A model generated the notes under the pieces. It was not told the DNA's origin and searched no databases. It saw nothing but the letters and a program-made list of their open reading frames with translations. The position numbers were made by a program, and so were the translations under genes. Below, one piece after another: positions 1-64,000 of a stretch of DNA of 64,000 bases (positions are counted from its first letter, which is position 1; each line of letters opens with the position of its first letter). This DNA comes from an uncultured Pseudomonadales bacterium (lineage in GTDB: Bacteria > Pseudomonadota > Gammaproteobacteria > Pseudomonadales > Porticoccaceae), in the NCBI GenBank assembly GCA_943789145.1, contig CALSSZ010000008.1:5433-69432 (forward strand), written 5' to 3'.

Positions 1-662
1 AGCTGCTATTGCACAAGCATCGCTGCAAGCTGTGCAACACCTCCATGGATAGCTATCTGCTCGACGAGACCCGCAAATTGCATGTCTGTGGTAATAACCC
101 GGACTGTATTGGTCATGAGGTAGAGTTTGGCCAGTATGTGATCAAAGGCTATGAGGGCCCGGTGATTGACTGCGATAAATGTGGCAGCGAGATGCAGCTT
201 AAGACGGGTCGCTTTGGCAAATACTTTGGCTGTACCGGCGAAACGGAGCCCGATGTTCCCTGCAAAAATACGCGCAAATTGTTGCGCAATGGTGAGGCCG
301 CGCCGCCCAAGGTAGACCCTATTGCTATGCCAGAACTGCGCTGTGTCAAAGTTGAAGACCATTATGTATTGCGCGATGGTGCCTCGGGTATATTTCTTGC
401 CGCCAGCCAGTTCCCGCGACACCGCGAAACTCGGGCACCAACCGTAGAAGAGCTATTGCCCTACAAAGATCGCATTGATGAGAAGTACCAGTTTTTGCTT
501 ACAGCCCCGGTGTTAGATCCGGAGGGAAGGCCCACAGTCATTCGCTATAGCCGCAAAACCAAAGAGCAGTATGTGCGCAGTGAAGACGATGGCAAGCCCA
601 CCGGCTGGAGTGCTTTTTACAGTAATGGCAACTGGAAGCCTGCTGAAAAAGGCAGCAGTTAG
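1..662 (+). CDS. topA: DNA topoisomerase I, C-terminal portion (5' end outside window)
   Basis: Frame is open from the window edge to TAG 660-662. Cys4 zinc-ribbon repeats (CKLC...CGNNPDC; CDKCGSEM...) and a basic tail are typical of the TopA C-terminal domain. Confidence 0.85.
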
Positions 663-667
663 AAAGC

Positions 668-1180
668 GTGGCTCAGTCGACTTATCTGTCTGCGGTTAAT
701 CAGAAATGTCTGTTTGCGGCTCAATTGCTGGCCTCGGCCAATAAAAAAAACAGCCATCAGACAGTGGCCCTGGTGCAGTCCGTAGCGCTGCAGCTCTATC
801 AGGCCTGGCACTGGCATCTCTGTGATATTGCCAGTAGCTATAAGGTCGCCGAACCAGATAGAGTTACAGATGCTGACAATCTTGTGGAGATGCTTGAGGC
901 AATGGGCAAGTGTCCAGCCGAAGCCTCGGAGGTGCGCAGTTTGTTAGCCGACAGAGACTCATGGGCCTCGCAGCTATTAACTGCCCATGCCCAGCTGTAT
1001 CAATTGCCTCAGATACGCAGAGCAGAAATGGATGTAGACAGACTGCCCATGATCGCCGTAGATGCCCTGGCGGCTGATGGTCAGCAGCAGGTTGAATGGG
1101 ATGTTGAGATGGCACAGAATTGGCTGGATAAAATGTGTGAACTTACAGAGCGACACCGGGATTTGATGGTGGAGTTTTAA
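668..1180 (+). CDS. conserved hypothetical protein (170 aa, GTG start)
   Basis: Long ORF 5 nt after the topA stop on the same strand. No recognisable catalytic motif. Confidence 0.55.
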   Translation: MAQSTYLSAVNQKCLFAAQLLASANKKNSHQTVALVQSVALQLYQAWHWHLCDIASSYKVAEPDRVTDADNLVEMLEAMGKCPAEASEVRSLLADRDSWASQLLTAHAQLYQLPQIRRAEMDVDRLPMIAVDALAADGQQQVEWDVEMAQNWLDKMCELTERHRDLMVEF

Positions 1181-1263
1181 CCATTAGCACAGAGCTGCTA
1201 AACTTAGATAATAGATGCAGCCAAACACAGATATCACTACGCAGAATAGCTAGGAAGTAAAAC

Positions 1264-1509
1264 ATGGCTCTAACAGAGTTTGAATTGATTATGCTTGAAG
1301 ACGGAGAGGTTGCACTGCAGCGATCCGGTTCCGATCAGCCACTGGTGCGTATCAGTTTCTCGAAAGAGGTTCTGGACTATCTGGAGGGCAAGCATCTGGA
1401 TGTTGCCAAGAGCATGATGGACGCCGGCATTCAGACTGTGTTTGATATCAACGAAGAGCGTGCGCCAGCGACTGTAGAGGGCGATGAAAAGCGCCACACA
1501 GTCCACTAA
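1264..1509 (+). CDS. small acidic hypothetical protein (81 aa)
   Basis: ATG preceded by AGGAAG. Sits in the topA-lexA neighbourhood. No motif recognised. Confidence 0.5.
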
Positions 1510-1538
1510 ACAGAGTTGTCAGCCTTACCGGCTCGCCT

Positions 1539-1895
1539 ATGGAAAACACTGACCTATTACAGAAACTGGCCCAGCAGCGGCAGGTAGCCAGCTTTCGCCA
1601 ACATTTAATGATCTGCACTGCGGGCAAATGCGCGCCGCCAGACCAGGCTGGCGAAGCCTGGGATTATTTAAAACGGCGCATCCGCGAACTGAATCTAATG
1701 GATGTTGAGTCCGGAGTATACAGATCAAAGGTGGACTGCCTGAGAATCTGTCGTCAGGGGCCAATTATGCTCAGCTATCCGGACGGAACCTGGTATCACA
1801 GCTGCAGCCCGGACGTGATTGAGAGAATATTGCAGGAGCATGTGCTCGGCGGCCAGCCAGTGAAAGACTACGCCTTTGCCCAGAGTAATCTCTAA
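1539..1895 (+). CDS. thioredoxin-like [2Fe-2S] ferredoxin domain protein
   Basis: Cys pattern CTAGKC ... CLRICRQGP followed by YPDGTWY, typical of thioredoxin-fold 2Fe-2S ferredoxins. Confidence 0.7.
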
Positions 1896-1913
1896 ACCAG
1901 CGCCCGCAAATTT

Positions 1914-2519
1914 CTAGATAGCAACCCTGACAACACCCACAGCCAGACCTTCGATAGCAAAGTCCTGGGCGCGTAAATCCACCACAATGGGAGAGTATTG
2001 CTGATTCTCCGGCAGCAGCTGAATCTCGTGCTTGCTGCGGGTTCTCTTTAGTCGCTTCACTGTGACCTCACCATCGACCCGCGCCACTACAATCTGCTGG
2101 TTTTCAGCTGTGGGCTGCTGGTGAACTGCCAGCAGATCGCCATCCATAATGCCTACATCGACCATACTCTGGCCCTGTACGCGCAGAAAATAGTCCGCAT
2201 GAGGGTGGAAACTGCCCGCTGGCATCTCCTGGTAGTCCTCAATATTTTGCTCAGCCAGTATAGGCTCACCGGCAGCTACGCGGCCGACAATGGGAATGCC
2301 ATTAAACTGGTCGACAACTCTAATCCCTCTTGAGGCGCCGGGAATCATCTCAATAACCCCTTTGCGAGCCAGGGCGCGCAGATGGTCTTCTGCCGCATTG
2401 GCCGAGCGGAAACCCAGTGTCTGAGCAATCTCTGCCCTGGTCGGTGGGTAGCCTGTCTCGTCGAGATTATCCTTTATCAGATCAAACACTTGCTGCTGTC
2501 GGGCGGTAAGACGTTCCAT
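1914..2519 (-). CDS. lexA: LexA repressor
   Basis: [15 protein letters not shown]...[10 protein letters not shown] winged-helix N-terminus, AAG cleavage region (VAAGEPI) and S24 peptidase C-terminus. Start chosen at internal Met (cat 2517-2519) with RBS AAGAGGA upstream. Confidence 0.95.
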
Positions 2520-2542
2520 ATGCTTTTCCTCTTGTCGTATGA

Positions 2543-2558
2543 CTGTGATTATATACAG
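2543..2558. promoter_or_regulatory. SOS box (LexA operator) overlapping the lexA -10
   Basis: CTGTGATTATATACAG fits CTGT-N8-ACAG. On the minus strand TTGCGA (2570-2575), a 16-nt spacer and TATAAT (2548-2553) form a sigma70-like promoter whose -10 lies inside the box. Confidence 0.85.
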
Positions 2559-2611
2559 TATTCGAAAAATCGCAATAGGGTCTATATTTAAAGTAAAACA
2601 GAGGTAAAAAA

Positions 2612-3289
2612 ATGCTTGAAGCAAAGGTACAGGAAGCTTGGCGCGTTCTGCGCATACAGTCTGAATTAGTCGATGGAACAGATAGACTCCTAAAGTTGGG
2701 GGCAGCGGTCACCGTATTTGGCGGTGCCAGATTTGAGCCTGAGTCACAACATTATCAGCAGGCACAGATTCTCGGCGATTTGCTGGGTCGGCAAGGGGTG
2801 CCAGTGATTACCGGCGGTGGTCCGGGCATTATGGAGGGCGCGAATCGCGGCTGTCACTCTACAGCTGCGCCATCAGTGGGGCTAAATATTGAGCTGCCCT
2901 TTGAACAGACCAGCAATCCCTATCAGGATATATCGCTGGATTTTCGCTATTTTTTCGTGCGCAAGTATCTGTTTGTCAAACATGCGGTGGGCTTTGTGAT
3001 ATTTCCGGGTGGCTATGGCACTCTGGATGAGCTATTCGAGGCGCTGACCCTGGTACAGACTGGCAAGGTGAAGCCATTCCCCATTATTCTGGTGGGTTGC
3101 GACTACTGGGCGGGGCTGGTCGATTGGATTGTGCAGCGCATGCAGGATCAGGGCTGTATCTCAGAGGATGAACTGAGTCTGTTTAAACTGGTAGACAGCA
3201 GCCAAGAGGCCGCAGCACTGATACTGCAGCATATTCAACGGGAAGCGTCTGAGTTTGAACCCGAGCCAGGCGCGGAGCCCAGCCCTTAA
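2612..3289 (+). CDS. LOG family / TIGR00730-type Rossmann-fold nucleotide hydrolase
   Basis: [13 protein letters not shown] and [12 protein letters not shown] signature motifs. Confidence 0.85.
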
Positions 3290-3603
3290 AATTCATCCCA
3301 GCCAAACTGGGAATCTGGTTCCAGGCCCGCCAGAACATCAGTGCCTGGTGCTGGCATAATAATATCGTCAGAGAAAAGACGCTGTTCCTCGCTGAGATCG
3401 AAGAGACTGCGCCAGTCCTGGGGCGGATCAGCCTGAGAGACTGACATCTGTGCCCATTGCTCCAGATCTATCTGGTCAATTTCCCCGTCTTCATACCTGA
3501 TATCTATGGTTGCGCAGTACTGATCCTGACCAATAATCTCGAACAGCCGATTGATGGCGATATCCTGATACCACTGGCCCATGGTTGGAAGTTGAGTTGC
3601 CAT
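3286..3603 (-). CDS. small acidic hypothetical protein (105 aa)
   Basis: Internal Met with good RBS (AGGAGAACTGTTATG on minus strand). The upstream part of the 152-aa ORF lacks coding character. Confidence 0.5.
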   Translation of the reverse strand: MATQLPTMGQWYQDIAINRLFEIIGQDQYCATIDIRYEDGEIDQIDLEQWAQMSVSQADPPQDWRSLFDLSEEQRLFSDDIIMPAPGTDVLAGLEPDSQFGWDEF

Positions 3604-3854
3604 AACAGTTCTCCTGACTAAGCTGCGACGGCTAAAATTACCATTAATCAGAGACCTCCGCATGGAAATTATTTTTCCACTCAAGAGCGAAGTTGGCGTG
3701 CAAATGCGATGTAGATTTTTACATAGATTATCTAAGCCACTCAAAAATATAATATTATTTTTTCTGGGCTGAAATTTGTTTCATGGTTAAAATAGCTGGG
3801 TGGAATAGCGCTACTGGGTTAAATAATAAATCCGTCTAAACAGGAAATTTTTCA

Positions 3855-4874
3855 ATGGCATATGGACGTCTGATGCTGGATCTGGCTGGCACTGAACTGA
3901 CAGCAGCAGAGCAGCAATTATTGCACAGCCCTCAGGTGGGCGGCGTTATTCTGTTTGCCCGCAATATTCAGAGTCGCGAGCAGGTGACTGCGCTCAATGC
4001 CCAGATTCGCCAGGCCTCAGATCACCTGTTGATTGCAGTTGACCAGGAGGGAGGCCGTGTGCAGCGCTTGCGTCAGGGCTTTACCCCATTTCCGCCAATG
4101 CAGGCGCTGGGCGATGCTGTGGCTGAGAACCTGGAGGCAGGCATGCAGCTGGTGCGCGATACCGGCTGGCTAATGGCTTCTGAGGTGCTGGCCTGCGGCT
4201 TTGATATCAGCTTTGCCCCGGTATTGGATGTGGATAGAGATACCAGCAGTATTATTGGCGACCGGGCTTTTTCTGATAACCCCGAGTCGGTTGTTAAACT
4301 GGCGGGAGCCTTTATTGAGGGCATGCATGAAGCAGGCATGGCAGCCACGGGCAAACATTTTCCCGGTCATGGCGGCATTGTGGCCGACAGCCATCTGGAG
4401 GCACCTGTGGATTCCAGAAGCTGGCAGCAGGTAATGGACCACGACCTCAAACCCTTTGGCGCGCTGTCCAAACTGTTGGATGGGGTGATGCCCGCGCATA
4501 TTACCTTTCCCGCAATCGATCCAGATTCCGTGGGTTTCTCGCCTTTTTGGTTGCAGCAGGTACTCAGACAGCAGCTGGGCTTTGATGGGGTGATCTTTAG
4601 CGATGATCTGAGTATGAAGGGCGCAGATGTGGCCGGTGGCTACACTGATAAGGCACGGCTGGCACTGGATGCTGGTTGCGATATGATTCTGGTGTGCAAT
4701 TGCCCAGAGGGCGCCATGGAGGTGCTGGATATGATGGAGCGCCAGGCACTGGCAGGTTCTGATAGGATTGCCGCCATGCGCGGCGCACATTCTGTAGACT
4801 GGGACAGACTCTGCGCAGATCCCAGGCGCAATAAAATTATTCAACAACTCGAAGAAATAAGTCGGAGCAGGTAA
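3855..4874 (+). CDS. nagZ: beta-N-acetylhexosaminidase
   Basis: GH3 NagZ-like sequence (GGVILFARN, VDQEGGRVQR, KHFPGHG). Confidence 0.9.
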   Translation: MAYGRLMLDLAGTELTAAEQQLLHSPQVGGVILFARNIQSREQVTALNAQIRQASDHLLIAVDQEGGRVQRLRQGFTPFPPMQALGDAVAENLEAGMQLVRDTGWLMASEVLACGFDISFAPVLDVDRDTSSIIGDRAFSDNPESVVKLAGAFIEGMHEAGMAATGKHFPGHGGIVADSHLEAPVDSRSWQQVMDHDLKPFGALSKLLDGVMPAHITFPAIDPDSVGFSPFWLQQVLRQQLGFDGVIFSDDLSMKGADVAGGYTDKARLALDAGCDMILVCNCPEGAMEVLDMMERQALAGSDRIAAMRGAHSVDWDRLCADPRRNKIIQQLEEISRSR

Positions 4875-4879
4875 TCATT

Positions 4880-5974
4880 ATGAATGCGATCGAAAATTGG
4901 TTTGTCAGCTTGGCTGGTGCTGACAACCTATGGATAGTCAATCTGTTTATTATTGTTCTCGCGGCCCTCACCGCGGGCTATATTCTCAATAAAATTATTG
5001 ACCGTCTGGAACTTCATGCCGAGAAGTCAAAAACGGTGTGGGATGACGCCTTTATCGAGGCCTGCCGCAAGCCAGCGATCTGGCTGGTATGGATTCTTGG
5101 AGTTAATTTTGCCGCCAGTGTAGCGGCGCAAAAAATGGGCTCGCCCCTGCAGAACCTGATTGACCCGATAAATCGCCTGGCGGTGATATTTCTGGGTGCG
5201 CTGTTTGTAAATAACTTTATCAAGCGCGCCGAACGCAACCTGGTGCACCCGGACTATATAGCCAAGCCTATGGATACAACCACAGTTATTGCTATAGGCA
5301 AGCTGCTGCGCGCCTCGGTGATAATCACCGCCATACTGGTGGCTCTGCAGCTGTTTGGTTACAGCATTTCGGGGCTGCTGGCCTTTGGTGGTATAGGGGG
5401 CATTGCAGTGGGCTTTGCGGCAAAAGATCTGTTGGCCAACTTTTTTGGTGGCCTGATGATCTATCTGGACCGTCCATTCTCTGTGGGAGACTGGGTACGC
5501 TCGCCGGATAAAGAAATTGAGGGAACTGTAGAGGATATAGGTTGGCGGTTGACCCGCATAAGAACCTTCGACAAGCGGCCCCTGTATATCCCCAATTCAG
5601 CCTTTGCCAGTATCTCTGTGGAGAATCCCTCTCGCATGAGTAACCGCCGCATCTACGAGACTGTGGGAATTCGCTACGCGGATATCAATGCTATGGACTC
5701 TATAATAGATCAGGTGACCGCCATGCTGATGGAGCATCCGGAGATTGATACCCAGCAGACAATGATCGTCAACTTTAATCGCTTCTCAGAGAGCTCTCTG
5801 GACTTTTTTATCTACACCTTTACCAAGACCACTGACTGGATTCTGTTCCACAAAATCAAGCAGGATATATTGCTTAGAGTGGCGGCGATTATTGAGGCCA
5901 ATCAGGCAGAAATTGCCTTTCCAACATCTACATTACATATTGAAGGGCAGGATGATCTACTGGCTGGAGAGTAG
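4880..5974 (+). CDS. mechanosensitive ion channel family protein (MscS-like)
   Basis: TM segments followed by an MscS beta-domain motif (PFSVGDWV...IEGTVEDIGWRLTRIRTFDKRPLYIPNS). Confidence 0.85.
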   Translation: MNAIENWFVSLAGADNLWIVNLFIIVLAALTAGYILNKIIDRLELHAEKSKTVWDDAFIEACRKPAIWLVWILGVNFAASVAAQKMGSPLQNLIDPINRLAVIFLGALFVNNFIKRAERNLVHPDYIAKPMDTTTVIAIGKLLRASVIITAILVALQLFGYSISGLLAFGGIGGIAVGFAAKDLLANFFGGLMIYLDRPFSVGDWVRSPDKEIEGTVEDIGWRLTRIRTFDKRPLYIPNSAFASISVENPSRMSNRRIYETVGIRYADINAMDSIIDQVTAMLMEHPEIDTQQTMIVNFNRFSESSLDFFIYTFTKTTDWILFHKIKQDILLRVAAIIEANQAEIAFPTSTLHIEGQDDLLAGE

Positions 5975-6266
5975 TTTTCAGGAGCGCTGAGTTATGCAGA
6001 TGGATAAAATGTAGTAACTGACTGGAAATTTGGCCTCTCAGCATCTACATTTCTTCAGTAAGTATTTACTGTAAGCAGATTGCGGTAGAAACTTCAGAGG
6101 TTCTCTTTTAGCAATATGGATGTTTCAAGAGGCGAATGCGGGTAGCCCAGTGTTAGAGGGTAGAGGCTGCCTAGTGATAGGGATATCGTATCATGAGCTT
6201 TTTAAGTTGGGCTGGGCATTTCTGTCCGGCTTTCTCAGTTGTTAGGTTCCCTGGGGGGCATGGCAA

Positions 6267-7223
6267 ATGCTAGCCGCTGCCCGCCGTTCAGTTTCCTGTT
6301 TCTTCAGTTTGATCCTGGTCTGTGCCGGTTGGGGTTTACTGGGCCTGGCGACCTTTGATTATGTGGCATCGCAATTTTTTGCTGTGATTCCCGGATCAAC
6401 TCAGATGCAAATTTGGTGTGGTCTTCTGGGCATGGCCATCAGCAGCTGTGTGACTTTTTTAGGGCACAATCAGATTGTTCAAGAGATTTTGCCTGCTCTG
6501 GTTGCGCGTCTGCCTGGCTACAGTTTATTGCATAGCTGTTGCAGCTGGTTGCACAGTATTTTAAAGCGCTTTTATTCTCTGCTCTATCAGACCGCCGATG
6601 TTATTTTTTGTGTTGGGATTCCTATATTAATTCTCACCTCTATGGTGGGCTGGTGGCTTGTAGAGGAAGTAAACGGCTCCATGCTGCTGTTCTATATTGG
6701 GCTTATTAGCGTTATTGCGGTGGCCGGAATTTACAACAATGCAGTGCGCATGCTGGCGCTGGGTTATTTCAATGGCTACTGGATTATTGACGATAATAAA
6801 CTGGCCTACCCCTTTGAGGCGCCCATGCTGGTAGATGAAACTACAGGGTTAATGCTGGGGCAGATGGGCAATGCACTCTGGCCGATGATGATCATAGTCG
6901 GGGTGCTGTTTTACTTTTGCTATTGGCTGATGACCTGCAGGCGCTTTCTGGCTGAGGGCGATGGGCAGGATCAGATAATAAGTTTTGAGAAACTGTTTAA
7001 ACAGTCCCTGGTCACCAGGCTATTGGTGCTGGCTATTCTGTTGCTGGGGTCAGTGGCTGCCTTTATATTTATCAGTGCCATGGAGGACCTTATCAATATC
7101 CACTGCTTTTTCGCCACATTGGCAATTTTCTGGCTGGATGCCCTGTGGCGGGTTGAGTTTGAGTCAGAGCCGACACTCTGTGGCGACTGCAGATATTTAC
7201 TGTCCGGTCAATGGCGACCCTGA
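6267..7223 (+). CDS. Cys/Trp-rich polytopic membrane protein, unknown function
   Basis: 318-aa ORF with about 8 hydrophobic segments. No family recognised. Start uncertain. Confidence 0.45.
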   Translation: MLAAARRSVSCFFSLILVCAGWGLLGLATFDYVASQFFAVIPGSTQMQIWCGLLGMAISSCVTFLGHNQIVQEILPALVARLPGYSLLHSCCSWLHSILKRFYSLLYQTADVIFCVGIPILILTSMVGWWLVEEVNGSMLLFYIGLISVIAVAGIYNNAVRMLALGYFNGYWIIDDNKLAYPFEAPMLVDETTGLMLGQMGNALWPMMIIVGVLFYFCYWLMTCRRFLAEGDGQDQIISFEKLFKQSLVTRLLVLAILLLGSVAAFIFISAMEDLINIHCFFATLAIFWLDALWRVEFESEPTLCGDCRYLLSGQWRP

Positions 7224-7280
7224 GAACAGTTTTGCCGCGTATAATGGGACTCAGTTTTTAATGCTATTCAGGAAAGGCTT

Positions 7281-7826
7281 ATGCGTTTGCTTACCGTGGC
7301 TGTTGTGTCTCTCAGCCTGTGGGGATGTCTGGGGGCACCCGAGGGTGTAGAACCTGTTAATAATTTTAAGCTAGAGTCCTATCTGGGGCGATGGTATGAA
7401 ATTGCCCGGTTAGATCACTCCTTTGAGCGCGGTTTGCATCAGGTCACTGCAGACTATTCTGTCCGTGATGATGGCGGTATAAGAGTGATCAATAGTGGTC
7501 GATCTGCGCAGACGGGGGAGCGCAGCGAGGCGGAGGGACGAGCCTACTTTGTAGAGAACGAGGATGTTGGCTATCTCAAAGTGTCTTTTTTTGGGCCATT
7601 TTTTGGCTCCTATATTATCTTTGACCTGGATGCCGATTATCAATACGCCTTTGTGGCCGGCAACAGCACGGATTATCTGTGGCTGCTGGCGCGCACTCCG
7701 CAGGTTTCAGACCAGGTTGTGGCGCGATTTTTAGCTCGGGCAGAGGCGCTGGGTTTTGATACTCAGCAACTGATCTATGTGCAGCAGTTGCCTGAAGATA
7801 GCAAAGAGCCACCTGCAGAAGGGTAA
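7281..7826 (+). CDS. blc: outer-membrane lipocalin lipoprotein
   Basis: Lipobox LWGC. Lipocalin motif YLGRWYEIARLDHSFERG. Confidence 0.85.
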   Translation: MRLLTVAVVSLSLWGCLGAPEGVEPVNNFKLESYLGRWYEIARLDHSFERGLHQVTADYSVRDDGGIRVINSGRSAQTGERSEAEGRAYFVENEDVGYLKVSFFGPFFGSYIIFDLDADYQYAFVAGNSTDYLWLLARTPQVSDQVVARFLARAEALGFDTQQLIYVQQLPEDSKEPPAEG

Positions 7827-7837
7827 CAAAAACAAGT

Positions 7838-9082
7838 CTACTCTGAGGTTAGGTCGCCAATCTCTTCACCGATCCTGTCGACGCTCTCGGCAGGGGGCTG
7901 TGGGTTTAGCAGAACGGGTTCGTAGCTTTTAATACTCAGCATAATGCCCATCTTGGGGTGATCTATATAGTAGACCTCGTTTTCGTCCAGGCGCATGGAC
8001 TTTTTTAATGTCCACAGCTCGGTCACTGGATACTGTTTGGGTTTAGCTGATTGCTGATTTGTTAGCTCAAGTAGTTGCTGGCTGGCCTGGGGATGGATTC
8101 CTGCCAAACCCTCTAACCTCTCGAACCCCTCTAAATCTTCCAGGCTTGCCGGGTTATCCATATCCAGGCCCTGAAACCGGTCAATATCCATCGGCTGCAG
8201 GCTGGCCAGGTTGGAATAATAGTCCTGGCTGTGCTGGGTTGTGGGTAGTTCGGGCTGGGCTGCTGTAGGCAGATCAGGTAGCTCAATAAGCTGAGTGCTG
8301 TCATTGCTAAACTGCGCCAGCCACAGGTTGCTTTGAAAGTGCACAAAGCGGGATCTGTAAAAGCGCAGCGACCCTTCAATCTGATGGCGGTCGTCAAGTT
8401 GCTGTCCGGCTTTTATCAGCAGCCATGGGTCATTTTCTTCCCCCTGGCTGGCAAAGCGCCAGGCATTGTGAAACACCACATTATAGCCGCGACGATCCAG
8501 CGCCAGTGCACTCTGGTTAAGATCGCGAAATTCGCTGTCAAGCAATAGCAGCGGCTGCTCGTATCTGGGTTGATAGGCGCTGCCATCAGCGAGCTGCTGA
8601 TCCAGAGCCTGGGCTTCGGCAAGACGCTGTGCTGCAAGGGTTATGGCATCTGCCTCGACGCGCTGGCCCTGAAACTGCGAGATAGCCGGGTCCTCAACCT
8701 GTGCCCGGGGAATAAATCTGGGTTGAGGCTCAGTTTTCGGGTCCTGAAATCTGCCCACACTTAACAGAGCGCCCTCGGCGATTGGCGGAGTGGATCCATT
8801 ATGGGTCAAGCGGGGGTCTATGAGGACTTGCCAGTTTTCTGGAAAGGCTAGCTGGTAGTCCAGAGGAGGCGCTTCAGTACCGGTATTTCCCTGTTGGGTA
8901 AAAAGTATAACTTCAACCTGATACCAGTTATCTGGAGGAATAATCTGTTGCGAGTTGTTCTCCGGGGTTTCTTCAGCCACTGTTGCGACTGAGACAGCAA
9001 AGCCCAGAACCCAGCTGAGGCAGACTAATCTACTGTGCTTCAGTGCTTGCAAAGTCTCTGTTTGGATGCTGCTCTGGGTCAT
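7838..9082 (-). CDS. CsiV-like periplasmic protein (tentative)
   Basis: Signal-peptide-like N-terminus. Lies immediately downstream of mfd, as I recall for the CsiV family. WYQVEVILF motif. Assignment is from memory only. Confidence 0.5.
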   Translation of the reverse strand: MTQSSIQTETLQALKHSRLVCLSWVLGFAVSVATVAEETPENNSQQIIPPDNWYQVEVILFTQQGNTGTEAPPLDYQLAFPENWQVLIDPRLTHNGSTPPIAEGALLSVGRFQDPKTEPQPRFIPRAQVEDPAISQFQGQRVEADAITLAAQRLAEAQALDQQLADGSAYQPRYEQPLLLLDSEFRDLNQSALALDRRGYNVVFHNAWRFASQGEENDPWLLIKAGQQLDDRHQIEGSLRFYRSRFVHFQSNLWLAQFSNDSTQLIELPDLPTAAQPELPTTQHSQDYYSNLASLQPMDIDRFQGLDMDNPASLEDLEGFERLEGLAGIHPQASQQLLELTNQQSAKPKQYPVTELWTLKKSMRLDENEVYYIDHPKMGIMLSIKSYEPVLLNPQPPAESVDRIGEEIGDLTSE

Positions 9083-9102
9083 TATCGTTCCCTGTTATAG
9101 GC

Positions 9103-12100
9103 TTAGGCCGCGGTCGCTGAAAGCAGTTGTTGCAGAATTTCATTAACCTGGACAAAGCGCTCTTCCGGACTATCCATAGGCATAGTGAAACTCAGTTGGT
9201 CATTGTTTTGCAAGCGGAAAATATTGGGGTGGGTCTGCACCATGGTGACAATGGTCATAGGCTCTACCACTGTGTTTTTGGTGAATTGTACCCTTCCGCC
9301 ATTGGGGCCTGCCTCGATCTTTTTAAGCCCCAGTTGCTCGCCCAGCTGGCGCAGCTCGGCAAGCTGAAATAGTGCCTTTAGCTGCTCCGGCAACAGCCCA
9401 AAGCGGTCGATCATTTCCACCTGTAGCTCGTGAAGTTGCTCTTTGGTCTGGCAATTGGACAGCCGTTTGTAGAGAGTCAGGCGCATATTGACATCGGGCA
9501 GATAGTCATCGGGTATCAGCGCCGGTATATGCATATTGACCTCAACGCCCTGGTGCAGGGCAGCATCCAGATCCGGTATGGCGCCATTGCGGATGGCATT
9601 GACTGCTCGATCTAACATTTCCAGATAGAGGGTAAAGCCTATAGCCTGAATATGACCGCTCTGCTCTTCGCCGAGCAGCTCTCCAGCGCCGCGAATCTCC
9701 AGGTCATTGGTGGCCAGCGTGAAGCCAGAACCCAGATGATCGGCAGCAGAGATAACCTCCAGTCGCTTGGTGGCGTCGGCGGTCAGTTTTTTATCCTGAG
9801 GGGTCATTAGGTAGGCATAGGCCTGGTGATGGGATCGACCCACACGGCCGCGCAGCTGATGCAGTTGGGCAAGGCCAAATTTATCCGCTCGCTCGATCAA
9901 TATGGTATTGGCGCTGGGCACATCAATACCGTTTTCGATAATGGTGGTGCATACCAGCACATTGAAGCGCTGGTGATAAAAGTCCGACATCACCTGCTCC
10001 AGCTGGCGCTCGCGCATCTGGCCGTGGGCTATCCGGATACGAGCCTCGGGCACCAGTTCTGCCAGCTCATTAGAGACCCGCTGAATGCTTTTGACATCAT
10101 TGTGCAGAAAGTACACCTGACCGCCGCGCATTATTTCTCGTAGTATTGCCTCCCGGGTAACCCTGGATTCCTGTTTGCGCACAAAGGTTTTTACCGACAG
10201 ACGCTTGGCTGGTGGCGTGGCAATTATTGAGAGATCGCGGATGCTGTGCATCGACATATTCAATGTGCGTGGAATAGGGGTGGCGGTCATGGTGAGAATG
10301 TCCACCGAGCTGCGCAGAGACTTGATTTTCTCTTTCTGGCGCACACCAAAACGATGCTCTTCATCAATAATCATCAGGCCCAGCTGGCTAAAGTCTATCT
10401 GTGCATGGAGCAGTTTGTGGGTACTAATAAGGATATCAACCTTGCCTGCTTCGGTGGCGGCAATTATCTCCTCCTGCTCTTTATTGGTCTTAAAGCGTGA
10501 TAGTTCTTCTATGCGGACCGGCCAGCTGGCAAAGCGGTCCTGAAAATTTTGCAGATGCTGGTGGGCAAGCAATGTGGTGGGCACCAGAATAACCACCTGT
10601 TTGCCGCTGGAGACCACCGTAAAGGCGGCGCGCATGGCTACTTCGGTTTTACCAAAGCCCACATCACCGCATACCAAGCGATCCATTGGCTGAGAGCTCA
10701 GCAGGTCGCGGCGCACTGCATCTATGGCCTCCTGCTGATCGGCGGTTTCCTCAAAGGAGAAGTCGCTGCTAAATTTGCGATAGTCCTCTTCATTTTCAGT
10801 GCAGGCAAAGCCTTTGCGCGCGGCGCGACGGGAGTAGATATCCAGTAATTCGACAGCGGTATCGCGCACCTGTTTAGCGGCTTTCTCTTTGGCCTTATCC
10901 CATTTGTCTGTGCCTAGACGATTGAGGGGCGCGGCCACCTGATCACCGCCACCGAAGCGACTGATCAAATGGAGAGAGGATACCGGCACATAGAGCTTGG
11001 CATCGTCTGCATAGGTAAGCATCAGAAACTCCTGCACCGAGCGGTCAACCTCCAGAGTCACCAGCCCCTGATAGCGGCCCACTCCATGCTCTATATGTAC
11101 CACCGGAGAGCCAACTTTGAGCTCTGCCAGATTTTTAAATACATAGTCTGGTGACTCTGAGGCCTTTGATCGGCGCCGTCGCTGCATCACCTGCTGACCA
11201 AATAGCTCGCCCTCAGTTATCAGGCAGAGTTTTTGTGTGGGGCAGTAGACGCCCTGATCGATTGCATAGGTAGTAATGCCATAACTGGCCTGGCCGTCCA
11301 CAAACTGCTGCCAGTGGTCGACCGGCTGGGGTGTCAGCTCAATGGCTTTTAGCAGATCGGAGAGCACTTCCCGGCGGCCTGGTGATTCTGCGCAAAATAG
11401 AATGCGGGTGTCTGCCGGACACTGGTCAATAAAGGCTTGCAGATTGGCCAGGGGATTAACCAACTTGGCATTAACGGCCACATCCGGCACTGCATGCAGC
11501 TGCAGGTTGGCCTGTCCCGCTCGCTCTTCAAGCAGTTCATGGCTAATTATGGTTCTCGGCAGCTGCTTGAGCGACTGAAACAGACTGTCGACAGGAATAA
11601 AGATTTCCCCAGGTGGCAGAATAGGTCGTGCTGGGTCAACAGCGTATTCTTCATAGCGACTATTGATATCCTGCCAGAAATACTCTGCCGCCTCTTCAAT
11701 GCCAGCCTGAGTAAAGAGCTGCACCTGATCTGGCAGATAATCGAACAATGTCGCAGTCTGCTTAAAGAACAGCGGCAGATAATATTCAATGCCCTGGGGG
11801 GCTATGCCATCATTTATATCTGTGTAGATAGAGCACAGGCTTGGGTCATGATCAAAATGGTCATGCCAGTTATTGAGAAACAGATTAATGGCTTCGGCAT
11901 CCAGGGGAAACTCCCGGGCAGGCAGCAGCATGAGTTGATCAACGGTTTCTTTGGTGCGCTGGCTCTCAGGGTCAAACAGGCGCAGGGATTCAATTTCATC
12001 GTCGAGCAGATCTATGCGGAATGGAGTCTTCTCACCCATGGGGAAGATATCAATAATAGAGCCGCGAAAGGCGAATTCGCCATGTTCAAAAACTGTATCT

Positions 12101-12564
12101 ACCCGCTTGTAGCCGGCGCGGCTGAGCTGGTCTTGAAGCTTGGCTCGGTCTAAATCCTCGCCCAGATTGTAGCTAAAGGTGCGCGAGGCGACAAAATCTG
12201 TGGGTGCAATGCGGTGCATCAATGTCGATAGCGGAACCACAATAATGCCACGCTGGGCTGTGGGCAGACTAGCCAGAGTTTGCAGGCGCGCGGAAACAAT
12301 ATCCTGATGGGGGGAGAAAATATCATAGGGCAGTGTTTCCCAGTCGGGGAAGGTAAAGATTGGCAGCTGTTGCTCGGCGGCAAAAAATTGCAGGGCACGG
12401 GTCTGTTCTGCAGCCTGTCGGGCAGTCTCGGTAATCAGCAGGGTTAATCCCTCGAAGTTAATAGCTGACTCTGTCACAGCCAGGGCGCGCCCGGCCGCAC
12501 GCAACTCACCCCAATGCTGTTTGTCACCGGGCTTAGATGCGGGGCGTTGCTGGATAATACTCAT
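9103..12564 (-). CDS. mfd: transcription-repair coupling factor
   Basis: 1153 aa. Walker A GDVGFGKTEV, DEEHRFG box, and TRG/helicase C-terminal motifs. Start set at Met22 of the ORF (cat 12562-12564). Confidence 0.95.
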   Translation of the reverse strand: MSIIQQRPASKPGDKQHWGELRAAGRALAVTESAINFEGLTLLITETARQAAEQTRALQFFAAEQQLPIFTFPDWETLPYDIFSPHQDIVSARLQTLASLPTAQRGIIVVPLSTLMHRIAPTDFVASRTFSYNLGEDLDRAKLQDQLSRAGYKRVDTVFEHGEFAFRGSIIDIFPMGEKTPFRIDLLDDEIESLRLFDPESQRTKETVDQLMLLPAREFPLDAEAINLFLNNWHDHFDHDPSLCSIYTDINDGIAPQGIEYYLPLFFKQTATLFDYLPDQVQLFTQAGIEEAAEYFWQDINSRYEEYAVDPARPILPPGEIFIPVDSLFQSLKQLPRTIISHELLEERAGQANLQLHAVPDVAVNAKLVNPLANLQAFIDQCPADTRILFCAESPGRREVLSDLLKAIELTPQPVDHWQQFVDGQASYGITTYAIDQGVYCPTQKLCLITEGELFGQQVMQRRRRSKASESPDYVFKNLAELKVGSPVVHIEHGVGRYQGLVTLEVDRSVQEFLMLTYADDAKLYVPVSSLHLISRFGGGDQVAAPLNRLGTDKWDKAKEKAAKQVRDTAVELLDIYSRRAARKGFACTENEEDYRKFSSDFSFEETADQQEAIDAVRRDLLSSQPMDRLVCGDVGFGKTEVAMRAAFTVVSSGKQVVILVPTTLLAHQHLQNFQDRFASWPVRIEELSRFKTNKEQEEIIAATEAGKVDILISTHKLLHAQIDFSQLGLMIIDEEHRFGVRQKEKIKSLRSSVDILTMTATPIPRTLNMSMHSIRDLSIIATPPAKRLSVKTFVRKQESRVTREAILREIMRGGQVYFLHNDVKSIQRVSNELAELVPEARIRIAHGQMRERQLEQVMSDFYHQRFNVLVCTTIIENGIDVPSANTILIERADKFGLAQLHQLRGRVGRSHHQAYAYLMTPQDKKLTADATKRLEVISAADHLGSGFTLATNDLEIRGAGELLGEEQSGHIQAIGFTLYLEMLDRAVNAIRNGAIPDLDAALHQGVEVNMHIPALIPDDYLPDVNMRLTLYKRLSNCQTKEQLHELQVEMIDRFGLLPEQLKALFQLAELRQLGEQLGLKKIEAGPNGGRVQFTKNTVVEPMTIVTMVQTHPNIFRLQNNDQLSFTMPMDSPEERFVQVNEILQQLLSATAA

Positions 12565-12759
12565 AAATAATAGGTTATCTGTCTGTGGGTGTCGCCAATG
12601 GCCATGGGACAAAACGAATTTGCCCACTATTCTACTTATCTAGGAGTATTGATTGTAGATATATTGTCTATCATAGTGATTAAATAAATTGTTGATTGTC
12701 TGGGCTTCCTGACTGCCGGATAATGACAAGTCTCTCTAATGTGCAAAAGGACCCAAGGC

Positions 12760-14220
12760 ATGACTGAGCAAAAAAGACCCTTACCAGATGATTTTTTTAA
12801 AGATTGGAAGCAGCGGGAAGCGCTTGCTGAGGGCATGATCCCGGTGATTGGCAAGCTCTATCGAGAGCGCAATGTCAGCACCTATATGTATGGCAACAAT
12901 ATGGTTAACAAGTCTGTTACTGACTTGATGAAGGCTCACCGCTTTGTGCGTCAGGTGGAGATGAATGAGCTCAGTGAGTTTGATACCGCGCCGATGCTGG
13001 ACGCTGTAGCAAAACTGCAGCTCGGCCCAGCTCATTTAGATCTGGGAAAAATGGTGGTCAAATACCAGAGGGGTGGCAATGGTCGCTCGGTCGATGACTT
13101 TGTTCAGGATGAGTTGGCGGAGATTGTAGGCTCAGATATAAAGCCACTGCCTGAGCCCCAGGATGTGGTGCTCTATGGTTTTGGGCGCATAGGTCGGCTG
13201 GTAGCGAGAATTCTGATCGACAAGGCGGGCGGTGGCGATGTATTGCGTCTGCGAGCAATTGTTATTCGCAAGAGCAAGCTGGACAATGACCTGGAAAAAC
13301 GAGCGGCACTGCTGCGCAGAGATTCTGTGCACGGATCATTTAAAGGTACCATCCGGGTGCTTAGCGAAAGTAATACTCTGGTGGTCAATGGCAATCCGAT
13401 CAAGGTGATCTACGCCAACAGTCCAGAAGAAATAGACTACACTGAATACGGCATTAACAATGCCCTGATTGTCGACAATACCGGTGTGTGGAAAGACAAT
13501 GCAGGTCTTGGCGGCCACCTGCGGCCCGGGGCTTCCAAGGTGCTGTTAACGGCGCCGGCGGGGGATGATATTCCCAATATTGTCTACGGTATCAATCACC
13601 ATGAAATTACTCCGGAGCGCAGCATTATCTCGGCGGCGTCCTGCACCACCAATGCTATTGTGCCTGTATTAAAGTGCCTGCTTGATGAGTACGGTATTAA
13701 TAATGGCCATGTAGAGACTGTTCACGCCTATACCAATGACCAAAATCTGATTGATAACCACCATAAGGGTGATCGTCGGGGACGCAGTGCAGCGCTGAAT
13801 ATGGTACTGACGTCAACAGGGGCAGCCAAGGCGGTGGCCAAGGCTATTCCTGAGCTCAGGGGCAAGTTAACTGGCAATGCTATCAGGGTGCCTACGCCCA
13901 ATGTGTCCATGGCTATTCTTAATCTGCAACTGGGTAGAGAGACCAATGTGGGCGAGCTCAATGAGTTTCTGCGACAAAAAGCCCTGCACTCCAGTTTGCA
14001 GCAGCAAATTGGCTATACCGTGTCCACCGAGGCGGTGTCTACAGACTTTGTTGGCTCACGTCAGGCCTGTGTGCTGGATTCTCAGGCAACCATTGTCGAT
14101 GGTAATAGCTGTGTGCTGTACTGCTGGTATGACAATGAGTTTGGCTACAGCTGTCAGGTCGTGCGCTGTCTTGAAAAATTTGCTGGCGTGGTCTGGCCCA
14201 GCTATCCTCTCGAAGGTTAA
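12760..14220 (+). CDS. gap: glyceraldehyde-3-phosphate dehydrogenase, long form with N-terminal extension
   Basis: GFGRIGR NAD motif and catalytic SCTTNA. Roughly 130-aa N-terminal extension and mfd adjacency as in Pseudomonas gap-2. ATG 12760 preferred over 12739 (AAGG upstream). Confidence 0.85.
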   Translation: MTEQKRPLPDDFFKDWKQREALAEGMIPVIGKLYRERNVSTYMYGNNMVNKSVTDLMKAHRFVRQVEMNELSEFDTAPMLDAVAKLQLGPAHLDLGKMVVKYQRGGNGRSVDDFVQDELAEIVGSDIKPLPEPQDVVLYGFGRIGRLVARILIDKAGGGDVLRLRAIVIRKSKLDNDLEKRAALLRRDSVHGSFKGTIRVLSESNTLVVNGNPIKVIYANSPEEIDYTEYGINNALIVDNTGVWKDNAGLGGHLRPGASKVLLTAPAGDDIPNIVYGINHHEITPERSIISAASCTTNAIVPVLKCLLDEYGINNGHVETVHAYTNDQNLIDNHHKGDRRGRSAALNMVLTSTGAAKAVAKAIPELRGKLTGNAIRVPTPNVSMAILNLQLGRETNVGELNEFLRQKALHSSLQQQIGYTVSTEAVSTDFVGSRQACVLDSQATIVDGNSCVLYCWYDNEFGYSCQVVRCLEKFAGVVWPSYPLEG

Positions 14221-14240
14221 AACATTAGAAGGCTAAAACC

Positions 14241-15020
14241 ATGCTGGTAGAGCAGATCTGGACAGATAATCCGTTACGCAATTTCCACTATCTGGTGGCC
14301 TGTCCAGATACGCTGGAAGCTTTGGCCATAGACCCTTTTGATCACCAGCTGGTGTTGCAGCGGGCTGAGGCGCTGGGCTGGAAGATCACTCAGATTCTCA
14401 ATACTCATGAGCACTTTGACCATATTGACGGCAATCAGGCAATGGTTGCCGCCACTGGTGCAACGGTGCTGGCTCATGTCAATGCCCGGGATAAGATTGC
14501 AGGTATGGACAGGGGGCTGCAGGCGGGAGCTGTGGTTAAGATTGGCAGCTCGGTTGAGCTGGAGGTGCTGGATACGCCAGGGCATACCATGAGCCATATC
14601 TGTCTGCTATCCAAAACTGAGGTCCCGGCGCTGTTCAGTGGCGATACTATTTTTAATGCTGGGGTGGGGCACTGCCACTATGGGGGCGACCCAGATATTC
14701 TCGCCAACACCGTGTTTAGTCAGGTGGATGCATTGCCTGACGAAACACTGCTTTATCCTGGACATGATTACATTGTTAACAACCTGCGTTTTACCCTGGA
14801 TCGAGAGCCGGGTAATACCCTGGCGGCGGAGTTGCTACAGCAGGTGGAATCTCAGGACCCCAATGAGGCTTTGATTACCAATCTGGGAGAGGAGAGGCAG
14901 ATTAATACCTTTTTCCGCACAGATAGCCCCGAGGTGATCGAAAACTTTGCTCAATTACAGTCGACGGCGAGTCCGACAGAGGTGTTTTTGGCCCTGCGTG
15001 AGTGCCGCAATAGCTGGTAA
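14241..15020 (+). CDS. gloB: hydroxyacylglutathione hydrolase (MBL fold)
   Basis: THEHFDH metal motif. C-terminal GloB-like segment (NTFFR). Confidence 0.8.
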   Translation: MLVEQIWTDNPLRNFHYLVACPDTLEALAIDPFDHQLVLQRAEALGWKITQILNTHEHFDHIDGNQAMVAATGATVLAHVNARDKIAGMDRGLQAGAVVKIGSSVELEVLDTPGHTMSHICLLSKTEVPALFSGDTIFNAGVGHCHYGGDPDILANTVFSQVDALPDETLLYPGHDYIVNNLRFTLDREPGNTLAAELLQQVESQDPNEALITNLGEERQINTFFRTDSPEVIENFAQLQSTASPTEVFLALRECRNSW

Positions 15021-15313
15021 ATAATGGCGCCAGCGCAGGTTTGCGCAAGCATTTCCTATTTAATAACAAAAAAACCTTCAGATTGGCTTTAAAAGAGCTG
15101 CAGCACTGGTATCACGACGCCCAGACCTTTATAATCCCGCGCAATCTAAATCGGCCAATTTTAACTATTTTTCAGAGGTTACTCATTGGGCGGACTACAA
15201 CGTAATTTGCACAGTTCTCGAGCTTAAAGTTGAGTTTGAGAGGCGGCTATTTGATGGGCCGCAAGAGCTTGGTATTGCAGCCAGAATTTAAATTAGACTA
15301 GTGGTATTTCCAT

Positions 15314-16654
15314 ATGATCAAAGTTCGTCGAGGATTAGATCTGCCTATTGCCGGTGCGCCGGAGCAGATTGTCCAAGATGGCCCCAAGATAAGTCAGGTG
15401 GCGGTAATCGGATCCGATTATCCAGGCATGAAGCCCACTATGGCGGTGCGCGAAGGTGATCGCGTCACTCGGGGTCAGATACTATTTTCGGATAAGAAGA
15501 ATCAAGGTGTTGTATTTACTGCGCCAGCGGCGGGCAAGGTGGTCGCCATTAACCGTGGCGAGCGACGCCTGTTTCAGTCGCTGGTTATCGATGTCGATGG
15601 TGACAAGGCAGAGAAGTTTAAGTCTTATAAGGCTGCCAAATTATCTGATCTGGATCGTGCAGAGGTGGTTGATAATCTGGTTAACTCTGGACAGTGGGTT
15701 GCCCTGCGCACCAGACCCTATTCAAAGGTTCCGGCGATTGACTCCAGCCCGGCCTCGATCTTTGTGACTGCCATGGATACTAATCCACTGGCCGCTGACC
15801 CAGCGGTGATTATTGCCCAGCGCAGCGAAGACTTCGCCAATGGTCTTAAAGTATTGGCCCATTTGACTGATGGCCCGGTCAATGTCTGTGTCGCCCCAGA
15901 CTCAGCAGTTTCCGGGGAACAGATTGATGGCGTTCGCGATATCAGTTTCAGTGGTCCTCACCCGGCTGGTTTGCCTGGCACCCATATCCATTTTGTCGAC
16001 CCGGTCAGTGCAGACAAAACAGTCTGGTCGATTGGCTATCAGGATGTGATTGCCACTGGCGCCCTGTTTACCACTGGCAAGCTGGATACCGCCCGCGTGG
16101 TTGCTCTTGGCGGCCCTCAGGTTACCCAGCCAAGACTGCTTAGTACTCAGCTCGGCGCTAACCTCAACCAGTTAGTGATTGGTGAACTGGCCAATGATGA
16201 AAACCGTATCATCTCTGGTTCTGTGCTTGCGGGCCGCAAGGCTACCGGTGCCTTTGCCTTTTTGGGCCGCTACCACAATCAGGTCTCGGTGATTCGCGAA
16301 GGCCGCGAACGTGAGTTTCTGCACTATCTGCGCGCTGGTGTGAACAAGCATTCTGCACTGCCCATCTTTGCCTCATCGCTGAGCAACAAACTATTTAATA
16401 TGACCTCCAGCACCAATGGCAGCGAACGGGCCATGGTGCCTGTGGGTGGCTATGAAGATGTGACTGCGCTAGATCTGTTGCCTGTGCAGCTGCTGCGCTC
16501 GCTGATTGTCGGCGATACAGAAATGGCCCAAAAGCTGGGCTGTCTGGAGTTGGACGAAGAAGATGTCGGCCTCTACACCTATGTCTGTGTAGGCAAGCAT
16601 GAGTACGGCGGCATTCTGCGCGACAACCTAACTAGAATTGAAAAGGAGGGTTAA
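15314..16654 (+). CDS. nqrA: Na+-translocating NADH:quinone reductase subunit A
   Basis: [15 protein letters not shown]-terminus. First gene of the nqr operon. Confidence 0.95.
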
Positions 16655-16658
16655 GCCC

Positions 16659-17852
16659 ATGATGCGTAATCTTCTCGATAAATTAGAGCCAAAGTTCCAC
16701 AAGGGCGGCAAATGGGAAAAGTGGTATGCACTTTTCGAAGCAGTCGACACTGCGCTTTACAAGCCGTCGGACATTACCAAGAACAGCTCCCATGTTCGCG
16801 ATGGCATTGATCTTAAGCGTGTGATGATCACTGTATGGCTGGCAACTTTCCCCACTATGTTCTTCGGTATGTGGAACATAGGGTTTCAGGCCAATACCAT
16901 TATGGCGGATATGGGCATGGTGTCCCAGGAGGGTCTGCGCGGCGTCTTTATTGGCCTGCTGGCTGGCTATGATGCCACTAGCCTGTGGGACAATATGATC
17001 CACGGCGCTGCTTACTTCCTGCCCATTTATATGACTACTTTTATCGTGGGCGGTTTTTGGGAGGTGCTGTTTGCCTCGGTGCGCGGCCATGAAGTGAACG
17101 AAGGCTTCTTTGTCACCTCGATTCTGTTTGCTCTGTGCTGTCCTCCGGATCTGCCACTGTGGATGGTGGCTGTGGGTATCAGCTTTGGTATTGTGATTGG
17201 TAAAGAAGTATTTGGCGGTACTGGCAAAAATTTCCTTAACCCAGCATTAACCGGTCGCGCATTTCTGTACTTTGCTTACCCGGCCTATATGTCTGGCGAC
17301 GCAGTCTGGTCTGCAGTGGACGGCTACACTGGCGCTACCATGCTCTCTGTAGCTGCCGCCGAGGGTATGGTTGCTCTGCAGCAGGGCGTTACCTGGATGC
17401 AGGCCTTTATCGGCACTATTCAGGGCTCTATAGGTGAGACTTCTACACTGGCTATTCTGATGGGTGCGGTGTTGCTGCTGGTGATGCGTATTGCCTCTTG
17501 GCGAATTATTACCGGTGTACTTATAGGTTCTGCGGCTCTGTCCATACTGTTTAATAATATTGATTCAACCAACCCCATGTTTGCCGTGCCATTCTACTGG
17601 CACTGGGTGATTGGTGGCTTTGCCTTTGGTGCCATCTTTATGGCCACGGATCCGGTGTCTGCGGCGATGACCAATACAGGCAAATTCTGGTACGGCATTT
17701 TAATCGGTGTGATGGTGATTCTGATTCGCGTGGTTAATCCCGCATTTCCAGAGGGCATGATGCTGGCAATTCTGTTTGCCAATCTATTTGCGCCGCTGTT
17801 CGACCACTGGGTTGTGCAGGGCAACATTAAAAGGAGACTGGCTCGTGGGTAA
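16659..17852 (+). CDS. nqrB: Na+-NQR subunit B
   Basis: ATG 16659 after RBS AAGGAGG (16643-16649). NqrB membrane protein with an FMN-attachment region. Confidence 0.95.
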
Positions 17853-18612
17853 TGACAGTATTTCTAAAACATTTGGTGTAGCACTGGCCCTCTGTGTGGT
17901 CTGCGCTGTGGTGGTTTCCAGCGCCGCGGTGATTTTGCGACCCACTCAGGAAGTGAACAAGCTGCTGGACCTGAAAACCAATATTCTCGCCTCTGCAGGT
18001 CTGCTGCAACAGGGTGTTTCCATTGAGACTCAGTTTGAGCAGATCAGCACCCGTGTGGTGGATCTGCAGACTGGTGAGTTTACCGATGCGGTTGATGCTG
18101 CGACCTATGATCAGCGCAAGGCGTCCAAGGATCCGGCACTATCCATGGCTCTGGATCCCAAACAGGATCCGGCCAAGATTAAACGCCGCGCCAATTACGC
18201 CACTGTGTATATGGTTGAGGGTGAGCAGGGCATCGAAAAGATTATTCTGCCAATTAAAGGTTATGGCCTGTGGTCGACTCTCTATGGGTTTCTGGCTCTG
18301 GAGGCTGACCTTGAGACTGTCGCCGGTATTGGTTTCTATGAGCATACCGAGACGCCAGGTCTGGGTGGCGAAGTGGATAATCCCAGATGGAAAGCCAGTT
18401 GGGTGGGCAAGCAGGCCTACAATCAGGGTGAGCTGACCATTACTGTATTAAAAGGCAAAGCTGATTTGAGCCGCGCTGGTTCTGAGGCACAGATCGATGG
18501 TCTGGCCGGAGCCACATTGACCACCAGGGGCGTTGATAATCTGGTGCGCTACTGGCTGGGCGATCAGGGCTTTAGACCGCTGATCAATTCTTTAAAAGCA
18601 GGGGAGGCCTAA
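17845..18612 (+). CDS. nqrC: Na+-NQR subunit C
   Basis: GTG start overlapping the nqrB stop, RBS AAGGAGA 17831-17837. SGATLT-like FMN site ([11 protein letters not shown]). Confidence 0.9.
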
Positions 18613-18615
18613 ACA

Positions 18616-19278
18616 ATGTCAAAAGTTAAAGACACCTTATTGGAGCCTATTGTTGCCAATAATCCGGTGGCACTACAGATTCTGGGAATCTGTTCGGCAC
18701 TGGCGGTAACCTCAAGCATGAAGGTTGCCTTTGTGATGTGCCTGGCGCTAACCACGGTAGCCGCGTTCGCCAATCTGTTTGTTTCTATTATTCGCAACCA
18801 TATTCCCAATAGCATCCGTATTATTGTGCAGATGACTATTATTGCTTCGCTTGTGATTGTGGTGGATCAGGTGCTTAAGGCTGTGGCTTACGATATCAGC
18901 AAGCAGCTGTCGGTATTTGTGGGTCTGATTATCACCAACTGTATTGTGATGGGGCGCGCTGAAGCATTCGCCATGAAGAACCCGCCAATGGCCAGTTTTT
19001 ACGATGGCATAGGCAATGGCCTGGGTTACAGCATGGTGCTGATGGTAGTCGCATTTTTCCGCGAGCTGTTTGGCGCGGGCAAGCTGTGGGGCTATGAAGT
19101 CCTGAGCCTGACTACCGATGGTGGCTGGTATGTGGCTAATGGAATGATGTTAATGGCACCCAGTGCCTTCTTCCTGATCGGTTTGTTGATCTGGGTGATC
19201 CGTATCTACGACAAAAAGCAGGTGGAACAGCCTGACTTTAAGATCACCGCCAATAGTCGCCCGAGCGAGGTGGCCTGA
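18616..19278 (+). CDS. nqrD: Na+-NQR subunit D
   Basis: Conserved NqrD/RnfE-type membrane protein in operon position. Confidence 0.95.
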
Positions 19279-19886
19279 TGGAACATTATCTAAGTATCTT
19301 AGTCCGCTCGATCTTTATTGATAATATTGCCCTGAGCATGTTTCTAGGCATGTGTACCTTTCTGGCACTGTCGAAGAAAATCAATGCTGCTATTGGTCTG
19401 GGTATTGCAGTTATTGTGGTGCAGACCATTACTGTGCCGGTCAATAACCTGCTGCTGAACTACCTGCTGGCCGATGGTGCACTGGCCTGGGCTGGCCTGC
19501 CTGATGTGGATCTAAGCTTTTTGATGTACCTGTGTTTTATCGGTGTTATTGCCGCCATGGTGCAGATACTGGAGATGGTGCTGGATAAGTATGTGCCTGC
19601 GCTATACAACGCGCTGGGTGTGTTCCTGCCATTGATTACGGTGAACTGTGCGATTCTGGGTGGTTCTCTGTTGATGGCGGAGCGGGGCTTTGATTTTGCA
19701 GAATCCGTGGTTTATGGCCTTGGCTCTGGTACTTCCTGGGCACTGGCTATCGCTGTACTGGCCGGCATTCGCGAAAAATTAAAATATAGTGATATTCCAG
19801 AAGGCCTACAGGGGCTGGGTATCGTATTTATTACCGTGGGTCTTATATCCCTGGGCTTTATGTCCTTCGGTGGTATTGATATCTAA
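19278..19886 (+). CDS. nqrE: Na+-NQR subunit E
   Basis: NqrE/RnfA-type membrane protein. ATGA overlap with nqrD. Confidence 0.95.
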
Positions 19887-19920
19887 GCAAGATCTGTAAT
19901 AACGGAGACGTAATAAAAGT

Positions 19921-21144
19921 ATGAATACTGAAATTATTCTAGGCGTAGGCATGTTTACCGTAGTGATTCTGGCGCTGGTGGCTTTTATTTTGGCTGCACG
20001 CAGCAAGCTGGTGTCCTCTGGTGATGTGAATATTGTCATCAATGGCGAGAAAACCATCACTGTGCCTGCGGGCGATAAGCTGCTGCAGACATTGTCCAAT
20101 GCGGGACTGTTCTTGCCTTCGGCCTGTGGTGGCGGTGGTAGCTGTGCCCAGTGCAAATGTGTGATTACCGAAGGTGGCGGCTCTATGTTGCCAACCGAAG
20201 AGAGCCATTTTAATCGCCGCGAAGCTGCTGAGGGCTGGAGACTGTCCTGCCAGGCCCCGGTTAAGCAGGATATGCATGTCGAAGTTCCCGAAGAAGTATT
20301 TGGTGTCAAGCGCTGGGAATGTGAGGTTGAATCCAACTCCAATGTGGCCACCTTTATTAAAGAGCTGACCCTTAAGCTGCCTGAGGGTGAGGATGTCAAA
20401 TTCCGCGCCGGTGGCTATGTGCAGCTGGAATGTCCGCCCCACCATATTAAGTACTCAGACTTTGATATCGAAGAAGAGTATCGCGGTGACTGGGAGCGCT
20501 TTGACTTCTTTAAGCATGAGTCGATTGTTGATGAGACAGTGATTCGCGCCTATTCCATGGCCAACTATCCAGACGAGAAGGGCGTGGTTAAGTTTAATAT
20601 TCGTATCGCTACGCCACCTCCGGGATCTACCGGTATTGCGCCCGGGCAGATGTCGTCCTATGTGTTTAGTCTTAAGCCAGGTGACAAGATTCCGGTCTAT
20701 GGTCCCTTTGGTGAGTTCTTTGCCAAGGATACCGACAACGAGATGGTATTTGTTGGTGGTGGTGCAGGTATGGCGCCCATGCGCTCTCATATCTTTGATC
20801 AGCTTAAGCGTATCAAGTCCGACCGCAAGATCAGCTTCTGGTATGGTGCCCGCTCATTGCGCGAGTGCTTCTACGACGACGAGTACGATATGCTGGCCGC
20901 CGAGAACGACAACTTCGACTGGCATCTGGCGCTGTCCGATCCCCAGCCAGAAGATAACTGGGACGGGCTTACCGGCTTTATCCACAATGTGCTCTACGAG
21001 CAGTATCTCAAGGACCACGAGGCGCCAGAGGACTGTGAGTTCTATATGTGCGGACCACCTATGATGAATGCGGCAGTGGTCAAACTGCTGGTCGATCTGG
21101 GTGTGGAGCAGGAGAATATTTTCCTTGATGACTTCGGTGGCTAA
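19921..21144 (+). CDS. nqrF: Na+-NQR subunit F
   Basis: N-terminal TM, 2Fe-2S motif [12 protein letters not shown], and an FAD/NADH domain. Confidence 0.95.
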
Positions 21145-22207
21145 CAGCAATAGAGATAATGGGATAACGGGGCTTTTTAACAGAGCCTCGTTTTTGCTTT
21201 CTGCGCTGCTTCTGGCAACCGTTTTAGGGTTGACTGGCTGCGACTCTAGTCCGGAGATAATTACAATCTCCGGAACCAAAATGGGAACCAGCTACAGTAT
21301 CACGGTGGTAGCAGATCAGCCTGCGCCTGTGGACCTGGAGCAGCGTATTGAAGCTACCTTGGATATGATTGACCAGTCCATGTCTACCTACAAGACCGAT
21401 TCCGAGATCAGTCAGTTTAATGCCCAGCCGGTGGCAGAACCACAGATGATTAGCCCGCAGTTTGCCGATGTGCTGGATATTAGCAAGCTGGTCTGGGAGC
21501 AAAGCGATGGCGCATTTGATCCAACGGTTGGGCCCCTAGTAGATCTCTGGGGCTTTGGCCCAGTGCTCACAGATAATGTTATTCCGGGCGACGAGCAAAT
21601 TGCCCTGGCGCTTGAGAATACGGGTTACCAACACCTCAGTATAGATATGCAGATGATCAGCAAATCATCCCCCATACGCCTGGATCTATCGGCCGTCGCC
21701 AAAGGCTACGCGGTAGATCAAATCGCTGACCTGCTGGAGATGCTGGCACTGCCAGACTATCTGGTGGAGGTGGGTGGAGAGATGCGTCTCAGTGGCTCCA
21801 ACCCCAAGGGGCAGCCCTGGCGTATAGCCATTGAAATGCCAGCAATACTGCCGCAGGTGCAGCAGGTGATTAGCGCTCATAATGCAGCCATTGCCACCTC
21901 TGGGGATTACCGCAATTATTTTGAGCAGGATGGGGTGCGCTACTCCCACAGCATAGACCCGCGCACCGGCAAGCCAATTCGCCACAGCCTCGCCTCGGTG
22001 ACAGTAGTGGGTGAAACCTGCGCAGAGGCCGATGCCTGGGCAACAGCGCTAATGGTGCTGGGGGAAGAACAGGGCATGTTGCTGGCAGAGCAGTTGGGTC
22101 TGGCAATTTATATGCTGGTAAAGGAGGGCGAGGAGTTTAAGGCAATTAGCAGTGAAGCCTTTGCTCCCTACCTTATTAAGTCAGAATCAATACAGCAAGA
22201 GCCCTAA
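21128..22207 (+). CDS. apbE: FAD:protein FMN transferase lipoprotein
   Basis: Lipobox LTGC and ApbE-family sequence. Follows nqrF. Start is tentative (overlaps the nqrF end). Confidence 0.85.
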
Positions 22208-22218
22208 GAGAAGGTCCT

Positions 22219-22449
22219 ATGGCAGAAATTTTACTGGCAATTGTAATGTTTGGGCTGTTGATTGCGGCCATGGCAATTGGTGTACTGATGGGTGGCAAGC
22301 CTATTTCCGGTTCCTGTGGCGGCGTGGGCGCGGCCCTGGGTGAAGCCAACTACAATTGCGATATCTGTGGTGGCGATCCCAATAAATGTGATGAGCAGTC
22401 AGATTCTGCGCTAGCCTATGACGCAACCTCAGCCGATAAGGACAAATAA
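22219..22449 (+). CDS. nqrM: (Na+)-NQR maturation protein NqrM
   Basis: 76 aa with one TM plus Cys motifs GSCGG and CDICGG. Lies downstream of apbE. Confidence 0.85.
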
Positions 22450-22454
22450 TAAGC

Positions 22455-23882
22455 ATGGCAGATTTTTCCTATGATTTAGTCGTGATTGGCAGCGGCCCGG
22501 CGGGTGAGGGCGCGGCTATGAACGCAGTCAAGCAGGGCTGGCGCGTGGCTGTTATTGACGAGCGCCACCAGGCCGGTGGCAGCTGTACCCATCTGGGAAC
22601 CATACCTTCCAAGGCGTTGCGGCAGTCGGTTCGCCGCATGATGCAGTACAACACCATGCCCATGTTCCGGGCCGTGGGCGAGCCAAAGTGGTTTTCTTTT
22701 CCCGAAGTAATGAAAGCCGCAGAAAATGTGATTACCAAACAGGTGGAAGGGCGCACCAAAGGCTATGCACGCAATCGGGTGCAGACCCATATTGGTCGTG
22801 CCAGCTTTGTTAACCCCCATGAGGTTGCAGTGACCAGCGGTGATGGCAAGGTGGTGTCGGTGAAAGGAAAACACTTCCTGCTGGCCACAGGCTCTAGCCC
22901 CTACCGCCCTGATGATATTGATTTTAGCCATCCGGCGATCTTTGATAGCGACAGCATCCTTGGGCTAGATAGCACACCGCGCAATATTATTATCTATGGT
23001 GCTGGCGTTATCGGCTGTGAATATGCCTCGATTTTCTCAGGCCTGGATACCAGGGTAGATCTGGTGAACACCAGAGAATGGCTGATGAATTTCCTCGATG
23101 ATGAAATCTCCGATGCCCTTAGCTATCACCTGCGCGACCTCAATGTGATGGTGCGCCACAACGAAGAGTACGAGCGCGTGACCACCAGCGGTAATGGTGT
23201 CACTCTGGAGCTTAAGTCAGGCAAGCGCATCCATGGTGAGGCCCTGCTCTGGTGTAATGGTCGAGCCGGTAATACCAAAGGTCTGGGTCTCGAAAATGCA
23301 GGCCTTGAGGCTGATGAGCGCGGCCAGCTTAAGGTGAATAAAGACTATCAGACCACTGTGTCTCATATCTATGCTGCGGGCGACCTGATCGGCTGGCCCT
23401 CGCTGGCAGGCGCTGCCTATGACCAGGGCCGTTTTGCAGCTTCTCATATGTGCGGCACTGATGATCAGTATCGGGTTGAAGATGTGGCCACAGGTATCTG
23501 GACCATTCCAGAGATTAGCTTTGTGGGTCAGAATGAATCTGAACTTACCGAGCAAAAAATTCCCTACGAGATTGGCCGTGCATACTTTAAAGATACCGCC
23601 CGGGCGCATATCTCTGGCGAAGAAGTGGGTATGCTAAAGATTCTTTTCCATCAGGACAGCTTGGAGATTCTGGGTATTCACTGCTTTGGTGCCGAGGCGG
23701 CAGAAATTATTCATATTGGCCAGGCTATTATGAGCCAGAAGGGCGAGGCTAACAGTATTAAGTACTTCCTGCGCACCACCTTTAACTACCCCACCATGGC
23801 CGAGGCCTATCGCATCGCGTCTATGAATGGTTTAAATCGGGTCAGTCGCGACCGCAGATCCTTTGAGGGTAAACAGGACTAG
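22455..23882 (+). CDS. sthA: soluble pyridine nucleotide transhydrogenase
   Basis: [16 protein letters not shown] motif. Length and sequence typical of SthA. Confidence 0.9.
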
Positions 23883-24208
23883 GGAGCGCCATCTTCAGGG
23901 TTGTCTGTTAAATCTGGATGTCTGACCACGGCGCGGAGCACCCAGTCGCCCTCAAAGTAAACTAAAAAATCCTTATATTCCCAGACAGAGATCGGAGGCT
24001 CTCCCACAGCAGCCTGCACGGTATCGGGTTCACCTCGGCTTTCAGCTACCTGATCCTTGGTTTGGCCACGCTGGGGCAGGTCCAGCGCGCTGTTTTCAGT
24101 TTGCTGGCCCAGGGGGAGCATAATTTGCTGTGCCCCCAGAGTGCCAGCCGAGCCCAGTAGCAAAACTGCTAATACAGATGATACTAACCAGTGTTTCATC
24201 CTTAACAT
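23879..24208 (-). CDS. small secreted hypothetical protein
   Basis: Signal peptide [23 protein letters not shown]. Start could be 24208 or 24199. Confidence 0.45.
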
Positions 24209-24332
24209 CCTGTAATCTGATTATTTAATCTGTTAATTGTAGGCAATAGGTCAGGGGAAAACCTGAATTAGTTAGCATTACTGATCTCGACTCAATGTTG
24301 TTTGTCGACAGGGTTTCGGGTTTAATCCCTGC

Positions 24333-25577
24333 ATGTTTAAAAACCTCCCTCTCTTTATTGGCCTGCGCTATACCCGCAGTAAACGCCGCGAAGGCTTTGT
24401 CTCCTTTATCTCGGGCTTTTCGCTATTTGCCATGGCTCTCGGGGTGATGGCTCTAATTGTGGTGCTGTCAGTGATGAATGGCTTTGATCGCGAGATTAAG
24501 TCTCGGCTGCTGCAGGTAGTGCCCCATATTACTGGTACTTCGGTGCAGGGGGTCTCGGCAGCAGAGATTGATCAGTTGCGTGAGCGCTTGCTGGATGGTC
24601 AATCCCCAGTGATCAGTGTTACTCCCATGGCCCAGAGCTTTGTGATGCTGTCCTATCAGTCCCAGCAGCTGGGTCTGAGCATGCAGGCCATAGATCCGGG
24701 CTGGCCCAGCGCCCAGTTGCTGCAGGAGCAGATGATTAGCGGCCATGTGGAGCAGCTGCGTCCTGGGGAGTTTGGTATTATTCTGGGTAGCCAGGTGGCG
24801 CGCAGGCTCGGGGTTTTTATCGGCGATAAGCTACAGCTAACGCTACCCAAAGTTACTGTCACACCCGCGGGTATTTTCCCCCGTATCAAAAGCTTTGTGG
24901 TCACTGGAATTTTTCAGGTGGGTGCTCAGGTAGACAGTTCGGTAAGCTTTGTTCATCAGCGCGATGCGCGTAAATTATTGCAACTTGGCGAGCGCTATCA
25001 GGGTGTTCAGCTAACTCTGGATGATGCCTATCAGGCAGATAGCTGGCTGGCCAATAACCCTCAGCCTCTGGCCGGTCAAAACTGGCGCACCTGGACCCAG
25101 TCAATGGGTACCTTATTCCAGGCCATGCGCATGGAGAAACTGGTGGTGAGCCTGCTGTTATCTGTCATTATTGCGGTGGCGGCCTTTAATATTATTGCCA
25201 GTCTGGTGCTGATGGTTGCGGATAAGCGCAGTGATATCGCTGTGGTGCGAACATTGGGCGCATCCTCAGCTATGGTGATAAAGGTATTTATGGTGCAGGG
25301 TTTAGCCGTAGGGTTTTTGGGTATTTTTGTGGGTACTGTGCTCGGCTGTCTGTTGGCCATTTTTATTGGAGATATTGTGAGCTTTATTGAAACTCTGTTT
25401 GGAGTCTATCTGTTTGATCCCTCGGTCTACTTGATTAGCGCACTGCCATCCAGGTTGCTGGCTGGCGATGTGGCCACGGTGGTGCTCAGTGCGGGGGCCC
25501 TTAGTTTTCTGGCGACTCTGTATCCGGCCTGGCGGGCGGGTCAGGTATTACCTGCCGAGGCTCTGCGCTATGACTGA
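24333..25577 (+). CDS. lolC: lipoprotein-releasing ABC transporter permease
   Basis: MacB/FtsX-type LolC/E topology. First gene of the lolCDE order. Confidence 0.9.
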   Translation: MFKNLPLFIGLRYTRSKRREGFVSFISGFSLFAMALGVMALIVVLSVMNGFDREIKSRLLQVVPHITGTSVQGVSAAEIDQLRERLLDGQSPVISVTPMAQSFVMLSYQSQQLGLSMQAIDPGWPSAQLLQEQMISGHVEQLRPGEFGIILGSQVARRLGVFIGDKLQLTLPKVTVTPAGIFPRIKSFVVTGIFQVGAQVDSSVSFVHQRDARKLLQLGERYQGVQLTLDDAYQADSWLANNPQPLAGQNWRTWTQSMGTLFQAMRMEKLVVSLLLSVIIAVAAFNIIASLVLMVADKRSDIAVVRTLGASSAMVIKVFMVQGLAVGFLGIFVGTVLGCLLAIFIGDIVSFIETLFGVYLFDPSVYLISALPSRLLAGDVATVVLSAGALSFLATLYPAWRAGQVLPAEALRYD

Positions 25578-26265
25578 TAAAGCGGTATTGGTGGCCTCGA
25601 GTCTGCATCGCAGTTATCAGCAGGCGGGCAGCGATAATGATCTGGCAGTGCTGCAGGGCGTGGATCTGGAGATTCAGGCGGGCGAAAAGCTGGCCATTAT
25701 TGGTGTCTCTGGTTCAGGCAAAACAACTTTGCTAAATGTACTGGGTGGGCTGGATGACCCCGATGCAGGTTCGGTGCAGGTCTGCGGCACTGATTGGAAC
25801 GACCTGGATGCCACCCGGCGCGCCAGCTGGCGCAATCAGCATCTGGGCTTTGTCTATCAATTTCACCATCTGTTGGCAGAGTTTTCGGCTCTGGAAAATG
25901 TTGCGCTGCCGCTGCTGATTGGTGGCGCATCTGTTAAACAGGCCCGAGAGCGGGCCTCACAACTTCTGGCGCGAGTGGGGTTGGCTGAGCGCTTACAGCA
26001 TCAGCCTGCCGAACTGTCTGGCGGTGAGCGCCAGCGTGTGGCCATTGCCAGGGCTCTGGTCACTCAGCCTGCCTTGGTGCTGATGGATGAGCCCACAGGT
26101 AATCTGGACCCTCACACCGCCGCTTCTATGCTGGATCTGCTAATGGAGCTGAATGAAACTCTGGGTATTTCTACTGTGATGGTGACCCATGATCCGGCCA
26201 TTGCCGCCCGCATGGATCGGGCAGTTCGTTTAGTAGACGGCGTTTTGGAGCCGGCTATTGTTTAA
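25570..26265 (+). CDS. lolD: lipoprotein-releasing ABC transporter ATP-binding protein
   Basis: Walker A GVSGSGKTT and signature LSGGERQR. ATG 25570 overlaps the lolC stop. Confidence 0.9.
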   Translation: MTDKAVLVASSLHRSYQQAGSDNDLAVLQGVDLEIQAGEKLAIIGVSGSGKTTLLNVLGGLDDPDAGSVQVCGTDWNDLDATRRASWRNQHLGFVYQFHHLLAEFSALENVALPLLIGGASVKQARERASQLLARVGLAERLQHQPAELSGGERQRVAIARALVTQPALVLMDEPTGNLDPHTAASMLDLLMELNETLGISTVMVTHDPAIAARMDRAVRLVDGVLEPAIV

Positions 26266-27481
26266 GTCGGTACCAGCCTTTGTCGGCCTGCGCTACTTTA
26301 CCTCTGGTGGTCGGGGCGGTCTGCTGGTTTCATTTATTTCAATGCTGGCCATTGCTGGTCTGGCACTGGGTGTTGCGCTGCTGGTTGTGGTGCTCTCGGT
26401 GATGAATGGTTTTGATCGCGAACTGCGCGAGCGTATTCTCTCCGTGGTGCCGCATATTCAGCTAATTCACGGAATAGGGGTAAGCGACTGGCCTGCCCAG
26501 AGCCAATTAATAGCTGGTCTGGACCAGGTGACCGAAGTAACCCCCTACAATGAGGCTGAGGGGCTGATACACAGTGGCCAGCAAACTAGGCCAATACAGC
26601 TGCTCGGGCTCTCTGCCAGGGCTGTGCCCGCTGGGCTTGAGGATGTTATCCGCGGGGCTGGCCTGGCTATTCCGCAATCTGGCCAGCTGCTGTTGCCCCA
26701 GCCTCTCGCCGAAGATTTAAATGTGGCTGTGGGCCAGCAGGTAACAGTGATAGTTCCGGCTATCAATGGCAGCGCTACTGCCGCCTATAGTTTTCTGGTG
26801 ACCGGTATTTTTGCCACCCATACCGAGCTGGATCAGATTCTGGGACTGGCCTCTCTTGAGCAGGTGGGCAGCATAGCCGGGGTCGAGGGGCTGGTGCAGG
26901 GCTTTAGATTGCAGGTGGAAGATCAGTTTGATGCTCGGGATACAGGCTATCGGCTGCTCGAACAGCTGCCCTTTGGCTACGGCTTTCGCGACTGGTTTCA
27001 AACCCATGGCAACCTCTATCAGGCCATTCAGTTGTCGCGTAATCTGGTGGGTCTGCTAATCTTTTTAATTGTCGCCATTGCGACCTTTAATGTGGTGTCC
27101 ATGCTAATGATGTCTGTGGTCAACAAGCGTAGTGATATTGCTATCCTGCAGACTCTGGGGCTGTCCCGGTCGGCCATTGTGCAGCTGTTTTTAATTCAGG
27201 GCGCCATGATAGGTCTGTTTGGCATAGCACTAGGGGTGTTACTGGGCATTATTGGTTGTTACTGGGTGGCGGATCTGGTGCTCTGGGTTGAATCCCTTAT
27301 AGGTGCCAGCTTTCTGAATACGGCGGTTTATCCGATTGATTATATTCCGGTTGATTTACGCTGGGGGGATGTGGCGCAAATTGCAGCGGTGGCCATTGTG
27401 TTAAATCTAGTGGCTACCATATACCCTGCACTGCGCGCCAGTCGCATGGTGCCCGCTGAAGAACTGCGTTTTGAGGGCTAG
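26258..27481 (+). CDS. lolE: lipoprotein-releasing ABC transporter permease
   Basis: Paralog of lolC. TTG start overlapping the lolD stop. Confidence 0.85.
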   Translation: MFKSVPAFVGLRYFTSGGRGGLLVSFISMLAIAGLALGVALLVVVLSVMNGFDRELRERILSVVPHIQLIHGIGVSDWPAQSQLIAGLDQVTEVTPYNEAEGLIHSGQQTRPIQLLGLSARAVPAGLEDVIRGAGLAIPQSGQLLLPQPLAEDLNVAVGQQVTVIVPAINGSATAAYSFLVTGIFATHTELDQILGLASLEQVGSIAGVEGLVQGFRLQVEDQFDARDTGYRLLEQLPFGYGFRDWFQTHGNLYQAIQLSRNLVGLLIFLIVAIATFNVVSMLMMSVVNKRSDIAILQTLGLSRSAIVQLFLIQGAMIGLFGIALGVLLGIIGCYWVADLVLWVESLIGASFLNTAVYPIDYIPVDLRWGDVAQIAAVAIVLNLVATIYPALRASRMVPAEELRFEG

Positions 27482-28008
27482 ACCTTGCCGCCGTTGTGGC
27501 GCTGGTCTTTGCGTATTTCCCAGTTTTTTACTACCTTCCAGCGCCACAGATAGAGAATAAAGAAATAGCCAATAGAGGCTAGAATAATGCCGCTCAGCAG
27601 GCTGCCAGCTATCAGCGGCAACAGTATCCCGGAACCCAGATTCGAAAACCATTCCCAGGACATGGTTACGGTGAAGTTTACCGGCTCACTGCCCAGTAGA
27701 AAACTGCCCAGCTGGTGGGTCAAATAAAACATAGGAGGAATAGTGAGGGGGTTGCTGATCCAGATTGTCATCAGGCCTATAGGCAGGTTTGCTCCCAGCC
27801 AAAAACACATGGCCGCGGCTATCAGCGTCTGAATTGGCAATGGTATAAAGGCACAAAAAATACCCACAAATACTCCCAGAGAGACCGAGTGACGGTTAAG
27901 GTGCAGCAGATTTGGGTCATGGGTTAAGGAGTTGATCCAGCGCAGCGAGGGACGCTGCAGCAGCTTGCCGATATCAGGTAGAAAGCGATGAATAATTTTT
28001 CGCGGCAT
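27478..28008 (-). CDS. DUF2062-like membrane protein
   Basis: 176 aa with a basic N-terminus followed by 3-4 TM segments. Family assignment is from memory. Confidence 0.55.
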   Translation of the reverse strand: MPRKIIHRFLPDIGKLLQRPSLRWINSLTHDPNLLHLNRHSVSLGVFVGIFCAFIPLPIQTLIAAAMCFWLGANLPIGLMTIWISNPLTIPPMFYLTHQLGSFLLGSEPVNFTVTMSWEWFSNLGSGILLPLIAGSLLSGIILASIGYFFILYLWRWKVVKNWEIRKDQRHNGGKV

Positions 28009-28156
28009 AGAGTTTCTTTTTCAGGTCAGCGACTGCGGCTATTATGCCCGCAATATTTTTTTGTAACCAGTGTAAAACGCCCTTAAAACCAGACAAAATT
28101 TTGCGCCCGAGATACAATGATAGATTGAAACCAACAACCTATTTGGATGCATTCAT

Positions 28157-29104
28157 TTGAAACAGCAAAGCGAGCCAGCTCTGGCGATTAGTCAGCTTAG
28201 TAAAACCTATGAGGGTGGCTTTCAGGCCCTGAAGTCGATTGATCTGAATGTGGCTCCCGGTGACTTCTTTGCCCTGCTTGGGCCCAATGGTGCTGGTAAG
28301 TCCACAACCATCGGCATTATCTGTTCTCTGGTGCGCAAGACCAGCGGTTCGGTCAGAGTATTTGGCCATGATATAGACCAGGATTTTAGTACTGCAAAAC
28401 AGTTTGTTGGCGTGGTGCCCCAGGAATTTAACTTTAATCAGTTTGAAAAGCCCATTGATATTCTGGTTAACCAGGCGGGCTACTATGGCATTCCCTCCAA
28501 GGTTGCCTATGAGCGTGCCGAGAAATATCTCAAGCAGCTGGCGCTGTGGGACAAGCGCGATACGCCGTCGCGAACTCTTTCCGGAGGCATGAAACGCCGA
28601 CTGATGATTGCCCGGGCGCTGATTCATGAACCCAGATTGCTGGTACTCGACGAGCCTACTGCTGGCGTGGATATAGAACTGCGCCGCTCAATGTGGGAGT
28701 TTCTTCAGGAGATCAATCGCCAGGGCACCACTATTATTTTGACCACCCATTATCTGGAAGAGGCTGAGAGCCTGTGTCGCAATATTGCCATTATTGATCA
28801 TGGTCAGATTGTTAAAAACACCAGTATCCGAGAGTTATTAAAGCAGCTCAATAAGGAGACCTTTGTATTGGATACCCGCGAGGCGCTGGATAGCTGCCCC
28901 GAGGTTGAGGGTTATCCGCTGACGATGGTCGACGACCATAGTCTGGAGGTGGCCATTGATAAATCCCAGTCAGTGAATAAGCTGTTTGCGGCGCTGACCG
29001 AGCAGGGCATCCATGTGTTGAGCATGCGCAATAAGAGCAATCGATTAGAGGAACTTTTCTTTGATCTGGTGGAGAAAAACCTGCAGGAGAACGACCATGA
29101 ATAA
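28157..29104 (+). CDS. yadG: ABC-2 type transporter ATP-binding protein (YadG-like)
   Basis: Close resemblance to E. coli YadG along its whole length (GPNGAGKSTTIG, LSGGMKRRLMIARAL, TTHYLEEAE). TTG start. Confidence 0.85.
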   Translation: MKQQSEPALAISQLSKTYEGGFQALKSIDLNVAPGDFFALLGPNGAGKSTTIGIICSLVRKTSGSVRVFGHDIDQDFSTAKQFVGVVPQEFNFNQFEKPIDILVNQAGYYGIPSKVAYERAEKYLKQLALWDKRDTPSRTLSGGMKRRLMIARALIHEPRLLVLDEPTAGVDIELRRSMWEFLQEINRQGTTIILTTHYLEEAESLCRNIAIIDHGQIVKNTSIRELLKQLNKETFVLDTREALDSCPEVEGYPLTMVDDHSLEVAIDKSQSVNKLFAALTEQGIHVLSMRNKSNRLEELFFDLVEKNLQENDHE

Positions 29105-29870
29105 TAGCCAAAAGTGGATTGCTTTTAGCACCATTGTGCGTCGCGAAATTCATCGCTTTCTGCGTATCTGGCCCCAGACTCTGGTGCCGCCAATTATTAC
29201 CATCGCGCTTTATTTTGTGATTTTTGGCCGACTGATTGGCTCGCGTATCGGCGAGATGTCAGAGCTGCCCTATATTCAGTTTGTGGCGCCGGGATTGATA
29301 ATGATGTCGGTAATTACCAACTCTTACTCCAATGTGGTGTCGTCTTTTTACGGCTCTAAATTCCAGCGTAATATTGAAGAGTTGCTGGTGTCGCCAACCC
29401 CCAACTGGATTATTTTGCTCGGCTATGTGGTCGGCGGTATGAGTCGCGGATTGGGTGTGGGCGCTATGGTGACATTGCTGTCGCTGTACTTTGCCGACTT
29501 TAGTCTGCACAGCCTGCCCATAACCATTGGCATTGTGTTGATGACCTCATTGATGTTTAGTCTGGCTGGCTTGATTAATGCCATTTTTGCCGGCAGCTTT
29601 GACGATATTTCTATTATCCCCACCTTTGTTTTAACACCATTGATCTATCTGGGCGGAGTATTTTATTCCACCGATATGCTTGGCGACTTCTGGGGCTCAG
29701 TATCGCTGATTAACCCAATACTCTATATGGTCAATGCCTTTCGCTACGGAATGGTAGGCATCACAGATATCAATGTCGCCTGGTCGTTTATAATGGTGGG
29801 ACTGTTCTCTGTGGTGCTATTTGGCGTAGCGTTGCGACTGCTGGAGAAGGGCAGCAGGTTGCGCAGCTAA
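29097..29870 (+). CDS. yadH: ABC-2 type transporter permease (YadH-like)
   Basis: Six-TM ABC-2 permease. ATG 29097 overlaps the yadG stop. Confidence 0.8.
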   Translation: MNNSQKWIAFSTIVRREIHRFLRIWPQTLVPPIITIALYFVIFGRLIGSRIGEMSELPYIQFVAPGLIMMSVITNSYSNVVSSFYGSKFQRNIEELLVSPTPNWIILLGYVVGGMSRGLGVGAMVTLLSLYFADFSLHSLPITIGIVLMTSLMFSLAGLINAIFAGSFDDISIIPTFVLTPLIYLGGVFYSTDMLGDFWGSVSLINPILYMVNAFRYGMVGITDINVAWSFIMVGLFSVVLFGVALRLLEKGSRLRS

Positions 29871-30691
29871 TGGCAGATTATTCAGATACAGGGCTGGGTA
29901 AAGATACTGGCTATAGTGATCAGTACGATGCGTCGCTGCTGTATCCCATTCCCCGCAGCAAAGCGCGTGGCGCTGATAACAGCGCAACACTGCCATTTGT
30001 GGGTGTAGACCTCTGGACTGCCTTTGAGATTTCCTGGTTAAATCCGGATGGCTTGCCGCAGCTGGCTATTGGGGAATTTATATTTCCCTGCACCAGCAGT
30101 GCCATTGTTGAGTCCAAGTCATTTAAGCTATATCTCAACTCGTTTATTCAGACCCAGTTTGGCTCCATGGAGGAAGTCAGTGAGATATTGAGTGCTGACC
30201 TGTCTTCAGTTACCGACGCCAGTGTTGATGTTGTGCTCTATGAGATAGCTGAGTACAACGGCTTTAAGCCGATTTCAGAGCCCGATGGCATCTGTATCGA
30301 CCAGCAGTCACTGGCCATAGACAACTATCAACCAGAACCGGAATTTTTGTCAGCCGACACTGATTCTACAGTCACTGAAATTGTCTATTCTCATCTGCTA
30401 AAAACCAACTGTCCGGTTACCGACCAACCTGATTGGGCCTCTGTGTATATTAGTTACACAGGGCCGGCAATTGACAGGGCAGGGTTACTAAAATATATAG
30501 TTTCGTTTCGCCAGCACCAGGATTTTCATGAGCAATGTGTCGAGAAAATCTTTACCGATATACTGCAGCGCTGTGCACCCACAGAGTTGAGTGTCTATGC
30601 CCGCTATATGCGCCGCGGTGGTTTGGATATCAACCCTTTTCGTAGCACGGTGCAGACCATGCCGCCCAGCTACCGCCAGGTGCGTCAGTAG
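29870..30691 (+). CDS. queF: NADPH-dependent 7-cyano-7-deazaguanine reductase (bimodular type)
   Basis: QueF motif VESKSFKLYLNSF. 273 aa, the two-domain form. Confidence 0.9.
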   Translation: MADYSDTGLGKDTGYSDQYDASLLYPIPRSKARGADNSATLPFVGVDLWTAFEISWLNPDGLPQLAIGEFIFPCTSSAIVESKSFKLYLNSFIQTQFGSMEEVSEILSADLSSVTDASVDVVLYEIAEYNGFKPISEPDGICIDQQSLAIDNYQPEPEFLSADTDSTVTEIVYSHLLKTNCPVTDQPDWASVYISYTGPAIDRAGLLKYIVSFRQHQDFHEQCVEKIFTDILQRCAPTELSVYARYMRRGGLDINPFRSTVQTMPPSYRQVRQ

Positions 30692-30738
30692 CCATAGCTG
30701 AAAGCCAGCAGTGCCTATTAGCCAGTTGACAGAGGCTG

Positions 30739-31593
30739 TTATGTAAGGCTGGTTTTTAAAAACTCAGTGAGCAGGTGGACCGCCTCATTATTAGCGCGGC
30801 GCTTTGAAGCCAGCAAACTAATACCAACCTTGCCCAGATCTGGAAAACGAGACGATGGTGGCAGTATTCTTAGATTTTCTGGCACTGTGCTCTTGGCCAG
30901 CACGGTCACTCCCAGCCCCTCCTGAATCGCCTGCTGTATGCCACTTAAATCTGGAATGGTATAAACAATCTGCCAGGGTTGCTGTATCTGATCTAGCATG
31001 CCAGTGGCTCTCTGTCTGTAGATGCAGCCTTCGGCCGCGGCAATCAGCGGTACTATGGGCGCTTTCTGGATACTGTGATCGGCGCTGCAGACCCAGACCA
31101 GATCATCGGTTTTCACCAGATCGGACCAGGTTTTAGATGGGTTGTCCTCCAGCGCAAGAATCAAGTCATGGTTCTGCTTGCCAGCCTTGGATAGCAGGTT
31201 TTTACTTAACTCACAGTTTACTTCCAATGTGATATTGGGGTAGGCGCTGGCAAAACGGCTTACAATTTTTGGTAGCAATATAGTGGCAAATTCGCTGGGA
31301 ATACCCAGGCGGATTTTCCCTGAAACGGCACTTTTTGATAGCTCGCTAATGGCCAGATCATTTAAGGATAGAATTTGATTGGCATAACCATAGAGGCTGT
31401 TACCAGCTTCGCTGAGTTCCAGGCTTCTGCCGTTGCGGGTAAATAATGTCTCGTCCACCAATTCTTCCAGGCGCTGTATCTGCAGACTGACTGCCGGTTG
31501 CGACCTGCCGAGTATTTCACCGGCTTTAGTAAAGCTGCCAAGCTGGGCCACAGAGACAAAGGCTCTAAGCAACTCCATGGGCAGATTTTTCAT
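30739..31593 (-). CDS. LysR family transcriptional regulator
   Basis: HTH GSFTKAGEILGRSQPAVSLQIQRLE. Divergent from gcvT. Confidence 0.85.
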   Translation of the reverse strand: MKNLPMELLRAFVSVAQLGSFTKAGEILGRSQPAVSLQIQRLEELVDETLFTRNGRSLELSEAGNSLYGYANQILSLNDLAISELSKSAVSGKIRLGIPSEFATILLPKIVSRFASAYPNITLEVNCELSKNLLSKAGKQNHDLILALEDNPSKTWSDLVKTDDLVWVCSADHSIQKAPIVPLIAAAEGCIYRQRATGMLDQIQQPWQIVYTIPDLSGIQQAIQEGLGVTVLAKSTVPENLRILPPSSRFPDLGKVGISLLASKRRANNEAVHLLTEFLKTSLT

Positions 31594-31602
31594 AGCGCAC
31601 CT

Positions 31603-31625
31603 ATGTATTTAGAATATTAATACAT
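31603..31625. promoter_or_regulatory. AT-rich inverted repeat in the LysR/gcvT divergent region (candidate LTTR site)
   Basis: ATGTATT-N9-AATACAT, 10 nt from the LysR start codon. Confidence 0.3.
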
Positions 31626-31703
31626 GCATTATAGCTATTAATTTAACAAATTGTAGTCGAGGCTCTATTATTCCAGTCTATTAGCGTCAAAAAGCGTCTA
31701 GCA

Positions 31704-32825
31704 ATGCCTGAAAATACTGATTTAAAGCACACCGAATTCTACGACCAGCATATAGCTGCCGGCGGCAAGATGGTGCCTTTCGCCGGCTATCTGATGCCTG
31801 TGCAGTATTCCGAAGGCATTATGCAAGAGCATCTGCACTGCAGAGACAATGCGGGTCTGTTTGATGTCTCTCATATGGGTCAGGTACTGGTCAGTGGAGA
31901 GGGCGCGGCACTGGCATTAGAGAAATTAATGCCCGTCGATCTGGAGTCTCTGCAGATCAATCAGCAAACCTATGCCATCTTTACTACCCAGAGCGGTGGA
32001 ATTTCTGATGATCTAATTGTTACCCGCTGGTCAGAGGACAGTTTTTTTCTGGTGGTGAATGCCGCCTGCAAAGAACAGGATATCGCCCATTTGCGCGAAC
32101 ACCTCGTCGGTCTGGACATTAACTATTTTGCACATCGCCAGCTGCTGGCCCTGCAGGGGCTGGCTGCCAAAGAGGTAATGGCTGAACTGGCGCCAGAGGC
32201 AAATAGCCTGGTATTTATGCATGGTTGCCGAGTCAGTATTGATGGTATGGACTGCTATGTCACCAGATCTGGCTATACCGGTGAAGATGGCTTTGAAATT
32301 TCTGTGGCTGCCGCAGATGCACGTGCTCTGGCAGAGCTATTGCTCGCCCACAGCTCAGTCAAATGGATTGGCCTGGGTGCCAGAGACTCTCTGCGGCTGG
32401 AAGCAGGGCTCTGTCTCTACGGCCATGATTTAAGCCCAGAGACCTCTCCTGTAGAGGCCAGCATATCCTGGTGCATCAGCAAATCCCGCCGCGCCGATGG
32501 CGCCAGAGCAGGAGGCTTTCTTGGCGCCGATATTATTCTCGATCAGCTGGCCAATGGCGTAGCAAAAAAGCGCGTTGGTTTTATTGTCGAGGGGCGTGCG
32601 CCAGTGCGGGAGGGCGCAGAGATTATTGATCAGCAGGGCGCAGTGGTTGGCCAGATCACCAGTGGTGGCTTTGGCCCTACATTACAGGCGCCTATAGCTA
32701 TGGGTTATGTGCCCACCCATTTATCAGCCGTTGGTACCCAGCTCAATGCCCTGGTTCGTGGCAAAGAGCGGCCCATTACTGTGACCAAAATGCCACTGGT
32801 TCAGCAACGTTATTTTCGCGGTTAA
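31704..32825 (+). CDS. gcvT: glycine cleavage system aminomethyltransferase (T protein)
   Basis: GcvT sequence (FAGYLMPVQY, LFDVSHMG). Confidence 0.9.
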   Translation: MPENTDLKHTEFYDQHIAAGGKMVPFAGYLMPVQYSEGIMQEHLHCRDNAGLFDVSHMGQVLVSGEGAALALEKLMPVDLESLQINQQTYAIFTTQSGGISDDLIVTRWSEDSFFLVVNAACKEQDIAHLREHLVGLDINYFAHRQLLALQGLAAKEVMAELAPEANSLVFMHGCRVSIDGMDCYVTRSGYTGEDGFEISVAAADARALAELLLAHSSVKWIGLGARDSLRLEAGLCLYGHDLSPETSPVEASISWCISKSRRADGARAGGFLGADIILDQLANGVAKKRVGFIVEGRAPVREGAEIIDQQGAVVGQITSGGFGPTLQAPIAMGYVPTHLSAVGTQLNALVRGKERPITVTKMPLVQQRYFRG

Positions 32826-32852
32826 TTGCCACTTATTATTGGAGTCTGGTTA

Positions 32853-35714
32853 ATGTTACAAAAGAAACGCACCTTCGCCGACCTGGAGAATGCCGCAGAG
32901 TTTGTGGCCCGTCATATTGGTCCTAGTGCAGACGAGCAACAGGCCATGCTGGCGGCACTGGGCTGCAGTAATCTGGCCGAACTGACCACTCAGGTAGTGC
33001 CCGAAGCTATTGCTATGACCGAGGCGCTGGATATTGTTGATAGCTGTACCGAGGTGCAGGCGCTGGCCGAGTTGCGGCAGATGGCCGAGCTTAATCAGGT
33101 ATTTAAAAACTATATAGGTCAGGGTTATTACGGCACCATCACACCCAATGTAATTCAGCGCAATATCCTGGAAAACCCCGCCTGGTACACCGCCTATACT
33201 CCCTATCAGCCAGAGATTTCTCAAGGACGTCTGGAAGCGCTGATTAATTTCCAGACCATGATCACAGACCTCACGGGTATGGAGATGGCCAATGCCTCCA
33301 TGCTCGACGAGGGCACTGCCGCGGCCGAAGCCATGGCCCTGTGCCAGCGCATGTCCAAATCAAAATCCACACGCTTTTTAGTCGATGCCGACTGTCTGCC
33401 CCAGACCATTGAGGTTATTAAAACCCGCGCCGAGCCTATGGGCATTGATGTGTTAGTGGGCGAGCCAGATCAATTTGAGGGCGAGGCCTTTGGCGCTCTG
33501 CTGCAGTATCCTGGGGCCAGTGGCGAGGTAAGAGATTACCGGGATATTATTCAGCATATTCAGGACAATAAGGGCCTGGTAGTAATGGCAGCCGATATTC
33601 TTAGCCTGGTAATGCTTGAGTCTCCCGGCACCCTGGGTGCCGATGTGGCTATTGGTTCAACCCAGCGCTTTGGTGTGCCTCTGGGTTACGGCGGCCCCCA
33701 TGCTGGTTATATGGCTACTCGCGAAGCCTATAAGCGCAACCTGCCGGGCCGACTGGTGGGTCTTTCTCAGGACGCTAATGGTGAGCCGGCCTACAGATTG
33801 GCTCTGCAGACTCGCGAGCAACATATTCGCCGAGAGAAGGCGACTTCTAATATTTGCACAGCCCAGGTTCTGCTGGCGGTAATTGCCAGTATGTATGCTG
33901 TCTATCATGGCCCCGGAGGACTTAAGCGTATAGCCCAGCGTGTGCATCTGCTGACCTCGGTGCTGGCGGAAGGCTTGAGACAACATGATTTGGCAGCGGT
34001 TAATAACAGCTGGTTTGATACATTGACTCTTAACACAGGGGATAAAACCGCGGCGCTGATTAAAGCCGCCCAGAAGCAAAAGATTAATCTGCGCCAGATC
34101 GATGCCCATACCATTGGCCTGTCGCTGGATGAAACCACTGGTGCAGATGATGTGGTTGCACTCTGGGATATTTTGCTCGGCAGCCATAATCTGGATGTAG
34201 ATGCACTTTTGGAAGCAGAGGCCGAAGGCTTGCCGGGCAACCTGATCCGCAAGGATAGCTTTCTGACCCACCCGACCTTTAGTCGCTATCATTCAGAGAC
34301 CGAGATGCTGCGTTATCTGCGCAAGTTGTCAGATAAAGATATAGCCCTGGATCGCGCCATGATACCCCTTGGTTCCTGCACCATGAAACTGAATGCCACA
34401 GCAGAAATGCTGCCAATTACCTGGCCCGAGTTTGCCAATATCCACCCCTTTGCCCCAGCCGAGCAGACCACAGGCTATCGCGCCATGATCGATGATCTGG
34501 AATCTATGCTCTGCGCCTCGACTGGCTATGACGCCATGTCACTGCAGCCCAATGCCGGATCCCAGGGCGAGTATGCCGGACTGCTGGCTATTCGTGGCTA
34601 CCATGAAAGCCGCGGCGACACAGAGCGCAATATCTGCCTGATACCCAGTTCAGCTCATGGCACCAACCCTGCATCGGCACAGATGTGTGGTATGGCTGTG
34701 GTGGTAGTTAAGTGCGATGAACAGGGCAATGTGGATGTGGATGATCTCAGAGCCAAAGCGGCAGCCCATGCGGATAATCTGGCAGCCATTATGGTGACTT
34801 ACCCCTCGACCCATGGCGTGTTCGAAGAGCGTATTACCGAGATTTGCGACATTGTGCATAACCATGGAGGTCAGGTATATATAGATGGCGCTAACCTCAA
34901 TGCCATGGTGGGTCTGTGTCAGCCTGGCAAATTTGGTGGCGATGTGTCGCACCTTAATTTGCACAAAACATTCTGTATTCCCCATGGCGGAGGCGGCCCA
35001 GGTGTGGGCCCCATCGGTGTAGGCGAACATCTGGCGCCATTTCTGCCCAGAGAGTCAGCAGATGGCAGCCGTCAGGGCGCGCAGGTTTCTGCCGCTCCCT
35101 ATGGTAGCGCCAGTATTCTGCCCATTACCTGGATGTATATTCGCATGATGGGCCGCGCTGGACTTAAGCAGGCCACAGAGGTAGCCATACTCAATGCCAA
35201 CTATATGGCCCATCGCCTGCAGAACCATTATCAGGTGCTGTATACCGGCAGCAAAGGCCGTGTAGCCCACGAATGTATTCTTGATGTGCGGCCGATTAAA
35301 GATGAGATAGGCATTAGTGTTGATGATATAGCCAAGCGACTGATCGACTTTGGCTTTCATGCACCAACCATGTCATTCCCAGTGGCTGGTACATTGATGA
35401 TTGAGCCTACAGAGAGCGAGTCAAAAACCGAGCTTGATCGTTTCTGTGATGCAATGATTGCTATCAAACAGGAGATTGATCAGGTGGCCAGCGGCAAGTT
35501 CACTGTGGACAACAACCCCCTGGCAGGCGCCCCTCATACAGCCGCTATGGTCAGTGCCGACCAGTGGTCGCGGGCTTATAGTCGCAGCCAGGCAGCCTAT
35601 CCGCTGGAGTCATTGCGTTACAGTAAATATTGGCCACCAGTAGGGCGCCTGGATCATGTATTTGGCGACCGCAATCTGGTGTGTTCATGCCCGTCGATAG
35701 CAGATTACGAATAG
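32853..35714 (+). CDS. gcvP: glycine dehydrogenase (decarboxylating), P protein
   Basis: 953 aa. FVARHIGP N-terminus and PLP region. ATG 32853 after GGAG. Confidence 0.95.
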
Positions 35715-36998
35715 TCTGCTGTTGCCGGCTGTTCCGAGGAATCGTCTGCCACTGGCTCCCTAGGTGGGTATTCTGAGCTGAGGTGTTTGTGCAGATCCAC
35801 AGCACTGTAGACCTTGACCGGCTCAGAAAAGCCCTTAATGGCTATCTCGCCCTTATTTATGCAATGGATAGAGTCTCGAACCAGCCCATAAGTATCCTCA
35901 GATAGCAAAATCTCATTGCTATCGGCAGAGGATTCCAAACGGCTGGCCAGATTGACCGCGCGGCCCAGCAAGGTGTAGTCCAGACGATTTTCAGTGCCAA
36001 AGTTGCCCACTTTGCAGACCCCGCTATTAATACCCATACGCAGGCCAGCGGGGCGCTCTATGCCCTCAGCCTGCTAAGCGCAGCTGCAATTCCTGCATAG
36101 CCTTTCTCATGGCAATGGCCATAGACACACAGCGCACTGCATCGGACCTTACACCGCGGCGTTCAGGGTCACCAAAGAACACCATAATCGAATCGCCAAT
36201 CACCTTGTCAACGGTGCCGCCAAAGCGAAATGCGATTTCAGACATCACGGTTAAATAGCTATTCAGCAGAGAAGTAAGCTGCTCAGGGTCGAGCTTTTCC
36301 GCCAGTCGGGTAAAGCCCTCCATATCAGAGAAGAAAATAGTCAGCGCCTTCTCCTGAGTCTCGGCACGCACATCCTTACCCGTCAGAATCGCTTTGCGCA
36401 GTGGCGGTGACAGATACTTAGATAACCTAAAGGTACGCAGGGTCAGCCATTCATTTTGCCTGAGCACAGAATCATGCTGTTCAGCCAGCATAGAATGGGT
36501 GCGCCGCGCTATATTGGCCAGCAACAGACAGTAGCCAGCCACCAACAGCAGAATCAGCAGCTGAGCCTGAAAACCAGGGATAACACTGATTGGCGACAGC
36601 CAGTATACAATCAGCGCACCGATAAAGAGCCCAAACAAATCCAGAGGCGCGGTGGCCTTTAAAGGGCTTATAACAGTGATAAGAAACCCAAGCCCCAGGG
36701 CAATAGTCAGCAGAGGATCAAAGCCCACAAAGGCCAATAACATCCCGGTGAGAACCCCGTCGATAAACTCCAGCAACAGGGCAAGACGCTGCCGCACTCG
36801 TTGCTTAGGCGAAGCCATAGCCGTGAAATAACAGCTAAATTGATAGATAAACAGAGCCGGCAGCAAAACCAGCAGAGCAGGGTGATAGCCAATAACCCCC
36901 CAGGCCCCCAGCAAAATAATAACCCCGCAGAGCCCCAGAGTCAGCCGATATAGCTCCTGCAGTTTCGGTGACGGATATACAATCTCTTTCCATGTCAT
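35705..36998 (-). pseudogene. membrane-anchored class III adenylate/guanylate cyclase, split by one frameshift
   Basis: ORF 36066-36998 carries 6 TM plus FFSDMEGFTRL...GDSIMVFFG. ORF 35705-36037 continues with RMGINSG...NLASRLES. The reading frame changes at about 36060-36075. Confidence 0.8.
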
Positions 36999-37188
36999 GG
37001 CTTTAGTTTAGCACCCAGCCTAATGAAGCGTCAGATAACTGCAAATACCCCCGGGCCGATTGCTTTTACCACCCTGTTTGTGTACAGTTGCCCGGCTTCA
37101 AATCAGGCTGCAAGCCCCGAGATTATTGAGGCAATGAGCACGCCGTGCTCCTGACCAGCTAATAGAACAGAAAACGGCAACAGTTTAT

Positions 37189-37279
37189 GGTGAGGTGTCC
37201 GAGTGGCTGAAGGAGCACGCCTGGAAAGTGTGTAAGCGTTAATAGCGTTTCGAGGGTTCGAATCCCTCTCTCACCGCCA
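37189..37279 (+). tRNA. tRNA-Ser (anticodon GGA)
   Basis: Cloverleaf can be folded by hand: acceptor GGTGAGG/TCTCACC, anticodon loop CTGGAAA, long variable arm, T-arm GAGGGTTCGAATCCCTC, and an encoded CCA. Confidence 0.95.
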
Positions 37280-37287
37280 CGCATTAG

Positions 37288-37322
37288 AGCCCCAGTAACT
37301 ATAGAGTTTCTGGGGCTTTTTT
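37288..37322 (+). terminator. rho-independent terminator after tRNA-Ser
   Basis: AGCCCCAG ... CTGGGGCT stem followed by a T6 run. Confidence 0.75.
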
Positions 37323-37475
37323 ATGCCTGCTTTGTAGCAAATCTTTTTAGCAATATTATCTTCTAATCATTCTGATTCAGTCCGCTGAGTGTTTGTTATT
37401 GTTACTGGGGAGATTCTTTACAAACTAACTTTAAAAGCTCGATTGCTATTTACCTTGACAACAACTTAACTTTGT

Positions 37476-37492
37476 ATACCCTATGGGGGTAT
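37476..37492. promoter_or_regulatory. candidate CsoR-family operator
   Basis: ATACCC-TATGG-GGGTAT inverted repeat with a G/C tract and AT flanks. It lies 15 nt downstream of a TTGACA hexamer (37455-37460) and overlaps the ATG of the first operon gene. Confidence 0.55.
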
Positions 37493-38090
37493 GAAAGCGC
37501 TGATCATTATTCTCTCTCTGCTGGTCGCCTCAACCTCAATGAGCCGACCCATCTCCTATGTGGGAGGCCATACCTTAATGGCCAACTCCGGGGCACAGTC
37601 AGATAATATCTACTGGCACTACACGCCCAGCATCAAGTACTCATTAGGCTTGGATTACCAAAAAGATAAAATCAGTGGTGAGGCGTTTCCCTCAGCCAGA
37701 TTGACCTATCTGATCAACCGCAAGAATACCGCTACCTCTCAGCGCAACCTGTACGTAAAAACCGGCTTTGGGCTCGATAGTAGTGACAACCACTTTTATT
37801 CCCTCAGTGGTGACTGGGAGACTCGGCGCCTGTTCGGCGGTTTCTCCGCTAAACAGGTCTCAGGCATTGGCTATGACCTTTTTGAGCAGAGAGTAAAACT
37901 GGGGGTAGCCCCCTATCTGGGTGCCTACGGCGACCTGCATACCTGGTTGATGATTGAGAGCAAAAAAGATGACTTGGACAACAAACGCATCACCTACCCT
38001 GTGCTGCGGTTTTTTAAAGGTGGTGGCTTGATTGAATTCAGCTACCACAAAAAAACCGACTGGGATATTCACCTGATGTATAGATTCTGA
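37491..38090 (+). CDS. small secreted protein, probable outer-membrane beta-barrel
   Basis: Signal peptide MKALIIILSLLVASTSMS, alternating amphipathic strands, and a C-terminal ...HLMYRF (aromatic terminus as in the OMP beta-signal). Confidence 0.5.
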   Translation: MKALIIILSLLVASTSMSRPISYVGGHTLMANSGAQSDNIYWHYTPSIKYSLGLDYQKDKISGEAFPSARLTYLINRKNTATSQRNLYVKTGFGLDSSDNHFYSLSGDWETRRLFGGFSAKQVSGIGYDLFEQRVKLGVAPYLGAYGDLHTWLMIESKKDDLDNKRITYPVLRFFKGGGLIEFSYHKKTDWDIHLMYRF

Positions 38091-38106
38091 TAAAGGATGG
38101 ACCATT

Positions 38107-38514
38107 ATGAATAAATTCTTACTGGCAACATTATTGCTGACCGCAACAGCAACCCAGGCCGCCCACCATGAAATGGGCCATATGCATTCCCATGAAGGCC
38201 ATGTCCACGACACCATGGTCGATGGCCAAAAGCTCAGCGTGGATGCCGAGCGTTTCGATAACTTTGTTAACGCCGTTCCCGGGGATCAAGTAGTGGTGAT
38301 CAGTGTTCAGGGCATGGTCTGTGACTTCTGTGCCCGCGGTATTGAAAAGACCTTTGGCAAAGACAGCGCTGTGACCAAAATAGATGTAGATCTGGCCTCA
38401 GGAAAAGTCCTGCTGGCCTACGCCCCAGAGACAGAAATAAACCGCGCTGGCATTGAGCAAAATATTCTTAACAACGGCCTTAACACCACGGCCATCCAGT
38501 TGGTAGGCAAATAA
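38107..38514 (+). CDS. periplasmic heavy-metal-associated (HMA, MerP/CopZ-like) protein with a His/Met-rich N-terminus
   Basis: Signal peptide ending TQA, then AHHEMGHMHSHEGHVH, then an HMA motif GMVCDFC. Confidence 0.75.
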   Translation: MNKFLLATLLLTATATQAAHHEMGHMHSHEGHVHDTMVDGQKLSVDAERFDNFVNAVPGDQVVVISVQGMVCDFCARGIEKTFGKDSAVTKIDVDLASGKVLLAYAPETEINRAGIEQNILNNGLNTTAIQLVGK

Positions 38515-38515
38515 T

Positions 38516-38881
38516 ATGCAAGACAGAGCGGCCAATTTCTTTTCACTATTCGCCTCTACTTCGACATTGATCTGCTGCGCTCTGCCCGCACTTTTTGTCG
38601 CCGTGGGCGCTGGGGCCAGCTTTGCCAGTCTGCTGGGCGTATTCCCCTTTTTGATTGTGCTGTCCCAATACAAAATCGCCATTAGCCTGTTTGCCTTGGT
38701 AATGATTGTGGTGGCCGGTGTGGTCAACTATAAAACAGCCAGAATGCCATGCCCTGCTGACCCGGAGTTGGGTCGCGCCTGCTTGCGAACGAGGCAGCGC
38801 TCACGAAGGATTTATACTGCATCCACAGGCATCTTTATCTGCGCCAGCATTTTCACCTACATAGCGCCCAAATTTATCTAA
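38516..38881 (+). CDS. MerT-like 3-TM metal transport protein
   Basis: 121 aa. TM1 LICCALPALFVAVG (compare MerT ACCLGPLVLIALG as I recall it), loop Cys pair PCPADPELGRAC after TM2, and a third TM. Layout and length match MerT. Confidence 0.6.
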   Translation: MQDRAANFFSLFASTSTLICCALPALFVAVGAGASFASLLGVFPFLIVLSQYKIAISLFALVMIVVAGVVNYKTARMPCPADPELGRACLRTRQRSRRIYTASTGIFICASIFTYIAPKFI

Positions 38882-38890
38882 GGAGAGGCC

Positions 38891-39154
38891 ATGACACATT
38901 CCTGCCACAAAAAGTTAATTCCCAATATCAATCGTATTTCCGGGCAGATTAATGGTATTGGCAAAATGGTTAATGAGGGTCAGTACTGCATCGATATCCT
39001 CAATCAGCTTAAAGCCGCCAAATCAGCCATAGCCACAGTTGAGGCAAAGATACTGGACAAGCATATTGAAGAATGTATCAGAGATTCCCTGCAGAGCCAG
39101 GATCAGATCGATATCAAAATCGCTGAATTAGTAAAAGTACTCAAGCGAGCCTAG
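38891..39154 (+). CDS. CsoR/RcnR/FrmR-family metal-sensing transcriptional repressor
   Basis: 87 aa. Motif RISGQINGIGKMV...YCIDILNQL.A...A. C33-H58-C62 has the 25/4 spacing I recall for the CsoR Cu(I) ligands. His3 is also present. Confidence 0.8.
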   Translation: MTHSCHKKLIPNINRISGQINGIGKMVNEGQYCIDILNQLKAAKSAIATVEAKILDKHIEECIRDSLQSQDQIDIKIAELVKVLKRA

Positions 39155-39168
39155 GGCAGGTGTTATTC

Positions 39169-39564
39169 CTACGCTTCCGAATCTACCTTCCATCGGACCA
39201 AGTTTTTCGCTTTAATTCTGTTGGTAAACAGCTTGTATCTGCTTTGCTCGGACTGCCACTCAGCTAACCACTGTGCACCCGTGCGCTCCGCATCGATAAA
39301 AACTGCATTGGTAATCATAATAGGAATTAAGATAGTCAGGTGGACAACGACACTTGTTATGGTGCTATACCCTAGCCAGCCAATGTAATAGGTAGCTATA
39401 AAACCAAATGTTATGCTCCAAATTGTAAACAACACAAGCATGAAATAGGACTGTAGCGTGTTATCTGGAATATGCTTCAATGGATTGAACTTCACGTTCA
39501 TCACGCGTCTCCAGATGTGCACAACTCGCATTATTAATCTTCTTAAAATGTTTGGCTTATCCAT
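39169..39564 (-). CDS. small 2-TM membrane protein, unknown function
   Basis: Start chosen at MDKPNIL (cat 39562-39564) with GGAG 7 nt upstream. AT-rich gene. Confidence 0.45.
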   Translation of the reverse strand: MDKPNILRRLIMRVVHIWRRVMNVKFNPLKHIPDNTLQSYFMLVLFTIWSITFGFIATYYIGWLGYSTITSVVVHLTILIPIMITNAVFIDAERTGAQWLAEWQSEQSRYKLFTNRIKAKNLVRWKVDSEA

Positions 39565-39717
39565 GTAACGTCTCCATAGTGAAAGTATATTTATATTTTG
39601 CCTTAGCAAATACTGGTTAAACAATATCATGAAAGACCTATGAAAGCAGTCTACCCTTTTTTAGGGAACGGTAGAGGCTGCTGAGCGATTTTTGCTGTAT
39701 CTGTGGCTAGTCCGGTT

Positions 39718-40686
39718 TTACTGGAGTGCTTTTTCAGCCAGAGCCTTATCCAACATCTCAATCAACTCTTCGCGACTATATTGGTGCGGCCCCCAGTGAT
39801 TTAATTCCACCAATTGCTGTACCTTGGTGCCTATAGCAAATGCACGCTCCTGCTGGTTGGGCGTGACCATATAGCGACGATGGGGGTTTTCATCAAACAG
39901 AGCGTGCATAAAGGCCTCTACCACAGCATCTGGTTTGGTTAGGGTTAACTCGTAGGCGGCAGTTTGCTCATACTGCTTTTGCATTTCGTCGGTCACTTCT
40001 CCACCTGCGGCTTTCACTTTGGCAAATGCTCGAAGTACTGTGTTGCGGCGGATATGAGACTGGTAGTTGCCAGGCTCAACAACACTAACTGCGACACCTG
40101 TGGATGAAATCTCTTGAGCCAGCCCATCGGTAAAGGCTTCAATCCAATGCTTGCTGCCACTGTAACCATTGAAGCTGGCGGTGGTTATAGTGCCAGCAAC
40201 AGAACCTGTTGTGGTAATGCGCCCTTTAGACTCAATCACCAGAGGTGCAAATGCTTTCGTAATTCGATAGACACCTTCAACATTGACCTTATAGACGATA
40301 GTTTGCTCTTCTATTTCGGTCTCCAAGACTGCACCACCACCGAAAATGCCAGCATTGTTGACCAGTCCGTACAATCCGGTTCCTTTTTCTTTGACCATGG
40401 CAACAGCGGCATCAATTTGGTCTTGTTTGGTCACGTCTAAACGCACGGCGGTTATATTTTTAATGGTATTTAGTTCTGCCATTTCACCGTCTGTTCTTGC
40501 TCCGGCATAAACATGATAGCCCTTACCTGCAAGGGTCTCAGCCAGGCTGCGACCAATACCAGTGGTAGCCCCGGTAACCAGAATTGATTTTGCCTCAGAG
40601 TCCTGTGGCGCCATGGCAACTGTGGAGATGGGAAGTGCAAGCAGGGTTACAATAATCAGACAAATCGAAAGTGATGTACGAAGCAT
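39718..40686 (-). CDS. secreted SDR family oxidoreductase
   Basis: Signal peptide, TGATTGIGRS cofactor motif, and catalytic YSGSK. Confidence 0.8.
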   Translation of the reverse strand: MLRTSLSICLIIVTLLALPISTVAMAPQDSEAKSILVTGATTGIGRSLAETLAGKGYHVYAGARTDGEMAELNTIKNITAVRLDVTKQDQIDAAVAMVKEKGTGLYGLVNNAGIFGGGAVLETEIEEQTIVYKVNVEGVYRITKAFAPLVIESKGRITTTGSVAGTITTASFNGYSGSKHWIEAFTDGLAQEISSTGVAVSVVEPGNYQSHIRRNTVLRAFAKVKAAGGEVTDEMQKQYEQTAAYELTLTKPDAVVEAFMHALFDENPHRRYMVTPNQQERAFAIGTKVQQLVELNHWGPHQYSREELIEMLDKALAEKALQ

Positions 40687-40725
40687 TTTGTTTTCCTTTA
40701 ATTTTTATAATTAATTGGTTGTCTC

Positions 40726-41310
40726 TCAGGAGGCATAATTTTTTGGCCTTAGGCCACTTTTACTGTCGAAAAAGCGTTTAATTTTACCCATATCGCCATC
40801 CACATCACTGCTGGGCTCCATCAGGCCCTCTATGCCAATAGTTCTTGTCGCGCTGTCCACATAGACTATTAGAATGGGTACCTCAGCTGCGGTGGCTACA
40901 TGATGAAACCCGCGTTTCCAGTTGGGGTTTGCGCTGCGTGTGCCCTCCGGGGTAATAATCAGCACAAACTCTTCACGCTGTGCATAGATATCAGCAATAT
41001 AGCTGACCAGTGAGCTTGCCTGGGTGCGGTTGACTGGGATAGCCCCACAATAACGCAAAAACCATCCCAGGGGGCCTATAAAGAGCGTACTTTTTATCAG
41101 CACACTGGGTTTTAAGCGCAACACTGATACAGCCAAAACAAACAGAATAAAATCCCAGTTTGAGGTGTGGGGTGCCACAATAAGCACATATTTTTTTTGG
41201 TCTTTGGGCAGCGACCCGATGACCCGCCAGCGAATAATCTTTAGGATAAGCTTGGATAGCAAACGCAGTACTGGGCTTAGAAGGGGTGTCGAAAAAAGCG
41301 TGTAGCGCAA
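40726..41310 (-). CDS. PlsC-type (lysophospholipid) acyltransferase family protein
   Basis: HX4D motif HTSNWD and PEGTR motif. TTG start. Confidence 0.75.
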   Translation of the reverse strand: MRYTLFSTPLLSPVLRLLSKLILKIIRWRVIGSLPKDQKKYVLIVAPHTSNWDFILFVLAVSVLRLKPSVLIKSTLFIGPLGWFLRYCGAIPVNRTQASSLVSYIADIYAQREEFVLIITPEGTRSANPNWKRGFHHVATAAEVPILIVYVDSATRTIGIEGLMEPSSDVDGDMGKIKRFFDSKSGLRPKNYAS

Positions 41311-41342
41311 AACTGTCTCCCAGAAAGGTTAGAGCGCCAACT

Positions 41343-41690
41343 TTATATCAGGTTTCGCACTATAACCACAGTGGATAAGCCAATCCACAGGGTATTAAAA
41401 GCCACCATGGTGGGTAACAGTTTGCGCTCAGATACCCAGATTAACAGCGCTGAGGTGAATAAGGTGACCAGGTGCAGTTGCCAAATCTCTTTTTGCCAGA
41501 TAAGGCCTGGAAGTATGACGGCGGCCTTGGCAATCCAGGCTACAGCCTCCACCACATTGTAGTTTACCCAGTAGCCATCCTGGAACCACAGGTTGTAGCT
41601 ATTGCTAATATTGGCAAAGCCGACCCTTGAATAAACCAGTGCGGTCAGGGTAAAAAAGATAATTGATGAAACAATGATTTCCAAGGCCAT
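41343..41690 (-). CDS. small polytopic membrane protein, unknown function
   Basis: 115 aa with 3-4 TM segments. Starts 4 nt after the upstream esterase stop. Confidence 0.45.
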   Translation of the reverse strand: MALEIIVSSIIFFTLTALVYSRVGFANISNSYNLWFQDGYWVNYNVVEAVAWIAKAAVILPGLIWQKEIWQLHLVTLFTSALLIWVSERKLLPTMVAFNTLWIGLSTVVIVRNLI

Positions 41691-41694
41691 TCCT

Positions 41695-43221
41695 CTAGGG
41701 CTGTTCTAATTTATTAAGGGCCACTGGCAATAAGCGCTCAATAAACTTGCTATAAGCCAGAGTTGAGGGGTGTAGCCGGTCAGCGGCTACCAGCATAGGA
41801 TCTTCCAAACCCTCTCTGGTGATGTCGGTAATATAAACATATGTCAGGCCATTGTCTTCACAATAGTCTCTGGCAAAGTTGTTATAGAGATCTATGCCAG
41901 CACTGATGCGCGTGGGCTCTCTAAATTCGCCAAAGGGGGTATAGGCGTAGTCGGGAATGGACAGCGCGATAAGCTTGCTGGGATCTCCGCCAACAAAAGA
42001 AATAGCCCTGTCTACCAGTTCTATAAACTCTGTCTCATAGACTTCAAAAGGCCGGCTTTGAGATTGGTTATTTACCCCAATTAGCAGAGTTACCAAATCA
42101 AAATCACTGGCTGGGGCTTCGCTTTCTATAGCGCTCAATAGATTAGTGGTGGTCCAGCCGGTCTCGGCGATAACTTGCAAACTGATGGTATCCCGGTCTG
42201 AGTATTCAAAAACCAGGCTTTGCTTAAGCTGTTCGGGAAAGCTGCAGGTATCGCATACTCCTTGGCCGATCGTGTAGCTGTCGCCCAGAGATAGCAGCTT
42301 AAGATTGAGCGCATCGTCACGATCGGTAGATCTAAAGAACCGCCAGATCAGCTGATAAAGGTCAAAGTCCTCTCCAAATTCGGTACTGTGACCAGTATCT
42401 TCCGCTATAAAATAGCGCACCTTCTTATTATCCAGGCAGCCGGTAAAAGTAACTTCCTCTACCGATCGTTCACCCCAGGTTGTGGATCTGCTAGAGGGGG
42501 TCATTTCGCAGTTGAAGTTTGACGCCCAGTTTTCTGCACTGTCCTGGGCGGACATAAAATCACTGTCAGCAACACCAATACCGCCGTTTAACGGCACCAG
42601 TTCGTCATCGGTGCCATTAACTTGAAATACAGAGAGAGCCTGCGATGGCACTGTTTCTCCAGTTGCGACGGTCTGCTGACTAATCAGCGGGGCAATACCG
42701 CTAAATACTGAGGCCTCTTTGGCGATTTTATTGACCAGGCCTGCACCGTTAGAAATGCCTACTCCATAGACCCTATCCAGATTAAAGCTGCTGTCAGCAT
42801 CCAGGCTGTTAATAATCAGCGATACAAATGCCACATCATCAGCATTGGTTTCACCGCTGACATTCCAGCGCTGTTCATAACCATCGGGGAAAATACCAAT
42901 AAACTGTCCAGCATCAATTAGATCGCTAATATCCGGGTTATTGCTTAAAACAGCCTCACCACTGCCGCCAGCACCATGGAAAAAGAACACCACAGGGTAG
43001 CTGTTATTGGTCTGTTCCTCAGGAGCGCGGATCAAAAAGGTTCGATCGACTAGCTGGCCCCTAATAGTCTGGCTGACTATATTCTGCCCAGGCACAGGGA
43101 CTGAGATGGGCTCTGGGGTCGGAGTTGTAGGCTGGGGTTGAGATGCTAGGGTAGGGGAGCCGCCACCTCCGCCACCGCAGGCCGTTAGCAGGCAAACTGA
43201 TAACCAGATAACTAATCTCAT
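41695..43221 (-). CDS. lipoprotein with two esterase domains (LpqC/PHB-depolymerase-like alpha/beta hydrolase + SGNH/GDSL hydrolase)
   Basis: Lipobox LTAC, a Pro/Thr linker, VVFFFHGAGGSG...GVGISNGAG (GxSxG), then LSLGDSYTIGQG (GDS block) with later SGNH-like blocks. Confidence 0.7.
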   Translation of the reverse strand: MRLVIWLSVCLLTACGGGGGGSPTLASQPQPTTPTPEPISVPVPGQNIVSQTIRGQLVDRTFLIRAPEEQTNNSYPVVFFFHGAGGSGEAVLSNNPDISDLIDAGQFIGIFPDGYEQRWNVSGETNADDVAFVSLIINSLDADSSFNLDRVYGVGISNGAGLVNKIAKEASVFSGIAPLISQQTVATGETVPSQALSVFQVNGTDDELVPLNGGIGVADSDFMSAQDSAENWASNFNCEMTPSSRSTTWGERSVEEVTFTGCLDNKKVRYFIAEDTGHSTEFGEDFDLYQLIWRFFRSTDRDDALNLKLLSLGDSYTIGQGVCDTCSFPEQLKQSLVFEYSDRDTISLQVIAETGWTTTNLLSAIESEAPASDFDLVTLLIGVNNQSQSRPFEVYETEFIELVDRAISFVGGDPSKLIALSIPDYAYTPFGEFREPTRISAGIDLYNNFARDYCEDNGLTYVYITDITREGLEDPMLVAADRLHPSTLAYSKFIERLLPVALNKLEQP

Positions 43222-43231
43222 GCTCTATTTT

Positions 43232-43453
43232 TCAGCGGTCTTTTTTCGTGCGGACAATAGTAGTCTCCAGGCTGTCGTCCTGGAGACGCTTATCAATCTC
43301 TTCCATCGACAGATAATCCAGGTCCCAGTGATTGCAAATATCATTTCTGTACCTGGTGTGGTTTTTGTCGGTGGACTCTGATGTCTTTCGGTTAAAGTAT
43401 TTAAGTAATCTATCGGAAATAGCCATAAGAGATATACTACAGAATCCTGACAT
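43232..43453 (-). CDS. possible small basic protein (73 aa)
   Basis: ORF ending 10 nt upstream of the esterase start. No motif. Could be non-coding. Confidence 0.25.
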   Translation of the reverse strand: MSGFCSISLMAISDRLLKYFNRKTSESTDKNHTRYRNDICNHWDLDYLSMEEIDKRLQDDSLETTIVRTKKDR

Positions 43454-43629
43454 TGGATTGTTCAGCCACCGGTCAGTGAATCGAATCCAAGCCTTCTATT
43501 TGTCGGTTTTTTTAGTTAATGGTACCGATATCAATGGTATTATTTCTCGCCGCTATCATTAAAACATATCCCGTATTGCCTGCTTCGGTCAGTTGATACA
43601 GAGGATACCAACCAAAAAGGGTTTTTTAG

Positions 43630-44784
43630 GTGTACGAGATACTCTCGCTGGCTATTGTTATTACCCTGGGGACTTCGCTGTTTATCTGTCTTAAATGGCG
43701 CAATCTTGTTGTCACCGGCCCCATGCCATTATCTCTGCTGGCGTTTTCGGCAATACTGTTTACCTCTGGTCTAGACGTAGGCCTGATAATGTTCCCGCTG
43801 GTGGAGTTTCCGGTCTATGCCGCTGAAGAGGCCTATAGCTTTACCAACCCTCTGGCAATTGAGTTTGGCTTTTGGGGCTTTCTGGTCTGGGCATTCTATT
43901 TCTTAACCACGTTCTATTTTTGTATTGTCGAACCCAGAGTGAAGCTATTTGAGCTGCCCGCTATTCGCTGGCTTAACAATGCCATTATTATCGCCACCTG
44001 TGCCTTTACCGCTTTTTTATTTTTAAGCTACGCACCCAGCTATATAGAGGGCATCACAGCACCACAGCAGTACCTGCTGGTGGGCTTAATTATTTTGATT
44101 GCCGTGTTCTCCAGCACAGATATTCGCTATGTAAAGATTCTCAGCCTCAGTTCCAGTGCACTGTTTCTGGTGCTAACTCTGGTGATGCTAATGGCCTCTG
44201 GTGCCTCTATGCAGGGGTATTTAGGCTCCATAGCAAATATTGGCGGGTACTTTGCGAACCTGCATCGTTTTGTTAGTCCAATTAGCGATTACCATGGTTG
44301 GTACCTTTTTTGGTGGTTTGCCTGGAGCATTATGATTGGTCAGTTTGTAGCCAGATTTGTCAGTGGTTTAAAAACCTGGCAGCTGCTAATAGCGCTGTTG
44401 ATCATTCCCTCTGTTGCTATTGGTCTGTGGTTTTCGGTGCTCTATTATTATTTCTCCAATGAGATTGCAGTGGCCGGTATACTGCGCACCACCATGGTAA
44501 CCCTGGGCGTTATCTTTGTGATTAATTCGCTGGATTCATTAATCCGTCTTTACACAGATAATTTGTCGATGACTGTGAACCGTTTGGGGCGGCATCAGTA
44601 TATTATGGGCAACTGGTTGCTGCTGAGCGGGCTGGTGCTGTTATACCAGCTTACCCCTCTCAAGATTGAATGGGTGGGCCTGTTGGTGATTGGTTTGTAT
44701 ATGGTGATTTATATTATACTATACAGGCAAAGAAGTCTGCTTGGCGAGGATTTTCCTCAGTCTCAGTCCGATCACCGGGCCTAA
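43630..44784 (+). CDS. compact BCCT-like transporter (divergent, 384 aa)
   Basis: About 10-11 [26 protein letters not shown] resembles the BCCT Trp-rich signature (GWT.[23 protein letters not shown]). FTSGLDVGL resembles the BCCT AGMGIGL segment. GTG start. Confidence 0.55.
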
Positions 44785-44786
44785 AC

Positions 44787-46502
44787 ATGGTGTATAAAGC
44801 AGTGCTACAGACAAAAGATTACGACTTTATTGTGGTGGGTGCGGGCTCAGCAGGTGCCATTGTGGCCTCCAGGCTGTCTGAAGACCCGGACTGCAATGTA
44901 TTATTAGCAGAGTACGGCGGGTCTGATGCCAGTGTATTTATCCGTATGCCTTCGGCTCTGGGTATTCCGATGAATAGCAGTAAGTATAATTGGGGCTTTG
45001 AGACAGCTCCTGAACCCTATCTAAACAACCGACGCATGAATTGCCCGAGAGGCAAGGTCATGGGTGGCACATCTTCTATCAACGGCATGGTCTATGTCAG
45101 AGGCAATGCTGCGGATTACGATGAGTGGGAGTCCCATGGTGCTGCCGGGTGGAATTACCAAAACTGTCTGCCTTACTTTAAAAAGCTTGAAAATCACCAG
45201 TGTCGAAGTAGCGAATACTCTGGCTCTGAAGGCCCGGTAGTAATATCCGCTGGCAATAATATGCGTAATCCTCTCTACCGAGCTTTTATCGATGCCGGGG
45301 TCGAGGCGGGTTACAGCGAGACTGATGACTACAATGGCTATCGGCAAGAGGGCTTTGGGCAGAAGTTTATGAATGTTGATGCTGGAGTGCGTGCATCTAC
45401 CAGCCATGCCTATCTTAAAACAGCCAAAAAAAGACCTAATCTAACAATTCTCAAGCGTGCTCTGGTGTCTGGAATCCAGTTTAAGGGTAAAACAGCCACC
45501 GGTATTCAATATATAAAAGGCGGCAAAATCAGGCAAGCCAGCGCGGCCCGAGAGGTTATACTCTGTGCTGGAGCCATAGGCTCGCCGCATCTACTGCAGG
45601 TGTCTGGTGTGGGGCCAAAAGGCATATTAGAAGCCGCTGGCATTAAACCTGTTCATGACCTACCAGGGGTGGGTGAAAACCTTCAGGACCATCTCGAATT
45701 TAATTTTCAGTATCGCTGCAAGCAGCCTATCAGCCTCAATGGCAAATTAGGGCTGTTGCAAAAGGGGCTAATTGGCGCTCAGTGGCTGCTGTTCAAGACT
45801 GGCCTGGGGCGCAGCAATCATTTTGAATCCTGCGCGTTTATTCGCTCCAGAGCCGGTGTAAAGTCGCCAGATATTCAGTATCACTTTTTGCCTGGAGCAG
45901 TCACCTATGATGGCTCCGAAGCCATTAAAGGCCATGGCTTTCAGGTGCATGTAGGGCATAATAAGCCTACCAGCAGAGGCTATGTGCGGGCGCTGTCCAC
46001 TGATATCAGTCAGCATCCCCAGATACTGTTTAACTATTTGCAGACCGAGGAAGACAGACAGGGCTTTCGAGACTGCGTGCATCTAACCAGAGAAATTATG
46101 AATCAGCCTGCAATGGATGCTTATCGCGGCGAGGTTATTCAACCAGCGTCCAAGATGGCGAGCGATGAACAGATTGACGCCTTTGTCCGCGACTCAGTAG
46201 ACAGTGCCTATCATCCAGCTGGCACCTGTAAAATAGGTGTTGATCAGATGGCTGTGGTGGATGCGGAATTGCGGGTGCATGGTCTCTCCAACCTGCGAGT
46301 TATTGATTCCTCAGTGTTCCCCACGGTGCCCAATGGCAACCTAAACGCTCCTACCATGATGGTTGCAGAGCGCGGTGCAGATTTAATTAAGGGTCACAGT
46401 CTCAAGCTTTCCAAGCCAGTACCGACATATACAGATAAGGACTGGAAACATAGGCAAAGACAGGGTGTCCCAGCCCGCCAGGGCTTAGGATTTCAAAGAT
46501 AA
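44787..46502 (+). CDS. GMC family FAD oxidoreductase (choline dehydrogenase-like)
   Basis: [25 protein letters not shown]-binding motif and a GMC C-terminal region (HPAGTCKIG). ATG 44787 lies 2 nt after the transporter stop. Confidence 0.85.
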
Positions 46503-46504
46503 CT

Positions 46505-47308
46505 ATGCTTACTAAAACTCATTCAACTGTAGACGTATTTAACCAGCACTGGGCTGTTGGCAAGCATAATAACGACTTTGAATCCTCATTGCGGCTTGCT
46601 GTGGAGTATGAGTTGGATCATGGCGAAATAAACACCGATCTGCTGCAGAGTCTTGGATTTAGAGACAAACTGGAGGATGATCATGGGCGGGGAGTCTATC
46701 TGCACAGCAGAATTAGGCAGCTATCAAAACGCAAAGATTCCATTGTTGGGCAAGCTACCAGAATAAAAAGAATCGAGTCAGAAATGAGTTGGGTTCAGAA
46801 GTCTCTCAAAAATTTGAAAGATAATCACGGCGAGTTGCAAACCGAACCCTCTCTAGAGTCTATAGAGGCCGCTAAAAATAGCCTTGTTTTGCAGCAAAAA
46901 GCCGAAATGGATATTGAGGGCAAGCTGGCACAGGCTCTCTCCTGGGCAGTTACTATTGCAGCGATTGTATTTGTTTTGAGCTTAATTCCGGTTTTGCTGG
47001 TTTTTCCCAGCATGGCGTCCCATCAGTTTTCTTTATCTATTTTGGCTACTCTAGCAGGCACCATAGTATTTGGAGGGTTGGTTTTTTTTGGCACTCAAAG
47101 ATCCCATGAAAATTTAAATTTCCATTTGCGAACCCAGCACGATGAAGATTTAAATAACGAGGCCATGATTAAGGAGCTTGGCCTGCAAATTGAAAACGAA
47201 GAATTTCACCGCGTAGCCGCACAGATCCAGGAATTGCAAATGAATACTGCGCGGCTAAGGTATTCTCATAAAGTGAGTGCTGAGCGTCTGAATGCCCTGT
47301 TCATGTAA
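46505..47308 (+). CDS. hypothetical protein with a central TM hairpin flanked by long helical segments
   Basis: 267 aa. Starts 2 nt after the GMC stop. Hydrophobic pair WAVTIAAIVFVLSLIPVLLVF / ILATLAGTIVFGGLVFFG. Confidence 0.5.
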   Translation: MLTKTHSTVDVFNQHWAVGKHNNDFESSLRLAVEYELDHGEINTDLLQSLGFRDKLEDDHGRGVYLHSRIRQLSKRKDSIVGQATRIKRIESEMSWVQKSLKNLKDNHGELQTEPSLESIEAAKNSLVLQQKAEMDIEGKLAQALSWAVTIAAIVFVLSLIPVLLVFPSMASHQFSLSILATLAGTIVFGGLVFFGTQRSHENLNFHLRTQHDEDLNNEAMIKELGLQIENEEFHRVAAQIQELQMNTARLRYSHKVSAERLNALFM

Positions 47309-47312
47309 GGCG

Positions 47313-49604
47313 ATGTTAAAAACGCTTTTTGCAGCCCCATTGACAGGCTCGCTTGGTTATTTTCTATTATCCTCTCAGGCTCAGGCCGCTATCAGCATAG
47401 ATGGTGTGCTGGACGAACCAGAATGGGCAGGGGCAGAGCTTTACACTGAGTTTGTTACTGTGGAGCCGCTGACCGGGGAACAGGCAAAATATCCCACTGA
47501 GGTGCGTCTAATCAGCACCGCCGAGGGTATCTTTATTGGTTTTACCAATTATCAACCGGCATCCATAAAGCGAGTAAATCGGCAGTTCCCCAGGGATGCC
47601 GAGATTGAGGCAGACCGCAATGTAGTCAGCATTGATTTCGATGGCACTGCCCTGGCAGGTTATGACTTTACTGTGGGCTCAGCCAATTCACAGCAGGATG
47701 GCATAGTGACGCCTGGTAATTATTCTGCCGACTGGGATGGTATCTGGTACTCCCAGACCTCCTCAGAGGCGGATTATTGGTACAGCGAAATTCATATTCC
47801 CTGGACAGTTGCGCCCATGACTAATTCACCAGATGGCCGCAAAAATATAGGTCTTTGGTTTTCGCGGGTGGTATTTGATGAGTCTCTGCGCTTTGCCTTT
47901 CCCCAATGCCTATTTCACCCGCACAAGGTTTATGGAGGACTGGGAGCCACTGGAGGTAACTCAGGTAAACACTTCTACCATGGATTGGTTTCCCTATATT
48001 AGTTACAGCAGTGATCTCTATGATGGCGAAGCCTCAGAGTCAGGCGGTAGCAATGACTTTGATGGCGGTCTAGACTTTGTCTGGCGCCCCAACAGTAACA
48101 CCCAGCTCACCGGTGCTATTAACCCGGATTTTGGGCAGGTGGAGAGTGATGACCTGGTGGTTAATTTCTCTGCTGTAGAAACCTTTGTTACCGAGAAGCG
48201 ACCGTTCTTTCACAGAAAACCAATCGCTGTTTAGCGCTAATATCCCCAACGGCGATCAGGCCCTGTATACCCGGCGTATTGGCGCGGGGCCTGCAAGTTA
48301 TACGCAGCAGTCTTGTAGACATAGAGTTGGCCGCCAAACTGACCTATTTTGGCGAGACTACAGATTTGGGCCTATTTGCGGTGAGCGAAGATAGTGCAGA
48401 TAGCAGTCTGGGTGGAGACTTCTTGTCGACCAGGCTACAGCATAAGGTCGCTGGTCTGACTCTGGGTCATCGGCTGACTTATGTCGAGCGATCTGAACTG
48501 AATAGAGAGGCCAGAGTTCAGGTGGCCGATATGATCTGGCAAAAAAGTGACACTACAGAAATTCGCGGGCAGATTCTCCACTCGGATATCAGTCAGCAGG
48601 GTAACAGCATTAATGACCAGGCCAGCATTAGTAATCAGGACTTTGCCGGCTGGGTCAATTGGTCCTATGCACCCAATGATGAGTGGTATCACATTCTATA
48701 TCTGTCCCATTATGGCGACAGCTTTGATATGAACGATATGGGCTATATGCAGCGCAATGACTTTAGAGAGTTTTTTGGCAGCACCCGCTATGACCGGTTG
48801 CGGTTTTCTGACAGCTCGCGATTTCTCTCCAGCTCCACTGTACTGGAATATGGCTCCACAGAAACTACCGGCGGCGACCGCCTCTTTCTATGGGCAGAGC
48901 TGGATCACAGCTGGACTTACAGGTCGACCCGCAAGCTGGCCCTTGAGGGAGGTGCTGCGGCTCCTGGTTGGGATGATCAGATTACCAGAGGCAATGGGAT
49001 GCTGGCCGGCTCGGCGCGCTATTGGTTGGAGACTAGATATGCCAGCCCCAGAGGGAACAATTTTACCTACAGTGTCAGGGTTAATCTGGAATACAGCGAC
49101 ACCGAAAAACTGGCTCTGGATATGAACTTTAAGCCCCAATTCTACCTCAGTGAAACCGTTACTCTGGGTGGTAAATTTAGCTATAAAAAACTTCAGCAAT
49201 GGCTGATTTGGGACTTTGCTACAGAGCAGCTGGCAGCCTATAACGCCGATCATTTCAATGTGGATATTCGGGTTGACTGGTACCCCTCGAGCCGCCAGGA
49301 AGTGCGCCTAAAATTCCAGTGGGTAGGCATAGAATCGGCCCAGATAAACAGCTATCAGCTGACCAATGCAGGGCGTCTGCTGTCTTCAGATATCCAGGCC
49401 ACGGATTTTAGCTTAAGCGATACTGCCTTGCAGCTGCGCTACAGGTATCAGCTGGCGCCTCTGTCCGATATTTTTTTGGTCTATAGCCGCGGAGGCTATT
49501 TCGATACTGACGAGGCTGATAGGGGGCCGGGAAATTTGCTGCAGCAGGGATGGGATGGATTGCAGGTTGAATCTATTATAGCCAAGCTACGCTATAGATT
49601 TTAG
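47313..49604 (+). pseudogene. secreted CBM9/DOMON-like + DUF5916-type beta-barrel protein, three frameshifts
   Basis: Signal peptide MLKTLF...AQA. The conserved text continues across frames 0>1>2>0: ...LRFAFP|NAYFTRTRF...NPDFGQVESDD...EKRPFF|TENQSLF...YTRRIGAG|...VDIELAAKLTYFGE... Junctions lie at CCCC 47901-47904, TTT 48208-48210 and GGGG 48286-48289. Confidence 0.7.
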
Positions 49605-49934
49605 TGGTATTTGAAGCCTTGGTGAGAATCAGAGTGCTGGGCATCAAGAATTGAGAAATTTCTTTCCTAAAGTTCTTGGGTAAGATTGGGGTATCAGTTT
49701 TTAATGACTGAAAAATGATTAAATAGGTACTTATTTAGCTGTGCTTCTTGCATCATTTAATATGATTGATATCATCAAGATTTACCAAACAGCAATGAAC
49801 CATCGTGACTTTTACAAATCAAACTCTGTGTTCTTATAGCTCATCGAATTAACCCAAAAAAACCTAGTTTTAGCTTGAATAAAAAGCCTTTATTTGTAAT
49901 AGTCCCGAAAAAATTGAAATAGGATTTTGTAACA

Positions 49935-50684
49935 ATGAAGTATCTGTCACTTTTAGCATTTATGGCTGTGTTTATAGCCTCAACCCCGTCCGCGTCTGAG
50001 CTAGATGATCTTCAGGTTGCTGCCGAAAATGGCAATCCAGCGGCCCAATACTTTTTGGGGGTCATGCACGCGCAAGGGATTGATGTTGAAAAAAATACAG
50101 CTACGGCTGTTGAATGGTACTTAAAAGCAGCTGAGCAGGGTTTTGTGGAGGCTCAATATAATTTGGCATATATGTTTATGACAGGGGATGGCGTTGCTAA
50201 GGATGTGAATAAAGCCGCTGACTGGTATCTAAAGTCAGCCGAGGCTGGTCTGCCTGACGGGCAATTTAATCTCTCTCTTATGTATAAGCAAGGAGAAGGG
50301 GTAGAACAGGATGTTGAGTTGGCGATCAAATGGGCGAAATTGGCGGCAGAACAGGGTCATCTGGATTCCCAGCGCAATCTTGGAGCCTGGTTTGGAAAGG
50401 GTGAGGGTATAGAGGTCGATGATCAAGAGGCTTTTAAATGGTATTTGATGGCTGCTAAGCAGGGATATGAGTCGGCCACTATTATAGTGGGAGGTCGGTA
50501 CCTTTATGCTGGAGGGGTGGCCAAGGATTTGATAAAAGCCCATGCTTGGTTATCCATGTCAGACAGTGACATGGCAAAAGGCTATCTCAATCAGGCAGAA
50601 AAAGAGATGTCCGAACCGCAAATTGAAAAAGCGGAAGTCTATGCGGCGGCTTGTCTTGAATCTGACTATAAAGATTGTGATTAA
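49935..50684 (+). CDS. Sel1-repeat (SLR/TPR-like) secreted protein
   Basis: Signal peptide plus about six repeats of the A..WY.KAAEQG...AQ.NLG.MY type. Confidence 0.8.
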   Translation: MKYLSLLAFMAVFIASTPSASELDDLQVAAENGNPAAQYFLGVMHAQGIDVEKNTATAVEWYLKAAEQGFVEAQYNLAYMFMTGDGVAKDVNKAADWYLKSAEAGLPDGQFNLSLMYKQGEGVEQDVELAIKWAKLAAEQGHLDSQRNLGAWFGKGEGIEVDDQEAFKWYLMAAKQGYESATIIVGGRYLYAGGVAKDLIKAHAWLSMSDSDMAKGYLNQAEKEMSEPQIEKAEVYAAACLESDYKDCD

Positions 50685-50795
50685 ATTTAAGTGTATGACT
50701 CCCGTAAGAGCGGGCAGCTTAATAATCAGGATGGTCGCTATTGGCATTTTCCAAGTAGTAGCATTATTTTAGTGGGATAACAAAAAGAGCAAACC

Positions 50796-51564
50796 ATGAA
50801 ACCAGTCTGTTTAGTGATCGGCGCCGGCGCAGGTATTGGCGGTAACGTGGGTATGGGTTTTGCGGCCGAGGGTTACCATGCAGTGCTCTGCCGTCGCAGC
50901 GATCAAAACGGGCTTAACAAACTGGTGGCCGACATTCAGGCACAGGGTGGAGATGCCTCGGGCTTTCTACTCAATGCGATACAGCCAGACACCATCGAGC
51001 AAGATGGTTGAGAATATCGAAAAGGACACTAGGCCCTATCGAAGCCGTGGTATCTACAACCTGGGTGCCCAGATCGGCGACCGCGCACTGGCAGACACCT
51101 CATACAAAGCTTTTGAGATGGGATGGCGCATTGCCACCCAGGGTTTATTTCGCGCTGCCTCCTCGGTCTGCCCGCTGATGGAAAAACGAGGTCATGGCAC
51201 AATTATCGTAACCTCTGCCACGGCTGCGGTGCGTGGCAATGCAGGTCAGCACTCCCACGCTGCAGCCATGGGCGGGCGTCGCATGCTGTGCCAGTCGCTC
51301 AATGCAGAAATGGGCCCCAAAGGAATTCATGTGGCCCATGTGCTTATCGATGGCGTCGTAGATGCGCCGGACACTCTAGGTAAGATGCTTGGGCCAGAAC
51401 AGTTTCAGGCGCTGCGAGAGAGCAGGGGCCTCGAGCATGATGGCCTAATGCTGCCAGACAAAATTGCCGAGACCTATCTGCACCTGGCCCAGCAGCACAG
51501 ATCCACCTGGACTCATGAACTAGATCTGCGCTCATTTACCGATCTGCCTTGGTGGAACCACTAG
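50796..51564 (+). pseudogene. SDR family oxidoreductase interrupted by frameshift(s) near 51000-51050
   Basis: N-terminal ORF (VIGAGAGIGG) stops at 51009-51011. The text continues as MVENIEKD in frame +1, TLGPIEAVV is readable in the third frame, then YNLGAQIG...TSATAAVRG... follows in frame +1. Confidence 0.7.
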
Positions 51565-51866
51565 TACAGCTGGTTATCCCCAAGAGGCACTTCCAGAGCA
51601 TTAGAGCCAGTTTTATCCGGCCCGCCCACCATTTCATCATAGGGGCCGGTGTGGCGCAGCACAGTCTCTGTTGCCTTTACCTTGGCCAGAGCTTTTTGCA
51701 GCTCAATCAACTTGTGAGACTTCAGAAAATTGCCGCTGTTATCGGCAATATAGTATTCCTCACCCTCCACCATGGCAGACACCATATACAGGCTTAAATC
51801 TACCGAATGGTAAATCAGTTTGTCGACTACAAAATATTTTTTCTGCTTTGCCAGAGGCATTTTCAT
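51561..51866 (-). CDS. conserved hypothetical protein (101 aa)
   Basis: Clean ORF with ATG. No motif recognised. Confidence 0.5.
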   Translation of the reverse strand: MKMPLAKQKKYFVVDKLIYHSVDLSLYMVSAMVEGEEYYIADNSGNFLKSHKLIELQKALAKVKATETVLRHTGPYDEMVGGPDKTGSNALEVPLGDNQLY

Positions 51867-51894
51867 AGGGCAGGTCCTGATGGGTTATAACGCG

Positions 51895-51918
51895 AAAAGC
51901 CCTCCGAAGAGGGCTTTT
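51895..51918 (-). terminator. possible hairpin terminator downstream of the MAPEG gene
   Basis: AAAGCCCTC-TTCG-GAGGGCTTT (minus strand) followed by a weak T run. Confidence 0.35.
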
Positions 51919-51942
51919 GACTGAAAACACAGCTTCTGGGTT

Positions 51943-52308
51943 TTATACTAGCTGAATTGCCATGTAGACCATACACACCACAGAGGCCACCCAGGAGGCC
52001 GAGCGCAGCATACTGATGCCCAGCAGATACAGCGGGATATAAACAACGCGCAGAACCAGCCAGATCATGGCCGTAGCACCAATATCCACCTGTAACTGCA
52101 TAGCCAGCAGGCAGAGGGCTAAAAACGCCGGTAAGCTGGCCTGCAGATTGGCCGAGGCCCGGCTCGCTCGCTCATAGATAACCGTGGTTTCAACAGTCTC
52201 ATCTCGGCTGGAGAACAACCAGGCAGTATTTTTCAGATTGAGGAACATAGGCAGCAGCCAGATTTGCACCAGGGCCAGTGCCAGGGTGTAGATAATAATA
52301 TCGCTCAT
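51943..52308 (-). CDS. MAPEG family membrane protein
   Basis: 121 aa with 4 TM. Layout and loop RASRASANL resemble the MAPEG family. Assignment is from memory. Confidence 0.6.
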   Translation of the reverse strand: MSDIIIYTLALALVQIWLLPMFLNLKNTAWLFSSRDETVETTVIYERASRASANLQASLPAFLALCLLAMQLQVDIGATAMIWLVLRVVYIPLYLLGISMLRSASWVASVVCMVYMAIQLV

Positions 52309-52449
52309 CGGGGTTTCCTTTTTTATTATTGTTGGTCGATGTATTTAGCTTAACAACAAAATTGCTTCCGTCGTACCCCTTTGGCGTATCTTTAAAACAT
52401 TTATAAGGGTGATAGACTGCTATTATCAATGACAGGCGGCAGAACAGCT

Positions 52450-53418
52450 ATGAGCGAAACAGCAGGTAACAGTTTTAACCAGCCTTTAGGTGGCAACCAG
52501 ATGCCCAGATTTGCGGGTCAGGCGAGCTTCTTTAGATTGCCGGTTCAGGAAGATGCTGCGGGCCTGGATGTGGCGCTGCTGGGTATGCCTGTGGATATAG
52601 GCACCAGCAATCGCCCAGGCACCAGATTTGGTCCCCGGGAGATCAGAACAGAGTCTGTGCTAGTGCGCCCTTATGGCATGGCCACCCAGGCTGCGCCCTT
52701 TGACTCCTTTCAGGTGGCAGATATTGGTGATGTAGCAGTCAATCCCTACAACCTGTTAAAAACCGTAGATGCTATTGAGGCTGCCGTAGATGGAGTTTTA
52801 GCCGCCGGGGCCAAGCCGGTCTCTGTGGGCGGAGACCATACCTGCACCCTGCCAATACTGAGATCCATCGCCAAAGTTCATGGCCCGGTGGCACTGATTC
52901 ATATTGATGCCCATGCCGATATCAATGACGAGATGTTTGGGGAAAAGATTGCCCATGGCACGGTCTTTCGCCGCGCTATCGAAGAGGGGCTAATAGAAAC
53001 CAGCAAGATGTTTCAGATTGGCCTCAGGGCTACCGGCTATGCGGCAGATGATTTCGACTGGTCCAGGGAGCAGGGCGCCACAGTGATTACCGCAGAAGAA
53101 TGCTGGTATAAATCCCTGGCACCATTAATGGATCAGATCCGCGACACCATAGGCCCGGACACGCCCGCTTATTTAACCTTTGATATTGATGGCCTGGACC
53201 CCTCAGTGGCACCTGGTACAGGTACCCCAGAGCCCGGCGGGCTTACAGCCTCTCAGGGGCTGGAGGTAATACGAGGCTGCTTCGGTTTAAATCTGGTGGG
53301 CTGTGATTTGATGGAAGTGTCGCCACCCTACGACACCACAGGCAATACCTCGCTGTTGGCGGCCAATCTGCTCTTTGAAATGCTCTGTAGCCTGCCGGGT
53401 TGTATTCGCCGCAACTAG
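52450..53418 (+). CDS. agmatinase/guanidino-acid hydrolase (arginase family)
   Basis: QPLGGNQMPRF N-terminus (as in guanidinobutyrase-type enzymes), Mn ligand blocks GGDH, DAHADIND and DIDGLDP. Start could be 52429 or 52450. Confidence 0.85.
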   Translation: MSETAGNSFNQPLGGNQMPRFAGQASFFRLPVQEDAAGLDVALLGMPVDIGTSNRPGTRFGPREIRTESVLVRPYGMATQAAPFDSFQVADIGDVAVNPYNLLKTVDAIEAAVDGVLAAGAKPVSVGGDHTCTLPILRSIAKVHGPVALIHIDAHADINDEMFGEKIAHGTVFRRAIEEGLIETSKMFQIGLRATGYAADDFDWSREQGATVITAEECWYKSLAPLMDQIRDTIGPDTPAYLTFDIDGLDPSVAPGTGTPEPGGLTASQGLEVIRGCFGLNLVGCDLMEVSPPYDTTGNTSLLAANLLFEMLCSLPGCIRRN

Positions 53419-55156
53419 TTGGCCTGACAGTGGTGCCGGGGTGCCCTCAAACACCGTGCCCCAGATTTTAATATCTTTTATGCGCTTGGGGCTGACCTTA
53501 TAGGGGTCGGCCTCAAGAATAGTAAAGTCAGCTTTTTTACCCGCCCGTATCGAGCCAATCTCATCTTCATAACCCATCACCCAGGCGGCATTAATGGTAA
53601 TTGCTCGCAGCCCGGCATCCAAACTGACCCGCTCATGCTCACCGGTCAAGTTGCCATTAATGGTGACACGGTTCACCGCTGCAGACACCAGGGTCAGAGG
53701 TTCCAGTGGCGCCATGGGACTGTCCGAGTGGAAAGCAAAGGGCACGCCCAGCCGCTCCAGAGAGCCCAGCCTCACCATCTGATTGCCGCGGTCGGCACCC
53801 AGCCATTGCTCGCTGTAAATATCACTGAGAATAAAATGGTAATAGGGGTTGGCAGACACCACAGCGCCCAGCTCTTTTAGCTGCCGGTTTTGATCTTCCG
53901 TGGTGTAGGCAAAATGCTCCAGAGACAGACGATGGTCTGGTTTGGGGGTATTAGCCTGCAATGTTTTAATCAGCTTGATCAGCCGCGCAGCACTGCCATC
54001 GCCATTGGTATGGGCATGCAACTGATAGCCTGCATCCCAAAATGCCTGGGCCCACTGGGTGGTCACATCCTCGGGCACCATCCACACGCCCTCGTGGCCA
54101 TCGATATAGCCCGGAAAGTCAAATTGGGCCAGCCCACTGTAGATAGCGCCATCCATCATTAGCTTAAACCGCCTGTCGAGCTTTACCCTGTGGCTGTTTT
54201 GTGAGCGCCACTGGTCAATCTCTTTAAAGGCATCTTCTATAGAGACACCGCGGCCTAGAAAATCAGTGATAATGGGGGTTAATATAATTCTTGCCGGAGC
54301 CTGAGCGGTTTCAACAGCATGGCGGATCATGGCTATCTCCCCAGCTGGATCACCAAACACCCCAGTCCCCATATCCAGCGCGGTGGTCACGCCACCCTGA
54401 TGCACCATGCGGATAAAGTTTTGCATGCCCTGGCCAAAGCGCGCTGGCTCAAAGATAAACCCCATCTTGGGTATCAGTGCATACATACCATTTTCAAAGA
54501 AGTGGCCGCGCTTCCCAGCTGGTGAGTGGGTTGGCTTCAAGCTCGGCTTCTGTAACGCCCAGTAAATCCATGGCAGCATCATTGCCAATTAATTCATGGA
54601 ATGAGCGGTGCCACAGCATCACGGGCTTATCCGGAAATAGCTCAGTTAGCTGCTGGCGAAATAACTCGCCGTGCCAGAGCGGGTGATAGCCCCAGGTGAT
54701 AAAGGGGATATTTGGGTTATTGTGCTGGGCAACCAGTTCTTTTAACCGTGCAATATAGGCTTTAGGTGTTGTGGCCCCGGGAAATTTACCCGTAGGCAGG
54801 GACCAGTCATCCGGGGCAATAAATGGAAACTGGGTTAGCACCGCAGGCAGCGAGGGGTGTACATGGGGCTCAATAAAGCCGGGCATTATAATTTTGCCCT
54901 CAAAGCGCCGGTCGATACGGGAGTTTTTTTGCTCCATCCAGCTGCCCAGAGAGTCCAGAGAGCCCACAGCCACAATGCGGCCATCGGCCACAGCTACTGC
55001 AGTGGCTTCGGGTAGAGCGGGTTCCATGGTGATAATCTTTTTAGCGGTATAGATCACCAGATTATCTACCGGTTTTATACCTTTGGGGGTTCCAGACGCC
55101 CAGCACCAGGAGCTGAGTAATAGCCATAGTGTGGCAAGATTAAAAATTGATTTCAT
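53287..55156 (-). pseudogene. secreted metal-dependent amidohydrolase (Amidohydro_3/YtcJ-like), frameshifted
   Basis: N-terminal ORF carries a signal peptide and PGFIEPHVHP. It stops at 54494, and the text continues in another frame as GHFFENGMY.... The junction is near CCC 54514-54516. The 3' end overlaps the convergent agmatinase gene by 132 nt. Confidence 0.75.
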
Positions 55157-55273
55157 TGGGTGGCCCCGTAGATTATTTTTTGTAATTAGACGCCGCATTC
55201 TGATAGCCAAAATAGCCTGTTTTAGCCTAGTATGGCAACTAACAATAATAGCGATATTTAAGAGGAATCAACT

Positions 55274-56380
55274 ATGAAGACCAAAGCCGCCGTTGCATTT
55301 GGAGCAGGAAAGCCCCTAGAAATTGTCGAAGTCGATCTCGATGGCCCCAGAGCCGGAGAAGTTTTAGTTGAGATTAAAGCAACAGGCGTGTGCCATACCG
55401 ACGCATTTACCCTGTCCGGCGATGATCCAGAGGGCGCCTTCCCGGCAATTTTGGGGCACGAGGGTGCAGGTGTGGTGGTTGATGTGGGCCCAGGCGTAAA
55501 AAACCTTAAACCTGGCGACCATGTGATTCCTCTTTACACTGCCGAATGCCGCGAGTGCGATTTCTGCCTCAATCCAAAAACCAATCTATGTCAGGCGGTG
55601 CGTGCCACCCAGGGCCAGGGCGTGATGCCCGATGGCACCAGCAGATTCTCCTTCGAAGGCAAGCCCATCCTCCACTATATGGGCTGCTCCACCTTCTCCA
55701 ATTACACCGTGCTCCCAGAGATTTCCCTGGCCAAGGTGCGTGACGACGCGCCCTTCGACAAGATTTGCTATATCGGCTGCGGTGTCACCACCGGAATTGG
55801 TGCAGTGGCCTTTACTATGAAAGTTGAAGCTGGCTCCACAGTGGCTGTATTTGGTCTTGGGGGTATTGGCCTTAATGTGATTCAGGGCGCCAAAATGGTC
55901 GGCGCTACCAGAATTATTGGTATTGATTTAAACCCGGCTCGTCAGGCTCTAGGCAAGCAGTTTGGTATGACCGACTTTATTAATCCGCGCGATGTGGAAA
56001 ATGTGGTCGACCATATTATTGATATGACAGGCGGCGGTGTGGATTACAGCTTTGAGTGTATTGGCAATGTAGAGGTGATGCGTCAGGCACTGGAATGCTG
56101 CCATAAAGGCTGGGGTGAGAGCTGTATTGTAGGTGTAGCTGGCGCAGGCAAAGAGATTGCAACCCGACCATTCCAGCTGGTGACGGGCCGTTCCTGGCGC
56201 GGCACCGCCTTTGGTGGCGCCCGCGGCCGTACCGATGTGCCCAAGATTGTGGACTGGTATATGGATGGCAAGATCAATATCGATGATCTGATTACCCATA
56301 AGATGCCATTGCAAGATATCAACAAAGCCTTTGATTTAATGCATGCGGGCGAGAGCATTAGATCAGTTGTCGAATTTTAA
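55274..56380 (+). CDS. frmA: S-(hydroxymethyl)glutathione dehydrogenase / class III alcohol dehydrogenase
   Basis: [18 protein letters not shown] and a second Zn Cys cluster CRECDFC. Confidence 0.9.
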
Positions 56381-56393
56381 GGCGGAGTTTTAA

Positions 56394-57248
56394 ATGACAG
56401 TTGAACAGATTGGCTCAAACCAGAGCTTTGGTGGCCAGCAGCTGCGCTACAAGCATCAGTCCGCTGTGCTTAATTGCGAGATGACATTCTCGATCTATCT
56501 GCCGCCTCAGGCTGCACAGGGCCCAGTGCCCCTGCTGTACTGGTTATCTGGCCTCACCTGCACAGATGAAAACTTTGTGCAAAAGGCCGGGGCCCAGCAG
56601 CATGCCGCAGAGTATGGCATTGCCATTGTCTGCCCGGATACCAGCCCCAGAGGTGAGGGCGTGGCCGATGACCCTGAGGGTGCCTATGATATGGGTCTGG
56701 GGGCCGGATTCTATGTCAATGCCACAGAGCAGCCCTGGGTCAAGCATTACCAGATGTACAGCTATATAGTCGAAGAACTGCCAGCATTGATTAATAGCCA
56801 GTTCCCCGTGGACAGTGCTAGGGCATCAATTTCAGGGCATTCCATGGGTGGCCATGGCGCGCTAACCATAGCGCTTAAAAACCCGGGCCAGTTTAAATCG
56901 GTATCGGCATTTTCACCCATCTGCTCGCCGTTAAATTGCCCCTGGGGTGATAAGACATTAACCAACTACCTCGGCAGCAACCGCGATACCTGGGCCCAGT
57001 ACGATACCGTAGCTCTGGTAGGTCAGGCCACAGAGCATCTGCCGGTGCTGGTCGATCAGGGTGAAGGAGATAACTTTCTTGAGGAGCAGCTTAAAACGCC
57101 ACTGCTGATTGAGGCGGCAAAAAAGGCCGCTTTCCCTATGGATATTCGCCTGCAGCCGGAATACGACCACAGCTACTTTTTTATTGCTACGTTTATAGGG
57201 GAGCATATCGCATTTCACGCCCGTGCAATGGGGGCTGGCAAGGCATAG
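56394..57248 (+). CDS. fghA: S-formylglutathione hydrolase
   Basis: Esterase D family with GHSMGGHGAL nucleophile elbow. Follows frmA. Confidence 0.9.
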   Translation: MTVEQIGSNQSFGGQQLRYKHQSAVLNCEMTFSIYLPPQAAQGPVPLLYWLSGLTCTDENFVQKAGAQQHAAEYGIAIVCPDTSPRGEGVADDPEGAYDMGLGAGFYVNATEQPWVKHYQMYSYIVEELPALINSQFPVDSARASISGHSMGGHGALTIALKNPGQFKSVSAFSPICSPLNCPWGDKTLTNYLGSNRDTWAQYDTVALVGQATEHLPVLVDQGEGDNFLEEQLKTPLLIEAAKKAAFPMDIRLQPEYDHSYFFIATFIGEHIAFHARAMGAGKA

Positions 57249-57394
57249 AGTAGCGGTCCTTATTAGATAAATAAGAGTCGCTTAGGGCCCGAATTCACAG
57301 GGTTGATGGTGATAGACTGCGGCGCATCAAGAGCGAGCTTTGAGTCTTTAAGGTTAGGGCACAGGAGCCGCTCAGCAACAGGAGTTATTTAGAC

Positions 57395-57883
57395 GTGGAC
57401 ACAGGCGCACAACATACCGCTGATATCAGTCATCTTGTGGCTCAGTTTAAGACTGTGCCCGGCGGTCTATTGCCGCTGCTACATGCCATTCAGGCAGAGC
57501 TGGGCTATGTGCCAGACTCAGTGGTGCCCAGTATTGCCAGCGGTCTTAATCTCTCCCGCGCCGAAGTACATGGCGTAATCAGTTTTTACCATGATTTTAA
57601 GACCCATCCAGTGGGCCGCCATACAGTGCAGATCTGCCGTTCCGAAGCCTGTCAGTCTATGGGCTCAAGGCAGCTGGAAGCCCATGCCAAGGCACTGCTG
57701 GGGGTGGACTACCATGAGACGACCGACGATGGTGCCATTACTCTGGAGCCAGTTTATTGCCTGGGTAACTGTGCCTGCTCACCCTCGGTACGTATTAATA
57801 ATGATATCCATGCCCGTGTGGATGCCGAGCGGTTTGATGATTTGATGGCTGATCTGAGCGCTCCTGCAGGAGAGCCCATATGA
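57395..57883 (+). CDS. fdsG: NAD-dependent formate dehydrogenase gamma subunit (NuoE-like)
   Basis: 2Fe-2S Cys pattern CRSEAC ... CLGNCACSP. GTG start after AGGAG (57380-57384). Confidence 0.85.
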   Translation: MDTGAQHTADISHLVAQFKTVPGGLLPLLHAIQAELGYVPDSVVPSIASGLNLSRAEVHGVISFYHDFKTHPVGRHTVQICRSEACQSMGSRQLEAHAKALLGVDYHETTDDGAITLEPVYCLGNCACSPSVRINNDIHARVDAERFDDLMADLSAPAGEPI

Positions 57884-59488
57884 GCATTTATATCCCTCAG
57901 GATACCACTGCGCTGGCCCTTGGCGCGGAAGCTGTGGCCCGTGCACTGCAGGCCGCTGGTGTCGAGCCAGTGCGCAATGGTTCTCGCGGACTGTTCTGGC
58001 TAGAGCCACTGTTGGAAGTGGACACAGACAATGGCCGTATTGGCTTTGGCCCAGTGGCCAAAAAAGATATCCCTGGTATTCTCGATGCCCTTGAGACCGA
58101 TGCCAGCAGCCATCACCTGTATCTGGGGCTGGTTGAGAAAATTGAATATCTGGCCAGTCAGCAGCGCCTGACCTATGCCCGTGCCGGGCTGGGTGATCCA
58201 GTCTGTCTGGATAACTACCAAGCACTCAATGGTTTTAAAGGGCTCAAAAAAGCCCTCAATATGGATGGTCAGCAGATTGTTGATCAGGTAAAAGACTCCG
58301 GCCTGCGCGGTCGTGGTGGTGCAGCCTTTCCCGCCGGTATTAAATGGCAGACGGTTTTAGACTGCGACTCAGAGCAAAAATATATTGTCTGCAATGCCGA
58401 TGAAGGAGACTCCGGAACCTTTGCCGACCGGCTGGTAATGGAAGCCGATCCGTATCAACTGATCGAAGGCATGATTATCGCCGGTCTGGCAGTGGGCGCC
58501 AATCAGGGCTATATCTATCTGCGCTCCGAATACCCGGTGGCCCATAAGCTATTAAATATTGCCATCGACAGGGCAGTAGAAGCCAATTTCCTCGGTGAGA
58601 ATATTCAGGGCTCCGGCAAAACCTTCCATCTGGAAGTGCGCCTGGGTGCCGGTGCCTATATCTGTGGTGAAGAGACCTCATTGCTGGACAGTCTGGAGGG
58701 CAAGCGCGGCATGGTGCGCGCCAAGCCGCCGTTACCTGCCATTGAAGGCTTATTTGGCAAGCCAACAGTAGTCAACAATGTGCTGACACTGGCTGCAATC
58801 TCAACTATTTTGGAGCAGGGCGCCGAGACCTATCAGAACTTTGGTATGGGTCGATCACGGGGCACCCTGGCGATTCAGCTGGCGGGTAATATTAAACGCG
58901 GCGGTCTGATTGAGCTGGCCTTTGGTGTGACTCTGCGTGAAGTGGTAGAGGACTATGGCCAGGGCACTCACAGCGGTCGCCCTATCCGCGCTATTCAGGT
59001 GGGCGGGCCACTGGGGGCATTTTTGCCCGAGTCCCAGTGGGATACACCTATGGACTACGAAGCTTTTGCCGCGATTAAAGCGATGATTGGCCATGGCGGT
59101 ATAGTGGTGTTTGATGACAGTGCCGATATGGCAGCGCAGGCGAGGTTTGCCTATGGAATTTTGCGTGGTGGAATCCTGCGGTAAATGCACCCCTTGCCGC
59201 ATTGGTTCGGTGCGCGGCGTAGAAGTAATTGACCGTATAGTGGCCAATGAAAACCGCGATGATAATTTAATTTTGTTGCATGAACTGTGCGACACCATGG
59301 AGCTGGGCTCCCTCTGCGCTATGGGTGGTATGACACCGTTCCCGGTGCGCAGTGCGCTGACCCACTTCCAGGAAGATTTTTTTGTGCAAGACGCCGCAGG
59401 CTCTTTATTAAAAGACGCTGAGGGCTCTTTATTACGAGACGCTGAGGGCTCTACCTCACAAAAAGCCGCTAGCCCGGGAGGGAAATAG
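57880..59488 (+). pseudogene. fdsB: NAD-dependent formate dehydrogenase beta subunit (NuoF-like), one frameshift
   Basis: GRGGAAFPAGIKW FMN/NAD region reads in the first frame. MEFCVVESCGKCTPCR (4Fe-4S) reads in the next frame from 59153. The junction reads GCC-T-ATG with an extra T at 59152. Confidence 0.85.
59390..59452 (+). repeat. 24-nt tandem repeat (about 2.6 copies) in the fdsB 3' end
   Basis: gacgccgcaggctctttattaaaa / gacgctgagggctctttattacga / gacgctgagggctct, encoding DAAGSLLK DAEGSLLR DAEGS. Confidence 0.85.
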
Positions 59489-59489
59489 C

Positions 59490-62360
59490 ATGTTGGAATT
59501 CTACGAACCCCAAGCAGATTACGGCACCCCAAAAAGCACCAGCACCGAGCTGGTGACCTTAAGTATTGATGGCGTTGAAGTCACAGTGCCAGCAGGCACC
59601 TCAGTGATGCGCGCCGCTGCCGAGAGCGGTGTAAAAGTGCCGCGCCTCTGTGCCACAGACCAGCTAAAATCCTTTGGCTCCTGCCGCGTTTGCCTAGTTG
59701 AAATTGAAGGCCGCCGTGGTTTCCCCGCCTCCTGCACCACCACCGTAGAAGCAGGCATGGAAGTCAAAACCCAGTCTGATGAAATTGGCAAGCTGCGACG
59801 CAATGTGATGGAGCTGTATATCTCCGATCACCCGCTCGACTGCCTGACCTGTCCAACCAATGGCGACTGCGAACTGCAAGATACCGCCGGAGAACTGGGC
59901 CTGCGTTCTGTGCGCTACGGTTTTGAGGGCGAGAACCATCTGGTGGCTGAGAAAGATGAATCCAACCCTTATTTTACCTTCGACCCCTCCAAATGCATTG
60001 TCTGCTCACGCTGTGTGCGGGCCTGTGAAGAGGTGCAGGGCACCTTTGCCCTGACCATTGATGGTCGTGGTTTTGAATCCAAAGTTAGCGCCAGTCAGGC
60101 GGAAGACTTTATGGATTCTGAATGTGTTTCCTGTGGTGCCTGTGTCAATGCCTGCCCCACCGCAACACTCACCGAAAAAAGCATTATTGAAGCGGGCAAG
60201 CCCGAGCATGCCGTCACCACCACCTGCGCCTACTGCGGCGTGGGCTGTTCGTTTAAAGCCGAGATGAAAGGCAATCAGGTGGTGCGCATGACCCCTTACA
60301 AAGATGGCAAGGCCAATGAAGGCCATGCCTGTGTAAAGGGCCGCTTTGCCTTTGGTTATGCCACCCATAAAGACCGTATTACCGTGCCCATGATTCGCGA
60401 CAGTATTGACGACCCATGGAAAGAAGTGTCTTGGGAAGAGGCAGTGACCTACACCGCTAAACGCTTTAAAGATATTCAGGCCGAGTATGGCCGCAACAGT
60501 ATTGGCGCCATCTCATCCTCAAGATGCACCAATGAAGAAGTGTATCTGGTGCAAAAAATGGTCCGCGCCGGCTTTGGCAATAACAATATCGACACCTGCG
60601 CCCGGGTTTGCCATTCACCCACCGGCTTTGGTTTAAAAACCACCTTGGGTGAATCTGCTGGTACCCAGACCTTTGCCTCAGTCGCCGATGCCGATGTGGT
60701 TGTGGTGATGGGCGCCAACCCCACAGAAGCCCACCCGGTATTTGGCTCGCGACTTAAGCGCCGCCTTCGTGAAGGGGCCAAACTGATTGTGATCGACCCG
60801 CGCAAAATTGAGCTGGTTAGTTCGCCCCATATTACCGCCGACTACCATCTGCCCGTTCGTCCGGGCACCAATGTCACCATTTTAAATGCCTTAGCTCATG
60901 TTGTTGTTAACGAAGGGCTGGAAGCGCGCGCCTATATTGAAGAGCGCTGCGATGTTCCCGAGTTTGAACAATGGCTGGCCTTTATTGGCGACGAGCGCCA
61001 TTCAGCCCAGAGAACACCGAAAGCAATCTACTGGTGTGCCCGCTGCCGACGCTTTGCGCGCCGCGGCACGGCTCTATGCCACCGCCGGCAATGGCGCCAT
61101 CTTCTATGGCCTGGGTGTCACCGAACACAGCCAGGGCTCCACCGCGGTGATGGGCATTGCCAACCTCGCCATGCTGACCGGCAATATTGGTCGCGATGGT
61201 GTTGGCGTAAACCCACTGCGCGGCCAAAATAATGTGCAGGGCTCCTGCGATATGGGTTCATTCCCCCATGAGCTGCCCGGCTACCGCCATATCTCCGACG
61301 GCGCTACCAGAGCCTTATTTGAGGGCGAGTGGGGCGTCACTCTGGATTCAGAGCCTGGCCTGCGTATCCCCAATATGTTTGATGCGGCACTGGATGGCGA
61401 GTTTAAAGGCCTATACTGCCAGGGCGAAGATATAGCCCAGTCCGACCCCAATACCCAGCATGTAGAGGCAGCATTGCGCGCCATGGAATGTTTGGTGGTG
61501 CAGGATATCTTCCTTAACGAGACCGCCAAATTTGCCCATGTATTTTTGCCCGGCGCTTCGTTTTTGGAAAAAGACGGCACCTTTACCAATGCCGAGCGCC
61601 GTATCTCCAGAGTGCGCAAAGCCATGCCACCCCTTAAGCGGCAAAGCCGACTGGGAGGGCACCATGGCCCTGGCCAATGCTCTGGGCTGCGAGATGGACT
61701 ACAGCCACCCCTCAGAGATTATGGATGAGATAGCGCGCCTGACCCCAACCTTTAATGGCGTCTCCTACGCCAAGCTGGACCAGCAGGGCAGCATTCAGTG
61801 GCCCTGTAATGACAACACCCCGGATGGCACGCCGATAATGCATATCGATGAATTTGTGCGGGGCAAAGGCTTCTTTGCCATGACCGAATATGTGCCCTAC
61901 CACCGAGCGCGCCAATCGCAAATTCCCACTGCTGCTTACCACTGGCCGTATTCTGTCTCAGTACAATGTAGGGGCCCAAACCAGACGCACCGACAATAGT
62001 GAATGGCACGGCGAAGACCTGCTGGAAATCCACCCACATGATGCCGAAGAGCGCGGCATTAACCATGGCGATTGGGTCGGCATCAACAGCCGAGTAGGGG
62101 ACACGGTACTGCGTGCCGATGTCACCGAGCGGGTCAAACCTGGCGTGGTGTATACCACCTTCCACCACCCGGTATCCGGCGCCAATGTAATCACCACCGA
62201 CAATAGCGACTGGGCCACCAACTGCCCAGAGTACAAGGTGACCGCGGTGCAACTTAGCAAAGTAACTGAACCCTCCAACTGGCAGGCGCGACAAAAATCC
62301 TTTGATAAGCAGCAGCAAGGCTTGTTACAGCAAGGTTTGTTGCAGGATGCACGGAGTTAG
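59490..62360 (+). pseudogene. fdsA: NAD-dependent formate dehydrogenase alpha subunit (Mo-bisPGD), at least three frameshifts
   Basis: 2Fe-2S and 4Fe-4S Cys clusters, CAYCGVGC, and a Cys-type active site ARVCHSPT (TGC 60609-60611). Conserved text moves through frames 0>1>2>0 at about 61.00-61.03, 61.63 and 61.90 kb. Confidence 0.9.
62316..62345 (+). repeat. 15-nt tandem duplication at the fdsA 3' end
   Basis: caaggcttgttacag / caaggtttgttgcag (13/15 identical), encoding QGLLQ QGLLQ. Confidence 0.8.
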
Positions 62361-62361
62361 G

Positions 62362-63159
62362 GTGAGTAACGGTAGTTCAGATAAGGTATCACGCACAGTC
62401 TGGAATGCCGAAGATATCACCGAGGGGTCCGACCATGTGGCCACAGAGACAGCCGTGGCTATGGTCTATAACGGCATCTCCCATGTGGTGATGATGGCAA
62501 CACCAGATGATTTGGAAGATTTTGCATTGGGGTTTAGCCTCAGCGAAGGGATTTTAAGCTCCCCGAAACAGCTGCTTGATTGCGAAGCGATTGCAACCGA
62601 CAAAGGCATAGAGCTGGCATTAACCATCACCGCCGAGCCTTTTGCTGCATTAAAAGAACGCCGCCGCAATTTGGTAGGGCGCACCGGCTGTGGTCTCTGT
62701 GGTGCAGAGTCTTTAGAGCAAGCCATCACCGCCCCAAACAGTATTACTGCAGAGTTATCTATTAGCCATAAAGCCCTGCAGCGAGCCATAGCTGCATTAG
62801 GTGGTGAGCAACAGTTACAACAACAGACCGGTGCCGTGCATGGCGCGGCCTGGTGCAGCCCAGAAGGCGAGATACAGGTGCTACGGGAAGATATAGGCCG
62901 CCATAATGCCTTGGATAAATTGCTGGGTGCGATAAGCAGGCAAGAACAAGAAGCGGGCTTTGTGCTGGTGACCAGCAGAGCCAGCTATGAAATGGTCGCT
63001 AAAACCGCTAGCGCTAATATTCCATTATTGGCGGCAGTGTCGGCGCCCACATCCTTGGCCATAGAGTTGGCAGAACAGTCGGGGTTAACACTGGTTGGAT
63101 TTTCAAGAACAGGCCGGCATGTGATTTATACCAATGGCCATCGGCTTACAGAAGTTTAA
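62362..63159 (+). CDS. fdhD: formate dehydrogenase accessory sulfurtransferase
   Basis: GRTGCGLCG motif. GTG 62362 lies 5 nt after GGAG and just past the fdsA stop. ATG 62347 is an alternative start. Confidence 0.85.
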   Translation: MSNGSSDKVSRTVWNAEDITEGSDHVATETAVAMVYNGISHVVMMATPDDLEDFALGFSLSEGILSSPKQLLDCEAIATDKGIELALTITAEPFAALKERRRNLVGRTGCGLCGAESLEQAITAPNSITAELSISHKALQRAIAALGGEQQLQQQTGAVHGAAWCSPEGEIQVLREDIGRHNALDKLLGAISRQEQEAGFVLVTSRASYEMVAKTASANIPLLAAVSAPTSLAIELAEQSGLTLVGFSRTGRHVIYTNGHRLTEV

Positions 63160-63176
63160 AAGTAGAAGAGTACAAA

Positions 63177-63419
63177 ATGTCAGAATCCAAAATTGAACGC
63201 CTTGTTAGCATGATTAATCAGATAGCGCTGAATATGAGTGCTAATGGGGATGACCAAATGGTTGCTGATCAGGTTGCTCAGCATCTGGAGAAGTTTTGGT
63301 CGCCGCCGATGAAAAATCTAATTACCGAACAGCCATCAGATGCTGATCTGGGTCTTTCGCCTATCGCGCAGATTGCGGTTCAGAATCTGCTTGTTATGCA
63401 GGACGCTAAGCGAGTATAG
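63177..63419 (+). CDS. fdsD: formate dehydrogenase delta subunit
   Basis: 80 aa with MINQIALN...HLEKFWSPPM, as in the FdsD family. Last gene of the fds cluster. Confidence 0.75.
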   Translation: MSESKIERLVSMINQIALNMSANGDDQMVADQVAQHLEKFWSPPMKNLITEQPSDADLGLSPIAQIAVQNLLVMQDAKRV

Positions 63420-63745
63420 CCATTCATCCTCATTCCGTTTCGTCATATTGAGCAAGGCGAAATATCTCTTGCTACTAGGCTCCGCTCAGCATGTATTGTC
63501 GGTTGTATTTCGCAAAAAAACTGAAGTGTGATCCTATTTTTTTAGAAACTCTCAAATTCTTGTCTAATCTTATCTTTAGGATAAACCAGAACTATGGGTT
63601 TGGCAGTGGGATATAAATGATAGATGTGTTGTTTCGGTTTACCCTTTTTTTGGCGTCTGTTATTTATTCTAGTTACAAGCCGAAACTGTGCGGGCGGAAC
63701 GAAGATCAAATAATCAGTAACAAGATTAACCGTTCCACCACTAAA

Positions 63746-64000
63746 TTAGCCTTTTAGCAGCTCCGCAAACAAATCAATATCTTCAGCTGTTACACCTTTA
63801 TGGCATAAAAGTGCACTAGAAACTGAATCCTTAAATTGTTTATTTGTATCTTTCAGGGCAAGTGCAACTGGAGAATCCTTAATATTACTCAGATGCTCCA
63901 TCTGACCATTCTGCACATCCCGCAAACACAAACTCACATACCTTAACGTACTCTCCAAGGTACGAGTCTGCCAAAAAAATGCCGTGGCAGCTTGTTCAGA
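63746..64000 (-). CDS. 3' end of an unidentified gene (5' part outside window)
   Basis: Frame is open from the window edge (SEQAATAFFWQTRTLESTLRYV...LFAELLKG, stop at 63746). AT-rich. No family recognised. Confidence 0.4.
   Translation of the reverse strand, partial: SEQAATAFFWQTRTLESTLRYVSLCLRDVQNGQMEHLSNIKDSPVALALKDTNKQFKDSVSSALLCHKGVTAEDIDLFAELLKG

Follow-up and report, generated by a model that had tools for sequence, protein, structure and literature searches.

A CsoR-regulated operon encoding an outer-membrane barrel, an exported HMA protein, and a remote MerT homolog is a candidate Cu(I) relay across the bacterial envelope

The 64-kb stretch of DNA analyzed here (the window) contains a compact four-gene operon that encodes a predicted outer-membrane beta-barrel, a periplasmic HMA protein, a MerT-like membrane protein, and a CsoR-family repressor (Table 1). 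The same cassette, together with its operator, is present in at least 463 species-level genomes. We tentatively propose, at a little under an even chance, that the operon is induced by metal excess and relays a soft metal across the envelope by ligand exchange without an energized pump, the metal being most probably Cu(I). What we infer here is the identity of the metal, the direction of transport, and the physiological role; the gene content, homologies, operator, conservation, and exchange of regulators are observations.

Table 1. Operon and upstream features, in window positions
Feature	Position	Strand	Basis
Upstream boundary	37189..37317	+	tRNA-Ser(GGA) 37189-37279, then terminator-like hairpin 37288-37317
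Putative -35 hexamer TTGACA	37455..37460	+	Read from sequence
CsoR-type operator, putative	37476..37492	.	Perfect inverted repeat ATACCC-TATGG-GGGTAT
Putative -10 hexamer TACCCT (TAnnnT)	37477..37482	+	Sequence geometry
Four-gene operon	37491-39154	+	
Gene 1, exported 199-aa protein, predicted outer-membrane beta-barrel	37491-38090	+	AF2, Foldseek
Gene 2, 135-aa periplasmic HMA (CopZ/MerP-fold) protein	38107-38514	+	PF00403, conservation
Gene 3, 121-aa 3-TM MerT-superfamily membrane protein	38516-38881	+	hhalign, invariant Cys
Gene 4, 87-aa CsoR-family repressor, last gene of operon	38891-39154	+	PF02583

All four open reading frames lie on the same strand with intergenic gaps of 16, 1, and 9 nt, as the preliminary description of this DNA had claimed, and every motif that it quoted was located in the sequence (the terminal LMYRF, AHHEMGHMHSHEGHVH, GMVCDFC, LICCALPAL, PCPADPELGRAC, and His3/Cys33/His58/Cys62). 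The tRNA-Ser(GGA) gene and the terminator-like hairpin set the operon apart from the genes upstream. When all six frames of the window were scanned for motifs, those of P-type ATPases (DKTGT), multicopper oxidases, and MerA were absent, as was a second HMA motif; the window also has no MerR helix-turn-helix. None of MerA, MerR, CopA, and multicopper oxidase adjoins the cassette in more than 100 related loci, and neither MerR nor the mercuric reductase MerA occurs among the neighbors in 93 loci. The earlier statement that these four proteins are missing from the window is thus borne out, and it extends to those related loci.

The cassette is found in SAR86, SAR92/Porticoccaceae, OM182, and some Alphaproteobacteria, and its proteins are 65-95% identical across the Gammaproteobacteria and Alphaproteobacteria. 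A chance arrangement is rejected because 85 of 91 related loci repeat both the gene order and the operator. The preliminary description knew of no system with this composition, and we likewise found no published description of the cassette in searches of the full-text literature.

The palindrome ATACCCTATGGGGGTAT overlaps the likely -10 element and the gene 1 start codon, and it is the sole match to ATACCC-N5-GGGTAT in the window with up to one mismatch allowed (chance expectation, about 0.13). This repeat holds a fixed position in 85 of the 91 CsoR-carrying loci and is missing from the CsoR-less variants of the cassette. A GC-tract inverted repeat over the promoter is the operator type of the CsoR/RcnR family. 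The putative -35 hexamer is kept at equal distance in two SAR92 relatives (L014 and L015), and a consensus promoter scan did not flag it at its position in the window because the -10 element is weak. This putative -10 element begins 16 nt past the -35 hexamer, within the left operator arm, and the ATG lies only 9 nt downstream, implying a leaderless or near-leaderless mRNA. In SAR86-type loci, TAATAT stands 7 nt ahead of the ATG.

Judged by its sequence, the gene 4 product is a CsoR bearing the Y-C...H...C signature of the Cu(I) type. It matches Trns_repr_metal (PF02583) over residues 6-86 of 87 (E = 2.3e-24; 86 bits against a cutoff of 22.8), and C33, H58, and C62, with their 25/4 spacing, align with the ligand positions of the S. 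lividans and Geobacillus CsoRs, confirming the C-H-C repressor described earlier. These ligands and the adjacent Y32 are conserved across 93 cassette homologs (Y32 in at least 95%), as is the N-terminal H3-x-C5-H6 motif (H6 in 97%). Among solved structures, the gene 4 product is nearest to the S. lividans (6e-14) and Geobacillus (1e-11) Cu(I) sensors, followed by InrS (2e-10); the stretch YCIDIL is identical in the aligned Cu(I)-CsoRs, and RicR and Cu sensors are among the best matches. Residue E79 is one residue out of register with what we take to be the C-terminal Glu that, with the second-shell Tyr beside the Cys ligand, makes up the allosteric network of the M. tuberculosis and B. subtilis CsoRs. 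As the final gene of the operon, gene 4 presumably autoregulates. The CsoR copper operons (M. tuberculosis cso, B. subtilis copZA, S. lividans, and T. thermophilus copZ-csoR-copA) share with the cassette an autoregulated Y-C...H...C CsoR, an ATACCC...GGGTAT-type GC-tract repeat over the promoter, and an HMA-fold chaperone within the operon. In contrast to them, the cassette has no P1B-ATPase, exports its HMA protein rather than keeping it in the cytoplasm, resides in Gram-negative Gammaproteobacteria and Alphaproteobacteria, conserves an N-terminal H-P-C-H in its repressor, and has its first start codon inside the operator.

The preliminary description also raised a nonmetal signal, with a CstR/FrmR-type persulfide or aldehyde sensor controlling an operon that handles reactive sulfur or carbonyl species. 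Sensors of this kind do occur in the CsoR family, gene 4 shows detectable similarity to FrmR (2.8e-10 in NCBIfam; 2.5e-6 against its solved structure), and Cys5 near the N terminus could be a second reactive thiol. We nevertheless consider this option highly improbable, as His58, Tyr32, and the complete C-H-C triad are kept and the structural genes are all of metal-handling types (HMA, MerT-like, and a barrel with predicted lumen-facing His/Met); no sulfurtransferase, persulfide dioxygenase, or dehydrogenase is linked.

Profile comparison indicates that the gene 3 product is a remote, full-length MerT homolog and not a bona fide MerT. It has no Pfam or NCBIfam MerT match even at E <= 1, and 18 of 26 close homologs match PF02411 weakly, at sub-gathering scores (best E = 1.3e-5). 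An hhalign comparison of its family with authentic MerT, represented by an alignment of plasmid sequences L093-L095, gave 92.7% probability (E = 4.2e-7) over 106 columns that run colinearly through MerT residues 8-115 of 116. The C20-C21 pair in TM1 and C79/C89 in the loop before TM3 (region PCPADPELGRAC) are invariant; the TM1 pair aligns with the MerT Cys-Cys pair and C89 with MerT C82, whereas the loop spacing is C-x9-C against C-x5-C in MerT. We place the TM2-TM3 loop in the cytoplasm because it is Arg rich. AF2 models the protein as three long helices, with low confidence (pLDDT 62), and a structure search with this model gave no match. The MerT layout proposed earlier stands as to the three TM segments and both Cys pairs; the homology is remote, with subthreshold family scores and a different loop spacing.

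The gene 2 product passes the gathering score of HMA PF00403 (E = 6.6e-6; 26.9 bits against 24.8). Its signal peptide ends in TQA, and the mature N terminus, AHHEMGHMHSHEGHVH, opens a conserved His/Met-rich region with the family motif HSHEGHxH. GMVCDFCARGIEKTF is invariant, and GMVCDFC is invariant in 92 homologs. The best NCBIfam match is CopZ_Bs (NF033795; 37.9 bits, cutoff 91), compared with 20.1 bits for MerP (TIGR02052; cutoff 92.6). Of the earlier label of MerP/CopZ type, the HMA domain and its CxxC hold, with CopZ models fitting better than MerP and both below their cutoffs.

Taken side by side, the MerT/MerP module of Tn21/Tn501 and the cassette each combine a periplasmic CxxC HMA protein with a 3-TM inner-membrane protein of about 120 aa whose Cys pairs lie in TM1 (Cys-Cys) and in the cytoplasmic loop ahead of TM3. 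The transport genes are adjacent in both, and mer genes are metal induced. The cassette order is P then T, in contrast to T then P in mer (the authentic loci compared here read merR-merT-merP(-merA)), and control is by a CsoR repressor without MerA instead of by the MerR activator. Gene 2, unlike MerP, has an extra 45-residue His/Met-rich N-terminal region, and the dedicated outer-membrane barrel is not part of the mer module.

The invariant Cys pairs of gene 3, on opposite sides of the membrane, would also fit a redox conduit, in which the MerT-like protein shuttles reducing equivalents (like CcdA, DsbD, or ScsB) and keeps the HMA CxxC reduced, while the HMA protein buffers periplasmic Cu(I) or passes it to the barrel for release outside. 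The exported CxxC protein sits in an oxidizing compartment, the Scs system is a precedent for thiol-redox copper tolerance, and the scheme would resolve the paradox of induced import and make the barrel an exit; one variant of the cassette has a neighboring MauE/DoxX-type membrane protein. We regard this arrangement as quite improbable, given that gene 3 is homologous to MerT, a metal carrier, and not to CcdA or DsbD, that MerP works in the periplasm without a dedicated reductase, and that the cassette lacks a thioredoxin-fold partner.

The gene 1 product appears to represent a new family that lacks a Pfam model. Neither it nor 10 remote homologs had a Pfam or NCBIfam family match (E <= 0.1), and the family comprises 286 close homologs and 713 cluster representatives at 50% identity. 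AF2 predicts a 12-stranded beta-barrel (pLDDT 85), the top Foldseek matches are all outer-membrane barrels (invasin/intimin beta-domain, FapF, KdgM, and NanC), and the protein combines an N-terminal hydrophobic leader and an all-beta barrel with a C-terminal aromatic beta-signal (MYRF, in which Y-R-F is invariant at the C terminus). These predictions support the outer-membrane barrel of the preliminary description, although 12 predicted strands make it KdgM/NanC-sized and not the minimal small barrel implied there. KdgM/NanC porins resemble it in having about 180 mature residues and 12 strands (predicted here), with a TM-score of about 0.5-0.6, but sequence profiles place the protein in neither the KdgM/NanC porin family nor the CopB/PcoB family. 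It further differs from those porins in its predicted lumenal His/Met, in place of an acidic-sugar lining, and in its linkage to metal genes. The conserved M30, H43, H150, M154, H194, and M196 all fall on the predicted lumen-facing parity of the strands, an assignment made from strand alternation and not from coordinates.

The barrel-HMA-MerT trio also occurs without CsoR, either behind CopL/CruR-like leader open reading frames or beside heavy-metal MerR-type regulators. Because the three genes stay together while the regulators swap, we regard the trio as a functional unit. The leaders are small, exported, and Cys rich, with a Pro-rich motif at the end; they match CopL weakly (E = 5e-4 to 2e-3, below the cutoff) and DUF2946 not significantly. 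The MerR-type partners score equally with the ZntR, CueR, MerR, and CadR models (about 105-110 bits, all below the cutoffs). DUF305, another copper-cluster neighbor, follows the trio in one variant. A PepSY_TM gene for a putative heme metal reductase (PF03929, E = 2.2e-8; the family of FoxB, FpvG, and CrpH) is found in 37 of 93 related loci (about 40%). In 30 of 30 downstream cases it overlaps the csoR stop codon by 4 nt and is translationally coupled, and its product is half-size (219 aa, 2 TM) with conserved His residues. A tblastn search detected no match to this gene in the window; the earlier remark that no reductase is present thus applies to the window but not to the roughly 40% of related loci with a coupled PepSY_TM gene. 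The PepSY_TM family includes heme-dependent periplasmic metal reductases linked to copper reduction (PMC13038864), and PepSY_TM together with CruR heads copper operons (PMC9426467).

The same relay might instead serve Hg(II), Cd(II), Ag(I), Zn(II), Ni(II), or Co(II), with the CsoR homolog acting as an InrS/RcnR-like or broader sensor; for mercury, the PepSY_TM heme protein of the relatives could replace MerA. MerT/MerP architecture is the mercury paradigm, and the H-C-H-C pattern of gene 4, with its conserved H3/C5/H6 N terminus, fits the Ni sensor InrS, its third-best structural relative. The His-rich HSHEGHxH tail of gene 2 and the H-x-C-H of the repressor would also suit Ni, Co, Zn, and Cd, the MerR-type partners do not discriminate among the four models, and some SAR86 genomes have a ZnuD-like TonB receptor close to the cassette. 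Against these points, YCIDIL and the Tyr beside the Cys ligand are hallmarks of Cu-CsoRs from which InrS, RcnR, and FrmR differ, the best matches of gene 4 are Cu sensors and RicR, and gene 2 scores higher with CopZ than with MerP. The CopL-like, DUF305, and PepSY_TM neighbors indicate copper, and open-ocean Hg, Cd, and Ag at fM-pM levels are hard to square with a presence in at least 463 species. We therefore find another metal improbable.

In the proposed Cu(I) relay, apo-CsoR would sit on ATACCC-N5-GGGTAT at low metal, covering the -10 element and start codon and blocking transcription, and Cu(I) binding to Cys33/His58/Cys62 would take it off the DNA by the mechanism of its family. The 12-stranded barrel, with its conserved, predicted lumen-facing His/Met, would form the outer-membrane part; the periplasmic CopZ/MerP-fold protein would capture metal through its His/Met-rich tail and CxxC site; and the MerT-fold protein would hand it between the TM1 Cys-Cys pair and the cytoplasmic Cys pair. 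In many relatives, the cotranslated PepSY_TM heme protein may first reduce Cu(II) to Cu(I). The direction is likely inward because of the MerP-to-MerT homology and because the cytoplasm buffers free Cu(I) to far below its level in the periplasm. Inward flow would clear reactive periplasmic Cu(I) into the thiol-buffered cytoplasm. There it would strengthen CsoR induction and reach sinks or pumps whose genes lie elsewhere. In favor of the relay, CsoR and heavy-metal MerR-type regulators share a metal-excess induction logic.

It seems counterproductive to switch on an importer and an outer-membrane channel when metal is in excess, unless a cytoplasmic sink exists, and neither the window nor any of the more than 100 loci has such a sink linked to the cassette. 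The paradox noted in the preliminary description is real, but it is not unprecedented, as merTP and, inside copper-resistance operons, copCD/pcoB are metal-induced import functions. Both merTP and copB/copC/copD would be functional analogues of the cassette. CopB/CopC/CopD (PcoB/PcoC/PcoD) have the same layout of outer-membrane barrel, periplasmic chaperone, and small inner-membrane importer and sit in a copper-induced resistance unit with the same apparent paradox of induced uptake. The cassette proteins have no CopB, CopC, or CopD Pfam match, and no sequence relationship was detected; the cassette also differs in lacking the CopA/PcoA multicopper oxidase and in its one-component CsoR control, in contrast to the two-component CopRS/PcoRS.

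The operon could alternatively acquire copper, with Cu(II) entering through the barrel, PepSY_TM reduction where present, HMA binding, and MerT-like import for cuproenzymes, analogous to the TonB receptor and CrpH in Bordetella or CcoA in Rhodobacter. PepSY_TM partners and CruR-type leaders are known from copper-repressed acquisition systems (PMC13038864, PMC9426467), which point to a physiology opposite to metal-excess induction: CrpH-type PepSY_TM proteins support copper acquisition (PMC13038864), and the exported Cys-rich leaders resemble CruR, which shuts import genes with copper (PMC9426467). The Bordetella CruR-CrtA-CrpH operon (DUF2946 upstream ORF, TonB receptor, and PepSY_TM) resembles relatives of the cassette that have a PepSY_TM gene in pairing an outer-membrane entry protein with a putative cupric reductase, and it resembles CsoR-less relatives in starting with a small leader (PMC9426467, PMC13038864). 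That operon is copper repressed, however, and uses a TonB-dependent receptor where the cassette has a 12-stranded barrel; it contains no HMA or MerT-like parts, and the window has neither a PepSY_TM gene nor a leader. The translational coupling of PepSY_TM to csoR and the lack of a linked efflux or detoxifying enzyme would suit acquisition, as would hosts that are oligotrophic ocean bacteria living at extremely low free copper. Acquisition would nonetheless need noncanonical CsoR-family logic, with metal as corepressor or only brake, whereas all characterized CsoR/RcnR-family members leave DNA upon ligand binding (PMC10141476), and a ligand-released CsoR with an autoregulated importer would produce runaway positive feedback. 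Heavy-metal MerR-type activators, which induce on excess, also stand beside the barrel homolog, and the leaders match CopL only weakly and DUF2946 not significantly. With PepSY_TM absent from the window as well, we consider acquisition unlikely, though not negligible. Similarly doubtful, but with some chance of being correct, is a bolder version in which the trio, with or without PepSY_TM, is a complete trans-envelope copper route, independent of ATP and TonB and spread widely among the commonest ocean heterotrophs, whose physiology would depart from current rules by serving either high-affinity acquisition under a CsoR-family protein that takes metal as corepressor or ceiling limiter or an outward, MerT-fold Cu(I) exit that replaces CopA/Cus in streamlined genomes.

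SAR86 and SAR92/Porticoccaceae rank with the most abundant heterotrophs in surface ocean waters, where copper is a cofactor in short supply as well as a toxicant near ambient levels. Streamlined genomes retain the cassette nearly unchanged, with a conserved operator, across hundreds of species. The use of one trio under three regulator types (CsoR, MerR-type, and CopL/CruR-like leaders) is a natural experiment in sensing logic, and the cassette is small enough for direct heterologous expression tests and could mark copper stress in ocean metatranscriptomes. If the Cu(I) relay is correct, it would constitute an undescribed form of two-membrane copper handling by three small proteins without an energized transporter, would extend the MerT/MerP thiol-relay principle beyond mercury, and would assign a function to a new family of outer-membrane barrels that spans several hundred sequence clusters.

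The four-gene cassette encodes, in order, an outer-membrane barrel, a periplasmic HMA protein, a MerT-like membrane protein, and a CsoR repressor, with gaps of 16, 1, and 9 nt between successive genes. All four open reading frames (ORFs) and every motif quoted for them in the preliminary description are present in the window sequence. We classify the cassette as a metal transport module of the thiol-relay kind, switched by CsoR, in which the outer-membrane component is the new part. By sequence, it includes a genuine CsoR-family protein and a genuine member of the HMA superfamily. It would work like merTP, to which it is distantly homologous, but membership tests place it outside MerT, MerP, and the mer operon, and its likeness to CopB/CopC/CopD is one of layout only. 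A full-text literature search, covering part of the journals, found no description of the cassette; one apparent match (PMC6304351) was false and lay in a reference list.

Positions of the cassette genes and associated elements in the window and of the Cys-rich leader ORFs in related loci
Feature	Position	Strand	Remark
tRNA-Ser(GGA)	37189-37279		upstream of cassette
Terminator-like hairpin	37288-37317		upstream of cassette
Putative -35, TTGACA	37455-37460		from sequence geometry
Putative -10, TACCCT (TAnnnT hexamer)			16 nt after TTGACA, within left repeat arm; ATG 9 nt further
Perfect inverted repeat ATACCC-TATGG-GGGTAT	37476-37492		takes in first two bases of gene 1 start codon
Gene 1, barrel	37491-38090	+	199 aa
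Gene 2, HMA	38107-38514	+	135 aa
Gene 3, MerT-like	38516-38881	+	121 aa
Gene 4, CsoR	38891-39154	+	87 aa
Leader ORF	L096:4561-4959		
Leader ORF	L098:4606-4944		
Leader ORF	L100 (about 4590-4940)		
Leader ORF	L102:1340-1657		
Leader ORF	L106:4532-4915		

The gene order omp-merP-merT-csoR, for which the preliminary description had proposed a survey, is recurrent. HMMs built for the cassette parts and scanned over 93 loci found barrel-HMA-MerT-like-CsoR on one strand in 89, essentially every complete locus, the remainder being cut by contig ends. Relatives 94 to 95% identical to the window proteins bear names of the SAR92 clade (Porticoccaceae), which places the window in that clade. The MerT-like protein forms 777 cluster representatives at 90% identity; its hosts number at least 463 species-level GTDB genomes and include SAR86, Porticoccaceae, OM182, K189A, and Cellvibrionales, as well as the alphaproteobacterial IMCC14465, Parvibaculaceae, and Rhodobacteraceae metagenome-assembled genomes. 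The barrel family comprises 713 representatives at 50% identity. Flanking genes vary by lineage, and clustering of all cassette neighbors in the ~14-kb loci returned no recurrent CopA, MerA, MerR, or multicopper oxidase. The window had been described as lacking these same proteins, and a six-frame motif scan of it found no DKTGT, HCHxxxH, or MerA motif, nor a second HMA motif.

The cassette probably has its own promoter region because a tRNA gene and a terminator-like hairpin stand upstream. The adjacent tRNA-Ser also raised the possibility of a genomic island, which is unsupported, as the GC content of the cassette (0.47 to 0.52) is not distinct from that of its flanks. Further upstream, the gene for a membrane-anchored class III adenylate/guanylate cyclase (35705-36998, minus strand) is interrupted by a frameshift near 36040-36070. 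ORF 36066-36998 ends in LQLRLAG, and the cyclase domain resumes in another frame (..AEGIERPAGLRMGINSGVCKVGNFG..) as ORF 35705-36037; either the gene is a pseudogene or the frameshift is a sequencing error. Allowing one mismatch, the operator ATACCC-N5-GGGTAT has a single match in the 64-kb window, where ~0.13 is expected by chance. Its distance is constant in the 85 of 91 loci that have it; the others are truncated, masked, or carry a one-base variant, and further copies are nearly absent from the ~14-kb loci. From this geometry, we infer an operator that reaches from the -10 element to +1 and an mRNA with little or no leader, an arrangement supported by the same promoter geometry in relatives. 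The start codon of the barrel gene falls inside the operator in both SAR92-type and SAR86-type loci (window 37455-37493; L005:4940-4980; L014 and L015), where no Shine-Dalgarno sequence was found at the barrel start and a plausible -10 element lies 7 to 9 nt upstream of the start codon. These features suggest that the barrel mRNA is leaderless and that the repressor covers its +1 site. The promoter proposed at 37455-37482 is based on conservation and geometry only, and a consensus promoter scan of the window reported none there.

Profile searches agreed with the assignment of genes 2 and 4 in the preliminary description. Gene 2 carries a signal peptide and exceeds the Pfam HMA threshold; its scores are higher with CopZ models than with MerP but under the cut-offs of both. 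Across 92 homologs, GMVCDFCARGIEKTF is invariant, and a conserved N-terminal segment is His-rich and contains Met (consensus ..MMHHSHEGHLHETMVDG..). A 230-aa exported protein with no Pfam family, encoded divergently from the cassette (L001:4179-4871, minus strand, and seven other SAR86 loci), has a mature N-terminus, AAHHEEGEMHATMHENNF, that resembles this His/Met tail, and its gene may share the regulatory region of the cassette.

Gene 4 clearly belongs to the CsoR/RcnR family (PF02583, E = 2.3e-24). Among solved structures, it is nearest to two Cu(I) sensors, those of Streptomyces lividans (6e-14) and Geobacillus (1e-11); the nickel sensor InrS (2e-10) and FrmR come next, in that order. In alignments, its YCIDIL segment is identical to that of the copper sensors, and the ligand sites are filled by C33, H58, and C62, all essentially invariant among 93 cassette homologs. 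A non-metal signal is therefore an unlikely inducer. Unlike classical copper CsoRs, the protein begins with an M-x-H-P-C-H motif (residues 1 to 7, 38891-38911) that is kept in the 93 homologs (H6 in 97%, C5 in >80%, and H3 in 50 to 80%). This motif could supply a fourth ligand, bearing on metal selectivity. Such an N-terminal H-x-C-H, together with the InrS-like H-C-H-C pattern and the His-rich tail of gene 2, would fit a relay for a metal other than copper, a less likely alternative to be set beside the copper-sensor signature of the same protein.

The MerT assignment of gene 3 stands as remote homology only. Gene 3 itself has no MerT match in Pfam or NCBIfam profile searches, and 18 of 26 close homologs match PF02411 below threshold. 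Profile-profile comparison of the family with authentic MerT proteins encoded by annotated plasmid mer operons gave 92.7% probability (E = 4e-7); the alignment of 106 columns takes in almost all of MerT and matches the Cys-Cys pair of TM1 as well as gene 3 C89 with MerT C82. C20, C21, C79, and C89 are invariant in the homologs, and the C79/C89 loop is predicted to be cytoplasmic because it is Arg-rich (positive-inside rule). The AlphaFold2 (AF2) model is poor (pLDDT 62) and a Foldseek search of it against the PDB returned nothing under E = 3, so structure speaks neither for nor against a MerT-like identity. By this homology, gene 3 is a remote member of the MerT superfamily but falls outside MerT itself.

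No Pfam or NCBIfam model matches gene 1, which lies outside all described families. AF2, using a 27-sequence alignment, predicts a confident 12-stranded barrel (pLDDT 85); an outer-membrane barrel had been anticipated from its sequence. Its best matches in the PDB, at TM-scores of 0.5 to 0.6, are without exception outer-membrane barrels with ~12 strands, namely the invasin/intimin beta-domain, FapF, KdgM, and NanC. The C-terminal M-Y-R-F is invariant. We assigned the lipid or lumen side of each predicted strand by hydrophobic alternation, a sequence pattern rather than coordinates; by this pattern, six conserved His/Met residues (M30, H43, H150, M154, H194, and M196) all face the lumen, as do D108, E110, D192, and R198. 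This arrangement is suggestive of a metal path through the barrel.

A PepSY_TM gene (219 to 222 aa; PF03929, E = 2e-8) accompanies the cassette in 37 of the 93 loci, and all 30 downstream copies begin with a 4-nt overlap of the csoR stop codon (L001:6645-7304, L005:6626-7294, and 28 others). The protein is half-size, with two TM helices beside which two His residues (H9 and H177) are 97% conserved. PepSY_TM proteins act in the periplasm as haem-dependent reductases of ferrisiderophores, and Bordetella CrpH was recently proposed to reduce copper (PMC13038864). The absence of a reductase noted beforehand thus holds for the window, where, as in other Porticoccaceae loci, the PepSY_TM gene is missing, but not for these 37 loci with a reductase-type family. 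In the window, a convergent 153-aa ORF (39169-39630, minus strand) encoding a putative membrane protein occupies the PepSY_TM position and has no significant family match (DUF2937, E = 0.03). Neighboring TonB receptors were rejected as parts of the unit because neighbors vary between lineages; none of four tested reaches a copper-receptor model. One such receptor, near the cassette in some SAR86 (L034:47-2305 and nine other loci), carries long repeated HDEHEGEE(D/E)H inserts; its best match, under threshold, is ZnuD, a receptor for zinc piracy.

The barrel also occurs in Alphaproteobacteria, Rickettsiales, and other lineages; there, too, an HMA gene comes next and then a MerT-like gene that shares the CC and PCPxDP...C motifs, but these loci have neither CsoR nor the operator. 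The recurrence of this trio without CsoR indicates that it is the conserved functional unit, and its regulators are interchangeable. Two remote barrel homologs (P0338 and P0347) are annotated as single 360-aa proteins with an N-terminal heavy-metal MerR-type regulator, which scores roughly equally against ZntR, CueR, MerR, and CadR models, and the barrel. An internal signal-peptide-like segment suggests that each represents two adjacent genes merged by gene calling. A metagenome scan with P0338 returned only an unrelated MerR locus. The CsoR-less trio loci open with a small exported Cys-rich ORF ending in a Pro-rich motif (PPKRPPKHIS, PAPPRYPPKALI, or IDYPPQQIS). These leaders match CopL_fam weakly (E = 5e-4 and 2e-3, below the cut-off), and their DUF2946 match is meaningless (E = 0.42), so they resemble CopL and CruR, the copper-sensing DUF2946 upstream ORF of Bordetella (PMC9426467), in architecture only. 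These CruR-like and PepSY_TM associations favor a copper acquisition route, which nevertheless conflicts with all known CsoR logic. In one alphaproteobacterial-type variant (L106:6484-7736), the trio is followed by genes for a DUF305 protein and a membrane protein of the MauE family, two types that are seen repeatedly in clusters related to copper.

CsoR and heavy-metal MerR-type regulators turn genes on at metal excess. Two of the three regulator types of the trio induce in this way, which leads us to think that it serves as a response to excess. The CsoR signature residues, the CopZ-like HMA protein with its His/Met tail, PepSY_TM, the CopL-like leaders, and the DUF305 neighbor point to copper as the metal. 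By analogy with merTP, the most economical mechanism would be a ligand-exchange relay from the barrel to the periplasmic HMA protein, the Cys pair of TM1, and the cytoplasmic Cys pair. Buffering leaves vanishingly little free Cu(I) in the cytoplasm; because the relay would not be energized, net flow should be inward, taking Cu(I) out of the periplasm. Metal-induced import, called paradoxical in the preliminary description, has precedents in merTP and in copCD/pcoB of copper-resistance operons, yet no sink that would explain it is linked to the cassette. A thiol-redox conduit backing periplasmic sequestration is a rival account of the same parts. We give the copper-excess relay slightly less than an even chance; we infer function throughout, and direction and role are its weakest parts. 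Dominant marine bacterioplankton conserve the cassette very broadly; this, the question of the direction of transport, and the swapping of its regulators raise interest in it.
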